DNA of 64,000 nt from Staphylococcus phage vB_Sau_P68. Positions 1-64,000 of this stretch are shown here, piece by piece. The position numbers were made by a program, and so were the translations under genes. The notes under the pieces were generated by a model, which saw nothing but the letters and a program-made list of their open reading frames with translations, did no database searches and was not told the origin of the DNA. The stretch lies in sequence record OL741057.1. One strand, given 5' to 3'. How positions within the stretch are numbered: the first letter of the stretch is position 1; every line of letters starts with the position of its first letter.

Positions 1-2483
1 TTCTCTACTTCTACTCTTAATCCTCCAGGTATAGCTACCCCATCATAGTCTAACATAGATACCTTGGATGAATAGAATACAATATTACTTTGATAAGTTG
101 CAACCATATATCTTACAAGGTCTTTAATATTTGTTATTTCTTCTCCTGTGTATTCATTATAAAACTTACCATCAATATTAGTTTTATAGGGGTTATAGTT
201 AGCTGTAGGTGCTAGGAAAGGCTCTCCTGTTTTATTAAAAGTGTACTCTTTCTCTTTAGGTTTGTATTCTACAATAAGTACACCTTGTCTATTTGCATCT
301 GATTTAGTTCTACTTTTGTAAACAATAATACTAAATAGTCTATTATTATAAGAGAACGCACCTTCATGTTCAATCATATCGACAACTTTACCTTGTTTAG
401 TTAGGTAATCTCGTAACTCATAAGGATGGTACGTATAATCATTCATAATATCTCCACTAGGGCTTATCTCTTGTACCCCTTGTAAATGATAAGTATGTGG
501 TTCAATATCTCTAGTTGGGTTCCAGTTACCTCCTAGTGTCTGTACGATGGTATTATTTATAAGTGTCATACCTTGCTTCTTAGCTGAGTGGTTTGTAACT
601 CCCCCTAATAAATTACTTGACCATAATGTAGAATTAGAAGGGTTTATCCATAAGTACCCTGTTTTTTTACTGAAATCCTTGTTGAAAAATACTACCGTAT
701 CTCTCTGTAAAAACACACCTTTAGTTTGGTTATTGTATTCTACTCCCCATCCACTTTCTGTTCTAAAGAAATTCATGTATGCGTTTATATTATATTCTTC
801 TACAGGTTGTAACGTTGATTTCTCCTCAATATTTCTAGAATTAGTTACATCAAACTTACCTATATTATTATTGCTTGTTCTAGCATAGAGGTAAGTTTTA
901 GTTCCTTCTGTTTCTACATGAAGACCTTCTCCTCCGGTTGTTCCTGCGTAAAACATATTAACATACTTATAAAACTCATCATAGATAACAATTAGTCTTT
1001 TAGTACCACTCTCAGGAGCTGAATGTATAATATAGGTTTGACCGTTATTAATGGCAATACCTTGTGGGAAATAATACGTCACATTATCATTTGCTACTAT
1101 ACTATCATAGTCTTGGAATTTAAAGGGTAAATCTGCATGTATTTTTATGTCCCTAAACGTTGTATGTCTATACTTTTGTTCGGTATTTCTTATTGCAGGT
1201 AAATCAGTGTTAACAATTGTTTCAACCGAGCCCTGCTCCCCTGCTAGGTATTCATTTACCTCATCATAAAAATCTTTGAATGTTCTATCTCTAAAATCTT
1301 GGAATTGTGTTATAATACCTTCTGTTCTAGAACTTACAGCACTTATATTTGTTCCTAAGGTTTGAACATCTTTAGTAGCTTGGTTAGATGCTTCTATAGA
1401 CTCTTTAGTAGAGGCAATAAGTTCCTCTAGATTATCCTTCCCTACTCCTTCTAAGAGATAATTTATATCTTCCAGTTCTTTTTGTATCTCTTCTAAGTTT
1501 TTCATAGATTCTTCAATACTATCTCCTAAGTTTTCTAACATAGGCTTTTCATCTATATAAATACCATCATCTGTAAATTCAAATTTATGTTTATCATTTT
1601 TAATATAAAATTTATTATCTTCACTAATTCCATACTCAACCCAAACTTGAGCTTCATCTAACATTAAGTCATCGTCTTGTTTAATTACTCTATAAGACCC
1701 ATCACTCGACATTTCTTGTGTTGTTCTTTGTTGTGTTTCTGTATTTAATACTGATGTTCTAATATCCCCTCGTTCAGAAAGGAATAGAGTAGTTATATGG
1801 TTATCAGGTGTACCATCATCATAAAAAACGCCTTGATGTTTAAATAACATATTAGGTGCTTTTTGTATTCTAGGCTCAATCAATGTTTTATTACCATAAT
1901 ATGAAGTAAATAAATCTTGATATTCTGTACCAGTATAGAAGTCTGAAGCTTGTGGTTTCTCCTCTTCACCTGATGTCATAGAGAAGAATGACTTACCATT
2001 AAAAGTTTTAATACTTGTTCCTTCACCATCATCATACTTATAATTTAAAGATGGAAGTATCTCATATAGTGCACTACTATATTTATAAACACTATCCGTA
2101 TCAAATTTACCTCCGTCTAGGGGGTTAGTATTAATCATTTTATTTTGTTCATTATCACCGTACACACTTAGAATAATAGGACTGTTTATATCATCATTTA
2201 GAAATCCAATTAATACTACAGAACCTTCAGTAATTAAAGGTTTTGTTCCGAATACACTGCCTTCAGGTGTTCTACCAATAAAGGATTTAGGATAAGGTAC
2301 AGCTAAGCTACCATCATCTCCTATATGTCTACCTAGTGTTAAGTTATTAACTTTTACTTCAACTGATTGGTATTGATAATTTATTTTACTTACTGTAGCT
2401 AAAACTAGCCCTTTTACATTTAAGTCGTCTGAATCTACTCTTTTTAAACTTCTTCCCATGGAAGATTGGAATCTTACTACCAT
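1..2483 (-). CDS. tail/baseplate-associated structural protein, partial (start ATG at 2483; frame open past window edge, >826 codons). I recall the Kayvirus gene at this position as an ~848-aa glycerophosphodiesterase-family protein (tentative).
   Basis: Manual translation of minus strand from ATG 2483-2481 (MVVRFQSSMGRSLKRVDSDDLNVKG...) stays open to position 1. The start overlaps the upstream stop by 1 nt (TAATG). It lies in the tail lysin/baseplate cluster. Confidence 0.6.
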   Translation of the reverse strand, partial: MVVRFQSSMGRSLKRVDSDDLNVKGLVLATVSKINYQYQSVEVKVNNLTLGRHIGDDGSLAVPYPKSFIGRTPEGSVFGTKPLITEGSVVLIGFLNDDINSPIILSVYGDNEQNKMINTNPLDGGKFDTDSVYKYSSALYEILPSLNYKYDDGEGTSIKTFNGKSFFSMTSGEEEKPQASDFYTGTEYQDLFTSYYGNKTLIEPRIQKAPNMLFKHQGVFYDDGTPDNHITTLFLSERGDIRTSVLNTETQQRTTQEMSSDGSYRVIKQDDDLMLDEAQVWVEYGISEDNKFYIKNDKHKFEFTDDGIYIDEKPMLENLGDSIEESMKNLEEIQKELEDINYLLEGVGKDNLEELIASTKESIEASNQATKDVQTLGTNISAVSSRTEGIITQFQDFRDRTFKDFYDEVNEYLAGEQGSVETIVNTDLPAIRNTEQKYRHTTFRDIKIHADLPFKFQDYDSIVANDNVTYYFPQGIAINNGQTYIIHSAPESGTKRLIVIYDEFYKYVNMFYAGTTGGEGLHVETEGTKTYLYARTSNNNIGKFDVTNSRNIEEKSTLQPVEEYNINAYMNFFRTESGWGVEYNNQTKGVFLQRDTVVFFNKDFSKKTGYLWINPSNSTLWSSNLLGGVTNHSAKKQGMTLINNTIVQTLGGNWNPTRDIEPHTYHLQGVQEISPSGDIMNDYTYHPYELRDYLTKQGKVVDMIEHEGAFSYNNRLFSIIVYKSRTKSDANRQGVLIVEYKPKEKEYTFNKTGEPFLAPTANYNPYKTNIDGKFYNEYTGEEITNIKDLVRYMVATYQSNIVFYSSKVSMLDYDGVAIPGGLRVEVE

Positions 2484-3370
2484 TAAATATACACCTCTTC
2501 ATCAAATCTCATAACTCTTCCGTTAAACTCATTCCAATAATCATCGAGCTTATATCTACCTATAGGTGTTTCATCTTTAGGAAATTTACCTATCATAGAT
2601 ATAAATTCTCCGTCACCTACATATATTCCTATGTTAGTGTCACTTCTACCAAAGAACAGTATATCTCCTGCTATAAACTTATTAATATCTACTTTATACT
2701 TATGCCCTTTACCAAATACAGTGTAAAATCTTCCTTCTGTAAAGAAATAGTTAATGTTCATAGGGTAAGCTAACTCTTCATCTTCACTTAAGTATAACCA
2801 ATACAGTAAGTTATAAGTATCAATGTAAACATCTTTATCTGTACCAAAAGGATTCTCTTTAGGGGCTCCTTTAAACATATATTTTATATTAGTTAGGGAA
2901 TCTATAGCATCATTTAACTCCAACGCTAATATAGTACTTAAAGGTACATCTTCATTAAACAGGTATTCCTCTTCCATATACTCACCGTATAAAACATCTT
3001 GTATCTCATCAAAGTAATCTATTAGAATTTCTTGGTTTCTTTCTACTAAATGGACTGTTACTGTTGATAAGGAGTCTGTTGGTATAGACCCTCTATCAAC
3101 TAAATAACTTACCTTACGAAAACTTAATTCTGCTTCTATATCTGTACCGTTATTTAAAAAGGACTCATATTGAATCTGTTGAGGGTTTAAACTCTGTATA
3201 ACTCCTACATAAGGTCTAATGTAAACAACCTTCTCGTACATATCTTCTGTAGTTATCTTTTTAATCTCGGCATCTTTCTCTTTAACTCTTTCTGTAGTTA
3301 AAACATCAAAATTAAACACGTTATCTATGAATTTATCAATAATATCTTTAGCTTCCTTATCTGTTGCCAT
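2483..3370 (-). CDS. conserved tail-module protein (295 aa) downstream of the tail murein hydrolase
   Basis: 295-aa ORF tightly packed between the tail hydrolase gene and the next structural gene. Same size and position as what I recall for the Kayvirus tail-associated protein. Confidence 0.7.
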   Translation of the reverse strand: MATDKEAKDIIDKFIDNVFNFDVLTTERVKEKDAEIKKITTEDMYEKVVYIRPYVGVIQSLNPQQIQYESFLNNGTDIEAELSFRKVSYLVDRGSIPTDSLSTVTVHLVERNQEILIDYFDEIQDVLYGEYMEEEYLFNEDVPLSTILALELNDAIDSLTNIKYMFKGAPKENPFGTDKDVYIDTYNLLYWLYLSEDEELAYPMNINYFFTEGRFYTVFGKGHKYKVDINKFIAGDILFFGRSDTNIGIYVGDGEFISMIGKFPKDETPIGRYKLDDYWNEFNGRVMRFDEEVYI

Positions 3371-3383
3371 AGATTATCCTCCT

Positions 3384-5813
3384 TTATTTTTTATCATAAA
3401 TGAATTGAGCTTCTTTACCTATCTGTGAACTCATATCTATTGTTCTAGTTCCATAACCATTAGCTGTAGCCCAATTATGCTCAGATATGAATATTTTCTT
3501 ACCTCCGTCTAAAACTTTCTCAACGAAGGCAACGTGACCATAAGCATTAGAGCCTCCTTTATCTCCTCGTTGCCAAATAACACAGGCACCTTGTTTAGGT
3601 GTCCTACCTACTCCATAACCTGCTCCTTTAGCCCCACCAATCCAGTCGGCGGCATCCCCCCATAGCGGTACCGGTATACCTAATTGACCTCTTCTATTAT
3701 AAGCATACCAAGTACATTGATATTTATAATGTCTATTACCAGGTTGAACAAAGTTAGGGTCATGTTTAGGTAACTTACCATTATATTTTTTAAGTGAATC
3801 TAGTGAACCTCCATCTTGGGCTCCTCCACTATCAGAACCTCCTGTATCTCCACTAGTTTTTTTCTCTGATACTCCTTTTTCTTTAAGCTCTTTGGATGTA
3901 TCTTCACCCATAAGCCCACCCATAAAGTCAGATGATTGGTTCCATAAACCTGCAAATCTGTGAGGACTACCTTTACCATCTTCTAAGATAGCATCTTTTA
4001 AACCTCTAGTTACTCCTACAGTTGTATAGTAACCTTGTTTGTAATCAAACTTATGTTCAACAGATTCTATATAGAATTCCCAAGTATCTCCTCGTTGCTT
4101 ATCTTCAATAAATAGTCTTTTTCCTAAATCATATTTAGGGTCACCTAGAACAATAATGTCTCCTGCGTAGAAGTTAGGGTTACCATGATACCAATTAAAT
4201 AACATCCTAGAAAACATTGCTAGAGGGTCATCACTTGCATCTGAACCTGTGTCTGTAGCTATATTACTAACACCTTCAATAGCTTTTAGGTATTTATCAA
4301 AAGCGACATCATTAGGTGGCTCTCCTTTATACTCAATATAGGAATCTAATAATACTTCTGCGTGTTTTTTATTACCAAATCTATATTTAGTAATTAGTTC
4401 TTTTTTTGCCTCTGCTTTAGCTTTTTTTCTTTTTTTAGCATTGTTGAAGTGTTCTTGTGTTTTAAACTTCTCTTTTAGTATACTCTTTAATTTGTCTTTT
4501 GTCAACTTCGGTCTGTTATCTGATGTTAATTCATCATCTACTTTATTACCTGTTATCTTCTCGTATTCTTTTTCTGTTACTTTTCCTTCTTTGACGAACT
4601 TCTCTATAATTTTTTTAGCTTGAGCTTTTTTTAAGTTTTTATACTTTGAAGATAACTTACTTGTATATTTATCTATACCTTTTGAAATATTGTCTCTTCC
4701 ATAGTTACTTAAATCTTTCATAATTTTAGAATAAGTTCCTCGTTCAGTACCATTATCATCTCCTGCAGAATCAGAATCTTCAGTAGCTGAACCTGTTTTA
4801 GTACTTAGATAAAGGTTCTCTACTTCAAATTTAGTATACCCATATCTATCAGTCAATTCAGGATGAAATTGTGGTTTAGAAAATACATCACCATTAAGTT
4901 CTTTTAACATACCTGCAGGTGTAGCTGTAAATATAGAATATGTCTCTACATCACTTTTACCTACATCCTCCTCAATGAAGTCTTCGGTAGGTACTTTAAT
5001 CATATCCAAAGCTCTCCACTCAGTAGGATTAAAAGGTGTTTTTCTTAATACAAGTTGTGCTTTACCTGGTGTTTTTTCAGAGTTTTTGAAGAACAATTCA
5101 TTAAAAGGTCTAGCTGTAACCATATCCATTAACTGTTTTAACGAACCATCAAAATTAGTAAAAGCGGATATTTCAGTTAGATTTTCAAACTCATCCCAAC
5201 TACTTAAATCATCATAATCAAGATAGCTATCTATTGTATTATATGTTTTTTCAGTATAATTATATTTCATATATGGTATGAATCTACGTATAATTCCTGT
5301 CATTACTTCATGAGCTGAGCTACCGGTAAATTTTACTTCATTATCTCCATCACCATCAATAAGCCAACCTACTTCAGGAAGTACAGCTTGAACCTCTTGA
5401 ATAACACCTAATCCAAATTTCATAAAAGGTTTTACAAAAGATTGACCTGTTATTCTAAACTGAGTTTGGTCATTACCATAACTACCTACTTTTGATACTT
5501 GGGAAACCATACCTACTTGGATGAGTCGTTCTTGTCTTCCTTCTTTATCATTAGGGTCATCATTAGGAGTAATAAATATTCTTATAATATCATTAGCCAT
5601 AACTAGCTTATCCCAATAAGTATCTCCTGCCATATTTATTTGGAAAACTGAACTATCATCTTCCATAGAGTTTTTAGTTTGAAATCCTAATAGTTTAGCT
5701 CCAAACTCATCACCGTTATAATCCCGTGTATCTTCGAATCTTAATGTAAATGTATTATCATCTGTAACAATTTCTATTCTTACCTTAGGTCTTCTTATTC
5801 TACGCATATACAC
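3384..5813 (-). CDS. tail-associated murein hydrolase with C-terminal CHAP domain
   Basis: 809 aa. The C-terminal region (...QCTWYAYNRRGQ...GHVAFVEKV...) has the Cys/His spacing of a CHAP peptidase. It sits directly downstream of the tape measure gene. Confidence 0.8.
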   Translation of the reverse strand: MYMRRIRRPKVRIEIVTDDNTFTLRFEDTRDYNGDEFGAKLLGFQTKNSMEDDSSVFQINMAGDTYWDKLVMANDIIRIFITPNDDPNDKEGRQERLIQVGMVSQVSKVGSYGNDQTQFRITGQSFVKPFMKFGLGVIQEVQAVLPEVGWLIDGDGDNEVKFTGSSAHEVMTGIIRRFIPYMKYNYTEKTYNTIDSYLDYDDLSSWDEFENLTEISAFTNFDGSLKQLMDMVTARPFNELFFKNSEKTPGKAQLVLRKTPFNPTEWRALDMIKVPTEDFIEEDVGKSDVETYSIFTATPAGMLKELNGDVFSKPQFHPELTDRYGYTKFEVENLYLSTKTGSATEDSDSAGDDNGTERGTYSKIMKDLSNYGRDNISKGIDKYTSKLSSKYKNLKKAQAKKIIEKFVKEGKVTEKEYEKITGNKVDDELTSDNRPKLTKDKLKSILKEKFKTQEHFNNAKKRKKAKAEAKKELITKYRFGNKKHAEVLLDSYIEYKGEPPNDVAFDKYLKAIEGVSNIATDTGSDASDDPLAMFSRMLFNWYHGNPNFYAGDIIVLGDPKYDLGKRLFIEDKQRGDTWEFYIESVEHKFDYKQGYYTTVGVTRGLKDAILEDGKGSPHRFAGLWNQSSDFMGGLMGEDTSKELKEKGVSEKKTSGDTGGSDSGGAQDGGSLDSLKKYNGKLPKHDPNFVQPGNRHYKYQCTWYAYNRRGQLGIPVPLWGDAADWIGGAKGAGYGVGRTPKQGACVIWQRGDKGGSNAYGHVAFVEKVLDGGKKIFISEHNWATANGYGTRTIDMSSQIGKEAQFIYDKK

Positions 5814-5887
5814 ATACTTCCTTTTATTTTTTTTATATGTATAAGAGTAGTATACTATGATACTACTCTTGTGTCAAGACAAAATTA

Positions 5888-8800
5888 CTAATAACTTCTC
5901 TTATGTTCATTTGCAAAGATATCCATGTTGTTATCTAGTACTTCTCTAATTCTTCCACCTATAATGTCTCCAGTCTCTTCAGGATTATTTCCACCTTGAA
6001 CGTTAACATTAACTGTTACTCTATTAGTTGTAGAAGCATTAGAAGCGTCATTAGAACCTCTATAATTAGAGCCGGAAGATGTTAATATAGGTTTACTCAT
6101 AGCTTCTTGGTAGGTAGAGGATAATGCTTCTCCGCCTCCGCCTCCTCCGCCGGAACCACCTTTAACTCTTCCTCCTGTTGGACTCCAACCACCATTAGGA
6201 TTATAGTCTTGTTTCCAATTCTTGTTATTAAAGAATGCTAATAATTGGTCATACCCTGACGTGATATTACCATGACCTTTTACTTTATAATTATCAAAAG
6301 TAGAAGGTACATATTGTAATAAACCTTTAGCAGGGGTACCATTTATATTATTAATATCTCCAATATTTCCTTGGGTAATTCCAGGGTCTCCGCCGGATTC
6401 ATTGTGAATTAATGAAGCTATACCATCTACGTCTTTATCAGTGATATTAACACCCATAGCCTTGGCAGCCTTACGGATATCGTCTTTCCATTTATCAGCA
6501 GGTTTTTTCTCATCTGAGTTACTACTTCCGAGGTCTCCCCCCTCTTCAGTGTTACCATCTAGACTAATACCTTTAGCACTCTCAATAATTTTCTGAGCTC
6601 TATCAAGTAAGTCACTATAGATTTTAAGGTTCTTAGTTTCAGATTGGTTATTCTTTTCTCTAAGTTGTTCTGCTGTCATTTTTTCTTTCTTCTTAGTATC
6701 TCCTTTAACACCTTTAACGCCTTTTTTCTTATCCTTGCTATCTTCTTCAGATGCTTCAGCGTCATTATCAAAGAGACCTGTTATACCGCTCCATGCTTTA
6801 GATATAGGTTTTCCTATTAGAGAATCTTGGAATTTATTCTTACCGTCCTTATCTCCATTAGACCATCCTAGGTTCCATCCTTCTTTAGTGTTAGCTTTTT
6901 TAGCCATGTCTCCGACTTTTTCACCAACAGCTCCTCCTCCGAAAGAACCTATAGCTCCACCTATTAAAGCTCCAGGTATTGCACCTACACCACCAAATAA
7001 AGCTCCTATAGAAGCCCCTGCTGATGCACCTGCCATTCCTCCACCCATAGAGCCTACGCCTTTACCAATAGCTTTATCGTCTCCGGAAGCTAAAGCAGGT
7101 ATTAATGATAATGCAGATGTAGCTACACCTAAAACTCCGGCTCCTTTTCCAAGACCGCCTGCAAGTTTTCCAAGTTTTCCTATCCCGCTACCGCCTGCAT
7201 TAGGTGATTGTGACAGAATACCGTTTTTACTTCCATCACCAAACTTATCAGCAAATTTACCATAGGCACCTTTACCTTTGTTTAATAAGCTACCTGTACC
7301 ATCTTTTATTTTTCCACCTAAACCTTTGAAGTTCTTAGGATTAAGAATACTTCCACTGAATTCTGATTTACCAGTGTCAAATAAGCCTTTACCTGTTTTT
7401 TTACCTAGGTCTTTAGTTCTTCCTAAGTATTCTCCCATAGTAAAATCTCTGTTTTTAGGGTTAAGATGGTCAAATAATCCCTTACCAGTTTTCTTAGTAC
7501 TATCCCAAGCACCTTTAAACTGCTCTTTTCCGGAACGAGAACCACCTTTTTTATTTTTACCACCTAAAAGTTTATCTCCGAATAGCATACCTCCTGCAAG
7601 GGCTTCTCCTCCAAAGCTCTTAGCTTTTTCAAACATACTACCTACTCTAGAACCTCCTGAAGTTCCTCCGCCATTAGGTGTTTTAGGATTATTATTAGCG
7701 TATTTTTGTCTACCTGGACTTGTTCCTGGAGGTGGTGTTCCTCCTCCTGATGTACCACCATTTCTTTTCTTATCTACCCATTGTTTACCTTTACCTACTA
7801 CACGACCCAAACCAAATTGTCCTGCAGATGCAAGTAAAGAAGCCGTGAATACCCCTACAGCAGTGGCTCCGGCATATACAATTGCCGGTAGACCTGCAAA
7901 GGCACTATGAACATCTCTTACAGGTTGAGCTAAATCATAAATATCTTCTGCTTTATCATCAGTCTTAGCTTTGTTTTGGTCATTTTTACCTGCATCAGAA
8001 CCTTCATAATCAGTTCTATTGTCTTCTCCTTCTTTTTTACCTTCTTTTTCCATTTTTTTAGCTTTTTTAGCTAATTCTTCTGCAGATAAATCCCCTTTTT
8101 TATATTCATTAAATAAGTCATCTGTTTGGGATTGTGTTAAGTTAGCACCTAGACTATCAAAAGATTTTTTAGCAATAGCTTGTTGTTCTTTAGTGGTACC
8201 TCCCATTTGTTCAGCTTGACCTAGTATATCTGTTAAATTTTCAGGGTCTGATATACCTTTATCCATTCTAGCTTGTAAATCATGCATACCTTCTAGTCCT
8301 TGGTACTCAGTACCCCATCCCATAGATATACGAGCATAAGGATTATTCATACCATTTTTAATCCCTTGGTCTATACTCATCATTGCATTAGCACCCTGTT
8401 CACCCTGTAAACCTTTATTTCCAGTTCCTGCTAGGGTTGCTTGCATAGCTGATAAATTACTCATATCAGTACTAGACATTGTTCTACCTTGTCCTGATTG
8501 CTCAGCTATAGAACCTAATGCTTTAAGTTGCTCATCTTGACGACCAACCATACCTGATTGTTTAATACCGCCTAGGAATGCATCTTGCATTTCCTTCATA
8601 TTACCACTAGATACTCCACCAGTGTGCATTAATTGATTCATAGATTCTTGGTACATTTCCTGGTCTTGTATTCCTAATGAACGTCCCCCGATAGCAAGTT
8701 GTTTAGCTCCTGCCATTGTATCCTCATCACTTTTATGTCCTATTGATGATTCATATGAAGTAGCCATTTTCAACATGTCATTACTATTATAACCTAATTT

Positions 8801-9952
8801 GTTATCAATTGACAAGTCCCCATATGCATTTCTTACAGAATCTATATCCATATTATCTGAATTTTGACCTAATGATGTAACCATTGGTCTATTTGATTCA
8901 CTTAGAGAAGCACCTTTCATGTATAGACCTGTCATAGCCCCTGTCATAGCCATACCTGCATGAGAACCGATAGATGGTAAACGCTCCTCAATCATTCTAC
9001 CGAATGTTCCTCGTTGTTGGTCTACTTTTCTGCCTTGAAATTCTTGTTGTACTGAACCCTTATAATATTGAACAGTTTTATCAAGTTCTGCTCCTAATTT
9101 TTCATAGTTAGATATAAGTTCTTCTCTAGCTTTCATTTCCATTTTAATAGAAGCTAGTTCTTTTTCATATTGAGCTTTATTAATTTGACCACTAGCTCTA
9201 CGTTTAGTTAGGTCTTGTTGTTGGTTTCCATAATTAGTGTATTGCTCTCTTGCTTGGCTTAAATTACGTTGGTTTTGTTTTCTTTGACTTTCATAAGAAT
9301 CTACCTTACCTAGTTCACTTCTAACTCTTGCTCCTTGGTCATATGTTAAACGTCCTGTTCCTTCTGAACGTTCCATGTAACCTCTAGTCATATTACGGTT
9401 AGCTCTTAAACGTTTAGTATAATCTCTAGTAGCACTAGAATCTTTACTAATTTTATTGTATTCTTCTGTTACTTTATTTAAGGTTTTCTGTTCTTTAATT
9501 CTATTTTGAATACTAGCGTCTGAGCCTATTTTCTGTGAAGACATCTTCTCAAGACTTTCACTAGTCTCATTAACAACTTTATTCATCTTAGCGTATGCTT
9601 TTTCAACTTCAGGGTCAGGTGCTATACCCTTAGATATATTTTCTTTTTGAAGGTCATCTAAAGCTTTCTTTAGTTCATTTATATTCTTTGTAGCAGATTG
9701 AGTGGATTTAATAGATTCATCCATATCTTTAGAAGATATAACAGATTTACCTTCCTGTTTATCCATTGAGTCCTGTACATTTTTAACTTCTTTAGCAATT
9801 ACTTTTAATTTCTTTAAGAAATTGTTTAAAGGGGCATCAATATTTTTAGATTCCAGGGAATCCATATAAAGTTCTATTGCCTTTAGACTATTTTCTAAAT
9901 CCGAACTATCACCGGATAAGACCAATCTATAATCGTCATTCATTGCCATCAT
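5888..9952 (-). CDS. tail tape measure protein with lytic transglycosylase (SLT-like) domain
   Basis: 1354 aa. Coiled-coil N-terminal half and Gly-rich low-complexity middle with repeated TGKGLFD motifs. C-proximal HNESGGDPGITQGN...GLLQYVPSTF matches SLT transglycosylase motifs. Located between tail chaperone-like genes and the tail hydrolase. Confidence 0.85.
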   Translation of the reverse strand: MMAMNDDYRLVLSGDSSDLENSLKAIELYMDSLESKNIDAPLNNFLKKLKVIAKEVKNVQDSMDKQEGKSVISSKDMDESIKSTQSATKNINELKKALDDLQKENISKGIAPDPEVEKAYAKMNKVVNETSESLEKMSSQKIGSDASIQNRIKEQKTLNKVTEEYNKISKDSSATRDYTKRLRANRNMTRGYMERSEGTGRLTYDQGARVRSELGKVDSYESQRKQNQRNLSQAREQYTNYGNQQQDLTKRRASGQINKAQYEKELASIKMEMKAREELISNYEKLGAELDKTVQYYKGSVQQEFQGRKVDQQRGTFGRMIEERLPSIGSHAGMAMTGAMTGLYMKGASLSESNRPMVTSLGQNSDNMDIDSVRNAYGDLSIDNKLGYNSNDMLKMATSYESSIGHKSDEDTMAGAKQLAIGGRSLGIQDQEMYQESMNQLMHTGGVSSGNMKEMQDAFLGGIKQSGMVGRQDEQLKALGSIAEQSGQGRTMSSTDMSNLSAMQATLAGTGNKGLQGEQGANAMMSIDQGIKNGMNNPYARISMGWGTEYQGLEGMHDLQARMDKGISDPENLTDILGQAEQMGGTTKEQQAIAKKSFDSLGANLTQSQTDDLFNEYKKGDLSAEELAKKAKKMEKEGKKEGEDNRTDYEGSDAGKNDQNKAKTDDKAEDIYDLAQPVRDVHSAFAGLPAIVYAGATAVGVFTASLLASAGQFGLGRVVGKGKQWVDKKRNGGTSGGGTPPPGTSPGRQKYANNNPKTPNGGGTSGGSRVGSMFEKAKSFGGEALAGGMLFGDKLLGGKNKKGGSRSGKEQFKGAWDSTKKTGKGLFDHLNPKNRDFTMGEYLGRTKDLGKKTGKGLFDTGKSEFSGSILNPKNFKGLGGKIKDGTGSLLNKGKGAYGKFADKFGDGSKNGILSQSPNAGGSGIGKLGKLAGGLGKGAGVLGVATSALSLIPALASGDDKAIGKGVGSMGGGMAGASAGASIGALFGGVGAIPGALIGGAIGSFGGGAVGEKVGDMAKKANTKEGWNLGWSNGDKDGKNKFQDSLIGKPISKAWSGITGLFDNDAEASEEDSKDKKKGVKGVKGDTKKKEKMTAEQLREKNNQSETKNLKIYSDLLDRAQKIIESAKGISLDGNTEEGGDLGSSNSDEKKPADKWKDDIRKAAKAMGVNITDKDVDGIASLIHNESGGDPGITQGNIGDINNINGTPAKGLLQYVPSTFDNYKVKGHGNITSGYDQLLAFFNNKNWKQDYNPNGGWSPTGGRVKGGSGGGGGGGEALSSTYQEAMSKPILTSSGSNYRGSNDASNASTTNRVTVNVNVQGGNNPEETGDIIGGRIREVLDNNMDIFANEHKRSY

Positions 9953-10004
9953 TATTCACCGTCCATTTTAAAAAAATAAGGATGGTAGTATCACCTACCA
10001 CCCT

Positions 10005-10550
10005 TTACATATACCAATCATCATCTAGGTCTTCTAGTGCTTTATTAACGCTATCCTGTGATATCGTAGCATCCTCTTCACTAGTTTTACCATTTCCTAC
10101 TTCATCATCTAATTCTTCTTGTTTTCTTCTAATGTATTCCATCATAGCAAGATGTTGTGTAGTGAGTCCTTCTGTCTCATCATTCAACTCTGCATCATTT
10201 CTCTTAGCTCTTTCTTCTTTATCTCTATCAGATAGTTTAGCTTCCATCTGTTGTGCTAAGTCATCAGCATCTAAGAAATCAGGTACTGGGTCAAAGTCTT
10301 CATGAGATTCATTCCACCAACTACTATCATCATCTTCGAATTGACTATCATACTTGCCACCTTTTTGAGCTTGTTTAAGTTGTTTATTATGTTCGTAAAC
10401 ATCTCTGTTCATATTACCAATAATAAACTCTATTTGATAGTCATCTAAGTCCTTAAATCTTTGCTCAGTAGGTAAAACATTAAACTCTTTCATAATAGCC
10501 CATAGATTTCTAGATAAAGGTTGTTTAACAATTGATTCCATACCACCCAA
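10005..10550 (-). CDS. hypothetical acidic protein; possible tail assembly chaperone
   Basis: 181-aa acidic ORF immediately upstream of the tape measure gene, the usual chaperone position in myophages. Confidence 0.5.
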   Translation of the reverse strand: MGGMESIVKQPLSRNLWAIMKEFNVLPTEQRFKDLDDYQIEFIIGNMNRDVYEHNKQLKQAQKGGKYDSQFEDDDSSWWNESHEDFDPVPDFLDADDLAQQMEAKLSDRDKEERAKRNDAELNDETEGLTTQHLAMMEYIRRKQEELDDEVGNGKTSEEDATISQDSVNKALEDLDDDWYM

Positions 10551-10584
10551 TCGTTCTATATCTTTATCTAGTGTTTCTATACTA

Positions 10585-11040
10585 TTAGTAACGAAAGGAG
10601 TTTAGGAACCCTAACCAATCTTCATACATAACAGTTAAAGGATATAAGTTATAGATATCCTCAGGGTCTTGGAATTCCTTAGGAACTTCAATACCTACTT
10701 CTTGTAATGTAGCTAACATTTGGTAAGCTCTAATTACTTGGTCTGTTTGATACATATCCATACCACCTAGGTAAGCAGAACGTAACGCAAAGATATTACC
10801 TTGCTCTCGTGCATTAGGTAATTTAATTTTAACTCTAAATTGTAAGTCTAATTCTTCAAAGTTATATTCTTTTTCCCAAGTATCATTAACACCTTTAATA
10901 ACTTTGTTAATAACTTTTTCTTTTTCTTTCCTATCTTGGTATTTTAATTCATCTATCTCTTCCGGTGTCATTTTACTAACATCTTTTTTCTCTTCTTTTG
11001 TTTCTTGTACATCTTGTTCCTTTTTAATTTCTTCAGCCAT
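10585..11040 (-). CDS. hypothetical protein; possible tail assembly chaperone
   Basis: 151-aa ORF, second of two small genes preceding the tape measure gene. Confidence 0.5.
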   Translation of the reverse strand: MAEEIKKEQDVQETKEEKKDVSKMTPEEIDELKYQDRKEKEKVINKVIKGVNDTWEKEYNFEELDLQFRVKIKLPNAREQGNIFALRSAYLGGMDMYQTDQVIRAYQMLATLQEVGIEVPKEFQDPEDIYNLYPLTVMYEDWLGFLNSFRY

Positions 11041-11171
11041 ATTATGATATACCTTCCTTTTTTAAATATTAATAAAGCCTACGCTTATCCGATTCAATAT
11101 TAATATAACACGGACTAGTGTAGGCTTACTACTTTAAACATAGTATATCATATTTTGTTTTTAAATCAAAA

Positions 11172-11483
11172 TTACTTTAAGTATTTCTCTGTGCTTGTTA
11201 AAATTTCCTCTAAACTTTGTTTAATTTTATCACTATTTCTTAGTAAATAAATGTAGTATTCTTGTAATGAATCATAATACTCATAATCAATAGTTAATAT
11301 TTCTTGACCTTCTAAATATTTCTTAGTAATCTTACCTGCTTGTTCAGTTAATGTTTTGAATCTATCTAAAATTTGATTGATTGCAATTGCAGTTGATTTA
11401 CTTGTTACATCTACCTCTTGCGGGAATTTTTGTAATTCTACTTTCATTTCTGTGTGTACTGCTCTTAATTTACTTTGTGTCAT
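11172..11483 (-). CDS. hypothetical protein
   Basis: 103-aa ORF with a long hairpin (AAGCCUAC...GUAGGCUU) downstream at 11085-11135. Confidence 0.6.
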   Translation of the reverse strand: MTQSKLRAVHTEMKVELQKFPQEVDVTSKSTAIAINQILDRFKTLTEQAGKITKKYLEGQEILTIDYEYYDSLQEYYIYLLRNSDKIKQSLEEILTSTEKYLK

Positions 11484-11550
11484 TTTATATCTTCTCCTTT
11501 AATTTGTTATATCTTTATTATAATTTATTATTTTTAATTTGTCAATACTT

Positions 11551-11703
11551 TTATTCTAATTCTAAAGGCATTATGTGTAAATCTATATTATTACTACCAT
11601 TTACATATTCTATAGCATCTTGTAATTCTCTAAAAGCTTTAAAATTCATATTTGTTTCTTCTTCTGTACTCCCTCTTAAATCTATTACAATGTATATTTT
11701 CAT
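11551..11703 (-). CDS. small hypothetical protein (50 aa)
   Basis: Not in the ORF track (<60 aa). ATG at 11703 preceded by AAGAAGGAG on the minus strand; reads MKIYIVIDLRGSTEEETNMNFKAFRELQDAIEYVNGSNNIDLHIMPLELE. Confidence 0.4.
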   Translation of the reverse strand: MKIYIVIDLRGSTEEETNMNFKAFRELQDAIEYVNGSNNIDLHIMPLELE

Positions 11704-11718
11704 TTGTACTCCTTCTTA

Positions 11719-11913
11719 TTACATATATTTTAATGAGTAATAAACATCATTAATGATTAAACATGCTAAAAATTGAATTGATGTTATTACCACTAATGCT
11801 TTACTCATAGCTAGTGATTCATTTGTAACTGTGCCCTTACCATTTAATATACTTAATACAATAAATATAATACTTGATAGAATAAAATAACTATTTACTA
11901 TTGTTAATCCCAT
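11719..11913 (-). CDS. small membrane protein
   Basis: 64 aa with two hydrophobic segments. Confidence 0.5.
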   Translation of the reverse strand: MGLTIVNSYFILSSIIFIVLSILNGKGTVTNESLAMSKALVVITSIQFLACLIINDVYYSLKYM

Positions 11914-11925
11914 TATAACTCCTCC

Positions 11926-12387
11926 TTATTTAATTGTCAAGCCTTTATCATAATAATCTAAATCTAATGTTTTGTGTGTATCTGTAATGCCATTATAGTA
12001 TGTAGTTATTATTTTACCATCTTCTAGGTTAATAACTAAGTACTGATAACTACTTACTCCTTCTATAGTTACAATAGTAGGACTCTTAAAAATAATCCTT
12101 CTTTGTTTTTTACCATGAAAATCTGTAATATTAAATTCAATAACGTTAAAAGGTGCATTATTACTCTTAAATATAAATCCTACTAACTTACTAAAATTGA
12201 TTTCATTTTTAACTTTAGGTTTACAATGACTTGTTAGTTCTAAGTATTTATGTGTATCAATTGTATCTTGTAAAAGTTTAACACACTGCTTCTTTTCTTG
12301 TAAAGTCATTTGAGTATAATGCTTCTTCTTCTGTCTTGTACTGCTTGTAGTTCTTCTTTTTGACCAAAATGTACTCATATAATCCAT
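11926..12387 (-). CDS. hypothetical protein
   Basis: 153-aa ORF with AAGGAG RBS 7 nt upstream. Confidence 0.7.
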   Translation of the reverse strand: MDYMSTFWSKRRTTSSTRQKKKHYTQMTLQEKKQCVKLLQDTIDTHKYLELTSHCKPKVKNEINFSKLVGFIFKSNNAPFNVIEFNITDFHGKKQRRIIFKSPTIVTIEGVSSYQYLVINLEDGKIITTYYNGITDTHKTLDLDYYDKGLTIK

Positions 12388-12420
12388 CTCCTTATTTATT
12401 ATACCTTTAGTATATCAGCT

Positions 12421-12558
12421 TTAATATTCCTTGTCAACACCTTTATGTTTATTTTTTCTAGAATATTTTGTTTTATCTTTTTTGACTTGAGTTACCGGTT
12501 TTATTTTCCATGTTGCTCTTGTATTACTCATCTTACCAATTGTTTTTCTATTTGTCAA
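12421..12558 (-). CDS. very basic 45-aa peptide (TTG start)
   Basis: TTG at 12558 follows AAGGAGGG by 7 nt; MTNRKTIGKMSNTRATWKIKPVTQVKKDKTKYSRKNKHKGVDKEY. The track's longer TTG start at 12609 lacks an RBS. Confidence 0.3.
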   Translation of the reverse strand: MTNRKTIGKMSNTRATWKIKPVTQVKKDKTKYSRKNKHKGVDKEY

Positions 12559-12612
12559 GGATAATCCCTCCTTATTTATTATGATAGCATAACCCTTGAT
12601 ATTGGTCAAGGG

Positions 12613-13908
12613 TTATTTATAATTTTGTATATAGTCAATATAACTTATACTTTTTAGTGTATCACTTTTTTCCTGTTCTGTAGCTTCTCTAATATTGTAC
12701 CCTTTAACAGTGTTTCTTTTACCCTTAGCACAATCTACAATGGATGCTACATCTGAACTTATTCTTTTTGTCATCATATGCAAAGGCAACTTAATATCTT
12801 CTGAACCTTTAGTTGCTACATATACTTTAATTCTTTTATCTGTTATTGTTTTAGCTACTTCTGAAAAGTCTTCATCTTCATATCTCCAAAGATAACCACA
12901 TGATTGCTTTTTACTTCCTGATACACACCCTCTAATACTTGATGAAGGTAATCCTAAATTACTAAAGTATTCTTGTGCTTCTTTTAAAGTGTCAAATCTA
13001 ATTTCTTCTAGTGTCTTAATATTTAATCCTACTACAGGTTTAAATCTTTTCTTAACCCCTCTACGTTTCATTAAACCTTTAACATTACCAACACTCATAT
13101 TAAATTTATTTGCAGTTTCTTCTGAAGAGTGTTCTTTATAGAATTCTATAATCTCTTTTTCATTTTCTTTATATTTTGTAAACAGTTCTATTCTCTCAGT
13201 ATAATTTAAATTAATTTCTAAGAACGAACTTATAGTATTTAATATGTCCTTTTTGTCCTCATTAGGATAATAGATATATAGTAACTTTATGTTATTATCT
13301 TTACAGTATTTTTCTTTTAGTGAATCTAGCTCTTGTATCTTTTCTAAGGGCGTACTCCATGTTCCAGTAGCTTGTTTAATATGTTGTTGCCCCATATATT
13401 CAATAGCATATTTATTACCATTTAATTCTATATAAAAATCTAATCTTTGTGGTCTCTCTAATCCTGTGTAGATAGATTTTTCACATATAAATTCGATACC
13501 ATTTTCTTTAAGTATAGTCTGTATAATTCTCTCTCCGATACTTTTCATATGGTCTTGAGGACAATTATTATTAGTATTGTTCTCAAAACTATTCCATATA
13601 ACATCCCATTTATTCCCTTGCGGTGATAGTAGTAAACATCTCTTTGTTGATTGCAGATTTTCAGGGTAGTTTATAATACTATACCCTCTACTTTTAGCGT
13701 AAGAAGAAAAATATTTCTTTTTACCTTCTTCTGTAAGTTGTGTTAGTCTTATTTGTTTTAAGTTATTTAAGTTATTGTAGGACACGTAACATTCACAACC
13801 TTTAAATTTACCTTCCAAAACAACACCTAAATGTTTTGTATCTTTTGCTCTACCTCTATATTCTACGATTTTTATATTTTTTTCTTTTGCTAATTTTTCA
13901 ATTTCCAT
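12613..13908 (-). CDS. free-standing homing endonuclease-like protein: Vsr/EDxHD-like nuclease core plus two NUMOD-like DNA-binding motifs
   Basis: 431 aa. Central RLDFYIELNGNKYAIEYMGQQH matches the DUF559/Vsr-type PD-(D/E)XK motif and is also present in the 40945 ORF. Two helix-turn-helix repeats end in GN-K-G/GYLWRY (NUMOD-type). Own promoter (TTGACA-17-TATCAT) and RBS GAAGAGGTG. A strong hairpin terminator follows the stop. Confidence 0.7.
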   Translation of the reverse strand: MEIEKLAKEKNIKIVEYRGRAKDTKHLGVVLEGKFKGCECYVSYNNLNNLKQIRLTQLTEEGKKKYFSSYAKSRGYSIINYPENLQSTKRCLLLSPQGNKWDVIWNSFENNTNNNCPQDHMKSIGERIIQTILKENGIEFICEKSIYTGLERPQRLDFYIELNGNKYAIEYMGQQHIKQATGTWSTPLEKIQELDSLKEKYCKDNNIKLLYIYYPNEDKKDILNTISSFLEINLNYTERIELFTKYKENEKEIIEFYKEHSSEETANKFNMSVGNVKGLMKRRGVKKRFKPVVGLNIKTLEEIRFDTLKEAQEYFSNLGLPSSSIRGCVSGSKKQSCGYLWRYEDEDFSEVAKTITDKRIKVYVATKGSEDIKLPLHMMTKRISSDVASIVDCAKGKRNTVKGYNIREATEQEKSDTLKSISYIDYIQNYK

Positions 13909-13967
13909 ATTAAAACACCTCTTCTATTAAAGTATATACTAATGATACTATATCATTAGTCTTTTGT

Positions 13968-14000
13968 CAATAGAAAAGACCTAACTTTTATTGTTAGGTC
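13968..14000 (-). terminator. rho-independent terminator after tail tube exon 3
   Basis: Minus strand AGACCUAAC-AAUAAAA-GUUAGGUCU followed by UUUUCUAUU. Confidence 0.7.
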
Positions 14001-14023
14001 TATATTCTATAATAAATACGAAC

Positions 14024-14062
14024 TTATGTTCTGGCTTTATCTGATGCGGTCAAGTACGAAAA
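14024..14062 (-). CDS. tail tube protein, exon 3 (FSYLTASDKART*)
   Basis: Minus strand UUU UCG UAC UUG ACC GCA UCA GAU AAA GCC AGA ACA UAA, directly preceded by an intron-terminal G (AAAUCG|). It continues the tail tube reading frame. Confidence 0.8.
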   Translation of the reverse strand, partial: FSYLTASDKART

Positions 14063-14450
14063 CGATTTATTTATTTACAAACGCTACTTTGTAAACCTGT
14101 GTTATTTCACATGCACTAGCTTTCACTACGTGACTAGACTATTTGTTATCCCTAATTAGTAGGGCAAGGATTTTTCTTCTCCCAATAGCTTGGAGCTTTA
14201 CTCTCATCTTATAATGAGATAGTCGTTGAACGTTCCTCTTATGATTTACTATCACTTAGAGTATTCGATGCTATACACCCATTGTACTTCTCCTTAGGAT
14301 TTAACCTTAGAGTATCTCAATCATTTTTTCTACTTTCGTAACCTTCTAGTTTATTGTTTCCAATTCCTATGTGGTTGATTGAGCTTTAGAAGTTTCATAG
14401 CAGTTAACCCTTAATACTCACAGATTACTCTATGAGCAGAGTGTAAAATT
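14063..14450 (-). other. group I intron 2 in tail tube gene (ORF-less, ~385-388 nt)
   Basis: Minus-strand R element GUUCAACGACUA (plus 14222-14233) and S element AAAUAGUCUAG (plus 14137-14147) form P7 (GACUA/UAGUC). P-like AAUUGGAAAC and Q-like AAAUCCUAAGG, plus P8/P9 hairpins. Terminal G at 14063. The 5' boundary is ambiguous within 14448-14451. Confidence 0.75.
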
Positions 14451-14501
14451 CTCAATTTCCTCTGTCACTATTTCATTGGTCTGCCACGTCTCGTTATAGT
14501 T
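14451..14501 (-). CDS. tail tube protein, exon 2 (NYNETWQTNEIVTEEIE[N])
   Basis: Minus strand AAC UAU AAC GAG ACG UGG CAG ACC AAU GAA AUA GUG ACA GAG GAA AUU GAG, preceded by intron-1 terminal G at 14502. The exon may extend 3 nt (AAU) to 14448, which would satisfy the U-before-5'-splice-site rule. Confidence 0.8.
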
Positions 14502-14834
14502 CACTTATACCCTATCTCTCGATATATTTAAAGGGGTTAGACTGTCCCATGTCCCTTATTTATAAGGTGACTACCTATTACAGTCGTTGAAGCTTCCCAC
14601 TCTCGTAGGCTTGCCTGCGGATTTCCTATTAATTGAGTACTTAGGACATTAATAATGTGTCGCTAGTTATTAATGCTTTTATCTCACCGTATACTATCCA
14701 ATTAATTTTTTCTGATTTCTCAACATTCACGCTTACTTTTTCAAGTTACGTTGTAGTTTAATTGGCTTTAAGGTGTTCCCGCAATTTCAGGTATTATTCG
14801 ACTATACATTACTGTATAGAAGCAACAATTATTT
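14502..14834 (-). other. group I intron 1 in tail tube gene (ORF-less, 333 nt)
   Basis: Minus strand P element AAAUUGCGGGAAC (plus 14777-14789) pairs with Q element AAUCCGCAGGC (plus ~14604-14614) to give P4. R-like UUCAACGACUGU and S-like GGGACAGUCUAACC give a 6-bp P7 (GACUGU/ACAGUC). P2 hairpin CUAUACA-GUAA-UGUAUAG. The 5' splice site follows U (GCCAAU|) and the intron ends with G. Confidence 0.8.
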
Positions 14835-15173
14835 ATTGGCACTACATCCGTGGTAACTAATGATAACTTGTTTAGTTAAATTATCTACTACTAAGATATC
14901 AATGATATCTTTCTTAAGAATTTCTTCACCAAGTGAAGCATATCCTAAATCTGCAAAGTTTTCTTTTTTCATACGTAAACGTTCTACTGTAATTGTACCT
15001 TCATAACGTAAGTATACGTGTTCTTGAGGCATGATAGAACCGATTTCGTATACACCAGTTGTACCGTATTCACGAGTACCTGATGCTGATTGTGCTCTTC
15101 CTACCGGTTTACCTTTAATCATAAGTAAGACGGTATTACCAGTATGGACGGTTTGTTTAGCTTCTGATGCCAT
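14835..15173 (-). CDS. tail tube protein, exon 1 (113 codons, MASEAKQ...SYHGCSAN)
   Basis: ORF immediately downstream of the tail sheath gene with RBS AGGAGAG. The apparent 114-aa ORF ends with 2 intron-encoded codons (K*). Joined exons give 142-143 aa, the tail-tube length I recall for Twort-like phages. Confidence 0.85.
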
Positions 15174-15245
15174 CTGTATTCACTCTCCTAAAGTATTCAA
15201 ATTATATTAATAGGAGTACCCAATCTAGGTACTCCATAACCTAGA

Positions 15246-17009
15246 TTAGGCTTGTAATGTTTGTTGCTTGTAAACCAAGCTAACAGAGATTTTCTTGAAG
15301 CTTCTGATTGGGTAAACTGTCATTGAAATTCTTGCTTTGTTACCTTCAACAATAACTTGTACGTCTTCAGCAGGGAAGTCTTGAATTTCATTATCACGTT
15401 TCTTACGACCCAAGTAAGATTGGATAAAGTCTTTAATGATTGAAGCACTTGTATTGATAGTACGAGTACCAATGAATTGGTCTTCAAGTTGAACTTTAAG
15501 CTCACTTACTAAGAAGTCATTAGCTTCCCCAACAGCCATCTCAGCCTTAACTGGGTCTGACTTATCGTTGAATGTAGTTACGTCATCAACGATTCTGAAG
15601 AATGTATTAGTACGGTTACGAACAAACTCGATACTAATAATACCATTTTCATTTAATTCATCTAAATCAATTGACTCGTATACTTGGTCTAACGCACTTA
15701 CACGTAATGGTTTGAAAGTGATTGATTCACCGATTTCTAAACCACTTGCAAGACCACCTAAAGCTACAGCTACCATATAAGCAGGTACGTGGTTTTTACG
15801 TCCATCATCCATAACAAAAGTACCTGAGTTAGCTACTAATGATACACGAGGATTAGATAATGATGCTTGTCTACCGAACAACTGTTCTTTAGATTCATTA
15901 AATCCTCCGCCAACAATAGCTCTCATTGGTTCTCCTGCGTCAGAACGTTCTTTAACGAAAGCAGATACCTCTGCATGAACTGATTGTTTAGATGATAATG
16001 GGACAATGTAGTATCCGCCTTCATGTGCAAATTTCTCTAATTTATCTGCCCATGTAGCAGGTGGTTCACCGTTAGTACCGCCTTTTAACTTAGTTAATTC
16101 GAAAGGCTCAATAGTTCTAATAGGTGAAGTAGCTGTTACTGTAGCTGATTCTTCTCCTGCTTCAACCTCTACATTACTTGGTACTTCTCCTTCTGCATTA
16201 AGTTGCTCGAAAGATACAATACCATTATAAGCTGTTTGTTTTTCTAAGTCACCGAAGACTGCTTTAACGTATACAGCTTTATCTTTAATATTTACATCTG
16301 ATGCTTTATCTAATTTACTAGATTCTAAGTTTTTATCTCCGAAAGGTGATAACTTAGCTTCAAAATCAGGTAATTGATTAATGTCTGTAATAATAGCGTT
16401 AGTATAGTCATAAGCACCGCTAGTTAAGTCATATGATTTAACTTCTTGGTCTCCGACTTTTAATACCAAACGACTTGCTTTTTGAGTTTCTTCATCATGT
16501 TCTACAGAGAAAGTTGCGTTAGCTTCTTCTCCTTTGTACTTGATTGTGAAGATATTACCGATATTATCATAAACTTCATTGAAACGGTCATCTTGGAAAA
16601 TTACTCTTAAACGTAATGAATCACTTAATGTATTCTTTTCCAATCCTACTTGAATGTTATTAGCAACATTACCGTAGATTTGAGATGTTATTTTTAATCC
16701 GCCAGCTTCTACTGAAGCAGGTTTAGCATCCTCAGTACGCATAGCTAAAATCTTACCTGCTGTATAGTTAGGGTTAGAACCCCATGCTAATTCAATTGCA
16801 TCAAGTAATTCTCCTGAACGGAATAAACGTTTAGCTTGTGCATAGTTACGTAATTCATAAACTGTATTTGGTTCTCCGCCTTCTGCTGAACCGATTAAGC
16901 AAAATACTTTTTCACTTGAACCTGCTGAGCCACCGATACCTGAAGTATCTACTTCAATAGATGCATGAGGGCGGGTAATAGGTCTTCTTGGGAATGGTTC
17001 TACTGCCAT
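15246..17009 (-). CDS. tail sheath protein
   Basis: 587 aa. Immediately upstream of the tail tube gene, separated by a GGAGUACC...GGUACUCC hairpin. The size matches what I recall for the Kayvirus sheath protein. Confidence 0.85.
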   Translation of the reverse strand: MAVEPFPRRPITRPHASIEVDTSGIGGSAGSSEKVFCLIGSAEGGEPNTVYELRNYAQAKRLFRSGELLDAIELAWGSNPNYTAGKILAMRTEDAKPASVEAGGLKITSQIYGNVANNIQVGLEKNTLSDSLRLRVIFQDDRFNEVYDNIGNIFTIKYKGEEANATFSVEHDEETQKASRLVLKVGDQEVKSYDLTSGAYDYTNAIITDINQLPDFEAKLSPFGDKNLESSKLDKASDVNIKDKAVYVKAVFGDLEKQTAYNGIVSFEQLNAEGEVPSNVEVEAGEESATVTATSPIRTIEPFELTKLKGGTNGEPPATWADKLEKFAHEGGYYIVPLSSKQSVHAEVSAFVKERSDAGEPMRAIVGGGFNESKEQLFGRQASLSNPRVSLVANSGTFVMDDGRKNHVPAYMVAVALGGLASGLEIGESITFKPLRVSALDQVYESIDLDELNENGIISIEFVRNRTNTFFRIVDDVTTFNDKSDPVKAEMAVGEANDFLVSELKVQLEDQFIGTRTINTSASIIKDFIQSYLGRKKRDNEIQDFPAEDVQVIVEGNKARISMTVYPIRSFKKISVSLVYKQQTLQA

Positions 17010-17035
17010 ATTTAATTCTCCTTATCTGAATGTTA

Positions 17036-17251
17036 TTATATATCTAATTTCCTACCTAAGTACTTCTCTAATGAGGGTAAGAATTCTTGCTCACTAAACA
17101 AATAATGACTACCTTCCATATAAGCTTTAAATCCTGCTACTTGTGAATCCCTCATATTAAAAAGGGTTTTTGCAGTATCAAGGAATGTATCTATATGAAC
17201 ATAACCATTAAATTTAGGAGTGTTATTTTCAGGTGTCTTTTTTCTAGCCAT
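17036..17251 (-). CDS. hypothetical protein
   Basis: 71-aa ORF between structural genes. Confidence 0.55.
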   Translation of the reverse strand: MARKKTPENNTPKFNGYVHIDTFLDTAKTLFNMRDSQVAGFKAYMEGSHYLFSEQEFLPSLEKYLGRKLDI

Positions 17252-17252
17252 C

Positions 17253-18089
17253 CTACTTCCAATCCTTTCTTTCTTTAAAAGTTAGTTTATTAATATCTTG
17301 TGTAATAGTATAATCCAAGTCTAGAGAACTTGTGTACTTAATAATTGTTGGTCTCCCAAAAATCATTGAGTCACCTTCTTCTATTATTGGAGCAATATCA
17401 CCAAAGGACAAATTCTGTAATTGGAATGTTTGTTGCTCTTCTATACTATCTCTCATAGATATTAAAATCATTTTTAATACAGCATCTAAACATCGTGCAA
17501 CATCTACATTAAATGATAGACCTACAACTGTTACTTGTTCTTCAACTGTGAATCCTTTTACTAAACCTTTTGAATCATTTTTCTTTTCAGTAAAGATAAT
17601 GTTAGCATTATAATTCTCATAATCTTCATTAGTTTGGTATCTAAAGGATACTTTATTACCTTCTACTTTAAGATTATCAAATTTTGCAAATTCAATATCT
17701 TCTACTTTTATTAACTCTCCTATAGGTTTAGAAACAGTAAAAACTAACTTATCATCTTCTCTTATTGCTGTAGAAGATTCGACTAAGGTATCTCCTGTTG
17801 CCTCAAAGTAAGATGACTGAATACTCCCTAGAGAGTTTTTTGTCTCTTGTCCTTGACCTAACTGTATCAAGTAATGAGCTTCATAGTTATTTTTAAATTT
17901 TGGGAAGTTAAATCCTACCGTTACTTCATGTTGTGCATTTTTACCACAGAAAGCTTCTTTAAAGCTCTCTCTAGTTTGATAATCAAAGTCTTTTAAAACT
18001 TCATCTATAATATAACAATTCTCTAGCACAGTGTTAAGTCTAGGCTTTATTTCTGATAATAAATATGAATCAACTGATGTTATTGCCAT
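17253..18089 (-). CDS. conserved virion morphogenesis protein
   Basis: 278-aa ORF in the head-tail joining region. Confidence 0.7.
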   Translation of the reverse strand: MAITSVDSYLLSEIKPRLNTVLENCYIIDEVLKDFDYQTRESFKEAFCGKNAQHEVTVGFNFPKFKNNYEAHYLIQLGQGQETKNSLGSIQSSYFEATGDTLVESSTAIREDDKLVFTVSKPIGELIKVEDIEFAKFDNLKVEGNKVSFRYQTNEDYENYNANIIFTEKKNDSKGLVKGFTVEEQVTVVGLSFNVDVARCLDAVLKMILISMRDSIEEQQTFQLQNLSFGDIAPIIEEGDSMIFGRPTIIKYTSSLDLDYTITQDINKLTFKERKDWK

Positions 18090-18107
18090 TTAATACTAAC
18101 CCTCCTT

Positions 18108-18728
18108 TTAATTTAAATTTTTCATCTTCCAGTTCATTAGTTGCTTAACAGTTTTTAAAGTTGTTTTAGAGAAATTATTCTCATTAACTTTATCTCTATT
18201 AAGTATCCATGAATTAGCAGGTGATTTACTAGAAACAGTTCTAAATATAAAGTAAGAAGATTTCTTTCCTCTTTTAACTTTAGTCATGTTGTGAGTCATA
18301 GGTTCCGGTTTCATTGATGGGTGACTTACATTCTTTCTACGTCCTTCTAGATAATCAGTTATCTTAGAAGCTGAACCTGTGCCTTGATTTACTTTTAGTT
18401 TTCTCATATCTTGATAAGTACTATTATTCATTCTACTAGTTTTAATACGGATTGGTACAGTTAAATACCATCCTCCGTCTTTACTAGTTTTCTTTTTAGA
18501 TGAACGAGCAAATGCTTTTTTAAGGTCTACTACGCCTTCTTTTTCTAGCTTTTTCTCTGTTATTTGTATATAAGTAGGCATACGCTTAATACTAGTATTC
18601 TCTACTTGCTGTGCTGTTGCTTGTAGCTTGTCAAGAACTTCTGAACGCATACCATCAATAGTTCTCTTACCTACCTGCTTATAGTTCTTATTTTTAAATA
18701 AGTTAGGTCTCTTTCCGTGAACTGGCAT
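18108..18728 (-). CDS. conserved virion morphogenesis protein
   Basis: 206-aa basic ORF. Confidence 0.7.
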   Translation of the reverse strand: MPVHGKRPNLFKNKNYKQVGKRTIDGMRSEVLDKLQATAQQVENTSIKRMPTYIQITEKKLEKEGVVDLKKAFARSSKKKTSKDGGWYLTVPIRIKTSRMNNSTYQDMRKLKVNQGTGSASKITDYLEGRRKNVSHPSMKPEPMTHNMTKVKRGKKSSYFIFRTVSSKSPANSWILNRDKVNENNFSKTTLKTVKQLMNWKMKNLN

Positions 18729-19606
18729 TATTTAAATGCACCTCCGAAGAATCCACCTAAATTACTAGGGTTAGATGCTGAAGCTTTAGGGTCATCTACT
18801 TTAATTTCTAGGTCTTCTTCTATACCATCATTAACTTTATAAGGGTCTTGTAGTACAATAACATCTTCCCTTTTAAGAAGTAATTTTTGAGGTAAATTTT
18901 CAAATTTTGATTTAGGTTGATTAAACTTAGTATACTGATAACGACTTTCTTTTAGTATATCTGATACTACATATCTTAAAGTCATAAGTATCTTTAATGT
19001 AACTGTATGGCTCTCATATTTTTCATTTAAATACAATCTGTTATTCTTAATTTCATAGTCTTCTTCGTAGACTGTACCGTCTTGAGTGGCTATATAAGTT
19101 ACTTCTTTTACATCGTAGTATAATGGTATACCTTTTCTAATTCTATCTTTATTTACAAAATAAATCATTTGTTGGGGCATTAACACTTCAGGAACAGTAA
19201 ATCTATCTCTATAGGATATTCTCTTTTCTAATTGAGTTGTACCTAATGCAGTACCTGTATCTAATATCCCTATATCTAATTGGTTAGTTCCTTTCTCTTG
19301 AGACTGTATTGCCATTATAGTCTCTTTAGGAGGTAAATAAGCAATACCTTTACCATGACATCTAGGACAATCTACTCTAGGATGTCCTGTGTCAGGGTTA
19401 AGGCACGGGCAGAAATATGCTTCTTCCCATAGTACTTTTATGCCTCGGTCATTAATAAACCTAATCATATCAATAGTATCAAACTCTAGTCTAGTAGTAT
19501 ACTTAGGTTTATCTTGTTCATCTACTTGTGTTGTAGTAGTGTATGTTGTTGACTCATTAATAATATTAGGGTTAGAGTTGGCTCCTATCATATATGGTTT
19601 TTCCAT
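18728..19606 (-). CDS. conserved structural protein with Cys4 zinc-ribbon-like motif
   Basis: 292 aa; CPCLNPDTGHPRVDCPRCHGKG. Confidence 0.7.
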   Translation of the reverse strand: MEKPYMIGANSNPNIINESTTYTTTTQVDEQDKPKYTTRLEFDTIDMIRFINDRGIKVLWEEAYFCPCLNPDTGHPRVDCPRCHGKGIAYLPPKETIMAIQSQEKGTNQLDIGILDTGTALGTTQLEKRISYRDRFTVPEVLMPQQMIYFVNKDRIRKGIPLYYDVKEVTYIATQDGTVYEEDYEIKNNRLYLNEKYESHTVTLKILMTLRYVVSDILKESRYQYTKFNQPKSKFENLPQKLLLKREDVIVLQDPYKVNDGIEEDLEIKVDDPKASASNPSNLGGFFGGAFK

Positions 19607-19619
19607 TTTCTAACCCTCC

Positions 19620-20528
19620 TTATAATCCTATCATATTATATCCAAAGTAGGCTCTTAAACCATCCAATAGTTCTTTTATATCAGAATCAATTTGAATTAT
19701 CTGAGCACTAGCTCCACCATACATAGCTGATTGAGTAGTTCCGATTGTTTCTGTAATACCGTCTACTTCTAATGTTTTATTAGCAATACCGGCACCAATG
19801 ATTAAGTTACCCCATACTTGGTATATTTCTTTCAATGCATATTTTATAACTAGCTGTTCTAACTCAGGAGGCATCTCCCAAGGTTTATTTCTTCCTGCTT
19901 TTTTACGTGGAAGCATACCTGATACATATTCTAGTCGTATCATTTGAGGTGCAAATGTTGCTCCTGATGGTGGATATACACCTGCTAATTGAGGGTATCC
20001 ATTGAATACAGCGTCATATGACATTGATTGTCCTGTTTGCATAAGTGCTGTAGGGAACAATTGAACATGACCGGCTAAATGCTCTACTTTCCACCAGTTA
20101 GCAGGGTATTTATATATAGGTCTACCATTAAATTGTAGCTGTAAGTTCTCTACCTGTAATATAGGTTTTCTGTAAGCATGTACAAACATATAGCTATTAA
20201 ACTCTGTCTCATGATAATCTCTCATCTCATGTTGAGTGTCAGGTAGTATAGAAATATCTAACGCTCTCTCAGCTTTACCTACTGCCCTTTCTAATATATG
20301 GTTATAAAACTCATCACCCATAGGCTGTCCTGTATCAGGGTTTTGTACTACAATACCGAACATATAAGCTTTAACTGCATCAGGTGACCATCCATAATCA
20401 GCTAATGTTAAGTTATCTATCTCACTTACGTCTATATGTTTAGGGTTGCCATCAGGATGATAAGGATATTCATAGTTTAATGATTTTTCATAAGGGTCTA
20501 AGTCCCCTCCAAACATTGAGTTAACCAT
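19620..20528 (-). CDS. conserved structural protein (head completion/connector region)
   Basis: 302-aa ORF downstream of the capsid gene. Confidence 0.7.
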   Translation of the reverse strand: MVNSMFGGDLDPYEKSLNYEYPYHPDGNPKHIDVSEIDNLTLADYGWSPDAVKAYMFGIVVQNPDTGQPMGDEFYNHILERAVGKAERALDISILPDTQHEMRDYHETEFNSYMFVHAYRKPILQVENLQLQFNGRPIYKYPANWWKVEHLAGHVQLFPTALMQTGQSMSYDAVFNGYPQLAGVYPPSGATFAPQMIRLEYVSGMLPRKKAGRNKPWEMPPELEQLVIKYALKEIYQVWGNLIIGAGIANKTLEVDGITETIGTTQSAMYGGASAQIIQIDSDIKELLDGLRAYFGYNMIGL

Positions 20529-20540
20529 TTAATTCACCCT

Positions 20541-20837
20541 TTACTTATTTTCATCTTTTTTGGCTGTTGTTTTACGTGCTGTAGATTTTCTAGTAGTGCT
20601 TGTAGATTTTCTAGTAGAGGCTTTCTTTTCCTCTTCTTTAGGTTCTTCTTCTTTACTAGTAGAAGCTGATTGTTTTCTAGTGGTTTTCTTTTCTTCTTCA
20701 AATTCAAAACCTGGAACATTTGCAAACTCTTTTTCTTGTTCCTTAGTTAATCCTTTAACCACTCCGTCTTTATCAATCTCGACTGTACCATAAACAGTAG
20801 CCATTTTTTTGTCTATTAATTTCTTATAGTATAACAT
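20541..20837 (-). CDS. small Lys-rich protein with histone-H1-like basic tail
   Basis: 98 aa; C-terminal K/T/S/R-rich low-complexity tail; RBS GAAGGGA. Confidence 0.6.
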   Translation of the reverse strand: MLYYKKLIDKKMATVYGTVEIDKDGVVKGLTKEQEKEFANVPGFEFEEEKKTTRKQSASTSKEEEPKEEEKKASTRKSTSTTRKSTARKTTAKKDENK

Positions 20838-20863
20838 AGTTATTAAGTCCCTTCAAGTTTATT

Positions 20864-20897
20864 TTAATAAAAAAGGGATAAACCCTAAGTTTATCCC
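20864..20897 (-). terminator. rho-independent terminator after major capsid gene
   Basis: Minus strand GGGAUAAAC-UUAG-GGUUUAUCCC followed by UUUUUUAUU. Confidence 0.75.
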
Positions 20898-20928
20898 TAT
20901 TCTCTTGTATTCAGTTTTTCTTATTCTA

Positions 20929-22320
20929 TTAAACTGCGATATAACGAACGTTTTTAATACGAGCCCATTTTTTAGGAGCACGTAATGCTAATGCACCATA
21001 CCATAATACTGCAAATGTAATAGAAGCATTAATTTGAGCTAATGGTAATTTCATCATTGGAAGTAATTCGAATAAGTGAACTACTTGTGGTGACATTTCA
21101 CCAACGAATACGTCTGCTGTTTCAGGTAATGTTTCGTTCTTATCTACGAATACGATTGAACCGTCTTCTTGTGCATCTTTAACTGGTACACGTTTGATTA
21201 AGAAATATTGTTCAGTTTTCTTACCTTGACGGTAAATAGAAACGAATTGTGGTTGTTGTTGGTACATAGCGTTAACATTAATTGTTAATTTAACACCATC
21301 GTCAACGTTAGATACTGTAGCTGTTACTTCTTCAGAAGGAGCTGATTGAGCGTCATCTGAATTAACTACTACTTTATATGATAATCCTGCACGGTCTTCT
21401 TCATCTTCAAAAGCACCTTTTTGCTTAGTTTCAACTGTAGCTGAAACTTTAGCCGGTTGTGGAGCATTTGGTAATGGTTGTAATGTTTCATCTAAGATTA
21501 ATTCATTTTCCATTACTGTAGAACCATGTAATTTAATGAATCCACGAGATGAGTAGAAACCATTTACACTGTAACCAGTGTTAACGTTACCGCTGTTGTC
21601 TTGCATTAATTGCATTTGACGACCTAAGATTGAGTTAACGAAGTCTGCATGTACACCGATAGGCATATAAGCATCTGTAGCTGTACCGAAGCCTTTACCG
21701 ATACGTACCGCCGCCTCATTTAAGTGGCGTTCTGTTAATTGTTCACCTTTAGCGTTAATTACGTTATTTTTGTCAATTAATTTAGCTAAACCATCAAACT
21801 CTAAACCTTCACCTTCAACTTCAGAAGTTAATGAAGCGTCACCGTAGAATGAAGCCCACTCAATTGTTTTTGCAACAACTGCGATAGCATCTTCTGTAAG
21901 GATTTGTGATGGGTCAGCAATGTTATTTACTAAACCTGATGCAATTGACATGTTTTTAGTATCAGAAACGTATTTCATTGATACGGTTTTTTGACGGATA
22001 TTTGGGTCAGATACTGGTGCTACTCCGATTTCTTTAACGAAACGAGAGTGACCTACGTTACCATGACGTAAATATTGGTCGTATTTTACTACTGTAGATT
22101 GAGCAGGACGGCGTGAAATATCACGGTAGAAGATTAAATCTTCATTAGTCCATGTTAACATTGTGATTTGGTCATCTAAAATTTCTCTACGTAAAGCTCC
22201 TGCGTCAATTTGTGTATCAGGAGTGATTCCATAACCAGTTTGGAATGACTTTACTACGTCTTCTTGGAATTGGTCAGCGTACTTTTGTTGAACGTCTGAC
22301 AGGTTCTTTTCGATAGTCAT
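20929..22320 (-). CDS. major capsid protein
   Basis: 463 aa. Lies after the protease and scaffold-like genes and is followed by a strong terminator, as expected for a highly expressed gene. The size matches what I recall for the Kayvirus major capsid protein. Confidence 0.85.
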   Translation of the reverse strand: MTIEKNLSDVQQKYADQFQEDVVKSFQTGYGITPDTQIDAGALRREILDDQITMLTWTNEDLIFYRDISRRPAQSTVVKYDQYLRHGNVGHSRFVKEIGVAPVSDPNIRQKTVSMKYVSDTKNMSIASGLVNNIADPSQILTEDAIAVVAKTIEWASFYGDASLTSEVEGEGLEFDGLAKLIDKNNVINAKGEQLTERHLNEAAVRIGKGFGTATDAYMPIGVHADFVNSILGRQMQLMQDNSGNVNTGYSVNGFYSSRGFIKLHGSTVMENELILDETLQPLPNAPQPAKVSATVETKQKGAFEDEEDRAGLSYKVVVNSDDAQSAPSEEVTATVSNVDDGVKLTINVNAMYQQQPQFVSIYRQGKKTEQYFLIKRVPVKDAQEDGSIVFVDKNETLPETADVFVGEMSPQVVHLFELLPMMKLPLAQINASITFAVLWYGALALRAPKKWARIKNVRYIAV

Positions 22321-22436
22321 ATAAATTTATCACCTTTCATTTGTGTTCTTTTTTATTTTATGTAGGGTACAGTAAAATGTACCCTATTTATATTCTTTAT
22401 TTACACCGTATAATATAACACAACTTTGTGCGTTAA

Positions 22437-23396
22437 TTAAATTTGTGCAAAGTCTTTTACAGTTTTAATATCTTTCTCTGATGCATTAGTAGGGTCAGTG
22501 TTGATGTTCAAGTAAGATTGATAAGCTGATTGTAAATCATGCTTAGATGCTCTAGGGTCTTTAGCTTGTGCTTTATAAGAATCCATGAACTTAGTTCTTT
22601 CTTCTTGACTTAAACCTTTGAATGTGCTATCTTCTTGTACTGCTTCAGCTTCTTCTGTTTTTGCTTCTCCAGTTTCAGCTTGTTCTTCAGCATCTACTGA
22701 CTTAGCAACATAACCTTCTACTTTTTCTTGCTCTCCATTTGTAGATGTAACTGATTTTTCTACAGCTCCATCTTCATCTTTAGCTTCATCAGTGTCTAAT
22801 GATTTAGAAACATCTTCAGAACTAATATTAGAGATTTTTTCTGATAACTCATCAATTGATTTGCTTACTTCATTTAAATCTTCTTTAGTAGCAAAGTTTT
22901 CTTTTTCCTTGTTTAAGTTTTCAAAAGATGTTAAGATAGATTTAAATACTGTTGTGATATCTTCATCAGAAATTGATTTAGAAGTTTTTTCCTTCTTATC
23001 TTCTTTCTTATCTTTAGTATCTTCCTCATCTTTATCTTCATCAGAATCTTTATCATCTTTTTTATTCTTACGTTTCTTGTTGTCTTTATCTTCTGTTTTA
23101 GTATCTTTATGGTCTACAGGGTCATTAGATTCTTTAGCTGATTTCTCAACCTCTTCATCTTCTTTACCTTCAGACTCTTTTGCAGGTTCAACTTTTTCAC
23201 CTTGCTCTTGTGCTTCTTTAGCATCTTCTTCAGTAACCTTTTCAGGTTCTTTAGCAGGCTCTTCAGTTGTTTCTGCTACTTGTTCTTCGGTAGCTTCTAC
23301 TGTATTCTTTTCATCTTCATCTACAGATTTCGAAACTGCCTCTTGAGCATTTAACTTGTCATACTCTTCTAAAATATTTTGCATTTCTTTACTCAT
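22437..23396 (-). CDS. highly acidic head protein (scaffold-like)
   Basis: 319 aa, rich in E/D/K low-complexity; positioned between the prohead protease and major capsid genes. Confidence 0.6.
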   Translation of the reverse strand: MSKEMQNILEEYDKLNAQEAVSKSVDEDEKNTVEATEEQVAETTEEPAKEPEKVTEEDAKEAQEQGEKVEPAKESEGKEDEEVEKSAKESNDPVDHKDTKTEDKDNKKRKNKKDDKDSDEDKDEEDTKDKKEDKKEKTSKSISDEDITTVFKSILTSFENLNKEKENFATKEDLNEVSKSIDELSEKISNISSEDVSKSLDTDEAKDEDGAVEKSVTSTNGEQEKVEGYVAKSVDAEEQAETGEAKTEEAEAVQEDSTFKGLSQEERTKFMDSYKAQAKDPRASKHDLQSAYQSYLNINTDPTNASEKDIKTVKDFAQI

Positions 23397-23414
23397 AGAA
23401 TGTATTCTCCTTAC

Positions 23415-24197
23415 CTATTCTAGTTTTTGTTTGTTTATATCCATTACTGCTAGTTCTGCATCTTTACGAGATAAACCTTTAGCTAGTTGTAATGTAAGGA
23501 CTGATTCCTCATATCCCATACTATTAGATTTACTCAAATCCTCAACAACGCCATTCCATACATCATTAAATTCTTTTAAATCTTTAATCTTAGTAACATA
23601 TGCTAAGTTTGTAATGCTAGATGCTATCTCTTCTTTTCTTAAAGCCCCTGCATCTTCTTGGGTGTCAGGTGAAGTACCATGACCTGTTAAGAAAGATTTA
23701 ATTACTGTATCTATTGTTGCTGTAGTATTCATAGGGTTAGGAGTCAAAGCTAATCCTGTAATAAGGATAGATTCTATAACTCTATTATCATTTCTATTTC
23801 TAGCTCTCACAGAACCTTCTATAGACATTCCTACTTTTCTACCACTGTTAGATTTCTCTAAATTATCTGCAAGCTCCATATATTTCTGAACATTTTCATT
23901 ATCTCTAAAAAGCTCAGCCTCTACATAAAGACCTTCAGGAGTAACACTACAATTCTTAGTCGGGTATCCAATAATTTTATTCTTATCATGGTTATCATTT
24001 ATGTAACCATGGTCAACAAAATAACTAATATCTATACCCTTAGGGTCTACTATGTCATTACCTAAGTCTAAAGAACCAGTGGATGCCATCCCTTTAATTA
24101 TAATATTGCTTTTATTTTCTGCAGTAGTGGATTTCTCTACATCTACATTCATAAAAGCTTTAAATTGCATTTCTTCCAAAGGTGGTTGCACCTCCAT
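23415..24197 (-). CDS. prohead protease (by position)
   Basis: 260-aa ORF immediately downstream of the portal gene and upstream of the scaffold and capsid genes. Confidence 0.6.
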   Translation of the reverse strand: MEVQPPLEEMQFKAFMNVDVEKSTTAENKSNIIIKGMASTGSLDLGNDIVDPKGIDISYFVDHGYINDNHDKNKIIGYPTKNCSVTPEGLYVEAELFRDNENVQKYMELADNLEKSNSGRKVGMSIEGSVRARNRNDNRVIESILITGLALTPNPMNTTATIDTVIKSFLTGHGTSPDTQEDAGALRKEEIASSITNLAYVTKIKDLKEFNDVWNGVVEDLSKSNSMGYEESVLTLQLAKGLSRKDAELAVMDINKQKLE

Positions 24198-24330
24198 TTG
24201 TTATTTTATTTACTTTTACGTTAATAATATAACAATAATAACTTGTAAGTGAAATATTAATATTTTTTATGTATTAATATCAATTACATATAGTATACCA
24301 TAGTTATTACCTTTATCAAAATTAAATTAA

Positions 24331-24367
24331 CAAAAAAATAAATAAAGCCTAGATTTATTCTAGGCTT
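24331..24367 (-). terminator. terminator downstream of portal gene
   Basis: AAGCCUAGAAUAAAUCUAGGCUU hairpin followed by a U-run on the minus strand. Confidence 0.65.
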
Positions 24368-24372
24368 ATTAA

Positions 24373-26064
24373 TTAATGTTTGAAGTCAGAAGATTTTTCT
24401 CCTTTTCTTCCTTGCCCTTTATTAGATGTTTGCGTACGATATACATTATCGTCACCTTTTATCTGAGCATCTGTTCCTATTTCTTTATCATCACTACTAG
24501 AATCTGCTGATTGACTCTCTTCTGAATCATCATTATCTCCTTCTAGTAAACTCATCATCATTTGTAAACGTTCTTTTTGTTTACCATCATCATATTGTTT
24601 TTCTTGTTGTAATTGAGCTGTTCCTTGTAAGAATGAAGCATCTAAAATAATGTCTCCGCCTTCGATAGGTTTCTTACCTTGCTCTTCTCTAGCCTCGTTT
24701 ACTGTTTTGAATATTTGAGTTTCAAGTTTAAGGATATTAAGCTTATCTGTAGCACTCTTAGTATCTCCACCAACAAATTGGAAAGTATATTTATCTCCAT
24801 ATTCAGATATTATATGTCTATTAACTAAATCTTCGATAAATCTAAGTAAAGGTTGTAACCCTTTATTTTGAGATTGTTGTTGTTTTTTACCTGGGTCAGC
24901 CTCATTTAAAGTAGAGCCACCTTTAGAACCTGTAGCTCCCCCTCTATTAGGGAAACCAATTTCCGCAGGGTCAATACCATACAAAGCAGATATAATATTA
25001 ATAAGGTAGTTTAACCATTTCTCAAATTGCATATCATTAGCAGTAGGTGTCATATTAACAAATTTAATATCATCTGCCATTACCACCGGAATTTGCCATG
25101 AACCATTGATACCTGATAAACTTGATTTCCATTCACGCTTAAAATTCTCTAATGCATGTTGTGATTGCTGTTGGTCTGAACGTATTTGTAAAATACCTCT
25201 AGTAGTACCACCGTGTGAGAAAAATCTATCATTAAATGATTCAGTATTATTATAGGCAATAAATTCTTTCATAGCTATCTCTACTTCTGATAATCCGTAT
25301 CCGGAAGAAGATAATTCAGTTCTAGGGTTTCTTATACCCATAGCTAATTCTCTAGACGTAAAACTAGCTACTACTCTTTTATCTACTACTTGAACAAACC
25401 TCTTACCACCCTTAATAATTTTACCTTTTTTATCTGTTGCATAAAAAATAGTAGAAGGGTCTACTGCTATGAATTTTTCTAATCTAGTTTTATTGTTCTT
25501 ATTAAATACTTTTTCAAAGTTAACCTGGTCATATATATAAGTATCTCTAACAATTTTCTTACAGAAAGTTTGAAACGAATCTCTATCTACATCCTTATCT
25601 TTACCGGTATTAACAATAAAGTCTTCTATACGTTTCATTTCTTCTTTTTCTTTTCTACCCGGTTCTGCATCTAGGTCTCTTAATCTTACCTCAAAACCCA
25701 AACCTTTCTCTGAATATCTTGCAGGCTGACAGTACATAGCTACTTGATTTGAACGTGTAAGTATGATAGCATTAAGAATAGGGTTGTTACCAAACTTTTT
25801 CAAAACATCATGTAAATTATGTTCATTCTTCATGTAACTTCTCTTATCTCTAAACTCAGGATTAGTATCCATCATTTCTATAAATGGCTCTGCATAAGCC
25901 TGTTGTTGTCCGTATAAAGACTTAGTTAAGTCTTGATATTCTTTATTGTCTTGCTCTATTTTTTTAATGTTAGCTTGTAATCCTTCATCAATAGGAACCT
26001 GAGCAATGGTACTGTTATTACCGTAACCCTTACCTAATCTGAATTGCTTAAATAAATCTGCCAA
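24373..26064 (-). CDS. portal protein
   Basis: 563 aa, located between the terminase-side genes and the prohead protease, with an acidic C-terminus. The size matches what I recall for the Kayvirus portal. Confidence 0.8.
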   Translation of the reverse strand: MADLFKQFRLGKGYGNNSTIAQVPIDEGLQANIKKIEQDNKEYQDLTKSLYGQQQAYAEPFIEMMDTNPEFRDKRSYMKNEHNLHDVLKKFGNNPILNAIILTRSNQVAMYCQPARYSEKGLGFEVRLRDLDAEPGRKEKEEMKRIEDFIVNTGKDKDVDRDSFQTFCKKIVRDTYIYDQVNFEKVFNKNNKTRLEKFIAVDPSTIFYATDKKGKIIKGGKRFVQVVDKRVVASFTSRELAMGIRNPRTELSSSGYGLSEVEIAMKEFIAYNNTESFNDRFFSHGGTTRGILQIRSDQQQSQHALENFKREWKSSLSGINGSWQIPVVMADDIKFVNMTPTANDMQFEKWLNYLINIISALYGIDPAEIGFPNRGGATGSKGGSTLNEADPGKKQQQSQNKGLQPLLRFIEDLVNRHIISEYGDKYTFQFVGGDTKSATDKLNILKLETQIFKTVNEAREEQGKKPIEGGDIILDASFLQGTAQLQQEKQYDDGKQKERLQMMMSLLEGDNDDSEESQSADSSSDDKEIGTDAQIKGDDNVYRTQTSNKGQGRKGEKSSDFKH

Positions 26065-26067
26065 TTA

Positions 26068-26448
26068 CTAGTCACCTCTACTCCCTCTTACTGTAGTTAA
26101 TACCACAGTGTTATTATAAGTTACATCTCTAATATGCTGAGGGATATTTATTTTAACCTCAAACGGTTCTTCGATGTAATAAAACATCTTTTTACTTTCC
26201 ATAACAATATCATAATCTTCTAATAGTATATTATTATCTTTATCTACTAATATTACTTTATTGTCTTTTGTTGCTTCTAGAATCATATATTTTACTTTGT
26301 TTAAAGCAATAAAAACAGCTACGTGTTTTCCACCTATCTGTCTATAATAATCTACAATCTCTATCCAATTATCTTGCATACCTTGACCTTTGATGAAATC
26401 TTTTGCTTCATCCCATTTTTTATCTTTAGAGAATATCAACCTATTCAC
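26068..26448 (-). CDS. hypothetical protein
   Basis: 126-aa ORF. Confidence 0.65.
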   Translation of the reverse strand: MNRLIFSKDKKWDEAKDFIKGQGMQDNWIEIVDYYRQIGGKHVAVFIALNKVKYMILEATKDNKVILVDKDNNILLEDYDIVMESKKMFYYIEEPFEVKINIPQHIRDVTYNNTVVLTTVRGSRGD

Positions 26449-26825
26449 CGTCTTTTTTTATTTTTAAAGTTACTCTTTTTAATAATTTTCATCATCTTGT
26501 ACCATATTCCTCCAAGTATCGAACCTATAAAACTTATAGTAAATATAATTATAGGGTCATTAAATCCAATATAATGTTCAGTATTTTCTATGGAATCTAT
26601 TACATCATTTTTAATAAGTACAGATGTTGTCTGAAACATAGTTAAAACTATGTATGTGCCTATACCTATTATAGCATAAATTACATACAAAACAAAAACG
26701 TTTTTACTGGAGAACTTACTGTGAACAAAAATCATTAAAGTTAAAAGACTTAAACAGGTAAATACTACTGATAGTGACGTTATAACATTCATTCCTACCA
26801 AAGTTTTCACCACCGTAATGTTCAA
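26445..26825 (-). CDS. membrane protein (3-4 transmembrane helices)
   Basis: 126 aa with several hydrophobic helices. Confidence 0.65.
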   Translation of the reverse strand: MNITVVKTLVGMNVITSLSVVFTCLSLLTLMIFVHSKFSSKNVFVLYVIYAIIGIGTYIVLTMFQTTSVLIKNDVIDSIENTEHYIGFNDPIIIFTISFIGSILGGIWYKMMKIIKKSNFKNKKRR

Positions 26826-26873
26826 TTTTTTTATATTTATCTCTTATTTAATATAGCAAAAAAAGAGGAGTAA

Positions 26874-28121
26874 TTACTCCTCTTCAATTTTATCTTCGTT
26901 ATCTGTAGTATTATCGTCCGGTTGTTCTTCCGGTTGTTCTGTAGTCTGCTCATCCTCTGATGTACCTTCATTTGTATCCTCTTCGTCCGCTTTATCGTCC
27001 GGCTCAGATGGTGTTTCAGGTTCAGATGGTTCAGTTTCCTCTGCCTCATTTTCATCAGGGTTATCTGTTGGTTCTGATGGTTCAGGAGTTACTTCCTCTT
27101 CATTTCCCTCATCAGGTTTTTCGTTAGGTTTCTCAGTCTCAGGCTCAGAAGGAGTAGGTTCAGGTTCAGGTTCAGGAGTTACTTCTTCTTCATTGTCTCC
27201 TGTATCTCCATTATCTGAAGGTTCTTCCGTTGGGGGAGGTTCAACACTACCTCCACCACCTGAACCTCTACCACCGTCTTCATCTGTATATCCTGGAGGT
27301 GGTGGATTTGGATTATCTATATTTCCTGTGTTATTGTCTTCGGTATTTCCAGGTAATATAGGAACTGAAGGATTATCAGTAGGAGGTAATATATCTGAAG
27401 GTGTGTCAGGCTCAACGGGGTTTGTTATACTAGGATTATCCGTTGGTACACTCTCAACTACCGGATTATCAGTAGGAGGTAATATATCTGAAGGTGTAGT
27501 CGGGTTAACTGGGTTTGTTATAACAGGGTTATCCGTTGGTACACTATCTGCTGTGTTTGGATAGACATTACTATCAATAATACCTAAACTATCTGTACTA
27601 GGTGAATCTGGTACTAAGTAAGGAGAACCTAATACACTAGTAATAATAGAACCTACTGTTTGTTTTTCATAACCACTGTTTGTAGGAACAGTTATCGTAC
27701 CAACCCCATCTTCACTAATAAGTATTTCAGGCTTGCCTACTTTATCACTAAACTCAATATTATTTTTTACTAATATTAAATCATCGTCACCGTTTACATC
27801 ATATATTTTATCTCTAGTTTTTTTATCTTCCTTTTGTCTTTCTTTTTTTGACTTCTCATTATAACCCTTATAATTTGTTTCTTTTTTAACTTTCCTCAGC
27901 TCTTCTTCAGCTTCATTTAATCTTTTTACATATTTCTTTTTAGTCTCTCCATCACTATCATCTGCTTTTTGATAAATCTCAACTATTCTCTGATATCTAT
28001 CTTTATCTTCCTTAGCATCTTGATATTTATTAAAAAATATGGTAGTGATGACTACAAATATTGCGACCATAACCGTAATTATGGTTATGATTATCTCATT
28101 ACCTTGTGGTTTCTTTTTCAA
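26874..28121 (-). CDS. membrane-anchored protein with Pro/Thr-rich 31-aa tandem repeats and an extremely acidic C-terminus
   Basis: 415 aa. N-terminal transmembrane helix, a Lys/Glu-rich segment, a repeated ...SDILPPTDNP... region, and a D/E/T/P-rich tail. Confidence 0.75.
   Translation of the reverse strand: MKKKPQGNEIIITIITVMVAIFVVITTIFFNKYQDAKEDKDRYQRIVEIYQKADDSDGETKKKYVKRLNEAEEELRKVKKETNYKGYNEKSKKERQKEDKKTRDKIYDVNGDDDLILVKNNIEFSDKVGKPEILISEDGVGTITVPTNSGYEKQTVGSIITSVLGSPYLVPDSPSTDSLGIIDSNVYPNTADSVPTDNPVITNPVNPTTPSDILPPTDNPVVESVPTDNPSITNPVEPDTPSDILPPTDNPSVPILPGNTEDNNTGNIDNPNPPPPGYTDEDGGRGSGGGGSVEPPPTEEPSDNGDTGDNEEEVTPEPEPEPTPSEPETEKPNEKPDEGNEEEVTPEPSEPTDNPDENEAEETEPSEPETPSEPDDKADEEDTNEGTSEDEQTTEQPEEQPDDNTTDNEDKIEEE
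27370..27555. repeat. 93-bp tandem direct repeat x2 inside the 415-aa ORF
   Basis: Two units starting with GGATTATCAGTAGGAGGTAATATATCTGAAGGTGT at 27370 and 27463, about 90% identical. Confidence 0.8.
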
Positions 28122-28162
28122 TTATGATACCTCTTTTTATATAGTCTCACAATTCTTCCTTT

Positions 28163-28642
28163 TTATAAGTTATTAAGCTTTTCTTCTTCTTCTTTTCTAA
28201 TTTGTTCTTTTTCTTCAAAGTCTTTTCTAAGCATAAAAGAAATACTTCCTTGGAACTCATTACCTGAAAGAATGTTACTTAGTGCTGTATCTATAATAGC
28301 TACATCACCTAGCTCAATTGCTTTACCTAATTCTACATCTTTTCTGAATTGCTTGTTAGCTTCAAAAATATCAATGCGTTTTGAAAAAGCAAGTTTATAC
28401 ATCTTATCATGTAAATCTCCTGTTAATGGGTCATTTAATCTACTTTGAAAGACCATTAGAGAACCATCTAGTCGTTGCGTTTCATCCATAGGGTCTTGTC
28501 TAAATACGTTATAAGACTTGTATAATCTATTTACCATTTCACATAATAAGCTACTAAATTCTTTAATACTATCTTCTTTCTCTTCTTTACTAAGTGGAGT
28601 TATTGATTCTTCTAACGTTAAATTATTTTCTTCTAAAGTCAT
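28163..28642 (-). CDS. hypothetical protein
   Basis: 159-aa ORF. Confidence 0.7.
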   Translation of the reverse strand: MTLEENNLTLEESITPLSKEEKEDSIKEFSSLLCEMVNRLYKSYNVFRQDPMDETQRLDGSLMVFQSRLNDPLTGDLHDKMYKLAFSKRIDIFEANKQFRKDVELGKAIELGDVAIIDTALSNILSGNEFQGSISFMLRKDFEEKEQIRKEEEEKLNNL

Positions 28643-28821
28643 TTATTTCTTCCTTCCTTTTTTATCTTACCTTTAATATCTTCCTGTAATATCTGTAGTA
28701 ATTCAGTTGTATTATCTACTCTGTTCATATTTGTGTTAATACAAACTAATTTTATTATAATATATAGTATGAAAACAATAGAATAGATGATTATAGTGCT
28801 AAATAAAATCACTATAATCAC
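28639..28821 (-). CDS. small membrane protein
   Basis: 60 aa with one long hydrophobic helix. Confidence 0.45.
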   Translation of the reverse strand: MIIVILFSTIIIYSIVFILYIIIKLVCINTNMNRVDNTTELLQILQEDIKGKIKKEGRNK

Positions 28822-29620
28822 CTAAGAATTGTTTTACATCTTTTTTTCTTAAGATGTATCCATCTTTATTAGGTTTAAATCCTAAAGTTTTTAAATACTC
28901 TATAGCTTCAGGTAACTCTATATTATATACAACTGCATTTTTATTTTCTTTAATACTTAAACGGAGTAATTCCATAATAGCCCTAGCTCCTACACCATCT
29001 GAATCAGGTGAACTTGCATAAGAATCTAATATTATATCATTTTCAGTTCTTTTAAAAGATGTAATTCCTAATGTATCTCCATCATCATCAACAAACTCTT
29101 TGTACAATGATGAGTTTGTGCTAACATGTGATACATCGACACCTTTTTTACTTAAACTAGATAATGAATTTGCTACCTTTTTAGGGTTTACCTTTCCTTC
29201 TTCACCATTCGAAATAGCTCTTGCTCCTACTGCACTTCTACTAACTTCTTCTTTTCCTTCTTGTTTTTCATTACTATCATTATCTTTATTACCATCTTCG
29301 TAAACTGTCATTTGCATTTCTTTACCATTACGAATAACAGTACGTTTAACCTTATTTAGTCCACTAAGATTTTTATCTCCACCTTTGTGGACTATTTCCG
29401 GTTCTCTATTAGCATATAAAAAACAATCAAAGAAATTATCGAATCCTAGAGATTTATAAACATGTTCGTATTTAACATCTAAGGAATCACTATTTTTAGA
29501 AACATAGTCTAAAGATAATTCCTCACCCAATAACAAATTCAATACACTTTTATTAATTTCTTCATTACTAATTGTATCATAAAATAATTTATTTGTCAAG
29601 TCTATTTCACCTCTATTCAT
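28799..29620 (-). CDS. hypothetical protein downstream of terminase (start taken at ATG 29620; the track's TTG start is at 29668)
   Basis: The ORF overlaps the TerL 3' end. ATG at 29620 gives an 8-nt overlap and a 273-aa product. Confidence 0.6.
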   Translation of the reverse strand: MNRGEIDLTNKLFYDTISNEEINKSVLNLLLGEELSLDYVSKNSDSLDVKYEHVYKSLGFDNFFDCFLYANREPEIVHKGGDKNLSGLNKVKRTVIRNGKEMQMTVYEDGNKDNDSNEKQEGKEEVSRSAVGARAISNGEEGKVNPKKVANSLSSLSKKGVDVSHVSTNSSLYKEFVDDDGDTLGITSFKRTENDIILDSYASSPDSDGVGARAIMELLRLSIKENKNAVVYNIELPEAIEYLKTLGFKPNKDGYILRKKDVKQFLGDYSDFI

Positions 29621-31430
29621 CAAAGTAGAATTGTTTATTTCCGTCTTGATTATAATCAGTAGTAACAAATGTAGAACCGAAGCTTGTACCGTTTCCTTCT
29701 TTAAGAAGTTCTTGTATTCTTGTTAATCCGATATTAGAATATACAGATGCTTGAGCCCAATGGTCGTCACCTTTACGTTTAATTACCTGTCTCATTTCTT
29801 CTGTTTTCTCATCTTCTTCATCCATAATTAATACATTTTGCCAATGTTTTAAGAAAGTTCTTAAATCATCGTCTACTTCTTGGTACATTCTAATATTCTT
29901 AGTTTTTAAACCTTGAATATATAATTTGTTCTGCATTAATTTATCTACTGTAACCGTATTTTTATTTTCATTAAATTCAGGTCTTAACTGTCCTGTGGAT
30001 TTAGGAGAAGATTTATAAGTACATCCAAAAACTTTGTCTTCCCCAAAATGATTAATGAGTTTTAAAACATTATTACCTGAGTCACCGTTATCTGCAATTA
30101 TAATGTCGGGGTCGTACTTAGATATTTCCCAAATGATTTTTTCTAAATCTGCCTCTACCATATCAGGTCTAGACATTTTCTTGACAGAAAATAATCTAAT
30201 TAAATCTTTTTTACCGTCAGGTAAAACTCCATGAATAGAAATCCAATGAGTATTACCCCAATCTATACCTACGGAAATATGTGTATATCTATCTCGTCTC
30301 ATTAATTGTTTTTCTGCAACAGGTGATTTATTTTCAAATACATCTTCTTCTAAAACACGCATTTTAACATCTTCAAAAGGCATACCTAACGAATAGTTGT
30401 AAAAAGCCTGTTTGGATTCAGTATTCATTTCTTTTTCAACAAGTTGGTCTGCAGAAATCCATACAGCGTTCATTTGAGATATATAGTAACCTCTAATACC
30501 TGAGTTATTTTTGGTTCTATCAGGGTAACGACATTCCCATACTCCATTATACCATCTATCTAGAGGTTTACCGCATTTTTGACATACATACTGGTAAGTA
30601 CCATCTTGGACTGTTTTTGCTGTTTCATCTATACCATCAGGATTAACTAATAATAAATTACCGCTTTCCATCAAGTTATTTTCATCGTACGGTGCATATT
30701 TCATCTCATTATGGTAATCACAGTGCTGACAAACGTGTGCATAATACCATTGGTCTGACTGTTGGTAAAGTTTATGAATACCGATTCCAGGTGCTGAAGG
30801 TGTTGAGAACCTACGTACTATTTGGAATGTAGAACTTGACATGGACTCTAGTGCAGAAGACTCAGCAAGGCTATTTACCCTCTCATATTCATCCATTGCA
30901 AGAAAATCTATATCTACACCCTCTACTGTTCCTGGTTTACTACTTGTTCTAAAGAATAAACTAGAGTTTCTTATCTGTTTATACCCTAAAGAATCTTTAT
31001 CCCAATTAACTATATCAGTAAAATATCTCTTCTCTAATACAGGATTTAACCTAGATTGAACAAATTTTTTCATCTGCTCGTTGGTCGGGAAGGTGTAAAG
31101 ACATTTAGGTGATTTATAACTATACATATCTGCAAAATGAACCATTTCCATTACACTCATCTCACTCAAACCAAGCTGTCTGCTTTTTATTACTGCTTTA
31201 TTTGGATGAGTGTCATTTACTATACGGACTTGCCACGGTCTATGAGCCTGTGCTTTACTTCTATCCCTCTTAGGAATACTGAAAGTTATAGGGTGACCTC
31301 TTAACGTGTGATACTTAAGCATATAGGTAGAAGGGTTTAACATATTGATTATATGGTCTACCTGTTCTCTTGTTATTTTTTCTGTTTGAAATGTTTCTTG
31401 TGCTATCTTAATTAGTTCTTTTCCATCCAT
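29613..31430 (-). CDS. terL: terminase large subunit
   Basis: 605 aa. Walker A-like KSRQLGLSE near the N-terminus and a C-terminal nuclease-type acidic motif region. Located upstream of the portal gene. Confidence 0.85.
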   Translation of the reverse strand: MDGKELIKIAQETFQTEKITREQVDHIINMLNPSTYMLKYHTLRGHPITFSIPKRDRSKAQAHRPWQVRIVNDTHPNKAVIKSRQLGLSEMSVMEMVHFADMYSYKSPKCLYTFPTNEQMKKFVQSRLNPVLEKRYFTDIVNWDKDSLGYKQIRNSSLFFRTSSKPGTVEGVDIDFLAMDEYERVNSLAESSALESMSSSTFQIVRRFSTPSAPGIGIHKLYQQSDQWYYAHVCQHCDYHNEMKYAPYDENNLMESGNLLLVNPDGIDETAKTVQDGTYQYVCQKCGKPLDRWYNGVWECRYPDRTKNNSGIRGYYISQMNAVWISADQLVEKEMNTESKQAFYNYSLGMPFEDVKMRVLEEDVFENKSPVAEKQLMRRDRYTHISVGIDWGNTHWISIHGVLPDGKKDLIRLFSVKKMSRPDMVEADLEKIIWEISKYDPDIIIADNGDSGNNVLKLINHFGEDKVFGCTYKSSPKSTGQLRPEFNENKNTVTVDKLMQNKLYIQGLKTKNIRMYQEVDDDLRTFLKHWQNVLIMDEEDEKTEEMRQVIKRKGDDHWAQASVYSNIGLTRIQELLKEGNGTSFGSTFVTTDYNQDGNKQFYFDE

Positions 31431-31444
31431 TTATATCTTTCTCC

Positions 31445-31855
31445 TTAGAATGTCTCAGAATTTTCCTCATTCATTATTCTTTCCTTCTCAGAAATCATTT
31501 CTGTAATATCTTCTGCTGACATTTCTGATATTTTTTGTAAGTCTACAGTAGACTCCCCGTTACTATCTTCTGTTGTAATCTCTTCAAATAATTCTTGTTG
31601 GGGTCTAGATAGCTGAGGTATTGCTCCACCTTCAGAAGTTTCATTAACCATATTCTGCATTTGAGAGAATATCACAAATAGTTTATATAAATCGTTAGGG
31701 TCTTTAACTTCTATTTCTTTATTATCTACTTTTTTATTGAATTCATACATTAATTTACCGATACCGTTCATAAATCCATCAGCTATATACTTTCTTGTAT
31801 CCTCTTCTTCCAACTTTCTCTTGTTAATTATATCTCTAATATTTTCTGCACTCAA
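31445..31855 (-). CDS. hypothetical acidic protein upstream of terL
   Basis: 136-aa ORF. Confidence 0.6.
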   Translation of the reverse strand: MSAENIRDIINKRKLEEEDTRKYIADGFMNGIGKLMYEFNKKVDNKEIEVKDPNDLYKLFVIFSQMQNMVNETSEGGAIPQLSRPQQELFEEITTEDSNGESTVDLQKISEMSAEDITEMISEKERIMNEENSETF

Positions 31856-32130
31856 TCCATTTCACCTCGTTTTCTTAAATTTTTATAGCAATTGTTGATA
31901 TCTGCACAGATATCAAAATAAATATACTTAGAATACTGTAAATGAAAATGATTAACTTTCGATAGTGCTTTTCCTTTAGTGTAATTCATACCTGATAACT
32001 GCTGACCGCATAGACTACAAATTCTACTAGAACTAGCTATCCTTTTATCTCCTTTTTTTACTAAAGAAACAGTTGTAGCACCATCCTTAAGTTCTTTCCT
32101 TTGTTCTTTAATTTCTTTCTTCGTTTTCAT
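31852..32130 (-). CDS. small hypothetical protein with CxxC motif
   Basis: 92-aa ORF. Confidence 0.5.
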   Translation of the reverse strand: MKTKKEIKEQRKELKDGATTVSLVKKGDKRIASSSRICSLCGQQLSGMNYTKGKALSKVNHFHLQYSKYIYFDICADINNCYKNLRKRGEMD

Positions 32131-32494
32131 CGTAATCTTCCTTTTTACTATCTTCCTCTACTCTTCTTTGGGCTTTAGCCCTAACTTTTATCTCTTCTGC
32201 TGTTATACCGTAGTTACTTTCTATGATTTTCTTGATTATTTTTATTTCTTTATCATTTATCTCTACCTGTTTAAGAACGTACTCAGGTAAGGGGTCTTCT
32301 TTCTTAAGTAGGAACTTATCTGTTATAGTAAGTGCGACATTAGAAACAAGACCACCAAAGAGAAAGTATGTCATAACTACACTCGGTCTTATTGAGTAAA
32401 TAAGTGACAAGGAATTAATAACAGACAAAATTAGTAGTAAGAATATAATAATAACCAAAGTTTTGAATATGAATATAGCTATGTTATTATTCAA
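32108..32494 (-). CDS. membrane protein
   Basis: 128 aa with two N-terminal transmembrane helices. Confidence 0.6.
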   Translation of the reverse strand: MNNNIAIFIFKTLVIIIFLLLILSVINSLSLIYSIRPSVVMTYFLFGGLVSNVALTITDKFLLKKEDPLPEYVLKQVEINDKEIKIIKKIIESNYGITAEEIKVRAKAQRRVEEDSKKEDYDENEERN

Positions 32495-32633
32495 CCACTT
32501 TAACCTCCTATTGTCTTTTTTTATTATATTATTAATCTAACAATTGACTTTTATGACTATCTTTTAATGTTATATTAGTGGTGTAATCTAAAAGTTCTAG
32601 AAATAATAGGTCAAAAGAAATAGGTGTTTAACA

Positions 32634-32900
32634 ATGATTATCGTATCTTTTTTTGTGTCTATACCTCTTTTTTGTTTCTATTATTTTATACTTAGTGGTG
32701 TTACAACGTCTTTAGGTTATTCTATCTATAGAAAAGATAAAAGTAAGATAACTATTAATATAGTATATCTATCAGCTATCTACGGTTTATCTGTTGTTAG
32801 TATTTGGCTTATCTTCTCAGAAAAAATAATTATTATCATTATTCTTAATATAATTATAATAACTGCTTTTATCATAACTATTATACCACAAAATAAGTAA
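32634..32900 (+). CDS. membrane protein
   Basis: 88 aa, three hydrophobic helices. First plus-strand gene after the divergent intergenic region. Confidence 0.6.
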   Translation: MIIVSFFVSIPLFCFYYFILSGVTTSLGYSIYRKDKSKITINIVYLSAIYGLSVVSIWLIFSEKIIIIIILNIIIITAFIITIIPQNK

Positions 32901-32932
32901 AATTAAAAATTAATAGTAAGGAGGTTACCACT

Positions 32933-33259
32933 TTGACTAAATATAAGGATATCCTTAAGTTAGAGTTTAAAGATGCACTAGCTCATTTCAAACGAGACAG
33001 AGTATTCTTTCATATGTATAGAATAAACCGTCTACTAATAAATGGCTCAATTATATACTTCGACTATTATTACCTTCCTTCTGATGACCCGAATATTGTA
33101 ATAAAAGAACTAGACCTCCAAGACTTCGGTAAACTTAGATTCGAAATTGACGTTAGAACATCCTACGGAAAAGTCGTAACAGATAATTATATGGAGATTA
33201 TCAATGATTTCTTAGAGAATTATGATACCCATTCTGAGTCTGAAACGGTTAGACCTTAG
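32933..33259 (+). CDS. hypothetical protein
   Basis: 108 aa; RBS AGGAGG. Confidence 0.65.
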   Translation: MTKYKDILKLEFKDALAHFKRDRVFFHMYRINRLLINGSIIYFDYYYLPSDDPNIVIKELDLQDFGKLRFEIDVRTSYGKVVTDNYMEIINDFLENYDTHSESETVRP

Positions 33260-33271
33260 AGGTGATTCTAG

Positions 33272-33604
33272 TTGGATAAGGAAATAAACAACCTTGTTTC
33301 TCAAGTAGAGACTATTAAGTCTAAGATACAAGAAGGTAATTATATAGATAGAGGAACTTTCAGAGATTTAGAAGTTGAGGTAGCTGAACTAAGAAAAATG
33401 ATAGTTAGTATAGATAAAGATGTAGCTGTCAATAGTGAAAAACAATCAGCAATTTACGTCCAATTAGAAAGACTTGATGAAAAGATTTCAGAACTTGCTG
33501 AAAGTACAAAAACTAAGGATACTAGGAAAAAGGATACTACTGAGAAGGTTCTTTTACTTGTTCTAGGAGCTATATTATCCTTTGTCTTTAACAAATTTGC
33601 ATAG
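33272..33604 (+). CDS. coiled-coil protein with C-terminal transmembrane helix
   Basis: 110-aa ORF. Confidence 0.65.
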   Translation: MDKEINNLVSQVETIKSKIQEGNYIDRGTFRDLEVEVAELRKMIVSIDKDVAVNSEKQSAIYVQLERLDEKISELAESTKTKDTRKKDTTEKVLLLVLGAILSFVFNKFA

Positions 33605-33616
33605 GAGAGATTGTAG

Positions 33617-33826
33617 ATGTCAAAACATATTGAAATAACAATGTCAAGTGGTGCTAAGTATTTTTTAGTATCTACTGATGAAAAGAGTTATAGCAGGCAA
33701 GATATAGATTATATGCTTAGTGGTGTTGATTCTGTATCAATTAAAGTATTTACTGAGAGTAATAATGCTTCACCTCAAGTTTATATTAACCCAAAAAGAA
33801 TAGAATCTTTTAAAATTGTATTTTAA
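33617..33826 (+). CDS. hypothetical protein
   Basis: 69-aa ORF. Confidence 0.55.
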   Translation: MSKHIEITMSSGAKYFLVSTDEKSYSRQDIDYMLSGVDSVSIKVFTESNNASPQVYINPKRIESFKIVF

Positions 33827-33945
33827 TTATTGAGTGACTTTAAGTAGTCACTTTTTTATTTGTCTTATTGTTGACTCCCTAACATTGTTAATTATATATT
33901 ATATATTAGTAATTAATAATAAGTAATAAATATATATATAACTAT

Positions 33946-33985
33946 AATAGGAGTACTCCTTATTTTCTAAATACGTACTTTTTCT
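33946..33985. repeat. direct repeat copy 1 containing palindrome AGGAGTACTCCT
   Basis: AATAGGAGTACTCCTTATTTTCTAAATACGTACTTTTTC; a second, near-identical copy lies 178 bp downstream. Confidence 0.7.
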
Positions 33986-34123
33986 TCTGTAAGTACTGAT
34001 ATAAAGGGATTTTACTTTAGATAAATATAAATTATTACTCAGAATAGTAATTTTTCTGTTCTTGTTAATTATAATTATATATTTAATATTATTAATTACT
34101 TATATCAGAATATAATTATATAT

Positions 34124-34162
34124 AATAGGAGTCCTCCTTATTTTCTAAATACGTACTTTTTC
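34124..34162. repeat. direct repeat copy 2 (AGGAGTCCTCCT core)
   Basis: AATAGGAGTCCTCCTTATTTTCTAAATACGTACTTTTTC. Confidence 0.7.
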
Positions 34163-34223
34163 TCTTGTAACCCTCGGTATTAAAGGATTCTTCAAAATAA
34201 TTTAAATTATTTTTAAAAAACTG

Positions 34224-34252
34224 TTGACTTATTTATCAATATAGTATATAGT
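34224..34252 (+). promoter_or_regulatory. sigma-A-type promoter (TTGACT-17-TATAGT)
   Basis: Consensus spacing; lies upstream of the 34291 gene. Confidence 0.6.
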
Positions 34253-34290
34253 TAAACTATCAAATAAAACAAGAAAAGGATTGATTAATT

Positions 34291-34509
34291 ATGAAAAGAC
34301 AAAAAATGTTTTACTCAAGTTTAATATGTAAAGAATGTGGTAATGTATTCAAAGTACCAAGAAAAAGAGCAAATAAAAGAGAAGAAGGTCATATCAAAGA
34401 TATATACTGTATCAAATGTTGTAAAACTACAAAACATGTAGAAGATAATCGTAGTGAAGCAGAAAGAAGATGGGATGCTATTCAGGAAGAATTAACAAAA
34501 GATAACTAA
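34291..34509 (+). CDS. small zinc-ribbon protein
   Basis: 72 aa; CKECGN...CIKCCKTTKH; RBS AAAAGGA. Confidence 0.6.
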   Translation: MKRQKMFYSSLICKECGNVFKVPRKRANKREEGHIKDIYCIKCCKTTKHVEDNRSEAERRWDAIQEELTKDN

Positions 34510-34535
34510 TATTTTAAAAAAAGTAGTAAATTAAC

Positions 34536-34564
34536 TTGACAAAGGTATCAGTATATGCTATAAT
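34536..34564 (+). promoter_or_regulatory. consensus sigma-A promoter (TTGACA-17-TATAAT)
   Basis: Perfect -35 and -10 with a 17-nt spacer. Confidence 0.7.
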
Positions 34565-34570
34565 GTAATT

Positions 34571-34722
34571 AACAATAAAACAAATACCTTACACATCACT
34601 GTTTTTTCTTACATTGTTTTCCAGTCCAAACAATAACAATGTTATTCTCTATTCTACTGAATAAACTAAACCCTCTATAAATAATATACTTGTAGGATTA
34701 ACGAGGGAATCCTACTTTTATA
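34571..34722 (+). ncRNA. candidate small RNA (~150 nt) between a consensus promoter and an intrinsic terminator
   Basis: No ORF. Internal hairpin CAUUGUU...AACAAUG. Terminator GUAGGAUU-AACGAGGG-AAUCCUAC followed by a U-run (34682-34722). Confidence 0.45.
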
Positions 34723-34741
34723 ATTTTTTTTTGAAATTAAC

Positions 34742-34770
34742 TTGACAAGTAATAAAAATTATGTTATAGT
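34742..34770 (+). promoter_or_regulatory. sigma-A promoter (TTGACA-17-TATAGT)
   Basis: Consensus -35 with 17-nt spacer; it drives transcription into the ORF-free region upstream of tRNA-Asp. Confidence 0.65.
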
Positions 34771-34776
34771 TAATAT

Positions 34777-35652
34777 ATAAATAATACAACTAAATATCTG
34801 AGCATAGTGACTGAATAATGATTTGGTAATCATAAGGTACAAGATAATCAAACGAATCAAAACTTATCGGAGTTATTTCGGTAAGATGAGTCGTCATTAG
34901 TATTGTTTAATACGATTGGTATACTTGGTACTTACTTATAAGGTCTGTAGAGTATGATAACAGCTAGGGTTTAATTTCTTCTTAGGGTCTTAGCGGAATC
35001 CTAGGAAGATACGCTATAACGACTTCCTGTAGTTGGAGCACAGAAATGTGTTTGATAATAGAGGTTATCAGTATGAGTAGCATAAATCTACAGGTTCAAA
35101 AGATATATATTTGATAAAAATAATTTGGTAATCAAATAAATTTACTTTTCTTCGACCATGTGAAAGTTACTAACTAATATGTTAGTATCACAATATCCTT
35201 TTGGATTGCGTGCGATGGACTTAAGGTAGCTCCTTAATAGAGTCAAGCGTAGTGATTAACTTAATAACAGGTCTTATAGGTAGGTTCCTCGTGAGACGGG
35301 TTATGCTTGGATATTTAGTTGCATTATATCAGAATGTGACTATAAATATTTTCCTCTTTATAGTTTATTATTAACAATTATCAGTTTCCTCCTTTGATTG
35401 ATAATTAAAAAGAATCTACAAGGAGTATATTTTCACTCTTTCATGTATTTATTGTTCACACTCCTTTATGAACCAATAACTTACTCCTTGTAGATTATAC
35501 ATATTTCCTTCTTAGGTACCAATTACCACGCTTTGTTCATTTCACCTCCTTTCACTTAATATATAGTTGTTATGAGTGGTAATAATCGTTGCTTCGAACC
35601 TAAGAGAAAACCTGCTATACATTAAGGTAAGGTTAGGGTATAGCATTTATTT
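34777..35652 (+). ncRNA. candidate large structured non-coding RNA or tRNA leader (~880 nt, ORF-free)
   Basis: No ORF of 60 aa or more on either strand. Long-range 13-bp stem UCUACAAGGAGUA/UACUCCUUGUAGA. Many hairpins, elevated GC, and repeated AUUUGGUAAUCA motifs. A hairpin (GCUAUAC...GUAUAGC) lies just before the tRNA. Confidence 0.3.
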
Positions 35653-35653
35653 T

Positions 35654-35727
35654 GGCTCATTGGTGTAACTGGTTAACACACTGCCCTGTCACGGCAGAGA
35701 GTACGAGTTCGAGTCTCGTATGAGTCG
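35654..35727 (+). tRNA. tRNA-Asp (anticodon GUC)
   Basis: Cloverleaf: acceptor GGCUCAU/AUGAGUC, D-arm GUGU-AACUGGUUAA-CACA, anticodon arm CUGCC-CUGUCAC-GGCAG, T-arm ACGAG-UUCGAGU-CUCGU. No encoded CCA. Confidence 0.85.
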
Positions 35728-35767
35728 TAAACTAATATACTTTACATATTTAAAAGGAGAGATATAA

Positions 35768-35953
35768 ATGGCATCAGCAAAACAAATATACTATACAGAG
35801 AGTTTAGTAGGTAAAGCAGTAATCAATAATAAAGTTTCCAATAAAGAAGAAGTTTGGGATAAATTAGAGCTACTACCTGAAACTAAATTAGAAGACTTAG
35901 ACAATAAACAAATGTCAGAAGTTATTAAAAAATTAAATCAAATAAACGAGTAA
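35768..35953 (+). CDS. hypothetical protein
   Basis: 61 aa; RBS AAAGGAGAG. Confidence 0.55.
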   Translation: MASAKQIYYTESLVGKAVINNKVSNKEEVWDKLELLPETKLEDLDNKQMSEVIKKLNQINE

Positions 35954-36037
35954 GTGTTAAATTAATATAGTTAAACATAACCGACCAACTGTTATATTAT
36001 TGTTAGAAATAAATATAATAGAAAGGTCGGTTTTTTA

Positions 36038-36541
36038 ATGACTAATGAAGCTAAACAACCTAAAGTTGTTGGAGGAATAAACCTTAGTACACGAACTAAG
36101 AGTAAAACATTTTGGGTAGCAATTATATCGGCAGTAGCAGTATTTGCTAATCAAATTACAGGTGCTTTTGGTTTAGATTATTCAGCTCAAATTGAGCAAG
36201 GTGTCAATATCATAGGTTCTATACTAACATTATTAGCAGGTTTAGGTATTATTGTTGATAATAATACTAAAGGTCTTAAAGACAGTGATATTGTTCAAAC
36301 AGACTATACAAAACCTCGTGATAGTAAAGACCCTAATGAATTTGTTCAATGGCAAGCAAATGCAAACACAGCTAGTACTTTTGAATTAGACAACTACGAA
36401 AACAATGCAGAGCCTGATACAGATGATAGTGATGAAGTACCTGCTATTGAAGATGAAATTGATGGCGGTTCAGCACCTTCTCAAGACGAAGAAGATACCG
36501 AAGAACACGGTAAAGTATTTGCGGAGGAGGAAGTTAAGTAA
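36038..36541 (+). CDS. holin
   Basis: 167 aa. Two transmembrane helices followed by an acidic C-terminal tail. Immediately upstream of, and overlapping, the endolysin start (ATGA-type). The size matches what I recall for the Kayvirus holin. Confidence 0.8.
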
Positions 36542-37175
36542 TGGCTAAGACGCAAGCAGAAATAAATAAACGTTTAGACGCATATGCAAAAGGAACAGTA
36601 GATAGCCCTTATAGAGTTAAGAAAGCAACAAGTTATGACCCTTCATTTGGTGTAATGGAGGCAGGAGCAATTGATGTAGATAAATATTATCACGCTCAGT
36701 GTCAAGACCTTATTACAGACTATGTATTATGGTTAACAGATAATAAAGTTAGAACTTGGGGTAATGCTAAAGACCAAATCAAACAAAATTATGGTACTGG
36801 ATTTAAAATACACCAAAATAAACCTTCTACAGTACCTAAAAAAGGTTGGATTGCAGTATTTACTTCAGGTAGCTATACACAGTGGGGTCACATAGGTATT
36901 GTATATGATGGAGGTAATACTTCAACATTTACTATTTTAGAGCAAAACTGGAACGGTTACGCTAATAAAAAACCTACAAAACGTGTAGATAACTATTACG
37001 GATTAACTCATTTCATTGAAATACCTGTAAAAGCAGGAACTACTGTTAAAAAAGAAACAGCTAAGAAAAGTGCAAGTAAAACACCTGCACCTAAAAAGAA
37101 AGCAACATTAAAAGTTTCTAAGAATCATATTAACTATACAATGGATAAACGAGGTAAAAAACCTGAAGGAATGGT
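36541..37175 (+). CDS. lysK: endolysin exon 1 (CHAP domain), LysK-like
   Basis: Reads [12 protein letters not shown]...[24 protein letters not shown]..., a CHAP Cys/His pattern. The frame ends in an intron-encoded stop right after ...KKPEGMV. Confidence 0.85.
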
Positions 37176-38132
37176 GTAAAAAATAATCTATAAAATAACT
37201 TGTAATTCTATTAGTTCTATGGTATAATACTTATATAATGATGTAGGAGGTATTATACATGGAAGAAATTTGGAAAGACATTCAAGGATATGAAGGTAAA
37301 TATAAAGTTAGTAACCTAGGAAATGTTAAATCAATAAAACGAACTGTTAAACACGCAGGAAGTAATACTAGAACTTTTCCTGAAACTTTATTGAAACCTA
37401 ATAAAGTAGCATTTGATTATCTTCAAGTAACTCTATATAAAGAAGGTAAAAGAAAATGTAGGTACGTTCATAATTTAGTAATGGAAGCTTTTGTAGGAGA
37501 AAAGGAAAAAGGTTTTGAGACAAATCATAAAAATGAAATAAAAAGTGATAATAGGCTTGAAAACTTAGAATACATTACTGCAAAAGAAAATAATAATTAT
37601 GGGACACGAATACAAAGAATGTCTGAAAAAAATACTAATGGGAAAAGAAGTAAGAAAATTAAAGGTACTCATTTAAAAACTAAAGTTGAAATTATTTTAC
37701 CTTCTATTGAAGAAGCAAAAAGACAAGGATATGGTAATCATATATCTGAAGTTTGTAATGGTAAAAGAAATTCATGTAAAGGTTATAAATGGGAATTTAT
37801 AGATTAAGCACTGCATATATCGTGAGGTATATGTACTAAAAACATAAATTGCTTTGAAGAACCTTAGAGCCTTGATACCACAATAAAGCTGAAAAGACTT
37901 TATGAGGGTTTAACAAGTTCAAGGATTGGTTTGTTTAGCATCACTACTCCTAAGTGATAGAAAAATCATAAGGAGAATGTTCAACGACTAGAGGATTGCC
38001 TCCTCGTAGGGTTCAAGTGAACTCGAAAGAAGAACTATCTCACAGAGATAGAGAGAAATAGTCTGCTCACGTCCTGTAATGGGAGTGCTAGGTAATACCT
38101 AGAGCTAGATTAACGAACTAGTGAAACATAAG
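37176..38132 (+). mobile_element. group I intron in endolysin gene carrying an HNH homing endonuclease ORF
   Basis: 957 nt. 5' splice site after U (AUGGU|), terminal G at 38132, then exon 2 (G AUA CAC AAC GAU = V-I-H-N-D). Downstream of the ORF: R element GUUCAACGACUA (~38029) and S element AAAUAGUCUGC (~38086) form P7. Internal extended -10 promoter at 37200-37228. Confidence 0.8.
37259..37807 (+). CDS. intron-encoded HNH homing endonuclease (I-KsaI-like)
   Basis: 182 aa. Motifs HKNEIKSDNRLENLEYITAKENN (HNH) and C-terminal NSCKGYKWEF. RBS GGAGG. Confidence 0.8.
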   Translation: MEEIWKDIQGYEGKYKVSNLGNVKSIKRTVKHAGSNTRTFPETLLKPNKVAFDYLQVTLYKEGKRKCRYVHNLVMEAFVGEKEKGFETNHKNEIKSDNRLENLEYITAKENNNYGTRIQRMSEKNTNGKRSKKIKGTHLKTKVEIILPSIEEAKRQGYGNHISEVCNGKRNSCKGYKWEFID

Positions 38133-38988
38133 GATACACAACGATGCGGGTCGTTCTTCAGGACAACAATACGAGAATTCATTAGCTAAAGCAGGTTATG
38201 CTAGATATGCTAATGGTATTGCTCATTACTACGGTTCTGAGGGTTATGTATGGGAAGCAATAGATGCTAAGAATCAAATTGCTTGGCATACAGGAGATGG
38301 GACAGGAGCAAACTCAGGTAACTTTAGATTTGCAGGTATTGAAGTCTGTCAATCAATGAGTGCTAGTGATGCTCAATTCCTTAAAAATGAACAAGCAGTA
38401 TTCCAATTTACAGCAGAAAAATTTAAAGAGTGGGGTCTTACTCCTAACCGTAAAACTGTAAGATTGCATATGGAATTCGTTCCTACTGCATGTCCTCACC
38501 GTTCTATGGTTCTTCATACAGGATTTAATCCAGTAACACAAGGAAGACCATCACAAGCAATAATGAATAAACTTAAAGATTATTTCATTAAACAAATTAA
38601 AAACTACATGAGTAACGGAACTTCAAGTTCTACTGTAGTTAAAAAAGGTAAAACAAGTAGTGCAAGTACACCGGCAACTAGACCAGTTACAGGTTCTTGG
38701 AAAAAGAACCAATACGGAACTTGGTATAAACCGGAAAACGCAACATTTGTTAATGGTAACCAACCTATAGTAACTAGAATAGGTTCTCCATTCTTAAATG
38801 CTCCAGTAGGAGGTAACTTACCGGCAGGAGCTACAATTGTATATGACGAAGTTTGTATCCAAGCAGGTCATATTTGGATTGGTTATAACGCTTATAATGG
38901 TAACAGAGTATATTGCCCTGTTAGAACTTGTCAAGGTGTTCCACCTTCACATGTACCTGGAGTTGCCTGGGGGACATTCAAGAGTTAA
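38133..38988 (+). CDS. lysK: endolysin exon 2 (amidase_2 + SH3b domains)
   Basis: Frame open from 38125 ([16 protein letters not shown]...). Amidase motifs (AWHTGDG...[12 protein letters not shown]) and SH3b C-terminus (...[27 protein letters not shown]...VAWGTFKS). Joined exons give ~496 aa. Confidence 0.85.
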
Positions 38989-39013
38989 TAAATAAATAAA
39001 TAAATAATTTTTA

Positions 39014-39041
39014 AGAGACCTATTGACAGGTCTCTTTTTTT
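39014..39041 (+). terminator. rho-independent terminator after endolysin
   Basis: AGAGACC-TATTGAC-AGGTCTCT followed by TTTTTTT. Confidence 0.8.
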
Positions 39042-39081
39042 ATGATATATTTTAAATATAAAAAAATAAAGGATTGATTAA

Positions 39082-39774
39082 ATGGAAGGTAAAAAATTTA
39101 ATAGGTTGACAGTACTAGAATACTCTCATAAAAAAGGAGGTAAAAAATATTATTTATGTGAATGTTCGTGCGGTAATAAAACATATGTTAGACAGGATAA
39201 AATAAAAAGCGGGCATACAAAATCATGTGGGTGTCTTATGAAAGAGTCTAGTTCTAGAATAGGTAAAAATAAAAAAACCCATGGAAAAACAGATACTGCA
39301 GAATATATGGTATGGTGTGATATGAAATCTAGATGTTTTAATGATAAAAATATAGCTTACAAAAATTATGGTGGTAGAGGTATTACTGTGTGTGATAGAT
39401 GGAAAAAGTCTTTTAATAATTTCTATGAAGACATGGGAGATAGACCTACCAATAAACATCAATTAGATAGAAAAGATAATGATGGTAACTATTCTCCGGA
39501 AAATTGTAGATGAGTAACTCCGAGTGAAAACAGCGTTAACAGACGAAATAAAGGAAACAATTCCGGAATAAAAAACATTCATAAAGATGGTAATAAGTAT
39601 TATGTAGTAGTAACAAGAGACAAGATAAAAAGAATTTCTTCATATACATCATTGGAAAATGCTATAAAATTAAAAAATTTATATATTGAGGAATACAAAG
39701 AAAACAAATCAGATTGGGTTAAAAATACACTAAAAAATAATTACAAAAAAGTGTTGACAAAACATAATACATAG
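39082..39774 (+). pseudogene. HNH homing endonuclease gene with in-frame TGA at the conserved Trp codon (pseudogene or opal read-through)
   Basis: The 143-aa ORF ends ...LDRKDNDGNYSPENCR-TGA. The same frame continues VTPSENSVNRRNKGN... for 86 more codons to TAG at 39772. The intact paralog 42878..43609 has ...GNVKWSNASEQSFNRRQ with TGG (Trp) at the aligned position. Both share the N-terminal Zn-finger region (F-RLT...CEC-CGN...SCGCL). Confidence 0.6.
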
Positions 39775-39782
39775 TGTATAGT
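39754..39782 (+). promoter_or_regulatory. sigma-A promoter (TTGACA-17-TATAGT)
   Basis: Consensus elements; overlaps the 3' end of the HNH read-through region. Confidence 0.65.
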
Positions 39783-39813
39783 TATATATGTAATCAAATA
39801 AAGGAGGAATTGC

Positions 39814-40122
39814 ATGGCATTATTTTTAACAATATTATCTATTTTTATTGTTTTCTTAGTCCTTGTAGGTTTTGGTATAAGTTATCTGTTTGACTTTCTA
39901 TCTATGAAAGAACATAAGAGTAATATACGAAGACAGTACAGGGAAATGGTTAGACAAGGTAGACTAAATGACTATGAGTTAGAACAGTATATCAAAAACA
40001 AAAAACAGTTTTTGAATGACCGTAGACAATCTCTTGTTACCAAAGCAGATAAACTAGAAATAGACAAAGAGGAAAAAGCTTTAAATAGCTTAATAAAAGA
40101 AATAGAAAAAGGAGAAATGTAA
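39814..40122 (+). CDS. small membrane protein (single N-terminal transmembrane helix, charged coiled C-terminus)
   Basis: 102 aa; stop/start overlap (ATGA) with the downstream SPFH gene. Confidence 0.7.
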   Translation: MALFLTILSIFIVFLVLVGFGISYLFDFLSMKEHKSNIRRQYREMVRQGRLNDYELEQYIKNKKQFLNDRRQSLVTKADKLEIDKEEKALNSLIKEIEKGEM

Positions 40123-40916
40123 TGAGAAAGTCAGTCGTAATTTCAGGAGTAATAGGGTTTTTAGCAATTATAGGATTTATTATTTTATTAATGTGTATCA
40201 CAAAAATTCCACAAGGACATGTTGGTGTTGTGTACTCAGTCAATGGTGTCAAGGAAGATACTAAATCACCAGGGTGGCATTTAACAGCCCCATTTGATAA
40301 GGTAAATAAATACCCAACTAAAACACAAACACATAAATATAAGGATTTAAATGTAGCAACGAGTGATGGTAAAAATTTAACAATGGATATTGATGTTTCT
40401 TATAAAGTAGATGCAACTAAAGCTGTAGATTTATTTAACCGTTTTGGTAGTGCAGATATTGAAGAGTTAGAAAAAGGATACTTACGCTCACGTGTGCAAG
40501 ACAATGTGCGTCAAGCAATTTCTAAATACTCAGTAATTGATGCATTCGGTGTTAAAACTGGTGAAATTAAACAAGATACATTAGATAAGTTAAATAAAAA
40601 CTTAAAGTCTCAAGGATTCATTATTGATGATATTGCACTATCTAGCCCTAAAGCTGATAAGAACACTCAAAAAGCAATTGACGAACGAGTTAAAGCTAAC
40701 CAGGAATTAGAACGTACTAAAGTCGATAAACAAATTGCGGAACAAAATGCTAAGAAAAAAGAAGTAGAAGCCAATGGTGATAAGAAAGCCAATGAAATTA
40801 GAAAAGAATCACTGTCTGAAGAAATTATTCAACAACAATTAATTGAAAAATGGGACGGTAAGCAACCTATTACTTATCCTAACTCTAATGGTGTTATATT
40901 AGATATGAAAAAATAA
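40122..40916 (+). CDS. SPFH/band-7 (prohibitin/stomatin/HflC-like) domain membrane protein
   Basis: 264 aa. N-terminal transmembrane helix, then PQGHVGVVYSVNGV...GWHLTAPFDKV...V-TSDG-N...VDV---YKV, typical of SPFH. C-terminal coiled-coil with AEQNAKKKEVEA. Confidence 0.8.
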   Translation: MRKSVVISGVIGFLAIIGFIILLMCITKIPQGHVGVVYSVNGVKEDTKSPGWHLTAPFDKVNKYPTKTQTHKYKDLNVATSDGKNLTMDIDVSYKVDATKAVDLFNRFGSADIEELEKGYLRSRVQDNVRQAISKYSVIDAFGVKTGEIKQDTLDKLNKNLKSQGFIIDDIALSSPKADKNTQKAIDERVKANQELERTKVDKQIAEQNAKKKEVEANGDKKANEIRKESLSEEIIQQQLIEKWDGKQPITYPNSNGVILDMKK

Positions 40917-40944
40917 AATCTAATATAGATAAGGATGGGTACTT

Positions 40945-41889
40945 ATGGGTAGAAAATTAACTCAAGAAGAATTTATTAAAAAACTTAAAAATAAATTTCC
41001 TAATGATACTTTAGAACTCATGGACGATTATAAAAACAAAAGAACTAAAGTTATGATTAAACATGGTGAATGTGGTAGGATTATAGATACTAGAACAGCA
41101 GGTAACTGGTTGCACACAGCAATCAGTCCTTGCCCTTTTTGTAATGACCCTAGAAATAAACCATTAGAAGAATTTTTAAAAGAAGTTGATGAACATAGTA
41201 AAAATACTCTAAAGTATATAGAGGGGTTTGAACACAAAAATGGTTCTAATATTAAATTGCAATGTTTAAAATGCAGTAACATATTTGAAAAGACACAACA
41301 AAATATAAAAAGAAATATTAAACGTAATGGTAGTATTTGCCCTTACTGTAGTAAACTTAGAAACTTAAGTACAGAAGAGTTTAACAATAAGTTATTACAA
41401 GAAACCGATAATAACTATTCTATTTTTGGAGAATATAATAATGTATCAACGAGAATTAATGTTATACATTCTAAGTGTGGTAAGATAACAAAAAGTATAA
41501 CACCTAAAAGAGCTTTACGAGGGTTATGTTGTAATCATTGCTATCCTAGAAGTGCTTCATATAAAGAGAGGTTTATTATAGATATATTAGATAAAAATAG
41601 TATAGAATATACACGTGAAAAGATATTTAATGACCTTAAAAGTTCAGGAGGATATTCTTTAAGATTTGATTTCTGTCTATTTAAAGAAAATGATATTATA
41701 CTTATTGAGTATGATGGAGAACATCATTCAAACGAAGAAGGTTATTTAAGTAATAACACTGTAAAAAATGATAAAATAAAAAATGATTACTGTTACAATA
41801 ATAATATTAAGCTTTATAGAATAAAAGATTGTTCAGATGAAGGTTTAGAAATAAAGATTAATAATATTTTATCGGAAATGGAACTATAG
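40945..41889 (+). CDS. Vsr/EDxHD-like (PD-(D/E)XK-superfamily) endonuclease with multiple CxxC zinc-ribbon motifs; putative free-standing homing endonuclease
   Basis: 314 aa. At least four C-x2-C pairs in the N-terminal two-thirds. C-terminal SLRFDFCLFKENDIILIEYDGEHH resembles the catalytic motif of the 12613 ORF and Vsr/DUF559 nucleases. Confidence 0.7.
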   Translation: MGRKLTQEEFIKKLKNKFPNDTLELMDDYKNKRTKVMIKHGECGRIIDTRTAGNWLHTAISPCPFCNDPRNKPLEEFLKEVDEHSKNTLKYIEGFEHKNGSNIKLQCLKCSNIFEKTQQNIKRNIKRNGSICPYCSKLRNLSTEEFNNKLLQETDNNYSIFGEYNNVSTRINVIHSKCGKITKSITPKRALRGLCCNHCYPRSASYKERFIIDILDKNSIEYTREKIFNDLKSSGGYSLRFDFCLFKENDIILIEYDGEHHSNEEGYLSNNTVKNDKIKNDYCYNNNIKLYRIKDCSDEGLEIKINNILSEMEL

Positions 41890-41915
41890 TAGACGCAACA
41901 GGTAAATAGTAATAA

Positions 41916-41945
41916 TGAGAGAGGTTAATACCTCTCTTTTTTTAT
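41916..41945 (+). terminator. rho-independent terminator
   Basis: GAGAGAGG-TTAATA-CCTCTCT followed by TTTTTT. Confidence 0.7.
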
Positions 41946-42103
41946 GTTTTAATTATCTGACAATGGTAATGTTTGTAACAAAACCTTAATATTATTACAC
42001 TAAATAGTGCTATATTATACTTGCGTTATTTAAAGATATATGTTATGATTACTTATGTCGATAAAATAATACATTATAAAAAATATTAAGGAGTTTTAAA
42101 TTT

Positions 42104-42802
42104 ATGAAGAAAACAATTTTTGCAACATTAGCATTAGGTACAGCTATTACTTTTGGAGGTATTGCTACAAACGAAGCTAGTGCAGACGAAATTGATTATA
42201 ATAAATTAGCAGAACAAGCTAAATCAAATTCAGTAGAAGTAAATACAAAACCAATTCAAGAAGGTAACTACGACTTCTCATTTAGTGATGAAGAGTTTAC
42301 TTACCATTTCTATAATTATAATGGTAACTTTGGTTACGAATACCACTCAGGTTCTACACAAGTAGATAATACAGTATCACGTTTAGCAGGTGAAGAGCAA
42401 ACACCTGAACAAAAAGTAGACCAACAACAAGCTCAATTTAATGTTCAAAATGAACAAGATACTAAAAAAGATGTGCAACCGACATCAGTGTCGGCTCCAG
42501 TACAAAAAGAAACTAAACAACCTACACAATCTACAAGTAAATCAGGTGGTTCTGTTAAGGCTCAGTTCTTAAATGCAGGAGGAACAGAAGCTATGTGGAA
42601 TTCTATTGTAATGCCTGAAAGTACTGGTAATCCTAATGCAACTAATGGACAATATTCAGGATTATTCCAAATGTCACCACAATCAGGTAATGGTACAGGT
42701 TCTGTTGAAGAACAAACAAAATCAGCAATTAAATATGCCAACGAAAGATACGGTTCAGTAGAAAATGCTATTTCTGCTCGACAATCTAAAGGTTGGTGGT
42801 AA
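42104..42802 (+). CDS. secreted protein with signal peptide and IsaA/SceD-like transglycosylase-type C-terminal domain
   Basis: 232 aa. Begins MKKTIFATLALGTAITFGGIATNEASA. C-terminal PESTGNPNATNGQYSGLFQMS...AIKYANERYGS...GWW resembles staphylococcal IsaA/SceD transglycosylase domains. Confidence 0.7.
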   Translation: MKKTIFATLALGTAITFGGIATNEASADEIDYNKLAEQAKSNSVEVNTKPIQEGNYDFSFSDEEFTYHFYNYNGNFGYEYHSGSTQVDNTVSRLAGEEQTPEQKVDQQQAQFNVQNEQDTKKDVQPTSVSAPVQKETKQPTQSTSKSGGSVKAQFLNAGGTEAMWNSIVMPESTGNPNATNGQYSGLFQMSPQSGNGTGSVEEQTKSAIKYANERYGSVENAISARQSKGWW

Positions 42803-42810
42803 ATCATTAA

Positions 42811-42839
42811 AAGACATCTTGACAGATGTCTTTATTTAT
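42811..42839 (+). terminator. weak terminator hairpin
   Basis: AAGACATCT-TGAC-AGATGTCTT followed by TATTTAT. Confidence 0.4.
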
Positions 42840-42877
42840 GCTATATTAGTAATAGTCATTAGAAAGGAGTAAATATA

Positions 42878-43609
42878 ATGCTAGAAAATTTTGTATATTC
42901 TAAGAAACCTAACAGAATTAAAGGTGAAGTTTTAGATGAGAGAGGTAAAGTTTTTGGTAGGTTAACTGCTATTAGAATTGTAGAAAAAGCTAAAGGAGGT
43001 TCTAAATGGGAATTTAAATGTGAATGCGGAAATACAAAAGTATTAAATATAAGCCAAGTTAAAAGAGGTAAAACAAATTCTTGTGGATGCCTTCATAGAG
43101 AATCAGCCTCAAAAAGAATGAAAGATAAATTTAAAACACATGGAGCATCTAAAGAATCTTGGTACTCTAATTATAACAGTATGATACAGAGAACAGTAAA
43201 TGAAGAATATAATTATAGAAATGAAATGACCTATGGGGAAGATTTTATACAAGGTAAATTAATAGAAGAAAGTTGGATAGATGACCCTTGGGAGTTTTAT
43301 AAAGAAATAGGGGAAAAACCAAGCAAAAAACATTCCATAGATAGAATAGATAACAATAGAGGGTATGTAAAGGGTAATGTTAAATGGTCGAATGCAAGTG
43401 AACAATCTTTTAATAGAAGACAGATGGGAGACCTACCTAATATAACTTTACAACCTAAAGGAACAAATAGAAGAGCTAGAGATGCTTACTTAGTTAAAGT
43501 AGGAAAAGAATATTTAGGAACAAGGTTTACTTTAGAAGAAGCTACAGAGCTTAGAGATGACTATCGTAAAAGAAAAGGACTTCCTGAAGTTATAAATAGA
43601 ATTGACTAA
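42878..43609 (+). CDS. HNH homing endonuclease (intact paralog of 39082 ORF)
   Basis: 243 aa. Zn-finger CECGN...SCGCL, then HSIDRIDNNRGYVKGNVKWSNASEQSFNRRQ. Confidence 0.75.
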   Translation: MLENFVYSKKPNRIKGEVLDERGKVFGRLTAIRIVEKAKGGSKWEFKCECGNTKVLNISQVKRGKTNSCGCLHRESASKRMKDKFKTHGASKESWYSNYNSMIQRTVNEEYNYRNEMTYGEDFIQGKLIEESWIDDPWEFYKEIGEKPSKKHSIDRIDNNRGYVKGNVKWSNASEQSFNRRQMGDLPNITLQPKGTNRRARDAYLVKVGKEYLGTRFTLEEATELRDDYRKRKGLPEVINRID

Positions 43610-43703
43610 GATTAATTTCTTAGTCTTTTTTGTATATTATAGTTGACTTCTTAAGTTAACTATGCTATAATTAGTTTAACAAATAAATAAAGGAGGATAA
43701 TAA

Positions 43704-43931
43704 ATGAATAAATTTAAAAGATGGTTTCGGATTAATGTTCTAAAAAAAGAAACCCTACTTTTTAAAGTTTATTGGAGATATGAATCACCATCTTTAAAAA
43801 AACCTCATGTATTTCATATAGAGTTATATGCTAAGAGTAAAGCAGAGGCAAGAGACAAATCACACGAGTATATACTAAAAAATGCAAAGGCATCTGAGGA
43901 TTTTAAATTTTTAAAAGTAGAGGAGAAATAG
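43704..43931 (+). CDS. hypothetical basic protein
   Basis: 75 aa; RBS AAGGAGG. Confidence 0.6.
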   Translation: MNKFKRWFRINVLKKETLLFKVYWRYESPSLKKPHVFHIELYAKSKAEARDKSHEYILKNAKASEDFKFLKVEEK

Positions 43932-43933
43932 TT

Positions 43934-44164
43934 ATGGATGAAAAAAAGGAAAGTAAACCTCTAAACCTTCAAAAAATTAGAGTAGAAAAAGGACATACGT
44001 TAAGGAGCCTAGCTTCTGAAATAGGTGTTCATTACTCTCTCATATCTTATTGGGAGTATGGTAAAAAGAAACCAAGAAGTGCTAATTTAATGAGGTTAGA
44101 GAAGGCATTAGATACTCCAGGTAAAGAGCTATTTAAGGAATTGGAGGAAGACGATGGAGAATAA
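43934..44164 (+). CDS. XRE/Cro-type helix-turn-helix transcriptional regulator
   Basis: 76 aa; LRSLASEIGVHYSLISYWEYGKKKP is a classic HTH. Confidence 0.7.
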   Translation: MDEKKESKPLNLQKIRVEKGHTLRSLASEIGVHYSLISYWEYGKKKPRSANLMRLEKALDTPGKELFKELEEDDGE

Positions 44165-44795
44165 TAATTTAGTTAATTTTTTAATGACTACAGATGATAT
44201 AGATGATACTATAGAAATGGTAGATTCATTTGAATTACAAGACATAAACAAAGTTTTAGGTGAAGATACGTTTTTAACAATAATGGAAATTACAGATAGT
44301 CTTCCTGATAACCAATATAAAATAGTATTATTGTCTTCTTTAGACAAGCTATTAAATACAGATAGAAAAGAATTAGTAGAATATGACGAAGACTTCCCTA
44401 CTATACGGAAACATAATGTATCTGAATTAAAAAGGGACACAGTTAATTCTGTAATTGATAGTTATATGAATACTAATGTAGAAATACTTTATGTAGAGTA
44501 CCCTACTATTAGTAATTACAGTGTAGTCGTAGATTCTGTTAAAGTATTAAATACTCTGTATTTAATTGAAAATAGGAATGGTAAGATAGAAGCATCTCTG
44601 TCAGAGGACGGGGAAGACTTGCATGAATATATATCAGAGGAAGGTTACAGTGTTATTGATATTTTAAATAAATTTGATGATGTGGAAGATTTATTTGATG
44701 AAGATAGCAATATAAGTAATTTCTTTTCGGATATTGATGAAGGTAAAAACAAAACGATTAAATCATTTATTGAGTTGGTTATTAATTTAAAATAA
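44154..44795 (+). CDS. hypothetical acidic protein
   Basis: 213-aa ORF. Confidence 0.7.
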   Translation: MENNNLVNFLMTTDDIDDTIEMVDSFELQDINKVLGEDTFLTIMEITDSLPDNQYKIVLLSSLDKLLNTDRKELVEYDEDFPTIRKHNVSELKRDTVNSVIDSYMNTNVEILYVEYPTISNYSVVVDSVKVLNTLYLIENRNGKIEASLSEDGEDLHEYISEEGYSVIDILNKFDDVEDLFDEDSNISNFFSDIDEGKNKTIKSFIELVINLK

Positions 44796-44817
44796 ACTTA
44801 GTGGAGGTATTTGTTTT

Positions 44818-45006
44818 ATGAAAAAAGGATTATTTACTGTAATAGCGGATGGGTTTAAATTTAATGTAATTGCTAGAAATAAGGTAGAAGTAAAAGAACA
44901 CTGTTTTAAATGTTTTGATTTTGATTATATTTCTATAACATTTTGTCGAGATATCTATTCTGACTATGATTACCCTCAGTTCATGGAGGATTATAAATAT
45001 GCATGA
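44818..45006 (+). CDS. small hypothetical protein
   Basis: 62 aa; RBS GGAGG. Confidence 0.45.
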   Translation: MKKGLFTVIADGFKFNVIARNKVEVKEHCFKCFDFDYISITFCRDIYSDYDYPQFMEDYKYA

Positions 45007-45424
45007 TAGAGTGAATATATACACTGACGGTAGCTCATCTTATAATAAAGGTAAAGTAGGCTCAGGTGCTGTATTAGTAAGTATAGATGGAAAAATTATA
45101 TCAGAAATTAGTAAAAGTGTTGACAAACCAGGATTGATAAAGTATAATAATGTTGCAGGTGAAATATTAGCTTGTTGTTACGGTATTGAAGAGGCTATTA
45201 ACTTAGGATACAAACAGGCAATAGTTTATATAGATTACATTGGTTTAATTCACTGGTATGAAGGTACCTGGTCAGCTAGAAATATACTAAGTCAAACATA
45301 TATTAAGATGATACGAGAATACCAAAAAGTAATAGATATAAACTTTGTAAAAGTTAAAGCTCATACCGGAGATGAGTGGAATGAGTATGCGGATAACCTA
45401 GCAAAAAAATCTATAGGTATATAA
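44999..45424 (+). CDS. rnhA: ribonuclease H
   Basis: Start ATG at 44999 after GGAGG. Reads YTDGSS...NNVAGEILA...YIDY...VKAHTGDEWNEYADNLA, which gives the RNase H DEDD residues. Confidence 0.75.
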   Translation: MHDRVNIYTDGSSSYNKGKVGSGAVLVSIDGKIISEISKSVDKPGLIKYNNVAGEILACCYGIEEAINLGYKQAIVYIDYIGLIHWYEGTWSARNILSQTYIKMIREYQKVIDINFVKVKAHTGDEWNEYADNLAKKSIGI

Positions 45425-45441
45425 AAAAAGGAGAAAATATT

Positions 45442-46062
45442 ATGAAGAGAATTAATTCAGTAATTAAAGGTAAAGGAAAGAAAATTCAAACAACAGATGT
45501 TATGAAGATTAGTTATTATGTTAGAGACCACAACCCATCTATGACTTTAGAAGATGCAGAAGATTATAATGCAAACAGTCAATACTTAGTTAGTGATAAT
45601 GGTAAGTTTATTGCAAAGTATAACAAAGAGCTGAACGCAGTAGGTTTCTATGAAGAATCAGGAGAAGACGTTAAACATCTAACACATACTACACCTGAAA
45701 AATTAGAAGGAACTGTATTTACGATTGAAGAAGAAACAGAAATTGATTTAGTTAATGATGTATTACCTCAAGGAGATATTTTAATTAAGTTTACAGATGG
45801 TGATTTCTACTTACCTGATAATGAGTCAGTATCAAATACTGTAAATTACTTAGTAGGTAATGATTGGGATATGGTTGATGAAGTTATTTACACAGGATTA
45901 TCTAAAGGTAAAGGGGAAAATTGTATTGTAGATTTTGATTCTAGTATTTATCATGAAGACTTATTTGATGATGATGATTATGATGATGAAGTTTGTGAAA
46001 ATTATCCTGAATGTAACTGTGGTAAATACTGCTCTTCAACAGGTGAATATATAGGTAATTAG
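45442..46062 (+). CDS. hypothetical acidic protein with C-terminal Cys cluster
   Basis: 206-aa ORF. Confidence 0.7.
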   Translation: MKRINSVIKGKGKKIQTTDVMKISYYVRDHNPSMTLEDAEDYNANSQYLVSDNGKFIAKYNKELNAVGFYEESGEDVKHLTHTTPEKLEGTVFTIEEETEIDLVNDVLPQGDILIKFTDGDFYLPDNESVSNTVNYLVGNDWDMVDEVIYTGLSKGKGENCIVDFDSSIYHEDLFDDDDYDDEVCENYPECNCGKYCSSTGEYIGN

Positions 46063-46113
46063 TACTATATTAAAAGAGAGTAAAACTATTTATAGATAGG
46101 GGAACTTTAAAAT

Positions 46114-46854
46114 ATGGCAATACAACTAAAAGAATTAGACTTTAAGTTAAAAGATTATCCTAATGTACGATATAACATGGGAGAACACTTAGTATTTAAT
46201 GACTTTCTAGAAATGGCTACAAAAGAACAATTAGATTTTTGTGAGGATTTCTTTGATGATGATGTTGAAATACTTTGGAATGAAAGTCAAGCCGGTACAG
46301 GTAAAACAATGTGTTCAGTAGCTTGTGCTTACGCTGATTATCTTAATAAAGACAGAAAATTAGTATTTGTAATTTCACCAGTATCTGAAGATTTAGGTTC
46401 AAGACCAGGTAATCAAACAGAAAAAGAAATGGCATATTTCATGGGGTTACATGATGCTCTTATTGAACTTAATATGAGACCTGAACAACAAATAACTGAA
46501 ATGTTGCAAATGGAAGATAATGTTAAAGAAGATAAATTAGGTGAATGTTGGGTATCTCAAATATCACACCTGTTTTTAAGAGGTGGTAACTTAAGAGATG
46601 CTACTATAATTATAAATGAAGCTCAAAACTTTAAACGTAGTGAACTTAAAAAAGTACTTACTAGAATTCATACAAAGAATTCAACAGTAATAGTTGAGGG
46701 TAACTTCAAACAAATAGATTTAAAAGATGAACGCAAATCAGGTTTTGGAGACTATATGGACTATTTTAGAAAGTATGACGGAGCAGTATTCCATAATTTT
46801 ACAGTTAACTTCCGTTCTAAATTAGCCCAATACGCAGACGATTTTAAATGGTAA
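46114..46854 (+). CDS. PhoH-like ATPase
   Basis: 246 aa; Walker A QAGTGKT and Walker B-like IIINEAQN. Confidence 0.7.
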   Translation: MAIQLKELDFKLKDYPNVRYNMGEHLVFNDFLEMATKEQLDFCEDFFDDDVEILWNESQAGTGKTMCSVACAYADYLNKDRKLVFVISPVSEDLGSRPGNQTEKEMAYFMGLHDALIELNMRPEQQITEMLQMEDNVKEDKLGECWVSQISHLFLRGGNLRDATIIINEAQNFKRSELKKVLTRIHTKNSTVIVEGNFKQIDLKDERKSGFGDYMDYFRKYDGAVFHNFTVNFRSKLAQYADDFKW

Positions 46855-46863
46855 AATAATATG

Positions 46864-46892
46864 TTGACAAGCCTCCTTAGTTATGGTATACT
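46864..46892 (+). promoter_or_regulatory. sigma-A promoter (TTGACA-17-TATACT)
   Basis: Consensus spacing. Confidence 0.65.
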
Positions 46893-46921
46893 TATCTTAT
46901 AATAACTAAGGAGGATTTTTT

Positions 46922-47146
46922 ATGAATTATTTAGCTAAGGTATTTATTAATAACAGTTGGTTGGTAAAACTTATAACAATTGTATTACTAACTTTATTTC
47001 TAAGCGGTCTAGCTTATGTTATAAGTGCAGTATCATTATTCTTATCAACAGTTTTAAATTTACCTGGTTTAGTAGTATTAGCATTTTTAGCAAGTGTAAG
47101 TCTTATTTTATTATCTGTAGTTAAAACAGTAAAGGAGGAAAAATAG
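46922..47146 (+). CDS. small membrane protein
   Basis: 74 aa, two transmembrane helices. Confidence 0.6.
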   Translation: MNYLAKVFINNSWLVKLITIVLLTLFLSGLAYVISAVSLFLSTVLNLPGLVVLAFLASVSLILLSVVKTVKEEK

Positions 47147-47147
47147 T

Positions 47148-47285
47148 ATGAAATTTTTAGATTTTTTATTAGATGATGATGGAGAAGTTGCAGAAGGTTT
47201 AAGAGGTAAGTCAGAGGAAGACATCGAAAGAGAGTACGAAATCAGTCAAGATGCCGGGGACGATTACATTGGAGGGCTTAGCTAA
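47148..47285 (+). CDS. small acidic protein (45 aa)
   Basis: Not in the track; strong RBS AAAGGAGGAAAAATAGT-ATG; stop overlaps the next start (TAATG). Confidence 0.5.
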   Translation: MKFLDFLLDDDGEVAEGLRGKSEEDIEREYEISQDAGDDYIGGLS

Positions 47286-47911
47286 TGGTAAATAAAATTA
47301 AAGATAAAGTAATATATATGGGTGGTCATATTTTAAATGACGCAATGGTAGACTACAGAGATAAACAACATAAGCAAGTAGAAGGTATTATAGGAGTCAC
47401 TCCTTATAGTCCTCATAAAGATAAATCAATTAATGATAAGGCTAATGCAGAACAAACTGGTTTAGCTGAACGTATTTTAAACAATGACTTTAAAGCTATG
47501 CAAGAGTCAGATATCTTTGTGTTTGATATTCTTAACGAAGGATTAGGAACAATTGCAGAACTTGGTATTTTACTAGGTATGAAACATCAAGCAGAAGAAA
47601 CAATTAACCATATATATGATAATGGAGAAGGATACTTTAATTATATGTCAAATAGATTTGAAACTTCATTAAGTGTTGAAGAGGAATTAATAGTAGACAA
47701 ACTAGAAAATATTGTAAATAAACCTGTTTTAATTTATTGCTCAGATATTCGTCAAGGTCATGGGAAAGGTTATAACGACCCTGATAGAGCTGAATTTAGT
47801 ACAAATCAATTTGTCTATGGTATGGTTCTGTCATTAACCAATGGAGAAGGTTTCATTTCATGGGAAGAAGTTTTAAAAAGATTAGAGAAATTAGGAGAAC
47901 AAGATGGATAA
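47285..47911 (+). CDS. nucleoside 2-deoxyribosyltransferase-like protein
   Basis: 208 aa. N-terminal VIYMGG plus ...DIFVFDILNEGLGTIAELG pattern, consistent with an NDT/DNPH1 fold. Tentative. Confidence 0.55.
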   Translation: MVNKIKDKVIYMGGHILNDAMVDYRDKQHKQVEGIIGVTPYSPHKDKSINDKANAEQTGLAERILNNDFKAMQESDIFVFDILNEGLGTIAELGILLGMKHQAEETINHIYDNGEGYFNYMSNRFETSLSVEEELIVDKLENIVNKPVLIYCSDIRQGHGKGYNDPDRAEFSTNQFVYGMVLSLTNGEGFISWEEVLKRLEKLGEQDG

Positions 47912-48482
47912 TTTATCACATTACTTGAGTATATTATATGCTATATTAGTTACAGTAGGTTATATACCAGGTCTAATAGCTTTAGTTAAATCGGATAGTG
48001 TTAAAGGAGTTAGTAGTTATTTTTGGTATTTAATTGTAGCTACAGTAGGTATTAGTTTTTACAATTTACTATTAACTGATGCTTCAATGTTTCAAGTAGT
48101 ATCAGTTGGTCTTAATTTAACCCTAGGTATTGTTTGCTTATTAGTAGCTTCATATAGAAAAAAGGATTATTTCTCTATACCTTTTATTATTGTGTTCTCG
48201 TTGTTACTATTTTTATTAAGTGACTTTACAGCTTTAACACAAACTATAGCAACTATTACTATTATCCTTGCGTATGTAACTCAGATAACAACATTCTATA
48301 AAGCTAAAAGTGCAGAAGGGACAAACAGATTTCTATTCCTTATTATTGGATTAGGATTAGCTTCGTTGATAGTAAGTATGGTTTTATCACATACCTATGT
48401 TCATATTATAGCTACTGAATTTGTAAACTTTGTTCTTATACTTATATGTTATCTACAGGCTAATTATTACTCAAGGAGGTAG
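47904..48482 (+). CDS. polytopic membrane protein (possible PnuC-like transporter)
   Basis: 192 aa with 5-6 hydrophobic helices; in frame with the downstream LysM-like ORF across a TAG. Confidence 0.65.
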   Translation: MDNLSHYLSILYAILVTVGYIPGLIALVKSDSVKGVSSYFWYLIVATVGISFYNLLLTDASMFQVVSVGLNLTLGIVCLLVASYRKKDYFSIPFIIVFSLLLFLLSDFTALTQTIATITIILAYVTQITTFYKAKSAEGTNRFLFLIIGLGLASLIVSMVLSHTYVHIIATEFVNFVLILICYLQANYYSRR

Positions 48483-48488
48483 GTAATA

Positions 48489-48662
48489 TTGAATGACCTT
48501 ATTAAAAAGGGAAATAAGTATTACCATAAAGTAAGAGCAGGGGAGACATTATGGACTATAAGTAAGAACTATGATGTAGATATTAAGAAATTGCAAGAAT
48601 TAAATAATATTAAATCGGTATCATTAACTAGCTTAGAGTACGTACTTGTTTGTGTAGAATAG
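48489..48662 (+). CDS. LysM-like small ORF (57 aa, TTG start), in frame with upstream membrane protein across a TAG codon
   Basis: YHKVRAGETLWTISKNYDVDIKKLQELNNIKS fits a LysM motif. GGAGG lies 10 nt upstream of the TTG. Confidence 0.4.
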   Translation: MNDLIKKGNKYYHKVRAGETLWTISKNYDVDIKKLQELNNIKSVSLTSLEYVLVCVE

Positions 48663-48678
48663 ACCAGGAGGTTATCAA

Positions 48679-48942
48679 ATGAGCATAGAAAAGAAAGAAG
48701 AAGTTATAGCACATAATGAGGTAGTATTCAGGAGTTTAACACAAGGTCTATATGTAAAAGAAGTAGATATCTACTCAGATGTCGTAAGCTATACTAAAGA
48801 CGTTGATGAAGCTCTTGCTATGCCAAATACTATCAATTTTAAAAATTCAAGAAAGTATGAAAAACTTATTCGAAATTTAGATTTAAAACCTCTAAATAAA
48901 ATTCAAAAAGTTATATACGAAACTCATTTAGAAGAACTTTAA
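48679..48942 (+). CDS. hypothetical protein
   Basis: 87 aa; RBS AGGAGG. Confidence 0.65.
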   Translation: MSIEKKEEVIAHNEVVFRSLTQGLYVKEVDIYSDVVSYTKDVDEALAMPNTINFKNSRKYEKLIRNLDLKPLNKIQKVIYETHLEEL

Positions 48943-48958
48943 AAAGTTCTTCTTTTTT
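48931..48958 (+). terminator. terminator overlapping gene end
   Basis: GAAGAACTTT-AAAA-AGTTCTTC followed by TTTTTT. Confidence 0.7.
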
Positions 48959-48959
48959 G

Positions 48960-48988
48960 TTGACAAATATTAACTACTATGGTATAAT
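48960..48988 (+). promoter_or_regulatory. consensus sigma-A promoter (TTGACA-17-TATAAT)
   Basis: Perfect hexamers. Confidence 0.75.
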
Positions 48989-49018
48989 TAGTACATAATA
49001 AATAAGGAGGTTGTATAA

Positions 49019-49180
49019 ATGGTCAAACCAGTTATAACTTTAGAACCTGAAGAAGTTAGAATATTAATAGAGTATTTAAGCCATTTTGAACAGGACTTAC
49101 GTAAGTATAAAGATATGGAAAAAATATATGAGGAATTACACAAAAAGTATCAACTTGCTAAAGGAAACTATTCAGATTAA
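49019..49180 (+). CDS. small hypothetical protein (53 aa)
   Basis: RBS AAGGAGG 8 nt upstream; not in the track. Confidence 0.5.
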   Translation: MVKPVITLEPEEVRILIEYLSHFEQDLRKYKDMEKIYEELHKKYQLAKGNYSD

Positions 49181-49209
49181 TTGACAAATGTATAACAATA
49201 TGATATAAT
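49181..49209 (+). promoter_or_regulatory. consensus sigma-A promoter (TTGACA-17-TATAAT)
   Basis: Perfect hexamers. Confidence 0.75.
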
Positions 49210-49223
49210 AAAGGAAGTTAGAA

Positions 49224-49412
49224 ATGGAAAAATTCCAAGAAGATTATGTTAATATAGATGTCAGAGTGAAAGCTTATGTTCGTGTAGGTTATCGGTATGA
49301 AGAAGATATTACTAATAACCTACATGAATTAGTCGAAGATAACTTAAATGTAACAAGTGACTCTGATAAACTAATTATCAAAGATACAGAAATTAAAGGA
49401 GATATAGAATGA
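49224..49412 (+). CDS. hypothetical protein
   Basis: 62-aa ORF. Confidence 0.55.
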   Translation: MEKFQEDYVNIDVRVKAYVRVGYRYEEDITNNLHELVEDNLNVTSDSDKLIIKDTEIKGDIE

Positions 49413-49834
49413 ATAAATTAAAAGTAAAGTTACTACACAAAGATGCTGTAATACCAAATAGAGCTAATCCTAAAGATAGTGGAGCTGACTTATATGCAAT
49501 TGAGGATATGACAATCCCACCTAACAGTACTGTGTTAGTTCCTACAGGAATAGCTGTTTACTTAGAAGAAGGGTATGAAGCACAAGTAAGACCTAAGTCA
49601 GGTATCTCAGCTAAGACACCTAAAAGGGTTGTCCTAGGAACAGTTGATACTATTTACCATCAAGAAGTTAAAGTTATTGTTGATAATATATCGGATAAAC
49701 CTCAGTTTATTGAAAAGGGTAAAAAGATAGCTCAATTAGTAGTAGCACCTGTGGCTTATCCTGAAATTGAGGTTGTAGAAACGTTTGAAAATGAAAGCAC
49801 TAGAGGCGGGTTTGGTTCGACAGGTTTAGACTAA
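49409..49834 (+). CDS. dut: dUTP diphosphatase (dUTPase)
   Basis: All five trimeric dUTPase motifs are present: SGADLYA, RPKSG, GTVDTIYHQE, KIAQLVV, TRGGFGSTG. Confidence 0.8.
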   Translation: MNKLKVKLLHKDAVIPNRANPKDSGADLYAIEDMTIPPNSTVLVPTGIAVYLEEGYEAQVRPKSGISAKTPKRVVLGTVDTIYHQEVKVIVDNISDKPQFIEKGKKIAQLVVAPVAYPEIEVVETFENESTRGGFGSTGLD

Positions 49835-49896
49835 GGAAAACTGTTATATTATGAGGTGTACTTAGACAGTACACTTCCATAATATCTTTCCTTTTT

Positions 49897-49930
49897 CACC
49901 TTGCTTGTAACCAGGCAGGGTGTTTTTTTT
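49897..49930 (+). terminator. rho-independent terminator
   Basis: CACCTTGCTTG-TAAC-CAGGCAGGGTG followed by TTTTTTTT. Confidence 0.75.
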
Positions 49931-49952
49931 ATATAATTTAGGAGGGTATTAA

Positions 49953-50369
49953 ATGAATGCAAAAGAATTTATGAAAACACAAGCTAAAGTAGAAGATTAT
50001 CTAGATAAATTAAAAATAACAATTATAGAAGATGCGTTATCAGTATCAAAAGAATGGTCTAATGACTCTAATGATTTGGATTATGCTTTATCTAGTCTTG
50101 GGGAAAGTATAGGTCTTTTAGAAGACTACTACGGTATACAAGTAGATGCACATTTACCTGAGCACTATAAAGGTAGTAAGGATGTTATTTCCTTCTTAGA
50201 GGAGCACTTTTCTTATGACGGTTTTGTTGATTCTATGATATTTAATATTGTAAAATATACTACAAGACTAGGAAGAAAAGATGCAGTAGACAAAGAAGTT
50301 CAAAAGATTAAAACATATTATGTAAGACTAGAAAGAAACATAAAGTACGGAGATAGTACTCGTGTCTAA
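49953..50369 (+). CDS. hypothetical protein
   Basis: 138 aa; RBS AGGAGGG. Confidence 0.7.
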   Translation: MNAKEFMKTQAKVEDYLDKLKITIIEDALSVSKEWSNDSNDLDYALSSLGESIGLLEDYYGIQVDAHLPEHYKGSKDVISFLEEHFSYDGFVDSMIFNIVKYTTRLGRKDAVDKEVQKIKTYYVRLERNIKYGDSTRV

Positions 50370-50688
50370 AAGAACAGACAATTTTATATATTTCTGTAAA
50401 TACTACTTTTCAAAGTATTTACCGTCATTAGGTATAGAAGTTCTTAATCATAATGAAACTTACCATGGAACAATGGAAGGTGTTAAAAAATATTATATAG
50501 CAAACATCCTTTATGAAGGTCAAGAACTTACAGTAACTATTGATTTAGATGAATTAAATAATGCAACTTCTATGCATAATATGCTAGAAATAGTGAATAA
50601 CCATACATATAATTGTATGTTTATGTATGATATGGATACACACGGAAGTAAAGATATTGACGATTTTTTTAAGTTAATGTATTTTTAA
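50362..50688 (+). CDS. hypothetical protein
   Basis: 108-aa ORF. Confidence 0.65.
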   Translation: MSKRTDNFIYFCKYYFSKYLPSLGIEVLNHNETYHGTMEGVKKYYIANILYEGQELTVTIDLDELNNATSMHNMLEIVNNHTYNCMFMYDMDTHGSKDIDDFFKLMYF

Positions 50689-50779
50689 AAAAAAGTGTTG
50701 ACAATTACCTTACCCTATGTTAAGTTATAGGAGTAAGGTATTTTTTTATTAGCAACTAAAAAAAAGTTTTAGAAAGTTG

Positions 50780-50808
50780 TTGACAAATGCAAATACTTGT
50801 AATATAAT
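50780..50808 (+). promoter_or_regulatory. consensus sigma-A promoter (TTGACA-17-TATAAT)
   Basis: Perfect hexamers; a second weaker promoter lies at 50698-50726. Confidence 0.75.
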
Positions 50809-50832
50809 AAATATATAACAAATCAAAGGAGA

Positions 50833-51972
50833 ATGATAAATATGGCAAAGCAAGATACTATTGAAAGATTAGAGAGATTGGTAGAACAACAAATGGAGAC
50901 AACGAAAGACTTAGCAGATAAACTAGGAGAGAAGAACTCTAACCCTTACGAACAAGCAATCGTAGATGCAATTGTTGAGAAAGCAGGAACTGAGAGTAGA
51001 GAGTTCATTATTACTGATGTTAAAAAACAAATTGAAGAATATGTAGAGGAACAGCTTAATAACTTACCAGTTAAGATTGAATTACAACAAGAAGGAAAAA
51101 CAATTAAGGATATCTCAGGAATATTCCATTACAGATACCAAGATATATTAAAACTAGTTAATCAGAACATTCCAGTGTTTTTAAAAGGTGGAGCAGGTTC
51201 AGGTAAGAACCACGTATTAGAGCAAGTAGCAGAAGCATTAGACTTAGACTTTTATTTCAGTAACGCAATAACTCAAGAGTTTAAATTAACAGGTTTTATT
51301 GATGCAAATGGTAAATTCCATGAAACACAATTTTACAAAGCATTTACAAATGGTGGGTTATTCTTCTTAGATGAGATGGATGCATCTATCCCTGAGGTAT
51401 TATTAATTCTTAACTCAGCTATTGCAAATAAATACTTTGACTTCCCAACTGGTCGTGTGACAGCACATGAAGACTTTAGAGTAGTATCAGCAGGTAACAC
51501 TATGGGAACTGGAGCAGACCACATTTACGTTGGTAGACAGCAACTAGATGGGGCTACATTAGACCGATTTGCTCAAGTTGAATTTGATTATGATAATAAA
51601 GTAGAACACCAACTATCAAGTAATGAAGACTTAGTAAACTTTGTACAAAAATTAAGATATGAAAATGATGAAAAAGGATTACCTTATGTCTTTTCAATGC
51701 GTGCAATTATTAATGGAAGTAAATTAGATGGGGTAATGGATGACGAGTTTGTTGTAGAAAGTATCATCTTCAAATCTGTACCAAAAGATGAGATTAATCA
51801 ATTTATTAATTCTTTACCTGAAGATAATAGATACACAGAAGCAACAAAAAATCTTTTAGGTATTAAACAAGAACCTAAACAAGAGCCTAAACAAGAACCA
51901 AGAAAAACTCAAAGTTCATCTAGTGATTCAATGGACTTTAACACTATTATGGATAAACTAGGATTAGAATAG
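50833..51972 (+). CDS. AAA+ ATPase (MoxR/CobS-like, AAA_5 type)
   Basis: 379 aa. Walker A GGAGSGKN, Walker B LFFLDEMDAS, sensor RVVSAGNTMGTGAD..ATLDRF. Confidence 0.8.
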   Translation: MINMAKQDTIERLERLVEQQMETTKDLADKLGEKNSNPYEQAIVDAIVEKAGTESREFIITDVKKQIEEYVEEQLNNLPVKIELQQEGKTIKDISGIFHYRYQDILKLVNQNIPVFLKGGAGSGKNHVLEQVAEALDLDFYFSNAITQEFKLTGFIDANGKFHETQFYKAFTNGGLFFLDEMDASIPEVLLILNSAIANKYFDFPTGRVTAHEDFRVVSAGNTMGTGADHIYVGRQQLDGATLDRFAQVEFDYDNKVEHQLSSNEDLVNFVQKLRYENDEKGLPYVFSMRAIINGSKLDGVMDDEFVVESIIFKSVPKDEINQFINSLPEDNRYTEATKNLLGIKQEPKQEPKQEPRKTQSSSSDSMDFNTIMDKLGLE

Positions 51973-51983
51973 GAGGAAAAACA

Positions 51984-52829
51984 ATGGGTAGACGATTAAT
52001 AGATAACTCAAAATTAAATGTAATTAAATATGATGGTCTACCTGATTTCTTTTCTACTTTAAAAAAGAATAGAGTTTCAGGTAGAGACAACGCATCAGAT
52101 ACAGGTAGCTACGACTTCACAGGCACTCACAGCTTTAATGAAGCATATAACTTAATGGTTAAAGGGGATAGAGAGTCTTATGACATGGTTGTTAAACTTA
52201 AAAAGATGACAGATGCATTATTCAGAATGGATAAATCTGTAAAAAGAAAACCGGTTATAGCTCCTGAAGGTTATCAACCTCACGTACCTAATGCTATAAA
52301 AGGTTTACCTAACTCTATGATGTCTCAACAAAGAGTTAAGGCAGAGAAGAAAGTCATTGATGTGTTCTATAATTCTAGTATAAGTTGGATGGAAGACCCT
52401 GAGAACCTTGCTTATAGAGGAGCTATAATGTTAAGTGCTATCCAAACATTAGAAACAAAAGGGTATAGTATAAATCTATACTTAGGTAAACTGTCAAACT
52501 CAAGTCGTACTGGTAAACTTACTGGGTTTGTTGTTAACATAAAACATTCTTATCAAAGATTAAATGTTTTTAAATCATCGTTTTATTTAGTAAACCCGTC
52601 ATTTTTACGTAGAGTTTCGTTTAGAGTATTAGAAGTTGAATCTGATATGACTGATTTAACACACGATGGTTATGGTAGTGTAACCGGTAAAGCTAGTTAT
52701 GAAAATGAACTTAAAGAGAACTTACTTGATAATGCTGTAATTTTTGATTCTAGCACCGGAATTAATATAAATAACGATTCATCAGAAAACTTAAAAGCTG
52801 TAAAAAAATTATTTGGAGGTAGGTTATAA
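51984..52829 (+). CDS. hypothetical protein, likely partner of the AAA+ ATPase
   Basis: 281-aa ORF 12 nt downstream with RBS AGGAGG. Confidence 0.7.
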   Translation: MGRRLIDNSKLNVIKYDGLPDFFSTLKKNRVSGRDNASDTGSYDFTGTHSFNEAYNLMVKGDRESYDMVVKLKKMTDALFRMDKSVKRKPVIAPEGYQPHVPNAIKGLPNSMMSQQRVKAEKKVIDVFYNSSISWMEDPENLAYRGAIMLSAIQTLETKGYSINLYLGKLSNSSRTGKLTGFVVNIKHSYQRLNVFKSSFYLVNPSFLRRVSFRVLEVESDMTDLTHDGYGSVTGKASYENELKENLLDNAVIFDSSTGININNDSSENLKAVKKLFGGRL

Positions 52830-53110
52830 TGGCTAATAATATTTGGGCTGTAGTATTGAGCATTATTATTTTACTCATAGTTTTACTAATACTTTGGTTT
52901 CTTTTTAGAAAAAAAATTGGAGGTTCTAGTAATCAAGGTAACGTTAAAGAAGTGAGAGAATCTAAAGAAGGTTCTGATAAAGAGGAACAGAAAGTAGAAG
53001 AAGCACAATATAGAGAACTTAACGAAGAAGAAAAAGAAGATAATGCATCCAAGAAGGATTATAAGTATGATAAAGATAAAGTAAGGAATAAACTTAAGGA
53101 GTTAGAATAG
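52829..53110 (+). CDS. membrane-anchored charged protein
   Basis: 93 aa; N-terminal transmembrane helix, then K/E-rich. Confidence 0.6.
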   Translation: MANNIWAVVLSIIILLIVLLILWFLFRKKIGGSSNQGNVKEVRESKEGSDKEEQKVEEAQYRELNEEEKEDNASKKDYKYDKDKVRNKLKELE

Positions 53111-53112
53111 TT

Positions 53113-53277
53113 ATGAGAAAGTTAAATAAAATTTCAATAACGTTAATAGCAACTGTCTTGACTTTTCCAATAGTATGTGTTATACTTAAAAAAGAAAAAA
53201 ATACTAAAAGAAATGGTGTAGTGCCTTTAGATTTTTCATTAGAAGACCACATTCACCTAAACAAGGAGATTAAATAA
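53113..53277 (+). CDS. small membrane protein (54 aa)
   Basis: Not in the track; one hydrophobic helix. Confidence 0.4.
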   Translation: MRKLNKISITLIATVLTFPIVCVILKKEKNTKRNGVVPLDFSLEDHIHLNKEIK

Positions 53278-53279
53278 AT

Positions 53280-53813
53280 ATGACATATGATAATATTATT
53301 TCTAGAACAATGGCGGTATCAATTTTAAATAAATGGATTGCGGAATTAATTACCGATGTTGATTTAGATAAATGTAAGTTTACAGAAGAAGAATACGCAG
53401 AAGTAGTTACAAATTCAATAGATAAAATTCAAGATGTATTGATTGAAAAGAATTACGAAGTTACAGATGGTGAATTATATGATATCGTTTGTAAAGAGCT
53501 AATTAACCCTATTAAAGATAATCCTATAGAAGAAGAATTTCATACAAAAAATGAATTATTAGAACATTTAGAAGACTTAGCATTTAAACATGAAATTGAT
53601 TTAGGATATGCTAGTGACGGTTCATATAACTTAACTGTAACCCATTGGTTAATGCAAGATGAATATACAGATGTAAATATTAAAGTTAATAAAGACGAAG
53701 ATTTCTATACAGTTACAATCCCTGGAAGTAAATACTTTTGGTTACCTATTACAAAAGAGAATTTAGAAATGTTCTTAACACAAGACCCTATTAATAAAGG
53801 AGAGATTGAGTAA
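53280..53813 (+). CDS. hypothetical acidic protein
   Basis: 177-aa ORF. Confidence 0.7.
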   Translation: MTYDNIISRTMAVSILNKWIAELITDVDLDKCKFTEEEYAEVVTNSIDKIQDVLIEKNYEVTDGELYDIVCKELINPIKDNPIEEEFHTKNELLEHLEDLAFKHEIDLGYASDGSYNLTVTHWLMQDEYTDVNIKVNKDEDFYTVTIPGSKYFWLPITKENLEMFLTQDPINKGEIE

Positions 53814-54349
53814 TGGATAGAATTATAGGTCAACATAACTTAACTCAAGATTTGAGAATAGGTGATAAAGTAGAAGTATATGATGCTCGTAAATTTAAAG
53901 AAAATGAAGATGGGACTATTGAATTAGGTGACAAAGTAACTGAAGGTGTTGTTGTAAACCGTATACAAGATTATGCAACAAGCGGTTTAGTAACTCTTGA
54001 TTCTTCTGAGGAAGAATTAATCATTGGAGAGTATAACTTTAAACTTATTGAAGAAGGTAATTTACAGGCTGTTTATGACTCTTTATCTAGAGATAATGTA
54101 GAAAAACTTGGTAAGGATATCAAGATATATAAAAAACTACTTACGATTAAGAGAGACGAATTGAGAGATTTAAAAGAAAAAATAGAAGACCTAGTATACG
54201 AATATAATCGTAAAACAGAAAATTACAATGGTTTAATAACTTTATATGAAGAAAAATCTAGGGAATTATCATTACTTACTGGAGATAAGGTGTCTATACA
54301 GCACTCAAAAAACTTAAGATTAGATTTAGATAAAGAAGCAGACTCTTAA
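53813..54349 (+). CDS. hypothetical protein
   Basis: 178-aa ORF. Confidence 0.7.
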   Translation: MDRIIGQHNLTQDLRIGDKVEVYDARKFKENEDGTIELGDKVTEGVVVNRIQDYATSGLVTLDSSEEELIIGEYNFKLIEEGNLQAVYDSLSRDNVEKLGKDIKIYKKLLTIKRDELRDLKEKIEDLVYEYNRKTENYNGLITLYEEKSRELSLLTGDKVSIQHSKNLRLDLDKEADS

Positions 54350-54398
54350 TAGGTCTGCTTTTCTCTTATATTAGTATTAGATATAAGGAGGTTGGTAT

Positions 54399-54881
54399 AT
54401 GGCAAACGAGAAGGAACTTATAAGAATGGTTAATTATCTTGTTGATAATATGTCTATGTGGCATATAAACTACGCTAGAGCTGTTTTAATACCAAGTGAA
54501 GTAGAAAAGATAATTAAAGAGCATGAGAAGTTTGATGACCTCCTTAAGAAGAGAGGAGAGTGGTTAGTGAAAGGTTCAGATACAGATAACATTGATGATT
54601 TAGAGACTTATAATCAAATAATGAATAATCAAAAGGATGAAATGATGATACAAGAAATTGATATCTATACCCAAGGCAAAACAATAAAGGCAGATAATGA
54701 ACACTATTCTTCAAATGAACTAGATGAAATTATTAACAAAATAGAACAATCAGAAGACATTAAAATAAAGTCCAATTACAAATTACTATGTATAGATTAT
54801 ACTAAGATAATAGGATACGAAGTAACTTATGCTAGCTCATATGAAGAGCAGTTTAAAACCGACCTAGAAAAAGACCTGTGA
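54399..54881 (+). CDS. hypothetical protein
   Basis: 160 aa; RBS AAGGAGG. Confidence 0.7.
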   Translation: MANEKELIRMVNYLVDNMSMWHINYARAVLIPSEVEKIIKEHEKFDDLLKKRGEWLVKGSDTDNIDDLETYNQIMNNQKDEMMIQEIDIYTQGKTIKADNEHYSSNELDEIINKIEQSEDIKIKSNYKLLCIDYTKIIGYEVTYASSYEEQFKTDLEKDL

Positions 54882-54921
54882 TATATTAATACTGTAAGAA
54901 TAACTAGGAGGAATAAACCTT

Positions 54922-55095
54922 ATGGAAAACGTAAATCATGAGTTTCTAGCAGAATTAGCAAAGAGTAATAGTCCTGTACTAAATTCAAAACCGCTTCAAG
55001 ATGGAGACTATAATATTGAATTTGACTACGATGGTTTTCACTATGAGTTCTCACAGAAAAATGGTTACTTCAAATGGAAGTACTATCAAAAGTAA
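54922..55095 (+). CDS. small protein homologous to the central segment of the 42104 secreted protein
   Basis: 57 aa; NSKPLQDGDYNIEFDYDGFHYEF aligns with NTKPIQEGNYDFSFSDEEFTYHF of the 42104 ORF; RBS AGGAGG. Confidence 0.5.
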   Translation: MENVNHEFLAELAKSNSPVLNSKPLQDGDYNIEFDYDGFHYEFSQKNGYFKWKYYQK

Positions 55096-55104
55096 TTAAT
55101 TTTT

Positions 55105-55134
55105 AAGGCTACTTTAATTAGTAGCCTTTTTTTG
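55105..55134 (+). terminator. rho-independent terminator
   Basis: AAGGCTACT-TTAATT-AGTAGCCTT followed by TTTTT. Confidence 0.75.
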
Positions 55135-55163
55135 TTGACAAAACATAAAAAATAGTGTATAGT
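55135..55163 (+). promoter_or_regulatory. sigma-A promoter (TTGACA-17-TATAGT)
   Basis: Consensus -35, 17-nt spacer. Confidence 0.7.
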
Positions 55164-55194
55164 AGAATTATAAATAAAAGGAGGTAGAAATATT

Positions 55195-55581
55195 ATGTTT
55201 GAAAAAGCACCGGAACATGTTATGAAAACTATAGCCAAAGAGGATAATATATTAGGAGAGGATTTAACTTTAAATATAGATTATAAAGGTATAGAATTAA
55301 CGGTTAAGCGTCACCCTGACATGGGGCATTTGAACGGGTATATTAATGTTCCTACTGATATAACTGAGGAGAAGTTTAATGCTATAGAAAGCTTTTCTCA
55401 TGGAGGTATTACGTATGATGAACATGAAGGTGATTACAGGGTACTAGGGTTTGATTGTGCACATTACAGTGATATGGCACCCTATTCCATTATTTATTCT
55501 TCTGACATCCACTATAGAGATTTGAAATATGTACTTAATACTTTAAAAGATATGGCAGACTGTTTAAAAGGGGGTGAGTAG
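55195..55581 (+). CDS. hypothetical protein
   Basis: 128 aa; RBS AAAGGAGG. Confidence 0.7.
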   Translation: MFEKAPEHVMKTIAKEDNILGEDLTLNIDYKGIELTVKRHPDMGHLNGYINVPTDITEEKFNAIESFSHGGITYDEHEGDYRVLGFDCAHYSDMAPYSIIYSSDIHYRDLKYVLNTLKDMADCLKGGE

Positions 55582-55822
55582 TATGGTCTTCTATCAATTT
55601 TTAAATCACGAAAATGTACGAGTTAATTCTATAACACCAGGTCAAAAGAATTTTATTAGAGAAAATTTAGAATTAACTAACCTAGAGGATACCGATATTG
55701 ATTTTATTAGTTCTGAACAAGCAAAAGAAGAAATAGAGGAAATTATAAGAATTAAAAATGAAGAAGAATATGATATGGCTATGGATGCTTTAGCAGGATG
55801 GGTAACTAAACACGGTTATTAA
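55574..55822 (+). CDS. hypothetical protein
   Basis: 82-aa ORF. Confidence 0.6.
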   Translation: MSSMVFYQFLNHENVRVNSITPGQKNFIRENLELTNLEDTDIDFISSEQAKEEIEEIIRIKNEEEYDMAMDALAGWVTKHGY

Positions 55823-55941
55823 GGAGGATTGTTATGAAATATATTTTAGGGTTAATAACTTTAGGAGTTATATTATTTAAAGTTTATGAGTACTTTAAGT
55901 ATAAGCAAGATGAAGTTGATACAACAGAAGATATTTAATGT

Positions 55942-55970
55942 TTGACATTAATAAACATATGTGTTAATAT
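55942..55970 (+). promoter_or_regulatory. sigma-A promoter (TTGACA-17-TAATAT)
   Basis: Consensus -35. Confidence 0.65.
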
Positions 55971-56000
55971 TATAATAACAAGTAAAAGGAGGATGTTATA

Positions 56001-56738
56001 ATGAATTTAGAAAAAAGTTTTTTATTATCTACAATAGAATTTGGGAGTACCTATCAAGGAACATCAGATGAATACTCAGATAAGGATTATATGAGTTTAG
56101 TAGTTCAACCTTTATCAGATACTATTTTTAGAAATAATGAAAAAGCAAGTAAACATACAGAAGTGTCAAGATACTATGCGGTAGAAAGATTTATTTCTTT
56201 GGTACTAAAGAGTAGTTTCGACAGTGTTCTTAATTTATGTGCTCAATTAGAACAAGCTAAGAATACAAGATTCAATAAAACTGTTCTAGATTTATTCTAT
56301 GATGATTTTATATTTTTAACTTATGTTAGGGCTAATTTCAAGCCTATAACATATTCTGTTATTGGTAATATCAATAATATATTAAAAAAAGAAGAATTAA
56401 ATGGTAAAGACCTTGTTAAGTTTTACACATTCTATAATCATTTAGAATATTATAATGATTTATTAGATGATTTAGATAACTTAAATGTTAGCTATAAAGA
56501 CTTTGCAAAAGTTAAGTATATGCCAAAAGAAGTATTAGATAATAAGAGAAGTAATATAAGTATAGAAAATAAAAAAGATTTAGTTAATAAGTCTGAGCCA
56601 TTAATTAAAGAAGTAAAAGATAAAATTAAATCTAATGAATCGAATATAAAACATTATAAAGATGCTATGGAACTAGTAGAAAAATCTTTAAAAGACAAAA
56701 CTGTAGCATTTCTTACGGAGGTCTACAATGAGAGATAG
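56001..56738 (+). CDS. hypothetical protein
   Basis: 245 aa; RBS AAAGGAGG. Confidence 0.7.
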   Translation: MNLEKSFLLSTIEFGSTYQGTSDEYSDKDYMSLVVQPLSDTIFRNNEKASKHTEVSRYYAVERFISLVLKSSFDSVLNLCAQLEQAKNTRFNKTVLDLFYDDFIFLTYVRANFKPITYSVIGNINNILKKEELNGKDLVKFYTFYNHLEYYNDLLDDLDNLNVSYKDFAKVKYMPKEVLDNKRSNISIENKKDLVNKSEPLIKEVKDKIKSNESNIKHYKDAMELVEKSLKDKTVAFLTEVYNER

Positions 56739-56922
56739 GAGAATACACTCTGAATTATTATATGATATTATAGGTAAGCATATACAAGAAGAAGAAAAGA
56801 TTACACCTTATATAGAGGCTATATACGTAGATAAGATGAATGTTATCGTAGTAGAGTATACCTTTTATAATGAAGACGGTGTAAGAATGTTAGGACAATA
56901 TCCGATAGGAGAGGTTATGTAA
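56728..56922 (+). CDS. hypothetical protein
   Basis: 64-aa ORF. Confidence 0.55.
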   Translation: MRDRRIHSELLYDIIGKHIQEEEKITPYIEAIYVDKMNVIVVEYTFYNEDGVRMLGQYPIGEVM

Positions 56923-57141
56923 ATGAAAAAAATTATTAATTTTTTAGTAGATTATAATATTAGTTTTAGTTATAAAGACGGTAGTTTAAATGTATTAGGT
57001 AATGCTTATTTAGTAGATAGATACGGTACACAAGATTATGAAATTGTAGGTAACTATGAACATATTACCGGGGTATTCTCTTACCAAACAGAAGAAGAGG
57101 TCATAGATAAACTTAAAAATCTTATAGGTGTTCAGGAGTAA
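56923..57141 (+). CDS. hypothetical protein
   Basis: 72-aa ORF. Confidence 0.6.
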   Translation: MKKIINFLVDYNISFSYKDGSLNVLGNAYLVDRYGTQDYEIVGNYEHITGVFSYQTEEEVIDKLKNLIGVQE

Positions 57142-57166
57142 TAATAGATTAAATTGATAAATTAAC

Positions 57167-57195
57167 TTGACATTAAGTATTATTTATGATATACT
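57167..57195 (+). promoter_or_regulatory. sigma-A promoter (TTGACA-17-TATACT) driving an ORF-free transcript
   Basis: Consensus hexamers immediately after the 56923 gene. Confidence 0.7.
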
Positions 57196-57201
57196 ATTAG
57201 T

Positions 57202-57770
57202 ATAGTAGTTAACTAAAGCCTCTTATATAATGCTAAACACAGTTAGCCTTTTTTAACCTTATAATGAGAGTAAGAGCCTAACTATATGGGTACTTTGAAA
57301 TCATTATATTTTACCTATGGTATAGGTGAACCGTACCTACTTTCCAAATAGGGATAACTCAAAATCAGGTAGCAACTTGAGAGTGAAATAAGTCGGACAG
57401 CTTTATATTCAGAAGAAGTGTCAGAGGATATAAAGTAATGGCTTGAGATACCGAGCCTTGATTACTAGGTATCAGACACTTGGCGTGTAACCTAAGTTTA
57501 TGGTTAGATGGGTTGCAACATAAGGAAGCTGATTTCCTCTGTATAGCTTGGAGGAACTCCATAAGACAGCCAAACCACTGTATATTCAGTTACTATGGCA
57601 AAGCTATATGAGGTAAACTCTTATATAGCTCCCTGTTATAGTACATACACGCAGTGACGAGCGTTTCAACATCAAGGATACTCATACAATTGTCGTAAAA
57701 TAATATTAACCGTAATCTAAGTACGGGAGCCTTGATGGGACACCTATTTTAATTAATAGGTGTTTTTTTT
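57202..57770 (+). ncRNA. candidate ~570-nt structured non-coding RNA with its own promoter and intrinsic terminator
   Basis: No ORF on the plus strand. GC-elevated. Many hairpins (e.g. AGCUAUAUGAG...CUCUUAUAUAGCU; CCAUA...UAUGG; GGAAGCUGAUUUCC). Repeated GAGCCUUGAU motif. Terminator ACACCTATT-TTAATTAAT-AGGTGT followed by TTTTTTTT at 57740-57770. Confidence 0.5.
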
Positions 57771-57771
57771 A

Positions 57772-57800
57772 TTGACATTTATAAATAAGTATGGTAAGAT
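57772..57800 (+). promoter_or_regulatory. sigma-A promoter (TTGACA-17-TAAGAT)
   Basis: Upstream of the phosphatase gene. Confidence 0.6.
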
Positions 57801-57827
57801 AGTTATATACAATAAGGAGGAGATTAA

Positions 57828-58532
57828 ATGGCTATATATGTAGTACCTGATATTCATGGGGAATATGAAAAACTAATAACAATTATGGATAAAATTAATA
57901 AAGAAAGAAGACCTGAAGATACCATTGTATTCTTGGGTGACTATATTGATAGAGGTAAAAAGTCTAAAGATGTTGTAAACTACGTGTTTGACTTAGTATC
58001 TAACGATGATAATGTAGTAGCTTTATTAGGAAATCATGATGATGAATTTTATAGGGTCATGGAGAAGGTAGATTATTTAGATATCTATAGCATTGAATGG
58101 TTATCAAGATATTGTATAGAAACACTTGATTCTTATGGTGTAAGTACTTCAACTTTAAAATATGAAAGTGTAGAAGATAACATAAGAAATAATTATGATT
58201 CTATTAAAGGAGAACTAAAGAAATTTAAAGAATCAGAAGATTATAGAAAATTTAAAATACTTATGGTTAATTGCAGAAAGTATTATAAAGAAGGTAAGTA
58301 TACATTTTCTCACTCAGGAGGAGTCAGTTGGAAACCTATAGAAGAACAGACAATAGACCAATTAATATGGTCTAGGGATTTTCAACCTAGAAAAGATGGA
58401 TTTATTCACGTATGTGGTCATACACCTACGAGTAGTGGGGAAGTAGAAGAACATAATGATATGTTGTTATGTGACGTAGGTGCTGTATTTAGGGATATAG
58501 ATTTACCACTTATTAAATTGGAGGAGTATTAA
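57828..58532 (+). CDS. Ser/Thr protein phosphatase (calcineurin-like metallophosphoesterase)
   Basis: 234 aa. VVPDIHGEY...FLGDYIDRG...LLGNHD...GH are the signature metallophosphatase motifs. Confidence 0.8.
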   Translation: MAIYVVPDIHGEYEKLITIMDKINKERRPEDTIVFLGDYIDRGKKSKDVVNYVFDLVSNDDNVVALLGNHDDEFYRVMEKVDYLDIYSIEWLSRYCIETLDSYGVSTSTLKYESVEDNIRNNYDSIKGELKKFKESEDYRKFKILMVNCRKYYKEGKYTFSHSGGVSWKPIEEQTIDQLIWSRDFQPRKDGFIHVCGHTPTSSGEVEEHNDMLLCDVGAVFRDIDLPLIKLEEY

Positions 58533-58534
58533 AT

Positions 58535-58987
58535 ATGGAAACAGTAACTTTAGGGAGATTACTAGAACTATTCAGTAATAAAGAAAACATAGAAAAACTT
58601 AATAAAGATAATTTTATAGCTTTAGAGCCTGAATATCGTCATGATAAAGAGAGTAAAGGTCATACTATACACTTTAACTTTAACACACCTAAATTTGAAA
58701 ACTTTTTTACAATTATTGTCAAACTTAACTCTTTTGAAGGCTATGGTAATGATGATATTGAACTTTGTCTGTTAGCAGGTCATTTAAGAGGGTATGTAAG
58801 TAAACGTATACCAAATACTTATGATGATTTCTTTAAAACCCTTATTCAATTAAGAGATGAGTATATCGAGTATAAGGGAGAGTTCAAAGAATCAAATAAA
58901 GAAGAATGTGATAAAGCAAATCAAGCAAAGATAGAGAACCAAAAACAAGTCGATAAAATGGCTAATACTTTAGATAAATATTTATAA
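58535..58987 (+). CDS. hypothetical protein
   Basis: 150-aa ORF. Confidence 0.7.
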   Translation: METVTLGRLLELFSNKENIEKLNKDNFIALEPEYRHDKESKGHTIHFNFNTPKFENFFTIIVKLNSFEGYGNDDIELCLLAGHLRGYVSKRIPNTYDDFFKTLIQLRDEYIEYKGEFKESNKEECDKANQAKIENQKQVDKMANTLDKYL

Positions 58988-59001
58988 GGGGATAATAACA
59001 A

Positions 59002-59496
59002 ATGAGAGAAACAAGCAGATATATTATGTTTTGGGGTCAGGAAGATATTTACTCTAACTTTTACCCTATAAAGTTTAAACATAAAGGTCGAACATTTAAT
59101 AATTCAGAACAAGCTTTTATGTGGCGTAAGGCTCAATATTTTAAAGACTGGCAGATAGCAGGAGAAATATTAAATGCTAAGAATCCGAAACATGCTAAAA
59201 GTTTAGGACGTAAAGTTCGTAATTTTAATGAAGAGCAATGGAATAAGGTAAGATATGACATTATGGTAGAAGTGGTTAAAGATAAGTTTATGACTACACA
59301 CTTAAAGAAAAAAATACTCGATACAGATTTACGTAAAGACTTCGTAGAGGCATCACCTTATGATAAAATATGGGGAGTGGGACTTAAAGCAAATGACCCT
59401 AAGATATTAGAACAAAGCAACTGGAAAGGTCAGAATTTATTAGGAAAAGTAATGGAAGATGTTCGAGTACATTGTGTCTATAATAAATATAAATAA
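59002..59496 (+). CDS. NADAR/YbiA-like (DUF1768) domain protein
   Basis: 164 aa. FWGQ...SNFYP...FNNSEQAFMWRKA...LGRKVRNF...W...EASPYDKIWGVG matches the YbiA/NADAR signature. Confidence 0.75.
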   Translation: MRETSRYIMFWGQEDIYSNFYPIKFKHKGRTFNNSEQAFMWRKAQYFKDWQIAGEILNAKNPKHAKSLGRKVRNFNEEQWNKVRYDIMVEVVKDKFMTTHLKKKILDTDLRKDFVEASPYDKIWGVGLKANDPKILEQSNWKGQNLLGKVMEDVRVHCVYNKYK

Positions 59497-59511
59497 AAAA
59501 GGAGTACTAGG

Positions 59512-59955
59512 ATGAATATAAAATATATAGATTTAGTATTAGAAAATTGTGATGTAGTAAGATTAGAGCCTAAAGATGTATCTAGGTTCCATATAGACGG
59601 TATTACAGAAGGTATAGATTATTATGGCACATATAAAGGAGCTTCACATGTAAGTAGAACACGTCATTGTACTTACCTTGGTATACTTATTGATAAGCCT
59701 AAAGAAATACCTCAAGTCGGTTTTGCTTACCCTGATAATACAAATGCCTATGAAATGATTACAGCACACTCAGATATTACAGCTATAGATATTATTTATG
59801 AAGATGGAACAAATGAATACATTTATGTAGACTTCAATGAATATAACGATAACTACAATATTAACCAAAAGAATGAATATTACAATAATATGTTAGAAGT
59901 AACTATTACGGAAAGTAACTCTATAGAAGAAGAGGAAGATAGGAGAGGAAAATAA
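59512..59955 (+). CDS. hypothetical protein
   Basis: 147-aa ORF. Confidence 0.7.
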   Translation: MNIKYIDLVLENCDVVRLEPKDVSRFHIDGITEGIDYYGTYKGASHVSRTRHCTYLGILIDKPKEIPQVGFAYPDNTNAYEMITAHSDITAIDIIYEDGTNEYIYVDFNEYNDNYNINQKNEYYNNMLEVTITESNSIEEEEDRRGK

Positions 59956-60434
59956 TGGCTTATGAATATAAAAATAAAATTCAAGATATTATAACTGACA
60001 ACGAGAACTACTGGTGTATTGATAATGAGAAAGAATTAGAAGAGTTGAACGAAGTTTATCAAAAAGCAAAGCTACTAGATGATATTGTAACAACTACTAA
60101 AAAACGTTTATCGGAACAAGAACGCAAAGCAGAAGCCTTCGATGAGATTGTAAATGAACTCTACTCCCAATTACAGAATCTAGAGAGTTGGGACACGCTA
60201 GACCAAAAGGATTGTCAGACTCTAAAACAAATACTAGAAGAAAATACTAAGGAGGAAAAACAAATGGGGAGATTTAAGGTAAAACGTATTATTACTACAG
60301 AAGAAATAAGATATATAGATGCAGAAACAGAAGAAGATGCATGGTATAGTGTAGAATATGAAGACGAGGGTACAGACACAGCCCATTTTAGTGCAGAATA
60401 CGGTGAATGGTCTTATGAAAAGGAGGAAGAATAA
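59955..60434 (+). CDS. hypothetical acidic coiled-coil protein
   Basis: 159-aa ORF. Confidence 0.7.
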   Translation: MAYEYKNKIQDIITDNENYWCIDNEKELEELNEVYQKAKLLDDIVTTTKKRLSEQERKAEAFDEIVNELYSQLQNLESWDTLDQKDCQTLKQILEENTKEEKQMGRFKVKRIITTEEIRYIDAETEEDAWYSVEYEDEGTDTAHFSAEYGEWSYEKEEE

Positions 60435-60592
60435 TGGTGGGGTATGATATTAATGAAAAAAGTTATGACGCATATGAGTATATAAAAGAAAAGTATAAGA
60501 ATGAAAACTTAAGCCTTGGAGAGATATTTTATTATGAAGTTTTAGATGATTTACAGGGAAAAGATAGCATACTAAATAAGGAGGAAAAGTAA
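60434..60592 (+). CDS. small hypothetical protein (52 aa)
   Basis: Not in the track; ATG overlaps the upstream stop (TAATG) and its stop overlaps the next start; RBS AGGAGG. Confidence 0.5.
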   Translation: MVGYDINEKSYDAYEYIKEKYKNENLSLGEIFYYEVLDDLQGKDSILNKEEK

Positions 60593-60837
60593 TGGAATTT
60601 TTTATAGATAGAACAAGCACAATTAATAAGAAGCCTATAGAAGGTGCCTATATAAAGGAATTAGAACTTGTAGACCGCAAAGGTAATCCATTTACGCTAG
60701 AACGTTGGTGTGTAGAAATTAATAGCCTAGAAGAGCTCATAGAGATAAGTAATCAAGAGGGTGAAGTTATTATTAATACTAGAGGTGACTCACCATTTTC
60801 ACCTTACTTAGAAATATATGATGATTATAGAGAATAA
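60592..60837 (+). CDS. hypothetical protein
   Basis: 81-aa ORF. Confidence 0.6.
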   Translation: MEFFIDRTSTINKKPIEGAYIKELELVDRKGNPFTLERWCVEINSLEELIEISNQEGEVIINTRGDSPFSPYLEIYDDYRE

Positions 60838-60852
60838 AGGAGAATAACTAAT

Positions 60853-61047
60853 ATGAAAAATAATAAATATGAAGTAATATTTGAAGTCGTTTATAGTCCA
60901 TTGTTTTTCTTTCACCCCAAATATGAAGTTACAGCAAAAGATGAAAATGAGGCAAAAGAAAAAGCACAAGAAGCATTTAATAGTCACCCAAACAATATTA
61001 ATTTAGAACGTGAAATTGTAGAAGTAAATTTATTGGAGGATAAATAA
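60853..61047 (+). CDS. hypothetical protein
   Basis: 64 aa; RBS AAGGAG. Confidence 0.55.
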   Translation: MKNNKYEVIFEVVYSPLFFFHPKYEVTAKDENEAKEKAQEAFNSHPNNINLEREIVEVNLLEDK

Positions 61048-61311
61048 ATGAAACTATATCAAGTAGAACATGATAATTGTGAACCTTATGAAGATAACCA
61101 TTCTTACAGAGAAAACAAGGTATATACAAATAAAGAGAATCTAATTAAACGTATTAAAGCAGAAGGCTATGAAGAAAAAAGAAGCGGATACCTTCAAGAT
61201 GGAGATACTTACTATTATAAAGATAATATAGAAGATGTACCATTATTTAGAGAAGACATGATTACTATTCATGAATTAGAAGTTATTAATAATACCTTAG
61301 AGGAAGAATAA
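61048..61311 (+). CDS. hypothetical protein
   Basis: 87-aa ORF. Confidence 0.6.
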   Translation: MKLYQVEHDNCEPYEDNHSYRENKVYTNKENLIKRIKAEGYEEKRSGYLQDGDTYYYKDNIEDVPLFREDMITIHELEVINNTLEEE

Positions 61312-61340
61312 TATTCTTTCTCTTTTTTTATATAAAACTA

Positions 61341-61369
61341 TTGACATTCTAATTCCTATCCTTTATACT
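61341..61369 (+). promoter_or_regulatory. sigma-A promoter (TTGACA-17-TATACT)
   Basis: Consensus hexamers. Confidence 0.7.
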
Positions 61370-61399
61370 AAGTATATAACCAATAAGGAGGAATTAATT

Positions 61400-61690
61400 A
61401 TGAATGAATTACAAGGCGTACAAACATTATTTAATAAACTAGAGAAGAGATTAGAGGACACAGCTTATATAGGGAACAAACAGTTAGGGTATAAAGATAT
61501 ACTAAAGATTCAACTAGGCTTAGACGACACAGCTTTTGAGGTTCTATACTTTGACGAGCTAGAGGAGTACTTAGAAAACCCTCAAGACTACCACCTTTAT
61601 TATGATGATTCAAGAGTAAACTGGATTGAGGTTTGGGAACACTTGAATGTAGTTGAACAGGAACTAGATAATAGAAGATTACTTGTATAG
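61400..61690 (+). CDS. hypothetical protein
   Basis: 96 aa; RBS AAGGAGG. Confidence 0.65.
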   Translation: MNELQGVQTLFNKLEKRLEDTAYIGNKQLGYKDILKIQLGLDDTAFEVLYFDELEEYLENPQDYHLYYDDSRVNWIEVWEHLNVVEQELDNRRLLV

Positions 61691-61691
61691 G

Positions 61692-61726
61692 TAAGAGAGG
61701 GGGAATATACCTCCTCTTTTTTATTT
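61692..61726 (+). terminator. rho-independent terminator ending the plus-strand module
   Basis: GAGAGGGGG-AATATAC-CTCCTCT followed by TTTTTT. Confidence 0.7.
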
Positions 61727-61856
61727 TAGATATGTTGACTTTATATTTAAGGGCTTCTTATTTATACTATAAATTGTTGACTTACAGGTTAGGGCTATAA
61801 TGTTGACTTACTATAAGGTGTGTTGACTTTTAAATATTTATTTTCATAATTTTCCC

Positions 61857-61998
61857 CAAAAAATAAGTACCTGGGTAGACCGTAGGGGTATATAGACCCA
61901 CCCCCATTGAGTGGCATTTTACCCCTGCCCCCGTATAATATAAAAAAATTATATAATAAGACAAAAATAAAGAAGGGCGTTTGCCCTCCTCTTAAATT
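61857..61998 (+). ncRNA. candidate small RNA from a GC-rich island between convergent terminators
   Basis: Four TTGACT boxes at 61735-61828, with the last spaced 17 nt from ATAATT. Strongly GC-rich 61872-61932 in a 30% GC genome. Bidirectional terminator AGGGCG-TTT-GCCCT at 61973-61998. Confidence 0.3.
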
Positions 61999-62002
61999 CC
62001 TT

Positions 62003-62263
62003 TTAAAGTTCATCTTCGAATTCATCTACATATTCAAATTCTGCTTCAAATTCTTTCCAAAATTGTTCTTCACTCTTTGGCTCAATTCTAATTTCTTCGT
62101 AAGCTTTCATGTTCTCTACAATAGCTTTTAAGTAGATAACCTTTTGATTTTGTTCTTCAAGCTCTGCTTGAGATACGCCACAATCATGTAATACGAATAA
62201 GTTATTTACCGCCATTTCTAATTCTTTTTCAAATTGTTTGATTTGTTCTTTCATGTTCATCAT
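62003..62263 (-). CDS. hypothetical acidic protein (early-array gene)
   Basis: 86-aa ORF. Confidence 0.6.
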   Translation of the reverse strand: MMNMKEQIKQFEKELEMAVNNLFVLHDCGVSQAELEEQNQKVIYLKAIVENMKAYEEIRIEPKSEEQFWKEFEAEFEYVDEFEDEL

Positions 62264-62339
62264 TTCCTTTTCTTTTAATTTGTTAAGTTCATTATAACAT
62301 ATAAATTAAAAGATTGTAAAGCGTTTTGATTAAACTTTT

Positions 62340-62609
62340 TTAAACAAATGTTTTGATTAGTTCTTTAATCTCACCAGTAGATAGAGAAGAGAGGTCATAA
62401 GCCTCTCTAAGCTCTTCTAAGCTACCATATGAGTCATTGGTATATGCAGGAGTATTATTGTTCATCTGTATTGTCCCGCTTCCCTGCGTGCGTCTGTGTA
62501 GCTCCTCTGTGATGTAGTCATCTATGACATGATTTGTTATGTGCTCCTGCTCCTGTAGGAGTTTGTTCTTTGCACTCCTAACGACCTTATGAGCCTCTCT
62601 AATGTTCAT
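62340..62609 (-). CDS. hypothetical protein
   Basis: 89-aa ORF. Confidence 0.6.
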   Translation of the reverse strand: MNIREAHKVVRSAKNKLLQEQEHITNHVIDDYITEELHRRTQGSGTIQMNNNTPAYTNDSYGSLEELREAYDLSSLSTGEIKELIKTFV

Positions 62610-62791
62610 TATTCATCATCACCAGTCATAGCATCAACTAATGTCATTAGCTCCTGCTTAGCTTTTATCTGTTGTTCTAGTTGTTTGTTTAACTCCTGCA
62701 TTGTCTTCTGCGTGTCTGCTATTTGCTTGTCTAATAATCTAACTGCTTCGTTTAACGCTTTGTTTACCCGTCTTGTGTTCATCTTCAACAT
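62609..62791 (-). CDS. small coiled-coil protein
   Basis: 60-aa ORF. Confidence 0.5.
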   Translation of the reverse strand: MLKMNTRRVNKALNEAVRLLDKQIADTQKTMQELNKQLEQQIKAKQELMTLVDAMTGDDE

Positions 62792-62860
62792 CTCCTGATT
62801 AATTGTATTAGAGAAGCGGTTAAGCTTCTCTGTGTGTCTCTGTGTGCTTCCTGCAGGGTC

Positions 62861-63343
62861 TTATGCTTCCTGCATTTGTTGTGCCACAATCTCAACTGCT
62901 AAGTTAACAAACTGCACTTTGTCAGTGTCTTGAATTTCAAGCTCTATAAACTCCATAGCTTCGTAGATTGCTTCCGCCTGCTCGTCTTCGTCCATATCTT
63001 CGAAGCCCTCAACGTCTGCATTTGCAATACGTTCCGCTTCAATGTACTCAAGTTCAATATAAGTATCTTCGTGTTGAAATTCTACGTTTGCATAGTCCTC
63101 TAGGTCATTCATTAGCTCGTAGTTTAATAAGTCATAATACTGACCACCTGTGACACCTTCTAAGTAATCCGTGATTACCTCTTCAATGTCCTGCTCGTAT
63201 CGGTCAAAGAAATTTACTACGTCTGACGTGTAGATTAATCTGCCGATTGCTCCGCTTTGTACTCCGTAAGTTGCTACGTCTTTCACTGTGCTTGCTTCTT
63301 CTGTTTGTAAAAATCCTTTTATTGTGTTTGTCATTATCATCAT
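62861..63343 (-). CDS. hypothetical acidic protein
   Basis: 160 aa; preceded by promoter-hairpin unit 1. Confidence 0.65.
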   Translation of the reverse strand: MMIMTNTIKGFLQTEEASTVKDVATYGVQSGAIGRLIYTSDVVNFFDRYEQDIEEVITDYLEGVTGGQYYDLLNYELMNDLEDYANVEFQHEDTYIELEYIEAERIANADVEGFEDMDEDEQAEAIYEAMEFIELEIQDTDKVQFVNLAVEIVAQQMQEA

Positions 63344-63377
63344 ATCCTTTTCTGATTTGTATTTTTTAACTACCTTA

Positions 63378-63406
63378 ATATTACCATCTATGTGCTAAGG
63401 TGTCAA
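63378..63406 (-). promoter_or_regulatory. early promoter unit 1: TTGACA embedded in palindrome, 17-nt spacer, TAATAT
   Basis: Minus strand GGTGTTGACACCTT palindrome contains the -35; the same conserved architecture is repeated at 63684 and 63928. Confidence 0.6.
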
Positions 63407-63414
63407 CACCTTTT

Positions 63415-63660
63415 TTAAACTAATTTCCAATTGATATCTGAAATGTATTCCTGCAGGTCTTCCATAGTCTCTGCAAATTTGATTGATTGCAGAATATGAG
63501 AAATCTTTACAACCGCTTCCTGGTCGTATATTTCAGTGTCTAGAACGTTATTATCTAAATGGTCGAGATACTCCCAAATTAGAGCATGTTTGACACTCTC
63601 AAGTGTTGCTAGGCAAATTACGATTTCGTTGTCTCTGTTTAATAATTTCATTTTCATCAT
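63415..63660 (-). CDS. small early protein (start taken at ATGATG after RBS AAAGGAA)
   Basis: The track ORF 63415..63693 begins with an alternative start inside the conserved leader; the likely start is MMKMKLL... Confidence 0.55.
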   Translation of the reverse strand: MMKMKLLNRDNEIVICLATLESVKHALIWEYLDHLDNNVLDTEIYDQEAVVKISHILQSIKFAETMEDLQEYISDINWKLV

Positions 63661-63683
63661 TTCCTTTTCTTTAGTATATATTA

Positions 63684-63712
63684 ATAATAACATCTAAGGG
63701 GTTAAGTGTCAA
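63684..63712 (-). promoter_or_regulatory. early promoter unit 2 (TTGACA in GGGGTTGACACTTAACCCC palindrome, 17 nt, TATTAT)
   Basis: Same architecture and conserved leader (ATTATTAATATATACTAAAGAAAAGGAAATGATG) as units 1 and 3. Confidence 0.6.
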
Positions 63713-63730
63713 CCCCTTATTTAGATTTTT

Positions 63731-63904
63731 TTAAACAGTTTCTGAATTCTTTTTTAATTCGATTTGTAGGTCTAATTCTCTAATCTGTGCACATGTTCTT
63801 TCAAAGGCTTCATAATATCCGTTTGCTAATTCCTCATCTGATTTTCTTTCTAGTCTTTCAAGTTGGCTTTCTAATTGTTTGATTGTTTTTGTCATTGTCA
63901 TCAT
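63731..63904 (-). CDS. small early protein
   Basis: Likely start MMTMTKTIKQ... after the conserved leader; the track ORF is 63731..63937. Confidence 0.5.
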   Translation of the reverse strand: MMTMTKTIKQLESQLERLERKSDEELANGYYEAFERTCAQIRELDLQIELKKNSETV

Positions 63905-63927
63905 TTCCTTTTCTTTAGTATATATTA

Positions 63928-63956
63928 ATAATATCATGAAGCGGTTATAATGTCAA
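63928..63956 (-). promoter_or_regulatory. early promoter unit 3 (GCGGTTGACATTATAACCGC, 17 nt, TATTAT)
   Basis: Third copy of the palindrome-embedded -35 with a near-identical 5' leader. Confidence 0.6.
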
Positions 63957-64000
63957 CCGCTTCTGTGAAGTTTTTTTTATTTCTTTTTGCTTGTTTTCTT

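What the first reader, a model, noticed from the sequence alone, without database searches (positions are those of the whole stretch)
14024..15173. Tail tube gene split into three exons by two ORF-less group I introns
The apparent 114-aa tail tube ORF (14829..15173, minus) stops two codons into an ORF-free 0.8-kb stretch. That stretch contains two short, correctly phased open segments on the minus strand. One is NYNETWQTNEIVTEEIE(N) at 14451-14501. The other is FSYLTASDKART-stop at 14024-14062. Joined to exon 1 after ...SYHGCSAN they give a 142-143-aa protein, the tail-tube length I recall for Twort-like phages (recalled, not looked up). The exon order is read straight off the sequence. Each intervening segment carries hallmark group I elements. 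Intron 1 (14502-14834) has P AAAUUGCGGGAAC paired with Q AAUCCGCAGGC. It also has a 6-bp P7 (UUCAACGACUGU with ACAGUC) and a GNRA-capped P2 hairpin. Its 5' splice site follows U and it ends in G. Intron 2 (14063-14450) has R GUUCAACGACUA and S AAAUAGUCUAG forming P7, P8/P9 hairpins and a terminal G. A structural virion gene carrying two self-splicing introns and no intron ORF is rare. It parallels the three-intron orf142 reported in phage Twort (Landthaler and Shub 1999).
Basis: partly seen in the sequence, partly recalled or inferred. Interest (0 to 1): 0.85.

Follow-up and report, generated by a model that had tools for sequence, protein, structure and literature searches.

The report
Two group I introns split tail-tube gene
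The tail-tube gene of this Staphylococcus Twort-like phage really is cut into three pieces by two ORF-less group I introns, but this is a known habit of this gene in this phage group, so the only surprise is that the second intron appears to splice after a G instead of the near-universal U.

Summary
On the minus strand, exon 1 (15173..14835), exon 2 (14501..14451) and exon 3 (14062..14024) join into a 142-aa protein. That protein is 99.3% identical over its full length to intronless Kayvirus tail-tube proteins and to the solved 142-aa structure 8q01. This settles the exon 2 end at 14451.

Both spacers (333 and 388 nt) are group I introns. Rfam scores them below its gathering cut-off (32 and 15.9 bits against 50). 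However, alignments with homologous introns from other sites and genes show the full P2-P9 core, including the P3/P7 pseudoknot. In those alignments 95-96% of cells are paired (31-45% in slid controls), with 29/76 and 56/90 compensatory pairs.

The finding is not rare. Twort orf142 is this same gene. Kayvirus 812 and relatives are published as having two non-coding tail-tube introns plus an adjacent nuclease gene. I found at least 11 insertion sites within 82 nt of this gene.

What is specific here:
- The sites (after nt 339 and 390) differ from those of Twort and 812.
- A free-standing nuclease gene lies directly downstream (12613..13908).
- The exon flanks look like co-conversion tracts.
- Intron 2's 5' exon ends in G (apparently a G-C pair, not U.G). 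This needs cDNA proof.

Verdict: new member of a known kind, with low to moderate interest.

The parts
14835..15173 (-). Tail-tube exon 1 (aa 1-113, ends ...SYHGCSAN; last base U)
   Evidence: ORF list; tblastn aa 1-113 at 100%; junction aligned to intronless G1
14502..14834 (-). Intron 1, 333 nt, ORF-less group I intron. IGS GUUG (14826..14823) pairs with exon CAAU (14838..14835). P2 14819..14802; P3 14793..14789 with 14576..14572; P4 14783..14778 with 14621..14616; about 150-nt P5 extension 14765..14636; P6/P6a 14612..14590; P7 14585..14580 with 14545..14540; P8 14571..14551; P9 14535..14510; terminal G at 14502
   Evidence: Rfam RF00028 32 bits, E 5e-6 locally; exact 333-nt absence in OPT-SC01; covariation 96.1% paired, 29/76 compensatory; helix coordinates
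14451..14501 (-). Tail-tube exon 2 (51 nt, aa 114-130, NYNETWQTNEIVTEEIE; last base G)
   Evidence: contiguous with exon 1 in OPT-SC01 and with exon 3 in vB_Sau_CG
14063..14450 (-). Intron 2, 388 nt, ORF-less group I intron with P7.1/P7.2 (IA2-like). Candidate IGS CUC 14441..14439; P2 14438..14415; P3 14412..14406 with 14172..14166; P4 14402..14399 with 14272..14269; P5 and extension 14391..14278; P6 14267..14231; P7 14224..14220 with 14141..14137; P7.1 14219..14202; P7.2 14195..14179; P8 14164..14150; P9 14131..14115; P9.1 14096..14073; terminal G at 14063
   Evidence: Rfam 15.9 bits, E 0.37; 100% identical to phage WV, absent in vB_Sau_CG and G1; covariation 94.8% paired, 56/90 compensatory; fold z-score -3.2; coordinates
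14024..14062 (-). Tail-tube exon 3 (aa 131-142 FSYLTASDKART plus stop TAA)
   Evidence: differs from G1 at 13/39 bases with no amino-acid change
13977..14001 (-). Intrinsic terminator-like hairpin plus T-run ending the tail-tube transcript. It sits in the same place as the terminator after the intronless G1 gene
   Evidence: G1 sequence
13942..13970 (-). Sigma-70-like promoter match (TTGACA-17-TATCAT, 11/12) in front of the nuclease ORF
   Evidence: consensus match only
12613..13908 (-). Free-standing putative homing nuclease gene (431 aa) directly downstream of the tail-tube gene
   Evidence: phrog_7140 'intron encoded nuclease' E 9e-126, partial HNH and homing-endonuclease PHROGs; weak I-HmuI NUMOD-like Pfam hit; 52% identical to Twort gpORF106, which sits in the same position, and 28-45% to the 812-type and vB_Sau_CG 'intron-encoded nucleases'; present next to intron-bearing tail-tube genes and absent from intronless G1

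Best explanation
The tail-tube gene (tmpA, the homologue of Twort orf142) of this Kayvirus-like Staphylococcus phage is interrupted by two ORF-less group I introns. Intron 1 lies after codon 113 (nt 339) and intron 2 after codon 130 (nt 390). The transcript runs from the tail-tube start to the terminator at 14001..13977. Each intron folds into a group I ribozyme and is excised, and the ligated exons encode the normal 142-aa tube subunit. Shown here: the exon structure, the conserved and covarying ribozyme folds, and purifying selection on all three exons. Inferred: actual self-splicing. Also inferred: the introns have no nuclease of their own, so they are most likely kept and spread at the DNA level by the free-standing nuclease gene directly downstream (12613..13908). 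In this 'collaborative homing' model the nuclease cuts intron-less tail-tube alleles in the 3' part of the gene. Repair then copies the nuclease gene, the introns and the flanking exon sequence from the donor. Intron 1 uses a canonical P1 (exon CAAU with IGS GUUG, U.G at the splice site). Intron 2 appears to use a 3-bp P1 (exon GAG with CUC) with G-C at the splice site.
For: Exons: the 142/142-aa match to intronless homologues and to PDB 8q01, with exact presence/absence polymorphism of each intron in relatives.

Coding constraint: compared with G1, nt 301-429 carry 34 base differences and no amino-acid change.

Ribozymes: the intron-1 family alignment shows 96.1% of cells paired against 31-43% in slid controls, with 29/76 pairs compensatory, including P3, P4, P5, P7, P8 and P9. 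The intron-2 family comes from six different host genes and two phage subfamilies. It shows 94.8% paired against 34-45%, with 56/90 compensatory.

P1 of the intron-1 family co-varies with the exon at four sites: CAAU/GUUG, GAAU/GUUC, GGUU/GACC and CCUU/GAGG. The first 67 nt of intron 1 are 84% identical to Twort orf142-I2.

Homing: the exon flank next to intron 1 is 97% identical to I1-bearing vB_Sau_CG but 69-79% identical to alleles lacking I1. Exon 3 is 100% identical to I2-bearing OPT-SC01 but 67-80% identical to alleles lacking I2. Nuclease homologues sit downstream of the gene in Twort, 812-type PM32, OPT-SC01, Stab23, 184DA, Golestan, PG-2021_23 and vB_Sau_CG, but not in intronless G1.

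Literature: kayvirus 812 derivatives lost the introns and the nuclease gene together (PMC6445280). The collaborative homing concept is described in PMC3984707.
Against: Neither intron reaches Rfam's gathering score. No RNA or cDNA data were available, so splicing, and self-splicing in particular, is inferred. Intron 2 lacks the U.G wobble at the 5' splice site, and its P1 is only 3 bp. Remus and KSAP7 carry tail-tube introns without the downstream nuclease gene within the stretch examined, so the nuclease is not required for maintenance. The nuclease's catalytic family and target were not established: Pfam gave only a weak NUMOD-like hit, and the single-sequence structure model was useless at pLDDT 33.
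Confidence: 0.88

Rival explanations
1. Intron 2 is removed, but not by unaided canonical self-splicing. Because its 5' exon ends in G, it would need a host or phage factor, use a slightly different junction, or splice inefficiently.
For: The only junctions that reproduce the conserved protein are G(-1)/terminal G or A(-1)/terminal C. P1 is 3 bp (GAG/CUC). All 10 other insertion sites found in this gene follow U. Established knowledge, not looked up here, holds that the U.G pair matters for the first splicing step.
Against: The catalytic core, including J4/5 and J5/4, is identical to family members with canonical GGGU/GCCC P1. GAG/CUC is conserved in a diverged lineage (PG-2021_23) and changes compensatorily to CAG/CUG in Enterococcus phages. 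At least nine viable isolates carry this intron in an essential, highly expressed gene.
Confidence: 0.2
2. Exon 2 ends three bases later (14448), after U. The product would be a 143-aa protein with an extra Asn between E130 and F131.
For: GAGAAU| would put a U before the splice site. AAU is conserved in all Staphylococcus alleles at this site.
Against: No sequence complementary to GAGAAU lies upstream of P2. AAU(U) is also the first intron bases of family members in other genes, such as KSAP7 GGGU|AAUUGCCC. In the Enterococcus homologues the three bases after the exon are UAA. All intronless proteins read EIEF.
Confidence: 0.06
3. The interruptions are dead intron remnants, and the phage uses a truncated tube protein (114 aa as annotated in several GenBank records, or 136 aa where only intron 2 is present).
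For: Depositors annotate truncated CDSs. Rfam scores are sub-threshold. Golestan-105-M has a 101-nt deletion in intron 1.
Against: Exons 2 and 3 are conserved at the protein level through 22 synonymous changes relative to G1. All core helices are intact with compensatory changes. The terminator follows exon 3 exactly as in intronless genes. The solved tube subunit is 142 aa.
Confidence: 0.03

Closest known systems
Phage Twort orf142 (tail-tube gene) with three self-splicing group I introns (Landthaler and Shub 1999, as cited in PMC11878797 and PMC5526547; original paper not readable here)
   Same: It is the same gene: exon 1 is 88.7% identical at the protein level. The introns are ORF-less group I introns clustered in the last quarter of the gene. 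A homologous 437-aa ORF lies directly downstream, 52% identical to the window's ORF. The 5' 67 nt of window intron 1 are 84% identical to Twort I2.
   Different: There are two introns, not three. The insertion sites are nt 339 and 390, against 345, 386 and 409 in Twort. Window intron 1 has an approximately 150-nt P5 extension and no P7.1/P7.2. Intron 2 is unrelated to the Twort introns by blastn and follows G rather than U.
[quoted passage not shown]
   Same: The genus-level background and the architecture are the same: two ORF-less introns followed by a free-standing nuclease gene. The nucleases are distantly related, at 29-45% identity.
   Different: The introns are different, with no blastn similarity. 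The sites are different: about nt 358 and 391 in PM32. PM32's second intron sits one base downstream of window intron 2 and has a canonical GAGU/GCUC P1.
Collaborative homing of ORF-less group I introns with free-standing homing endonucleases (reviewed in PMC3984707)
   Same: An ORF-less intron in a conserved gene has a free-standing nuclease gene next to it. The exon flanks show the divergence pattern expected of co-conversion.
   Different: The cleavage site and the activity of the nuclease were not tested here. Several introns at many nearby sites share one neighbourhood.

Membership tests
Group I intron (Rfam RF00028 Intron_gpI) | Score at or above the family's gathering threshold (50 bits) | tested here: not met
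   Intron 1 scores 32.0 bits and intron 2 scores 15.9 bits. Nothing is found at gathering threshold. The model alignment shows insertions of 150 nt or more (P5 extension, P7.1/P7.2) that it cannot accommodate.
Group I intron | Conserved core: P3-P4-P5-P6-P7-P8-P9 with the P3/P7 pseudoknot and the P, Q, R, S elements, supported by covariation | tested here: met
   Intron 1 family: 96.1% paired, 29/76 compensatory. Intron 2 family: 94.8% paired, 56/90 compensatory. Slid controls give 31-45%.
Group I intron | 5' splice site after a U that forms a U.G wobble with the internal guide sequence in P1 | tested here: inconclusive
   Intron 1 meets this feature: CAAU|/GUUG, with exon-IGS covariation across four insertion sites. 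Intron 2 does not meet it: the exon ends GAG and the best P1 is GAG/CUC with G-C at the site.
Group I intron | Terminal (omega) G at the 3' end of the intron | tested here: met
   Intron 1 ends ...AAGUG|AAC and intron 2 ends ...AAAUCG|UUU.
Group I intron | Precise excision restores the host reading frame | tested here: met
   142/142 aa match to intronless homologues and to PDB 8q01.
Group I intron | GTP-dependent self-splicing | not testable with these tools
   This requires an in vitro transcript assay or cDNA from infected cells.
Subgroup IA2 (typical phage introns) | P7.1 and P7.2 hairpins between P7 and P3' | tested here: inconclusive
   Intron 2 has both, and both covary (helices 15 and 16). 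Intron 1 has only AAU between P7 and P3', so its subgroup is left unassigned.
Orthologue of a Twort orf142 intron (I1, I2 or I3) | Same insertion site in the same gene | tested here: not met
   The gene is the same, but the sites are nt 339 and 390 against 345, 386 and 409.
Collaborative homing system | A free-standing nuclease gene adjacent to an ORF-less intron, with the nuclease cutting the intron-less allele at or near the insertion site | tested here: inconclusive
   Adjacency and co-occurrence are met, and co-conversion-like flanks are seen. Cleavage specificity cannot be tested here.

The most novel reading that the evidence does not exclude
The intron-2 lineage is found at this one site in Staphylococcus and Enterococcus phage tail-tube genes. 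It would be a natural group I intron that splices efficiently after a G paired with C, one base upstream of where its canonical relatives sit. This would break the most conserved rule for 5' splice-site choice. It lies in an 82-nt hot spot with at least 11 intron insertion sites, maintained by an adjacent free-standing nuclease.
Probability: 0.4. Interest if true: 0.55.

Novelty: new member of a known kind. Interest (0 to 1): 0.3.

Why it matters
The practical value is in annotation. Many deposited Twortvirinae genomes, including candidates for phage therapy, list a truncated 'tail tube protein' because these introns are not recognised and Rfam misses them at its default threshold. The exon map given here corrects that.

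Biologically, the locus adds two insertion sites to a dense intron hot spot in an essential structural gene. It also offers a tractable test of collaborative homing. If cDNA confirms that intron 2 splices after a G-C pair, it would be a natural exception useful for understanding how group I ribozymes choose the 5' splice site.

Tried and rejected
- Rfam at gathering threshold found no intron. A permissive whole-window scan also missed them. Only a local scan gave sub-threshold hits.
- I did not build a covariance model.
- Landthaler and Shub 1999 could not be opened, so the Twort splice sites were re-derived from the Twort genome.
- A literature search for natural exceptions to the U.G rule gave nothing usable (one search failed on syntax).
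- An IMG/VR scan with the P7-P7.1 core motif returned 120 loci. Only two were in tail-tube genes: L026, the Enterococcus type at the same site, and L136, at a new site around nt 374.
- A single-sequence structure prediction of the 431-aa nuclease was unusable (pLDDT 33). NCBIfam and PDB sequence searches gave no meaningful hit.
- Alternative P1 pairings for intron 2 were considered and rejected because they are not conserved in PG-2021_23, 184DA or the Enterococcus homologues. These were GAAAUU/AAUUUU, CAGAG/CUCUG and UGAG/CUCA.
- The 38-aa ORF inside intron 2 has no family match.

Full report
**What the window is.** The first 25 kb match Staphylococcus Herelleviridae/Twortvirinae phages (WV, Stab23, St14.GH, CF7 and others) at about 93-96% identity with no exact match. 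The window is therefore a Kayvirus-like phage genome segment. The finding lies between the tail sheath gene (15246..17009, minus) and a 431-aa ORF (12613..13908, minus).

**Check of the observation.**
- The 114-aa ORF at 14829..15173 is real and ends AAT AAA TAA.
- Joining 15173..14835, 14501..14451 and 14062..14024 gives a 429-nt reading frame. Its 142-aa product is 99.3% identical over its whole length to the uninterrupted tail-tube genes of G1, SA5, HSA30 and many others. It also matches the 142-aa tail-tube protein of PDB 8q01 (E 1e-90, residues 1-142 to 1-142).
- Within a 1.7-kb subject, the two short exons are found by tblastn at E 4e-9 and 1.5e-4.
- Natural presence/absence variants fix the boundaries. 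OPT-SC01 lacks exactly the 333 nt of intron 1. vB_Sau_CG has intron 1 and lacks intron 2. G1 lacks both.
- For intron 1, the DNA alignment allows a shift of up to 2 nt. Only 14835|14834 and 14502|14501 put a U before the 5' splice site and a G at the intron end.
- For intron 2, the product EIE|FSY requires GAG|AAUUUU...AAAUCG|UUUUCG. The only alternative register is A(-1) with a terminal C.
Intronless proteins read EIEF. AAU(U) is the usual first sequence of this intron family in other genes. In Enterococcus phage homologues at the same site, the three bases after the exon are UAA.

**Are the spacers group I introns?** Rfam does not report them at its gathering threshold. A local scan gives RF00028 at 32.0 bits (E 5e-6) for intron 1 and 15.9 bits (E 0.37) for intron 2, against a cut-off of 50. 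The model alignment shows why. Intron 1 has an approximately 190-nt insertion between the two strands of P4. Intron 2 is mis-threaded.

I therefore used comparative evidence. Both introns have many homologues in phage genomes, at other sites of the tail-tube gene and in other genes. The other genes are portal, tail lysin, tape measure, exonuclease, sbcD and endolysin.

- *Intron-2 family.* I aligned 11 members and counted a structure with P2, P3, P4, P5 plus extension, P6, P7 (pseudoknot), P7.1, P7.2, P8, P9 and P9.1. Standard pairs form in 94.8% of cells, against 34-45% when partners are slid by 1-3 columns. Changes on both sides occur in 56 of 90 pairs. No shuffle out of 500 reaches the observed values (RNAalifold).
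- *Intron-1 family.* For 10 members, 96.1% of cells pair, against 31-43% in slid controls. Compensatory changes occur in 29 of 76 pairs, including P3, P4, P5, P7 (GACUGU/ACAGUC against GACUAU/AUAGUC), P8 and P9.
- *P1 of the intron-1 family* tracks the exon at four different insertion sites: CAAU/GUUG, GAAU/GUUC, GGUU/GACC and CCUU/GAGG, always with U.G at the splice site.
- *Single-sequence folding* is weakly to moderately better than shuffles (z -1.8 and -3.2).

Intron 2 has P7.1/P7.2 and is IA2-like. Intron 1 lacks them, so I leave its subgroup open. Its first 67 nt are 84% identical to Twort orf142-I2. Neither intron has an ORF with a family match.

**Evidence that the exons are expressed as one protein.** Relative to G1, the first 300 nt of the gene are 97.3% identical. 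Nt 301-429 carry 34 differences, none of which changes an amino acid. The terminator-like hairpin follows exon 3 (14001..13977), just as a terminator follows the intronless G1 gene. Phages carrying these introns are viable isolates from several countries. Splicing itself was not observed and remains inferred.

**Context and likely mobility mechanism.** The 431-aa ORF directly downstream matches PHROG 7140 'intron encoded nuclease' (E 9e-126). It has partial matches to HNH and homing-endonuclease PHROGs and a weak I-HmuI NUMOD-like Pfam hit.
- It is 52% identical to Twort gpORF106, which occupies the same position after Twort's three-intron tail-tube gene.
- It is 28-45% identical to the 'putative intron-encoded nucleases' next to the gene in 812-type PM32 and in vB_Sau_CG.
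- It lies behind a terminator and a promoter-like site, so it is free-standing.
- Homologues are present next to the intron-bearing genes of OPT-SC01, Stab23, 184DA, Golestan-105-M, PG-2021_23 and Twort. They are absent from intronless G1. They are also absent within the stretches examined of intron-bearing Remus and KSAP7.

The exon flanks behave like co-conversion tracts. The 39 nt upstream of intron 1 are 97% identical to I1-bearing vB_Sau_CG but 69-79% identical to alleles without I1. Exon 3 is 100% identical to I2-bearing OPT-SC01 but 67-80% identical to alleles without I2. Botka et al. report that 812 derivatives lost the tail-tube introns and the nuclease gene together (PMC6445280). This fits collaborative homing as reviewed in PMC3984707. 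The nuclease's target and activity are untested.

**Comparison with what is known.** Twort orf142 is the tail-tube gene (PMC11878797; PMC5526547). I re-derived its junctions from MT151386: introns after nt 345, 386 and 409. [quoted passage not shown] PM32 shows that arrangement, with depositor-annotated Intron_gpI features. Its introns are unrelated by blastn to those in the window and sit at about nt 358 and 391.

Across the loci I fetched there are at least 11 insertion sites between nt 328 and 409 of the 429-nt gene: 328, 339, 345, 358, 366, 374, 386, 390, 391, 402 and 409.

- Intron 1 is 90% or more identical in 28 phage records.
- Intron 2 is 95% or more identical in 9 records, and 100% identical in phage WV.
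- Both occur together only in 184DA (which has a third intron; 83-88% identity) and in Golestan-105-M (where intron 1 carries a 101-nt deletion).

The window's intact pair is therefore a new combination of known parts. Depositors usually annotate a truncated CDS instead. One paper states that no introns were found in vB_Sau_CG tmpA, although its sequence contains intron 1.

**The unexplained point.** Intron 2's 5' exon ends in G.
- The bases just upstream of P2 are ACUCUG in the window and 184DA, AACUCC in the diverged PG-2021_23 allele, and AGCUGUG in Enterococcus phages EfeBG-143 and IMG/VR L026.
- The exons end GAG, GAG and CAG. A 3-bp P1 (GAG/CUC, CAG/CUG) is therefore conserved, with one compensatory change.
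- The four-base guide (ACUC or GCUG) is complementary to the ligated junction GAG|U or CAG|U. This looks as if the intron sits one base upstream of the canonical position. Relatives with GAGU|...GCUC occupy that canonical position (PM32 intron 2, RQ1, PT1-1).
- J4/5 and J5/4 do not differ from canonical family members.
- That U.G is nearly universal at this position rests on my own knowledge of the field, not on a source read here.
- The 812-type first intron has an ambiguity of its own, between a terminal A and a C-G splice site.

Only cDNA sequencing and a splicing assay can settle these points.

**Verdict.** It is not rare. It is a further instance of a documented feature of Twortvirinae tail-tube genes, at insertion sites not described in the papers I could read. 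It comes with an adjacent free-standing nuclease gene and one real oddity, the G before intron 2.

Noticed in passing
window 12613..13908 (-), with promoter-like site 13970..13942 and terminator 14001..13977: A free-standing putative homing nuclease gene (phrog_7140, E 9e-126) lies directly downstream of the tail-tube gene. It is homologous to Twort gpORF106 and, distantly, to the 812-type nuclease. GenBank relatives call it 'hypothetical protein'.
   Followed up: partly
tail-tube CDS nt 328-409; loci L003, L006, L007, L009, L010, L017, L026, L136: There are at least 11 distinct group I intron insertion sites within 82 nt of the tail-tube gene across Staphylococcus and Enterococcus Herelleviridae. 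Ten follow U. Only the site after nt 390 follows G.
   Followed up: partly
window 36541..38988 (+): A split endolysin of the lysK type: CHAP exon 36541..37179, an HNH/NUMOD4 nuclease ORF at 37259..37807, then an SH3_5-containing exon ending at 38988. An R-like element TCAACGACTAG lies at 37981. This is presumably the known lysK group I intron, and Rfam does not detect it.
   Followed up: partly
window 57642..57774 (+) and 57255..57314 (+): Rfam DUF3800-I RNA sits just above its gathering score (45.0 against 44.2 bits). A sub-threshold S. aureus TEG147 match (44.5 against 56.1) lies nearby. A tRNA is at 35654..35727.
   Followed up: no
L004 (Golestan-105-M) 967..1198; alignment A3 columns 68-168: Intron 1 of phage Golestan-105-M lacks 101 nt, covering the 5' strand of P4 and most of the P5 extension. 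This should inactivate the ribozyme in an essential gene. It may be an assembly error, or the phage tolerates it in some unexplained way.
   Followed up: no
L024 Stab23 g100, L001 OPT-SC01, L002 vB_Sau_CG_19, L003 184DA_147, L007 Remus gp156, L021 KSAP7 orf26: Deposited annotations give truncated tail-tube CDSs (113-136 aa) that read into the introns. The introns themselves are unannotated in these records.
   Followed up: yes
L006 (PM32, 812-type) 2340..2665: The first 812-type tail-tube intron has an ambiguous 3' junction. P1 (GAGACAU/GUGUCUC) and P10 (GGCAG/CUGCU) imply an intron ending in A and keeping W120. A terminal G would instead require a C-G splice site and would delete W120, which matches the 426-nt orf103 reported for phage 812.
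   Followed up: partly
window 14139..14255 (-): A 38-aa GTG-initiated ORF lies inside intron 2 and has no family match. 184DA annotates a 'hypothetical protein' of the same length at the corresponding place, on the opposite strand. It is probably not a gene.
   Followed up: yes

What the first reader, a model, noticed from the sequence alone, without database searches (positions are those of the whole stretch)
34536..35727. About 1.1 kb ORF-free, promoter-driven structured region immediately upstream of tRNA-Asp: candidate small and large ncRNAs
Two consensus sigma-A promoters (34536, 34742) fire into sequence with no ORF of 60 aa or more on either strand. The first unit is closed by a textbook terminator, giving a ~150-nt sRNA candidate. 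The second runs ~880 nt into tRNA-Asp. It contains a 13-bp long-range stem (UCUACAAGGAGUA/UACUCCUUGUAGA), repeated motifs and numerous hairpins. Large ornate RNAs of the GOLLD and ROOL classes are characteristically phage-borne and tRNA-adjacent. A staphylococcal-phage counterpart would be new. Alternatives are a long processed tRNA leader or decayed tRNA genes.
Basis: partly seen in the sequence, partly recalled or inferred. Interest (0 to 1): 0.6.

Follow-up and report, generated by a model that had tools for sequence, protein, structure and literature searches.

The report
Divergent ROOL RNA in staphylococcal phage
The gene-free stretch encodes a ~545-nt intricately folded noncoding RNA, already seen by RNA-seq as 'lncRNA2', the most abundant transcript of phage K-like viruses, and here it proves to be a divergent member of the ROOL family of large cage-forming phage RNAs, which gives that family of unknown function a tractable lytic-phage model.

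Summary
Two near-consensus sigma-A promoters, a terminator, no ORF above 40 aa, a perfect 15-nt inverted repeat and tRNA-Asp all lie where stated.

The region holds three units, not two:
- a ~150-nt terminated small RNA, 34571-34725;
- a ~545-nt highly structured RNA, 34782-35326, closed by a 26-bp terminal helix;

The 545-nt RNA is conserved in seven Twortvirinae clades at 55-70% identity. Its structure has 148 pairs, 93 with compensatory changes, and 95.9% of cells are paired against ~40% in slid controls.

It is the ortholog of the published phage K/515A1 'lncRNA2', which is 8.4% of normalised counts alone, and 27% of reads together with lncRNA1.

Wide Rfam scans found nothing. Narrow scans give end-to-end ROOL (RF03087) matches: 52.5 bits, E=1e-9 here, and 66.2 bits, E=5e-13 in a Sepunavirus. 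Both are below the curated cut-off of 99.1 bits. Of 125 ROOL-model pairs, 74 equal my independent structure.

Verdict: a divergent ROOL homolog. The transcript is known; the family assignment appears new. Function is unknown, and cage assembly is inferred only by homology.

The parts
34291..34509 (+). Upstream neighbour 'Iro', a 72-aa basic zinc-ribbon protein (PHROG 1257, annotated as 'ribosome associated inhibitor A; zinc finger domain'). It is context and a possible partner, not part of the RNA.
   Evidence: ORF. PHROG 1257 at E=2.5e-26. Only weak zinc-ribbon hits in Pfam. Syntenic with the RNA in all Twortvirinae loci. It also lies ~370 nt downstream of the ROOL hit in Listeria phage WIL-1.
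34536..34564 (+). Promoter P1: TTGACA-17-TATAAT with extended TG.
   Evidence: 12 of 12 consensus positions. Conserved in Kayvirus, Silviavirus, Sciuriunavirus, Sepunavirus and Twort.
34571..34725 (+). Unit 1, a candidate ~150-nt small RNA. It has a conserved 5' part with a hairpin at about 34611-34642 and an intrinsic terminator, stem 34692-34715 plus U tract.
   Evidence: Terminator, with an equivalent terminator annotated in phage K. The hairpin and the terminator stem change compensatorily between genera. The single-sequence fold is weak, z = -1.7. No transcript-level evidence specific to this unit was found.
34742..34770 (+). Promoter P2: TTGACA-17-TATAGT with extended TG. It drives the large RNA. 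The inferred start is near 34777.
   Evidence: 11 of 12 consensus positions. Conserved across genera. It is inferred to correspond to early promoter p78 of lncRNA2 in vB_SauM-515A1 (PMC7698491) and to an annotated promoter in Remus.
34782..35326 (+). ROOL-type large structured RNA, the ortholog of published 'lncRNA2', 545 nt between the two ends of the terminal helix.
   Evidence: Alignment A2 holds 16 sequences from 7 clades. The structure has 148 pairs, 95.9% paired, 93 pairs with double changes, and 0 of 500 shuffles reach this. Rfam ROOL RF03087 matches 34788-35317 at 52.5 bits, E=1e-9, model positions 1-574 of 574. Phage K lncRNA2 (38,024-38,566) maps to 34806-35312.
34782..34807 (+). 5' strand of the 26-bp terminal helix P1. 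It pairs with 35301-35326.
   Evidence: I1. In one search, helix 1 has 14 of 26 pairs with double changes and 96.9% paired. G-U pairs show the pairing is at the RNA level on the + strand.
35301..35326 (+). 3' strand of terminal helix P1.
   Evidence: As above. No U tract follows it, so the 3' end is inferred to arise by processing.
34810..34927 (+). 5' domain. It holds the GUGACUGAA internal loop plus hairpin 34818-34833, the closing helix 34840-34851 with 34916-34927, and hairpins 34853-34893 and 34900-34913.
   Evidence: Helices 2-7, coordinates. They coincide with ROOL-model helices.
34930..34953 (+). 5' strand of the long-range helix (19 + 4 bp) that encloses the central domain. It pairs with 35259-35285.
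   Evidence: Helices 8 and 9 have 15 of 23 pairs with double changes. Part of it is identical to the ROOL-model helix.
34955..35070 (+). Central subdomain. It holds helix 34955-34966 with 35059-35070, helix 34967-34971 with 35021-35025, the long hairpin 34977-35009, and the invariant GAAA-tetraloop hairpin 35034-35055.
   Evidence: Helices 10-13; helix 10 has 9 of 10 pairs covarying. They align to the ROOL consensus 'UUGAaGccgaGAAAucggCGUAUAA'.
34992..35015 (+). Pseudoknot 1. Hairpin-loop bases AGC (34992-34994) pair with GCU (35013-35015).
   Evidence: Found by a covariation scan. It is 100% paired, with 2 of 3 pairs showing double changes. The ROOL consensus carries complementary 'gGUGGcA ... 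UgCCA' at the same place.
35028..35092 (+). Pseudoknot 2. UGUAG (35028-35032) pairs with CUACA (35088-35092) and crosses helix 10. It encloses the conserved GUAYRAGUAGCAYAAA (35071-35086).
   Evidence: 100% paired, 3 of 5 pairs with double changes. The ROOL consensus has 'uGcc ... Ggca' and 'GUAcaAGUAGCccaaa' at the same place.
35093..35146 (+). AU-rich linker, variable in sequence and length. It is closed by the helix GCAU (35080-35083) with AUGU (35158-35161).
   Evidence: Variable columns ~370-435 of A2. It aligns to the long ROOL linker loop. The closing pair switches U-A to C-G in 7 of 16 sequences (columns 361/447).
35147..35256 (+). 3' part of the central domain. It holds the conserved UUCUUC..CAUGUGAAAGUU, hairpin 35166-35189, hairpin 35214-35244 with the GGUAGCUCC loop region (35221-35237), and hairpin 35246-35256.
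   Evidence: Helices 15-19. The motifs match ROOL 'UUCUGAAUGauggGUGAAAgUU' and 'GGUcGCUCC'. This is the part where the ROOL-model helices fit worst.
35329..35652 (+). Spacer, or tRNA leader, present only in Kayvirus/PSU5-type phages. Two invariant hairpins display CCUC(C) loops (35339-35364 and 35376-35406). Further helices are 35509-35517 with 35598-35606 and 35613-35625 with 35633-35645.
   Evidence: Fold z = -4.1. Alignment A5 of 8 phages gives 7 pairs with compensatory changes, all in the last three helices, and the first ~95 nt are almost invariant, with two variable positions. No homolog in other genera apart from a 57-nt match in Sciuriunavirus.
35653..35728 (+). tRNA-Asp (GTC).
   Evidence: ARAGORN. 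Rfam tRNA at 64.6 bits. K-like relatives carry tRNA-Phe and tRNA-Trp after it, and these are absent here.

Best explanation
Window 34782-35326 (+) encodes a divergent member of the ROOL family of large ornate phage RNAs. It is the ortholog of the RNA published as 'lncRNA2' of phage K and vB_SauM-515A1.

Shown:
- A near-consensus sigma-A promoter (34742-34770) precedes it.
- Orthologs in K-like phages are transcribed from 2 min after infection and accumulate to be among the most abundant phage transcripts.
- The RNA has a covariation-supported closed architecture: a 26-bp terminal helix, a 5' domain, a 23-bp long-range helix enclosing a central domain, at least two pseudoknots, an invariant GAAA hairpin and an AU-rich variable linker.
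- This architecture and its conserved motifs map end to end onto the Rfam ROOL model.

Inferred:
- Transcription starts near 34777, 5 nt before the terminal helix.
- The 3' end is made by processing or trimming of a longer transcript back to the base of that helix, since no terminator follows it.
- Clamping both ends in a long duplex makes the RNA resistant to exonucleases. That would explain why it far exceeds the downstream spacer and tRNAs in RNA-seq.

Inferred by homology only: like ROOL env-120, it acts as a folded RNA particle and probably self-assembles into a multimeric RNA cage with the variable linker inside. It does not act as an mRNA, an antisense regulator or a mere tRNA leader. 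Its biological role is unknown, as it is for all ROOL RNAs.

Two separate accessory units flank it: the ~150-nt small RNA upstream, and the ~320-nt CCUCC-loop spacer plus tRNA-Asp downstream.
For: 1. Comparative structure. Alignment A2 holds 16 sequences from 7 clades (Kayvirus, PSU5-type, Baoshanvirus, Silviavirus, Sciuriunavirus, Twortvirus, Sepunavirus) at 55-70% identity between clades. The RNAalifold structure has 148 pairs, 95.9% paired against 38-42% in slid controls. 93 pairs carry double changes against 18-24 in controls. The covariation score is 0.578 against 0.07-0.10, and 0 of 500 shuffles reach it. Two pseudoknots are 100% paired, with 5 of 8 pairs covarying.
2. ROOL covariance model. 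Window 34788-35317 scores 52.5 bits, E=1e-9, over model positions 1-574 of 574. The Sepunavirus homolog, 57% identical to the window RNA, scores 66.2 bits, E=4.6e-13, full length.
3. Agreement of structures. Of 125 ROOL-model pairs projected on the window, 74 are identical to my independently derived pairs and 99 lie within 2 nt. The ROOL-model structure counted on A2 is 78.7% paired against 36-42% in controls, with 70 pairs showing double changes and a score of 0.493 against 0.06-0.12.
4. Bridge sequence. Listeria phage WIL-1 has a ROOL hit of 87 bits, E=5e-18. The HMM built from A2 hits inside that region at E=8e-7.
5. Shared motifs in the same order. These are GAAA hairpin flanked by UUGR/GAUAA, GUAcaAGUAGC, the AU-rich linker, GUGAAAgUU, GGUnGCUCC, and a 3' hairpin before the P1 3' strand.
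6. Family traits. Length is 543-598 nt across the family against the ROOL mean of 581 nt (PMC5737381). It lies in a phage beside tRNA genes.
7. Abundance of orthologs. PMC7698491 reports 8.4% of normalised counts for lncRNA2. PMC9241854 reports the highest read count of the genome. PMC11598898 reports 27% of reads for lncRNA1 and lncRNA2 together. Phage K lncRNA2 coordinates map to 34806-35312.
8. No coding potential: no ORF above 40 aa.
Against: - Both scores (52.5 and 66.2 bits) are well below Rfam's curated gathering score of 99.1. Scans of larger stretches did not report ROOL at all.
- The 3' third of the ROOL model fits the Twortvirinae alignment poorly. Several helices there are only 0-56% paired. 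The 3' domain may therefore be remodelled, or the model alignment may be out of register.
- Only two of ROOL's three reported pseudoknots were recovered. They came from a post-hoc scan of all column pairs.
- There are no transcript data for this exact phage. Neither RNA end is mapped at nucleotide resolution, and published boundaries are coverage-based.
- Oligomerisation, the protective role of the terminal helix and the 3' processing are all untested.
- No function is known for any ROOL RNA, so the mechanism stays structural rather than biological.
Confidence: 0.85

Rival explanations
1. An independent, new class of large structured phage RNA that only resembles ROOL by convergence or by sharing some modules. 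The sub-threshold ROOL matches would then reflect AU-rich composition plus a few common motifs.
For: Scores are roughly half to two-thirds of the ROOL gathering threshold. The bias terms are large: 33.9 and 25.1. The 3' third of the model fits poorly. Wide scans found nothing.
Against: Two genera only 57% identical to each other both give end-to-end matches, at E=1e-9 and 5e-13. 74 of 125 model pairs equal pairs derived without the model. Model pairs covary in the family. Six sequence motifs occur in the same order. A Listeria phage RNA bridges the two sets. Size, context and abundance are the same.
Confidence: 0.08
2. A long 5' leader or precursor of tRNA-Asp with no function of its own. It would be abundant only because it is a stable processing by-product.
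For: It lies upstream of tRNA-Asp on the same strand with no terminator between them. In Remus, tRNA-Ser starts 8 nt after its 3' end.
Against: The RNA is conserved, with about 170 invariant positions of which half are unpaired. This holds in Baoshanvirus, Sciuriunavirus, Sepunavirus, Twort and LSA2308, which have no tRNA at the locus. The extensive covariation and pseudoknots are not expected of a leader.
Confidence: 0.03
3. A base-pairing regulator or sponge, meaning an antisense or anti-Shine-Dalgarno type RNA acting on host or phage mRNAs rather than a folded particle.
For: The downstream spacer shows two invariant hairpins with CCUC(C) loops. It also has a UCACCUCCUUUC stretch that resembles the 3' tail of 16S rRNA (the 16S comparison is from my own knowledge). 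Its CU-rich motif density is in the top ~1% of windows.
Against: These motifs are in the spacer, not in the ROOL-type core, and the spacer exists only in Kayvirus-type phages. The UCACCUCC stretch is not conserved in PSU5-type phages. In the core, 55% of positions are base-paired internally and no long conserved single-stranded seed is evident. No target was tested.
Confidence: 0.04
4. Decayed tRNA genes, a degenerate intron, or remnants of protein-coding genes.
For: tRNA genes are gained and lost at this locus between relatives. Twort-like phages carry many introns (my own knowledge).
Against: No tRNA, intron or other family hit appears in the region even at E up to 10, and ARAGORN finds only tRNA-Asp. 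No ORF exceeds 40 aa. Substitutions follow base pairing, not codons.
Confidence: 0.01

Closest known systems
ROOL RNA (Rfam RF03087; Weinberg et al. 2017, PMC5737381; Cousin et al. 2017, PMC5643018; cryo-EM by Kretsch et al. 2025, PMC12286853)
   Same: - Size: 545 nt here against a mean of 581 nt.
- A terminal helix joins the two ends.
- Multi-junction architecture with pseudoknots.
- A GAAA hairpin, and the AGUAGC, GUGAAAgUU and GGUnGCUCC motifs in the same order.
- An AU-rich variable linker.
- Phage location next to tRNA genes, and very high abundance.
- Significant end-to-end covariance-model match.
   Different: - It scores far below the curated Rfam threshold (52-66 against 99.1 bits), and default-type filters miss it.
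- Its terminal helix is longer, 26 against 16 model pairs.
- Its 5' domain has two rather than three hairpins.
- Its 3' third does not fit the model helices well.
- The host group, strictly lytic Staphylococcus myoviruses, was not found among described ROOL carriers in the literature searched.
- Oligomeric state is unknown.
'lncRNA2' of vB_SauM-515A1 and phage K, listed as 'lnc002' at 37679-38832 in Table 1 of PMC9241854 (whose running text uses 'lnc001' for this intergenic region) (PMC7698491, PMC9241854, PMC11598898)
   Same: It is the same gene. The core is 96% identical over aligned positions. It has the same promoter, the same neighbours (Iro upstream, tRNA-Asp downstream), and its coordinates map onto 34806-35312.
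   Different: This phage lacks a 36-nt peripheral hairpin that K-like and Silviavirus RNAs have. It also lacks tRNA-Phe and tRNA-Trp after tRNA-Asp. The publications give coverage and conservation only, with no secondary structure and no family assignment.
ROOL-like RNA of Listeria P100-like phages (Pecentumvirus; seen here in WIL-1, L101 3072-3623)
   Same: It is in the same virus family (Herelleviridae). It also scores below threshold for ROOL (87 bits). It sits in a tRNA cluster and next to an Iro homolog. The Twortvirinae profile detects it.
   Different: The gene order is reversed: ROOL, then tRNA, then Iro. It is followed by genes for a Ro60-like RNA-binding protein, an HD protein and RtcB, none of which appears in the Staphylococcus loci fetched. 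Only ~170 nt are detectably similar at the sequence level.
GOLLD RNA (Rfam RF01998)
   Same: It is a large ornate RNA of phages and prophages, near tRNAs, abundant late in infection, and cage-forming (PMC12286853).
   Different: No match to the GOLLD model appears even in the narrow scan at E up to 10. GOLLD is larger, above 800 nt, with an unrelated sequence and structure.
OLE and raiA RNAs (other large structured bacterial RNAs)
   Same: They are large, highly structured and abundant, with unknown or only partly known function.
   Different: They are chromosomal rather than phage-borne. No model match appears. OLE works with the membrane protein OapA and with OapC.

Membership tests
ROOL RNA (RF03087) | Score at or above Rfam's curated gathering threshold (99.1 bits) | tested here: not met
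   52.5 bits for the window, 66.2 bits for the Sepunavirus homolog, and 87 bits for Listeria phage WIL-1. This is an operational cut-off of one model built without these phages, not a biological property. I therefore file the RNA as a divergent, sub-threshold homolog.
ROOL RNA (RF03087) | Statistically significant, end-to-end match to the family covariance model | tested here: met
   Model positions 1-574 of 574 are matched at E=1e-9 (window 34788-35317) and E=4.6e-13 (L009 1706-2219). E-values apply to the small stretches searched. Larger scans lost the match in the filters.
ROOL RNA (RF03087) | ROOL secondary structure: a terminal helix and many multistem junctions, with model helices kept by covariation | tested here: met
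   74 of 125 projected model pairs are identical to my independent structure and 99 lie within 2 nt. On A2 the model pairs are 78.7% paired against 36-42% in controls, and 70 pairs show double changes. Caveat: helices in the 3' third (A2 columns ~458-580) fit poorly.
ROOL RNA (RF03087) | Three pseudoknots (PMC5737381) | tested here: inconclusive
   Two pseudoknots were recovered by a blind covariation scan, 100% paired with 5 of 8 pairs covarying. They lie where the ROOL consensus has complementary segments. A third was not identified. The Rfam pseudoknot annotation itself was not available to me.
ROOL RNA (RF03087) | Length near 581 nt | tested here: met
   545 nt between the helix ends here. 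The aligned stretches across 16 family members are 543-598 nt.
ROOL RNA (RF03087) | Encoded in phages or prophages, often beside tRNA genes | tested here: met
   The window is a Twortvirinae phage. tRNA-Asp lies 326 nt downstream. There are 1-3 tRNAs in K-like phages and Remus, none in five other genera.
ROOL RNA (RF03087) | Very high cellular abundance | not testable with these tools
   Met for the orthologs according to three RNA-seq papers. There are no data for this phage.
ROOL RNA (RF03087) | Self-assembly into an RNA-only homo-octameric cage (PMC12286853) | not testable with these tools
   This needs cryo-EM, mass photometry or SEC-MALS on the transcript. I found no palindromic, covarying loops by eye, which neither supports nor excludes assembly.
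GOLLD RNA (RF01998) | Match to the family covariance model | tested here: not met
   No GOLLD match at E up to 10 in the 571-nt scan or in the wider scans.
tRNA or decayed tRNA | Cloverleaf detectable by ARAGORN or the Rfam tRNA model | tested here: not met
   Only tRNA-Asp at 35653-35728 is found. Nothing is found in 34536-35652 at E up to 10.
Group I intron | Match to an Rfam intron model, with flanking exons | tested here: not met
   No intron hit. No interrupted gene flanks the region.

The most novel reading that the evidence does not exclude
In Herelleviridae, ROOL would be the core of a conserved RNA module that acts on the host's translation or tRNA pool. The module would comprise the small basic zinc-ribbon protein Iro, a short promoter-proximal RNA, the ROOL particle, a spacer displaying anti-Shine-Dalgarno-like CCUCC loops, and phage tRNAs. 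For example, ROOL cages might bind or enclose tRNAs or ribosomal subunits with Iro as a protein partner, and the spacer might act as a mimic or sponge of the 16S rRNA 3' tail. That would give ROOL its first function.
Probability: 0.12. Interest if true: 0.85.

Novelty: new member of a known kind. Interest (0 to 1): 0.55.

Why it matters
ROOL RNAs are among the largest and most intricate bacterial and phage RNAs. They form cages larger than a ribosome, and they still have no known function.

Showing that the top-ranking transcript of phage K-type therapeutic phages is a ROOL homolog does three things:
1. It explains an unexplained 'lncRNA' reported in three transcriptome studies.
2. It places ROOL in a strictly lytic, genetically tractable phage-host pair (phage K and S. 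aureus) for which time-resolved RNA-seq already exists. Deletion, end-mapping, pull-down and in-cell imaging experiments can therefore be designed at once.
3. It shows that a whole divergent ROOL branch, in Staphylococcus Twortvirinae and probably Listeria P100-like phages, lies below the curated Rfam threshold and is lost by standard search filters. The family is therefore likely wider than catalogued.

It also matters for phage therapy. Up to a quarter of the phage's transcript reads go to two RNAs whose role is unknown.

Tried and rejected
- Wide Rfam scans. I scanned 2.4 kb at E up to 10, the whole window at gathering score, and five related loci. All found nothing over the RNA, and for a long time I treated it as an orphan class. 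The match appeared only when the scan was limited to the RNA itself. The earlier negatives were filter artefacts.\n- Paralogy with the second abundant RNA, lncRNA1. There is no similarity by blastn or nhmmer. The window's lncRNA1-type locus instead gives a DUF3800-I hit.\n- Homologs outside phages. A scan for an invariant 27-nt motif found none in 185,579 bacterial and archaeal genomes. It found only three more full-length copies in metagenomes and twelve in viral contigs, all of the Twort-like type.\n- Decayed tRNAs and minus-strand mini-ORFs in the spacer. There are no tRNA hits. The Shine-Dalgarno-like motifs on the minus strand are followed only by 5-17 codon frames, and one of them is destroyed in K-like phages. 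I rejected this in favour of plus-strand RNA helices, which tolerate G-U pairs.\n- Self-complementary loops as a sign of multimerisation. None was convincing by eye.\n- Iro as an identifiable RNA-binding protein. Pfam gives only generic zinc ribbons. The PDB sequence search gives weak hits at E of 0.03 and weaker, mostly to ribosomal protein eS26, with L33 and an RNase P protein among them. That is too weak to use.\n- Unit 1 as a strongly structured RNA: z is only -1.7.
Full report
**What is in the sequence**

The window is a Staphylococcus myovirus of the Twortvirinae, about 97% identical over this region to phages St14.GH, CF7 and the PG-2021 series.
- A perfect sigma-A promoter lies at 34536-34564, and an 11-of-12 promoter lies at 34742-34770. 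Both have an extended TG.
- An intrinsic terminator lies at 34692-34715.
- tRNA-Asp lies at 35653-35728.
- No ORF longer than 40 aa lies between the zinc-ribbon gene 'Iro' (34291-34509) and the 61-codon gene that precedes holin and endolysin.

**The region is already in the literature as a transcript**

Three RNA-seq studies of K-like phages report an unusually abundant noncoding RNA here.
- vB_SauM-515A1 'lncRNA2' is 525 nt, makes up 8.4% of normalised counts and has an early promoter, p78 (PMC7698491).
- In phage K the highest read number of the genome falls between gp191 (Iro) and tRNA-Asp. [quoted passage not shown]
- Phage K lncRNA2 spans 38,024-38,566. Together with lncRNA1 it accounts for 27% of reads. 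The downstream tRNAs are much lower, although no terminator is seen (PMC11598898).

The last coordinates map to window 34806-35312. I found no paper giving a structure, a family assignment or a function.

**The real extent and structure of the large RNA**

Distant BLAST showed that only about 500 nt (roughly 34830-35330) are conserved outside Kayvirus. Synteny of Iro, noncoding region, optional tRNAs, small ORF, holin and endolysin holds in Kayvirus, Silviavirus, Baoshanvirus, Sciuriunavirus, Sepunavirus and Twort.

The 5' end of the conserved block is complementary to its 3' end in every genus. In the window this is a 26-bp helix, 34782-34807 with 35301-35326, containing G-U pairs that work only on the + strand.

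A motif scan of public collections added more homologs. All came from Twort-like viral contigs or metagenomes, and none from 185,579 bacterial and archaeal genomes.

Sixteen sequences from seven clades, 55-70% identical between clades, were aligned as A2 and folded.
- The structure has 148 pairs in 20 helices.
- 95.9% of cells are paired, against 38-42% when partners are slid by 1-3 columns.
- 93 pairs carry compensatory double changes, against 18-24 in controls.
- The covariation score is 0.578 against 0.07-0.10, and no shuffle out of 500 reaches the observed values.

A scan of all column pairs added two pseudoknots: 34992-34994 with 35013-35015, and 35028-35032 with 35088-35092. Both are 100% paired in all sequences, with 5 of 8 pairs covarying. 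Because they were picked post hoc, they deserve an independent test.

The single sequence folds 6.5 standard deviations better than shuffles. Of 170 invariant positions, half are unpaired, which is the signature of an RNA with tertiary structure. So the large RNA is ~545 nt and closed by its own ends. It does not extend to the tRNA.

**What it is**

Rfam scans of 2.4 kb at E up to 10, of the whole window, and of five related loci showed only tRNAs.

The turn came from the neighbouring gene. tblastn with Iro found homologs in Listeria P100-like and Bacillus phages. In Listeria phage WIL-1 the region ~370 nt upstream of Iro, inside a tRNA cluster, matches Rfam ROOL end to end at 87 bits, E=5e-18. 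The profile HMM built from A2 hits the middle of that same region at E=8e-7.

I then re-scanned only the RNA.
- Window 34788-35317 matches ROOL over model positions 1-574 of 574 at 52.5 bits, E=1e-9.
- The Sepunavirus homolog, 57% identical to the window RNA, matches at 66.2 bits, E=4.6e-13.
- Both are below the curated gathering score of 99.1. The earlier negatives were filter losses.

The match is not just a score.
- Of 125 model pairs projected onto the window, 74 are identical to pairs I had derived without the model, and 99 lie within 2 nt.
- Counted on A2, the externally defined ROOL structure is 78.7% paired against 36-42% in controls, with 70 pairs showing double changes.
- The two RNAs share the following in the same order: the terminal helix; the GUGA..GAA loop plus hairpin; the closed 5' domain; the long-range helix; the GAAA hairpin flanked by UUGR and GAUAA; GUAcaAGUAGC; an AU-rich variable linker closed by a short helix that covaries U-A to C-G; GUGAAAgUU; GGUnGCUCC; and a small 3' hairpin.
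- My two pseudoknots fall where the ROOL consensus has complementary segments.

The weakest part is the 3' third of the model, where several helices fit badly. That domain may be remodelled, or the model alignment may be out of register.

**How it most likely works**

Shown: promoter P2 precedes the RNA. Orthologs accumulate from 2 min to the end of infection. The RNA has the ROOL architecture.

Inferred:
- Transcription starts near 34777, 5 nt before P1.
- No terminator follows P1, so the 3' end is probably produced by trimming a longer transcript back to the helix. In Remus a tRNA-Ser begins 8 nt after it, so RNase P cleavage would nearly suffice there.
- Clamping both ends in a 26-bp duplex would protect the RNA. 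That would explain why it exceeds the downstream spacer and tRNAs so greatly.

Inferred by homology only: like ROOL env-120, which forms an RNA-only octameric cage of ~280 Å with a disordered linker inside (PMC12286853), it would act as a self-assembling folded particle. The biological role is unknown for the whole family.

**The other two units**

Unit 1 runs from P1 to the terminator, about 34571-34725. It has a conserved 5' part with a hairpin, and a terminator stem that changes compensatorily between genera. It folds weakly, and I found no specific transcript evidence for it.

The spacer 35329-35652 exists only in Kayvirus/PSU5-type phages. It folds well, z = -4.1. Its first ~95 nt are almost invariant in eight phages, with two variable positions. 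They form two hairpins whose loops display CCUC(C).

It is therefore a structured tRNA leader or a separate RNA. An anti-Shine-Dalgarno role is only a lead.

**Verdict**

The RNA is best described as a divergent, sub-threshold member of the ROOL family: a new member of a known kind. It is identical in gene terms to the published lncRNA2. Its value is that it links an unexplained, hugely abundant phage K transcript to ROOL and offers a tractable system for finding out what ROOL does.

Noticed in passing
window 57142-57827 (+): A second ORF-free, promoter-driven locus, with a TTGACA..TATACT promoter near 57168-57196 and a terminator near 57733-57775. It is syntenic with Kayvirus 'lncRNA1', but it lacks tRNA-Met and has a different middle ~330 nt. 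Rfam gives DUF3800-I RNA (RF02969) at 57642-57774, 45.0 bits and just above the gathering score of 44.2. It also gives a sub-threshold TEG147 match at 57255-57314 (44.5 against 56.1 bits). There is no similarity to the ROOL-type RNA.
   Followed up: partly
L101 3072-3623 (Listeria phage WIL-1, NC_025440): A ROOL match of 87 bits, E=5e-18 and below the gathering score, lies inside a tRNA cluster. It is ~370 nt upstream of an Iro homolog and is followed by genes for a Ro60-like 'RNA-binding protein', an HD-domain protein and RtcB ligase. By position it probably corresponds to one of the highly transcribed noncoding regions of Listeria phage CKA15, the one at 26,727 to 26,236. The CKA15 authors suggested their highly transcribed regions might include Y RNAs (PMC12282133).
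   Followed up: partly
window 34770-35340 versus wider scans: The same Rfam search finds ROOL only when the input is cut down to the RNA itself. Scans of 2.4 kb, 22.6 kb or 64 kb lose it in the speed filters (against 93, 100). Divergent AU-rich large RNAs may be missed systematically in this way.
   Followed up: yes
window 35339-35406: Two invariant 8- to 11-bp hairpins have loops reading UAUUUUCCUC and UUUCCUCCU. A stretch UCACCUCCUUUC at 35543-35554 is identical to the 3' tail of 16S rRNA as I recall it. The first ~95 nt of the spacer are almost unchanged (two variable positions) in eight phages whose remaining spacer differs by up to ~16%.
   Followed up: partly
window 33827-34290: An AT-rich gap (19.6% G+C) with no ORF lies just upstream of Iro. 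The equivalent region of phage K is reported as the only untranscribed locus and as a putative origin of replication (PMC9241854).
   Followed up: no
window 35729-35767 compared with L004 2745-2895: K-like phages carry tRNA-Phe and tRNA-Trp directly after tRNA-Asp. This phage and its closest relatives have only tRNA-Asp.
   Followed up: partly
L005 3013-3100 and 4357-4446 (Silviavirus Remus): tRNA-Ser starts 8 nt after the 3' end of the ROOL-type RNA. A transposase gene follows, with a RAGATH-18 RNA match downstream of it at 63.8 bits. This looks like an insertion-sequence insertion between the RNA and the lysis genes.
   Followed up: no
A2 columns 101-155 and 486-521 (window sites near 34875 and 35196): Two lineage-specific hairpin insertions sit at peripheral sites of the RNA. 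One is 45 nt, in phage PSU4. The other is 36 nt, in K-like and Silviavirus RNAs and absent from this window.
   Followed up: no
window 34291-34509 (Iro): The basic zinc-ribbon protein gives weak sequence hits, mostly to the N-terminal zinc-ribbon region of ribosomal protein eS26 (E of 0.03 and weaker). It also gives weak hits to L33 and an RNase P protein (E 0.3-0.7). All are too weak to interpret.
   Followed up: partly
window 36541-37807: An ORF with an endolysin-like N-terminal part (36541-37179) is followed after a short gap by a 182-aa ORF (37259-37807) that looks like a homing endonuclease. This suggests an intron-interrupted lysin gene, as in phage K. No group I intron reached the Rfam gathering score in the whole-window scan, and that negative may again be a filter effect.
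   Followed up: no

What the first reader, a model, noticed from the sequence alone, without database searches (positions are those of the whole stretch)
57167..57770. Stand-alone ~570-nt structured RNA candidate with its own consensus promoter and intrinsic terminator
A TTGACA-17-TATACT promoter is followed by 570 nt with no plus-strand ORF. GC content is elevated. There are multiple stable hairpins and repeated GAGCCUUGAU motifs. A strong terminator (ACACCUAUU...AAUAGGUGU plus U8) sits just before the independently promoted phosphatase gene. That is the signature of a dedicated ncRNA gene, not a 5' UTR. No hallmark of group I or group II introns was seen.
Basis: seen in the sequence. Interest (0 to 1): 0.65.

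Follow-up and report, generated by a model that had tools for sequence, protein, structure and literature searches.

The report
Modular phage non-coding RNA gene
This is a real non-coding RNA gene of about 570 nt in a Staphylococcus phage K-like virus: a rearranged version of the very abundant but functionally unexplained "lncRNA1" of phage K, and its 3' end is a known RNA motif (DUF3800-I) present here without its usual partner gene.

Summary
A near-consensus extended -10 promoter (57167-57195) is followed by about 570 nt with no conserved ORF, G+C of 0.39-0.40 against about 0.28 in the flanks, stable hairpins and a strong intrinsic terminator (57737-57770).

The window is a Twortvirinae phage, 99-99.8% identical to vB_SauM_JDYN. 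The locus is the counterpart of phage K "lncRNA1". Three RNA-seq studies found that RNA among the most abundant transcripts of infection, with unknown function.

The 3' 130 nt match Rfam DUF3800-I (45.0 bits, gathering score 44.2). Four of eight pairs of its main helix show compensatory changes among related phages.

The RNA is mosaic:
- The 5' leader carries a TEG147-like sarcin-ricin hairpin and is shared with phage K.
- The 3' DUF3800-I domain is also shared with phage K.
- Phage K's tRNA-Met and about 470 nt of other sequence are replaced by two modules (B, C) found in only 15 GenBank phages.

The RNA modules are much better conserved than the neighbouring phosphatase gene.

In prophages, canonical DUF3800-I is a compact sRNA next to a DUF3800 gene. 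This phage window has no such gene.

Verdict: a genuine stand-alone ncRNA and a new variant of a known kind. It most likely acts in trans as an abundant protein-binding RNA; that mechanism is inferred, not shown.

The parts
57167..57195 (+). Sigma-70-type early promoter, TTGACA-17-TATACT with a TG extension. The predicted transcription start is about 57202-57204.
   Evidence: 11 of 12 matches, best in the region. The sequence is shared with the promoter of the phage K tRNA-Met/lncRNA1 transcription unit. Use of that promoter in phage K and 515A1 is reported in PMC9241854 and PMC7698491.
57203..57318 (+). Module A, the conserved 5' leader. It has a short hairpin (57232-57247) followed by U6, then a TEG147-like hairpin (57255-57314) with an AGUA/GAA sarcin-ricin-type internal loop.
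   Evidence: The Rfam TEG147 model RF03535 scores 44.5 bits, below the gathering score of 56.1. The module is 96.5-100% identical in the phages that carry the full module A, including phage K. SA11 has an 85.8% identical copy and Twort a 49-nt stretch covering the hairpin. One helix pair changes G.U to C-G in SA11, and PSU5 has a second copy with a different distal stem but the same internal loop. JAR3D lists a sarcin-ricin match for RF03535 (PMC13085918). The module's own folding z-score is only -0.14.
57318..57585 (+). Module B, a 268-nt multi-helix domain closed by a long-range helix (57348-57353 with 57575-57581). It has no Rfam family. It takes the place of part of phage K's tRNA-Met plus about 470 nt of other sequence.
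   Evidence: Found in only 15 GenBank phage records, at 91-100% identity. RNAalifold gives 72 pairs with 98.6% of cells paired, 2 compensatory pairs and many G.U to Watson-Crick changes; the covariation score is reached by 2 of 500 shuffles. No ORF is conserved. B is 92-97% identical where the phosphatase gene is 72-81%. It occurs in other contexts: after an HNH endonuclease gene in Fi4S2, after a tRNA-like element in SAP23 and 184DA, and without module D in Golestan101-M.
57586..57649 (+). Module C, a single long hairpin (57591-57643).
   Evidence: Folding z-score -4.06, 0 of 200 shuffles as good. Present or absent independently of B: the window, Fi4S2, PG35, OPT-SC01 and Golestan-100 have it, PSU5, O1-102, SAP23 and 184DA lack it, and WV has C without B.
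57642..57774 (+). Module D, the DUF3800-I-type 3' domain. It comprises P1 (57650-57663), the main helix (57670-57677 with 57730-57737), the conserved hairpin UUAACCGUAAUCUAAGUACGG (57706-57726) and the terminator hairpin.
   Evidence: Rfam RF02969 scores 45.0 bits against a gathering score of 44.2, covering model positions 1-115 in full. E = 1.3e-3 for the whole window and 2e-5 for the 1-kb search. The ViennaRNA minimum-free-energy fold reproduces the family architecture with z = -4.53. Across 9 distinct Twortvirinae versions, 4 of 8 pairs of the main helix are compensatory and 0 of 500 shuffles reach the covariation score. O1-102 and SAP23 have a G.U pair that would be a mismatch on the other strand.
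57737..57770 (+). Intrinsic terminator (GGGACACCUAUU / AAUAGGUGUUUU followed by a U-run). It is also the last helix of the DUF3800-I model.
   Evidence: The same terminator sequence is annotated in phage K.
57772..57800 (+). Context only: the separate promoter (TTGACA-17-TAAGAT with TG) of the downstream metallophosphatase gene (57828-58532).

Best explanation
The region is a stand-alone gene for a non-coding RNA of about 568 nt, on the + strand from about 57203 to about 57770, in a phage K-like Staphylococcus myovirus. It is this lineage's allele of Kayvirus 'lncRNA1'.

Shown or directly supported:
- It has a near-consensus host-type early promoter and an intrinsic terminator.
- It encodes no conserved protein.
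- It is built from independently folding modules: a conserved 5' leader with a sarcin-ricin-type hairpin (A), two rare modules (B, C), and a conserved 3' domain (D) that is a DUF3800-I-type RNA ending in the terminator.
- The two ends are constant across most phage K-like (Kayvirus-type) versions of the locus, and the middle is exchanged by recombination. Phage K carries tRNA-Met and other modules there.

Inferred:
- The RNA is made by host RNA polymerase from the first minutes of infection and accumulates to high levels, as its phage K homologue does.
- It acts in trans through its folded domains by binding or sequestering a protein of the host or of a resident prophage. It probably does not act by base-pairing or in cis.
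- The DUF3800-I domain is the most likely effector part, because in prophages that RNA is coupled to a DUF3800 (RNase H-fold) gene that this window lacks (the rest of the genome was checked only by a single-query tblastn).

My probabilities: real stand-alone ncRNA homologous to lncRNA1, about 0.9. Trans-acting protein-binding or sequestering RNA, about 0.35. Specifically a mimic of the RNA partner of DUF3800 proteins, about 0.1.
For: - Promoter, terminator and the separate downstream promoter.
- Identity of the phage and synteny with phage K.
- Published abundant transcription of the homologous phage K and 515A1 locus. It accounts for 2.2% of the normalised counts (TMM-CPM). lncRNA1 plus lncRNA2 give 27% of reads, are detectable from 2 min, and start from the promoter upstream of tRNA-Met.
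- DUF3800-I match above the gathering score in the window and in Fi4S2 (45.5 bits); phage K (43.4) and seven other phages (36.0-42.8 bits) fall just below it.
- Compensatory changes in the main helix of D, and a strand-specific G.U pair.
- Structure-preserving substitutions in B.
- No conserved ORF, and a 2-nt indel in SAP23 and 184DA.
- RNA modules more conserved than the flanking gene.
- Modules recur in different combinations with sharp, shared breakpoints.
- Canonical DUF3800-I is a compact sRNA directly downstream of a DUF3800 gene in prophages.
- No DUF3800 gene in the window, and none in any Staphylococcus phage by tblastn.
Against: - No expression data exist for this phage; transcription is inferred from signals and from phage K.
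- The DUF3800-I score is only 0.8 bit above the threshold.
- Comparative power for modules B and C is low. There are 10 sequences at 91-100% identity, only 2 compensatory pairs, and the structure was derived from the same sequences.
- Module A does not fold better than shuffled sequence (z = -0.14).
- No protein partner is known.
- No DUF3800 gene or canonical DUF3800-I was found in Staphylococcus in the limited searches possible, which weakens the mimic version.
- High conservation could partly reflect recent horizontal exchange rather than purifying selection.
Confidence: 0.75

Rival explanations
1. It is a ROOL/GOLLD-like 'ornate' RNA that works as an RNA-only multimeric assembly (a cage or scaffold) rather than by binding a protein.
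For: It is large, abundant (in phage K), phage-borne and sits at a tRNA-associated locus. The authors of the phage K and 515A1 studies draw the same analogy. ROOL, GOLLD and OLE form homo-oligomers (PMC12286853).
Against: No ROOL or GOLLD model matches at E <= 10. The review's statement of sequence similarity is therefore not borne out here. Free exchange, gain and loss of modules between phages fits poorly with one co-evolved quaternary architecture.
Confidence: 0.1
2. It is a mostly functionless remnant: the leader and trailer of a former tRNA-Met transcription unit, filled with recombination debris that happens to be transcribed.
For: In phage K, Twort, Metroid, MCE-2014 and phiSA12 the same leader precedes tRNA-Met. 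This window has lost the tRNA. The centre is highly mosaic.
Against: Modules A, B and D are 90-100% identical between phages whose adjacent phosphatase genes are only 72-86% identical. Substitutions preserve pairing on the + strand. G+C is 11-12 points above the genome background. The phage K homologue is among the most abundant RNAs of infection.
Confidence: 0.08
3. It is a base-pairing regulator whose exposed loops, such as GAGCCUUGAU, pair with host or phage mRNAs.
For: The 10-mer GAGCCTTGAT occurs 3 times in the window against 0.09 expected, and one copy lies in a predicted 15-nt hairpin loop of B. Finstrlova et al. proposed regulatory roles for phage K ncRNAs.
Against: That loop varies (GAGCC, AAGUC, GAGUC) without matching change in the other copies. 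No target was found for the phage K lncRNAs (Table 1, 'n.a.'). A multi-domain RNA of about 570 nt with conserved internal loops and junctions is unlike typical seed-based sRNAs.
Confidence: 0.08
4. It is a cis-acting leader or attenuator that controls the downstream phosphatase gene by regulated read-through of the terminator.
For: It lies immediately upstream of the phosphatase gene on the same strand. Two U-tailed hairpins in module A look like weak attenuators.
Against: The terminator has 12 pairs and U8, and the phosphatase has its own promoter with a TG extension directly after it. In phage K two other genes and a second terminator lie between the RNA and the phosphatase. In Fi4S2 the downstream gene is different. 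Weinberg et al. note that DUF3800-I is rarely in 5' UTRs.
Confidence: 0.04
5. It is a DNA-level element (a recombination or homing hot spot, or a replication signal) and the RNA features are incidental.
For: The locus is extremely mosaic. An HNH endonuclease gene sits next to the B-C-D block in Fi4S2. The identical terminator sequence is repeated in phage K around two genes that are absent here.
Against: G.U pairs and one-sided G.U to Watson-Crick changes are tolerated only on the + strand as RNA. The + strand folds much better than the - strand. There is a strong promoter and terminator, and abundant RNA in phage K.
Confidence: 0.04

Closest known systems
Kayvirus lncRNA1. Called 'lncRNA1 region' in vB_SauM-515A1 (Kornienko 2020, PMC7698491). 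Finstrlova 2022 (PMC9241854) labels it lnc001 in Table 1 but lnc002 in the text. Called lncRNA1, 13,688-14,215, in PMC11598898.
   Same: Same locus and strand logic. The promoter plus 5' leader is the same (159 nt, 96.9% identical) and so is the 3' DUF3800-I-type domain plus terminator (about 87%). Both are long and non-coding, and the function of lncRNA1 is unknown.
   Different: The middle is not homologous. Phage K has tRNA-Met (possibly preceded by a tRNA-like remnant), a weakly rli62-like module and two further modules. The window has modules B and C instead and no tRNA. In phage K the abundant species starts after the tRNA, which suggests tRNA processing; there is no such processing signal here. 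In phage K two extra genes and a second copy of the terminator follow. No expression data exist for this variant.
DUF3800-I RNA motif (Rfam RF02969; Weinberg et al. 2017, PMC5737381)
   Same: Full-length match to the covariance model above the gathering score. The hairpin loop UUAA(G/C)CGUAnUnUAAGUACG(C/G) is nearly identical. The main helix is supported by covariation. The terminator serves as the last helix.
   Different: Canonical examples are compact sRNAs of about 115 nt with their own promoter directly upstream, lying just after a DUF3800 gene in prophages of Enterococcus, lactobacilli and Clostridia. Here the motif is the 3' end of a transcript of about 570 nt. It carries a 15-nt insertion, the closing pair of the conserved hairpin is flipped (G-C to C-G), and no DUF3800 gene is present. 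In some relatives a further module of about 320 nt separates the core from the terminator.
TEG147 (Rfam RF03535), a 60-nt S. aureus sRNA
   Same: The hairpin at 57255-57314 aligns end to end with the model and has the same AUGAGAGUA...GAAAUCAU sarcin-ricin-type internal loop.
   Different: The score of 44.5 bits is below the gathering score of 56.1. The distal stem does not pair as in the model. Here the hairpin is the leader of a longer transcript rather than a free-standing sRNA.
ROOL and GOLLD large phage-associated ncRNAs
   Same: Large, structured, phage-encoded, near tRNA genes in relatives, highly expressed in relatives, function unknown.
   Different: No sequence or structure match. 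This RNA is a string of exchangeable modules rather than one conserved architecture.
Pseudo-ToxI of phage phiTE, an RNA mimic of a type III antitoxin (Blower et al. 2012; recalled from my own knowledge, not checked here)
   Same: A lytic phage carries an orphan copy of an RNA that is normally encoded next to a bacterial nuclease-type gene.
   Different: It is not established that DUF3800 plus DUF3800-I is a toxin-antitoxin or defence pair. No DUF3800 system has been shown in the hosts. This is purely an analogy for the most novel reading.

Membership tests
DUF3800-I RNA (RF02969) | Covariance-model score at or above the Rfam gathering score over the whole model | tested here: met
   45.0 bits against 44.2, model positions 1-115 of 115. 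E = 1.3e-3 for the window-wide search and 2e-5 for the 1-kb search. The margin is small. Homologues in other phages score 36.0-45.5 bits.
DUF3800-I RNA (RF02969) | Conserved hairpin with a UAA-containing loop (UUUAAGCGuacUgUAAguaCGC) | tested here: met
   UUAACCGUAAUCUAAGUACGG at 57706-57726. It differs from canonical prophage copies essentially by a G-C to C-G flip of the closing pair.
DUF3800-I RNA (RF02969) | Main enclosing helix supported by covariation | tested here: met
   Four of 8 pairs have changes on both sides among 9 distinct Twortvirinae sequences, 99% of cells are paired, and 0 of 500 shuffles reach the covariation score.
DUF3800-I RNA (RF02969) | Rho-independent terminator at the 3' end | tested here: met
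DUF3800-I RNA (RF02969) | Nearby gene encoding a DUF3800 (PF12686) protein | tested here: not met
   A DUF3800 gene was detected by tblastn in 30 of the 33 non-Twortvirinae IMG/VR loci, immediately beside the motif in the one inspected directly (L025). In the window, tblastn gives E >= 2, Pfam finds no DUF3800 in ORFs of 90 aa or more between 28.8 and 63.7 kb, and none in the 8 closest ORFs. A tblastn search of all GenBank phages hits only 3 Streptococcus phages. Limits: a single query was used, the window holds only 64 kb of a genome of about 144 kb, and the structural-gene half was not scanned with Pfam.
DUF3800-I RNA (RF02969) | Compact stand-alone sRNA with its own promoter directly upstream (seen in the canonical loci fetched here) | tested here: not met
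   Several canonical loci show a promoter-like TTGACA (or CTTGACA)-17-TATACT/TATAAT a few nt before P1. Here P1 is preceded by about 450 nt of the same transcript, and no promoter with 9 of 12 matches or better lies upstream of 57650.
Kayvirus lncRNA1 | Same genomic locus, promoter/leader and 3' end as the phage K and 515A1 RNA | tested here: met
   The coordinates of the published RNA map onto L001 at about 1876-2403.
Kayvirus lncRNA1 | Homologous RNA body | tested here: not met
   The central 330 nt (57318-57650) have no blastn match in phage K or in most Kayviruses; only 15 records match.
Kayvirus lncRNA1 | Abundant transcript during infection | not testable with these tools
   No RNA-seq data exist for this phage. 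This is shown only for phage K and 515A1.
ROOL / GOLLD | Match to the family covariance model | tested here: not met
   No hit at E <= 10 in 56900-57900, and none at the gathering score in the window.
TEG147 (RF03535) | Score at or above the gathering score | tested here: not met
   44.5 bits against 56.1 (E = 1.6e-7 in the 1-kb search). The similarity is real but sub-threshold, so I call it TEG147-like only.
tRNA or tRNA-like element | Cloverleaf detected by ARAGORN or the Rfam tRNA model | tested here: not met
   None in the region, in contrast to phage K, Metroid, MCE-2014, phiSA12 and Twort.
Group I / group II intron | Match to intron models; interruption of a host gene | tested here: not met
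   No Rfam hit. The element lies between complete genes and has its own promoter and terminator.

The most novel reading that the evidence does not exclude
The Twortvirinae lncRNA1 locus may be an expression cassette for exchangeable counter-defence RNA modules. In this reading the orphan DUF3800-I domain mimics the RNA partner of prophage-encoded DUF3800 (RNase H-fold) proteins. The phage would then neutralise or hijack such systems, much as pseudo-ToxI of phage phiTE neutralises ToxN. Modules B and C, the sarcin-ricin hairpin and the tRNAs of other alleles would be further decoys against other host factors. Rapid shuffling of modules between phages of different Staphylococcus species would be the trace of an arms race.
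Probability: 0.1. Interest if true: 0.85.

Novelty: new variant of a known kind. Interest (0 to 1): 0.5.

Why it matters
Kayviruses are the main therapeutic phages against Staphylococcus aureus. Their two lncRNAs make up as much as a quarter of all reads in infected cells, and nobody knows what they do.

This analysis adds three points that the three Kayvirus transcriptome papers and the 2023 review I read do not mention:
- The constant 3' domain of lncRNA1 is a DUF3800-I RNA. This ties an unexplained phage RNA to an unexplained, widespread RNA-protein association. DUF3800 proteins have an RNase H fold and are linked to mobile elements, retrons and CRISPR loci.
- The phage carries that RNA without a DUF3800 gene in this window (the rest of the genome was checked only by a single-query tblastn).
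- The RNA is a constant-ends, variable-middle mosaic, and this window carries a rare tRNA-less allele.

The natural allelic series gives ready-made module swaps for testing function. It also suggests concrete experiments: binding to DUF3800 proteins, and host-range effects.

Tried and rejected
- Protein-coding reading. The 43-aa + strand ORF and the 65-aa - strand ORF are not conserved. Six of 10 homologues interrupt the 65-aa ORF, two have no ORF of 25 aa or more, and there is a 2-nt indel. The small minus-strand CDSs annotated over this RNA in Fi4S2 and 184DA are probably mis-annotations.
- GAGCCUUGAU as a conserved long-range or alternative pairing. Rejected: the module B copy varies independently of the module D helix.
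- ROOL, GOLLD, 6S, intron, riboswitch and any other Rfam family for modules B and C. Nothing at E <= 10 apart from noise.
- More distant homologues of module B, to gain covariation power. I found 0 hits in IMG/VR, 0 in metagenomes, 0 in plasmids and only 15 close relatives in GenBank phages. A metagenome scan for the phage-type D core also returned 0.
- A DUF3800 gene in the phage or host lineage. None in the window, in Staphylococcus phages, in Staphylococcus plasmids or in a Staphylococcus species-representative genome with the canonical RNA core pattern. These searches used one protein query and one strict DNA pattern, so absence is not proven.
- An internal promoter just before module D, as in the canonical sRNAs. 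Only a -10-like TATAGT with a 3 of 6 match at -35 is present, and the scan does not report it.
- PADLOC classification of the canonical DUF3800 protein. Only a weak 16.9-bit hit to candidate PDC-S51, which is inconclusive.
- Supplementary text of Weinberg 2017 on DUF3800-I. It is not held in the library.
Full report
**1. What is in the sequence**

The window is a Staphylococcus Twortvirinae (phage K-like) genome. The 731 nt around the finding are 99.0% identical to vB_SauM_JDYN, and the 616-nt core is 99.8% identical.

At 57167-57195 there is a TTGACA-17-TATACT promoter with a TG extension. It scores 11 of 12 and is the best site in a 4-kb scan. At 57737-57766 there is a 12-pair hairpin followed by eight T residues. 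Immediately after it, at 57772-57800, a second promoter serves the metallophosphatase gene at 57828-58532.

Between the two signals the longest + strand ORF is 43 aa. G+C rises to 0.39-0.40 against 0.21-0.30 in the flanks. The + strand folds with z = -4.32 and the - strand with z = -2.10.

**2. It is not coding**

I aligned ten homologues of the central part from different phages. No ORF of 25 aa or more is shared. The 65-aa minus-strand ORF is broken in six of them. SAP23 and 184DA have no ORF at all and carry a 2-nt deletion.

**3. Known pieces**

Rfam at gathering thresholds finds one family in the region: DUF3800-I (RF02969) at 57642-57774. It scores 45.0 bits against a gathering score of 44.2 and covers the whole model, including the terminator. 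ViennaRNA independently predicts the same architecture with z = -4.53.

Among nine distinct versions of this domain from related phages, the main helix reads as follows:
- AUCAAGG/CCUUGAU in the window
- GACAGAG/CUCUGUC in phage K
- AACAGAG/CUCUGUU in OPT-SC01
- AACAGGG/CUCUGUU in O1-102 and SAP23

Four of its eight pairs change on both sides. No shuffle out of 500 reaches the observed covariation score. The G.U pair in O1-102 and SAP23 is allowed only on the + strand.

The hairpin at 57255-57314 aligns end to end with the S. aureus sRNA TEG147 (RF03535), but at 44.5 bits it stays below the gathering score of 56.1. It shares the AGUA/GAA sarcin-ricin-type internal loop for which JAR3D reports a match in that family (PMC13085918). 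The same loop recurs in phage PSU5 on a different distal stem, and SA11 shows a G.U to C-G change in the stem.

Nothing else in Rfam matches at E <= 10: no ROOL, GOLLD, intron or tRNA.

**4. It is the counterpart of a published RNA**

In phage K the same promoter and leader (159 nt, 96.9% identical) and the same 3' domain plus terminator (about 87%) bracket a non-coding stretch of about 950 nt containing tRNA-Met. That stretch is the 'lncRNA1' of three RNA-seq studies:
- In phage K it maps to 13,595-14,229 on the minus strand (PMC9241854).
- In phage K it also maps to 13,688-14,215. lncRNA1 and lncRNA2 together give 27% of reads and are detectable from 2 min (PMC11598898).

The function is unknown in all three. 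None of these papers mentions Rfam or DUF3800 in its main text. A review states sequence similarity to ROOL and GOLLD; my Rfam scan does not support that for this locus.

**5. Mosaic architecture**

BLAST of the window unit and the phage K unit against 18 related loci gives sharp, recurring breakpoints. I define these modules:
- A, 57203-57318: the leader.
- B, 57318-57585.
- C, 57586-57649.
- D, 57642-57774: DUF3800-I plus the terminator.

A and D are present in most of the 287 matching phage records. B occurs in only 15 records, at 91-100% identity.

B occurs in several contexts:
- directly after the promoter in OPT-SC01
- after a tRNA-like element in SAP23 and 184DA
- after an HNH endonuclease gene in Fi4S2
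- without D in Golestan101-M

C is present or absent independently of B. Several phages carry an extra module of about 320 nt between the D core and the terminator. Only JDYN shares the exact A-B-C-D arrangement of the window.

RNAalifold on B gives 72 pairs, 98.6% of them paired across sequences. There are two compensatory pairs and many G.U to Watson-Crick changes. A long-range helix closes the module at its borders, and the covariation score is reached by 2 of 500 shuffles. This is suggestive but shallow, and the structure was derived from the same sequences.

The RNA modules are far better conserved than the neighbouring gene. For example, against OPT-SC01, B is 95% and D 90% identical while the phosphatase gene is 72%. 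Against Stab23, A is 100% identical while the phosphatase gene is 72%.

**6. Comparison with canonical DUF3800-I**

A pattern for the conserved hairpin retrieved 35 IMG/VR loci, two of them Twortvirinae, and 20 bacterial contigs. The bacterial contigs include Enterococcus, Lentilactobacillus, Lachnospiraceae and Oscillospiraceae, among other taxa, but no Staphylococcus.

In the canonical loci the RNA is compact, and several show a promoter-like TTGACA-17-TATACT or TATAAT site a few nucleotides before P1. tblastn detected a DUF3800 gene in 30 of the 33 non-Twortvirinae loci, immediately beside the motif in the one inspected directly, L025 (PF12686, E = 9.7e-14). In the Enterococcus-type prophage L025 the order is endolysin (Amidase_2), then DUF3800, then the RNA.

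The phage window has no DUF3800 gene. tblastn gives E >= 2, and Pfam finds none in ORFs between 28.8 and 63.7 kb or in the eight nearest ORFs. The same protein query finds no Staphylococcus phage or plasmid.

The phage domain therefore passes the sequence and structure tests for DUF3800-I. It fails the two contextual features: a partner gene, and a compact stand-alone unit. I describe it as an orphan DUF3800-I-type domain fused to the 3' end of a longer RNA.

**7. How it most likely works**

Shown: the expression signals, the non-coding nature, the modular structured anatomy, the homology of the ends to phage K lncRNA1, and the DUF3800-I fold.

Inferred from phage K: early, very abundant transcription by host RNA polymerase.

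Inferred from anatomy: action in trans through folded domains. The reasons are as follows:
- Conserved nucleotides sit in internal loops and junctions.
- Helices co-vary.
- The loops do not co-vary with any candidate target.
- No target was found for the phage K RNAs.

The constant ends may also serve expression and stability, with the middle as exchangeable cargo.

The most specific idea is that the orphan DUF3800-I domain mimics the RNA partner of DUF3800 RNase H-fold proteins. The literature links such proteins to mobile elements, retrons and CRISPR loci. This idea rests on analogy only. It is weakened by my failure to find such systems in staphylococci in limited searches, and I give it about 0.1.

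**8. Rivals**

I considered five rival explanations and rate each at 0.1 or below, for the reasons given in the rival section:
- a ROOL-like self-assembling RNA
- a functionless tRNA-operon remnant
- a base-pairing sRNA
- a cis-acting leader of the phosphatase gene
- a DNA-level recombination element

**9. Verdict**

The kind is already known (Kayvirus lncRNA1; Rfam DUF3800-I). This allele is a rare, tRNA-less variant with an undescribed 330-nt middle. The link between lncRNA1 and DUF3800-I, and the mosaic design of the locus, do not appear in the papers I could read.

Novelty: new variant of a known kind. Interest: 0.5.

Noticed in passing
window 33855-36054, with the core at about 34,790-35,330 and tRNA-Asp at 35653-35728: This is the homologue of phage K 'lncRNA2', the most abundant phage K transcript, at about 90% identity to phage K 37,604-39,500. 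It lies upstream of tRNA-Asp. Phage K's tRNA-Phe and tRNA-Trp (about 280 nt) are missing here. No Rfam family reaches its gathering score there.
   Followed up: partly
window 36541-38988: The endolysin gene is split. A CHAP-domain ORF (36541-37179) is followed by a NUMOD4/HNH endonuclease ORF (37259-37807), about 550 nt of non-coding sequence, and then an SH3_5-containing ORF (38356-38988). This looks like the known intron-with-homing-endonuclease arrangement of phage K lysK, although no Rfam intron model reached its gathering score. The third GAGCCTTGAT copy (37867) lies in the non-coding part.
   Followed up: partly
L001 (phage K) 2425-2454 and 3398-3426: The same terminator sequence (ACACCTATT...AATAGGTGT) occurs twice in phage K. 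It brackets two genes (gp032, gp031) that are absent from the window. This suggests gain or loss by recombination between terminator repeats.
   Followed up: no
L005 1120-1440, L007 1364-1684, L010 1381-1701, L015 1666-1986, L018: In OPT-SC01, KMSP1, O1-102, Stab23 and WV an extra non-coding module of about 320 nt (GGCTGTTTTTCGTGGTACCCGTCCCG...) is inserted between the DUF3800-I core and its terminator. It has no Rfam hit at E <= 0.05.
   Followed up: no
L006 (PSU5) 997-1039: A second sarcin-ricin-type hairpin (AUGAGAGUA...GAAAUCAU) has a completely different distal stem. This suggests that the internal loop is the selected feature of the TEG147-like element.
   Followed up: partly
L003 (Fi4S2) 1194-1364, L007 746-871, L001 about 2030-2120: Another recurring module of these loci gives weak, sub-threshold matches to the Listeria sRNA rli62 (37.9 and 31.4 bits against a gathering score of 83). 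In Fi4S2 the match overlaps the 3' end of a NUMOD4/HNH endonuclease gene and extends into the sequence downstream.
   Followed up: no
window 57365-57562 (-); L003 1613-1862 (-); L009 773-1433 (-): GenBank records of Fi4S2 and 184DA annotate several small minus-strand 'hypothetical proteins' on top of this RNA. These ORFs are not conserved between phages and are probably mis-annotations.
   Followed up: yes
window 57828-59496: The genes just downstream encode a calcineurin-like Ser/Thr phosphatase (57828-58532) and a NADAR-domain protein (59002-59496). Both are the kind of early accessory gene often linked to countering host responses. I did not follow up this context.
   Followed up: no
window 889-2398 and 13924-14828: Two further stretches of 1.5 kb and 0.9 kb have no ORF of 70 codons or more on either strand. 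I did not examine them.
   Followed up: no
window 57416-57422 and 57475-57481: An invariant 7-bp complementarity (AAGUGUC/GACACUU) lies between the loop of one supported helix of module B and a downstream segment. It could form a pseudoknot. Neither side varies in the alignment, so it cannot be tested.
   Followed up: partly
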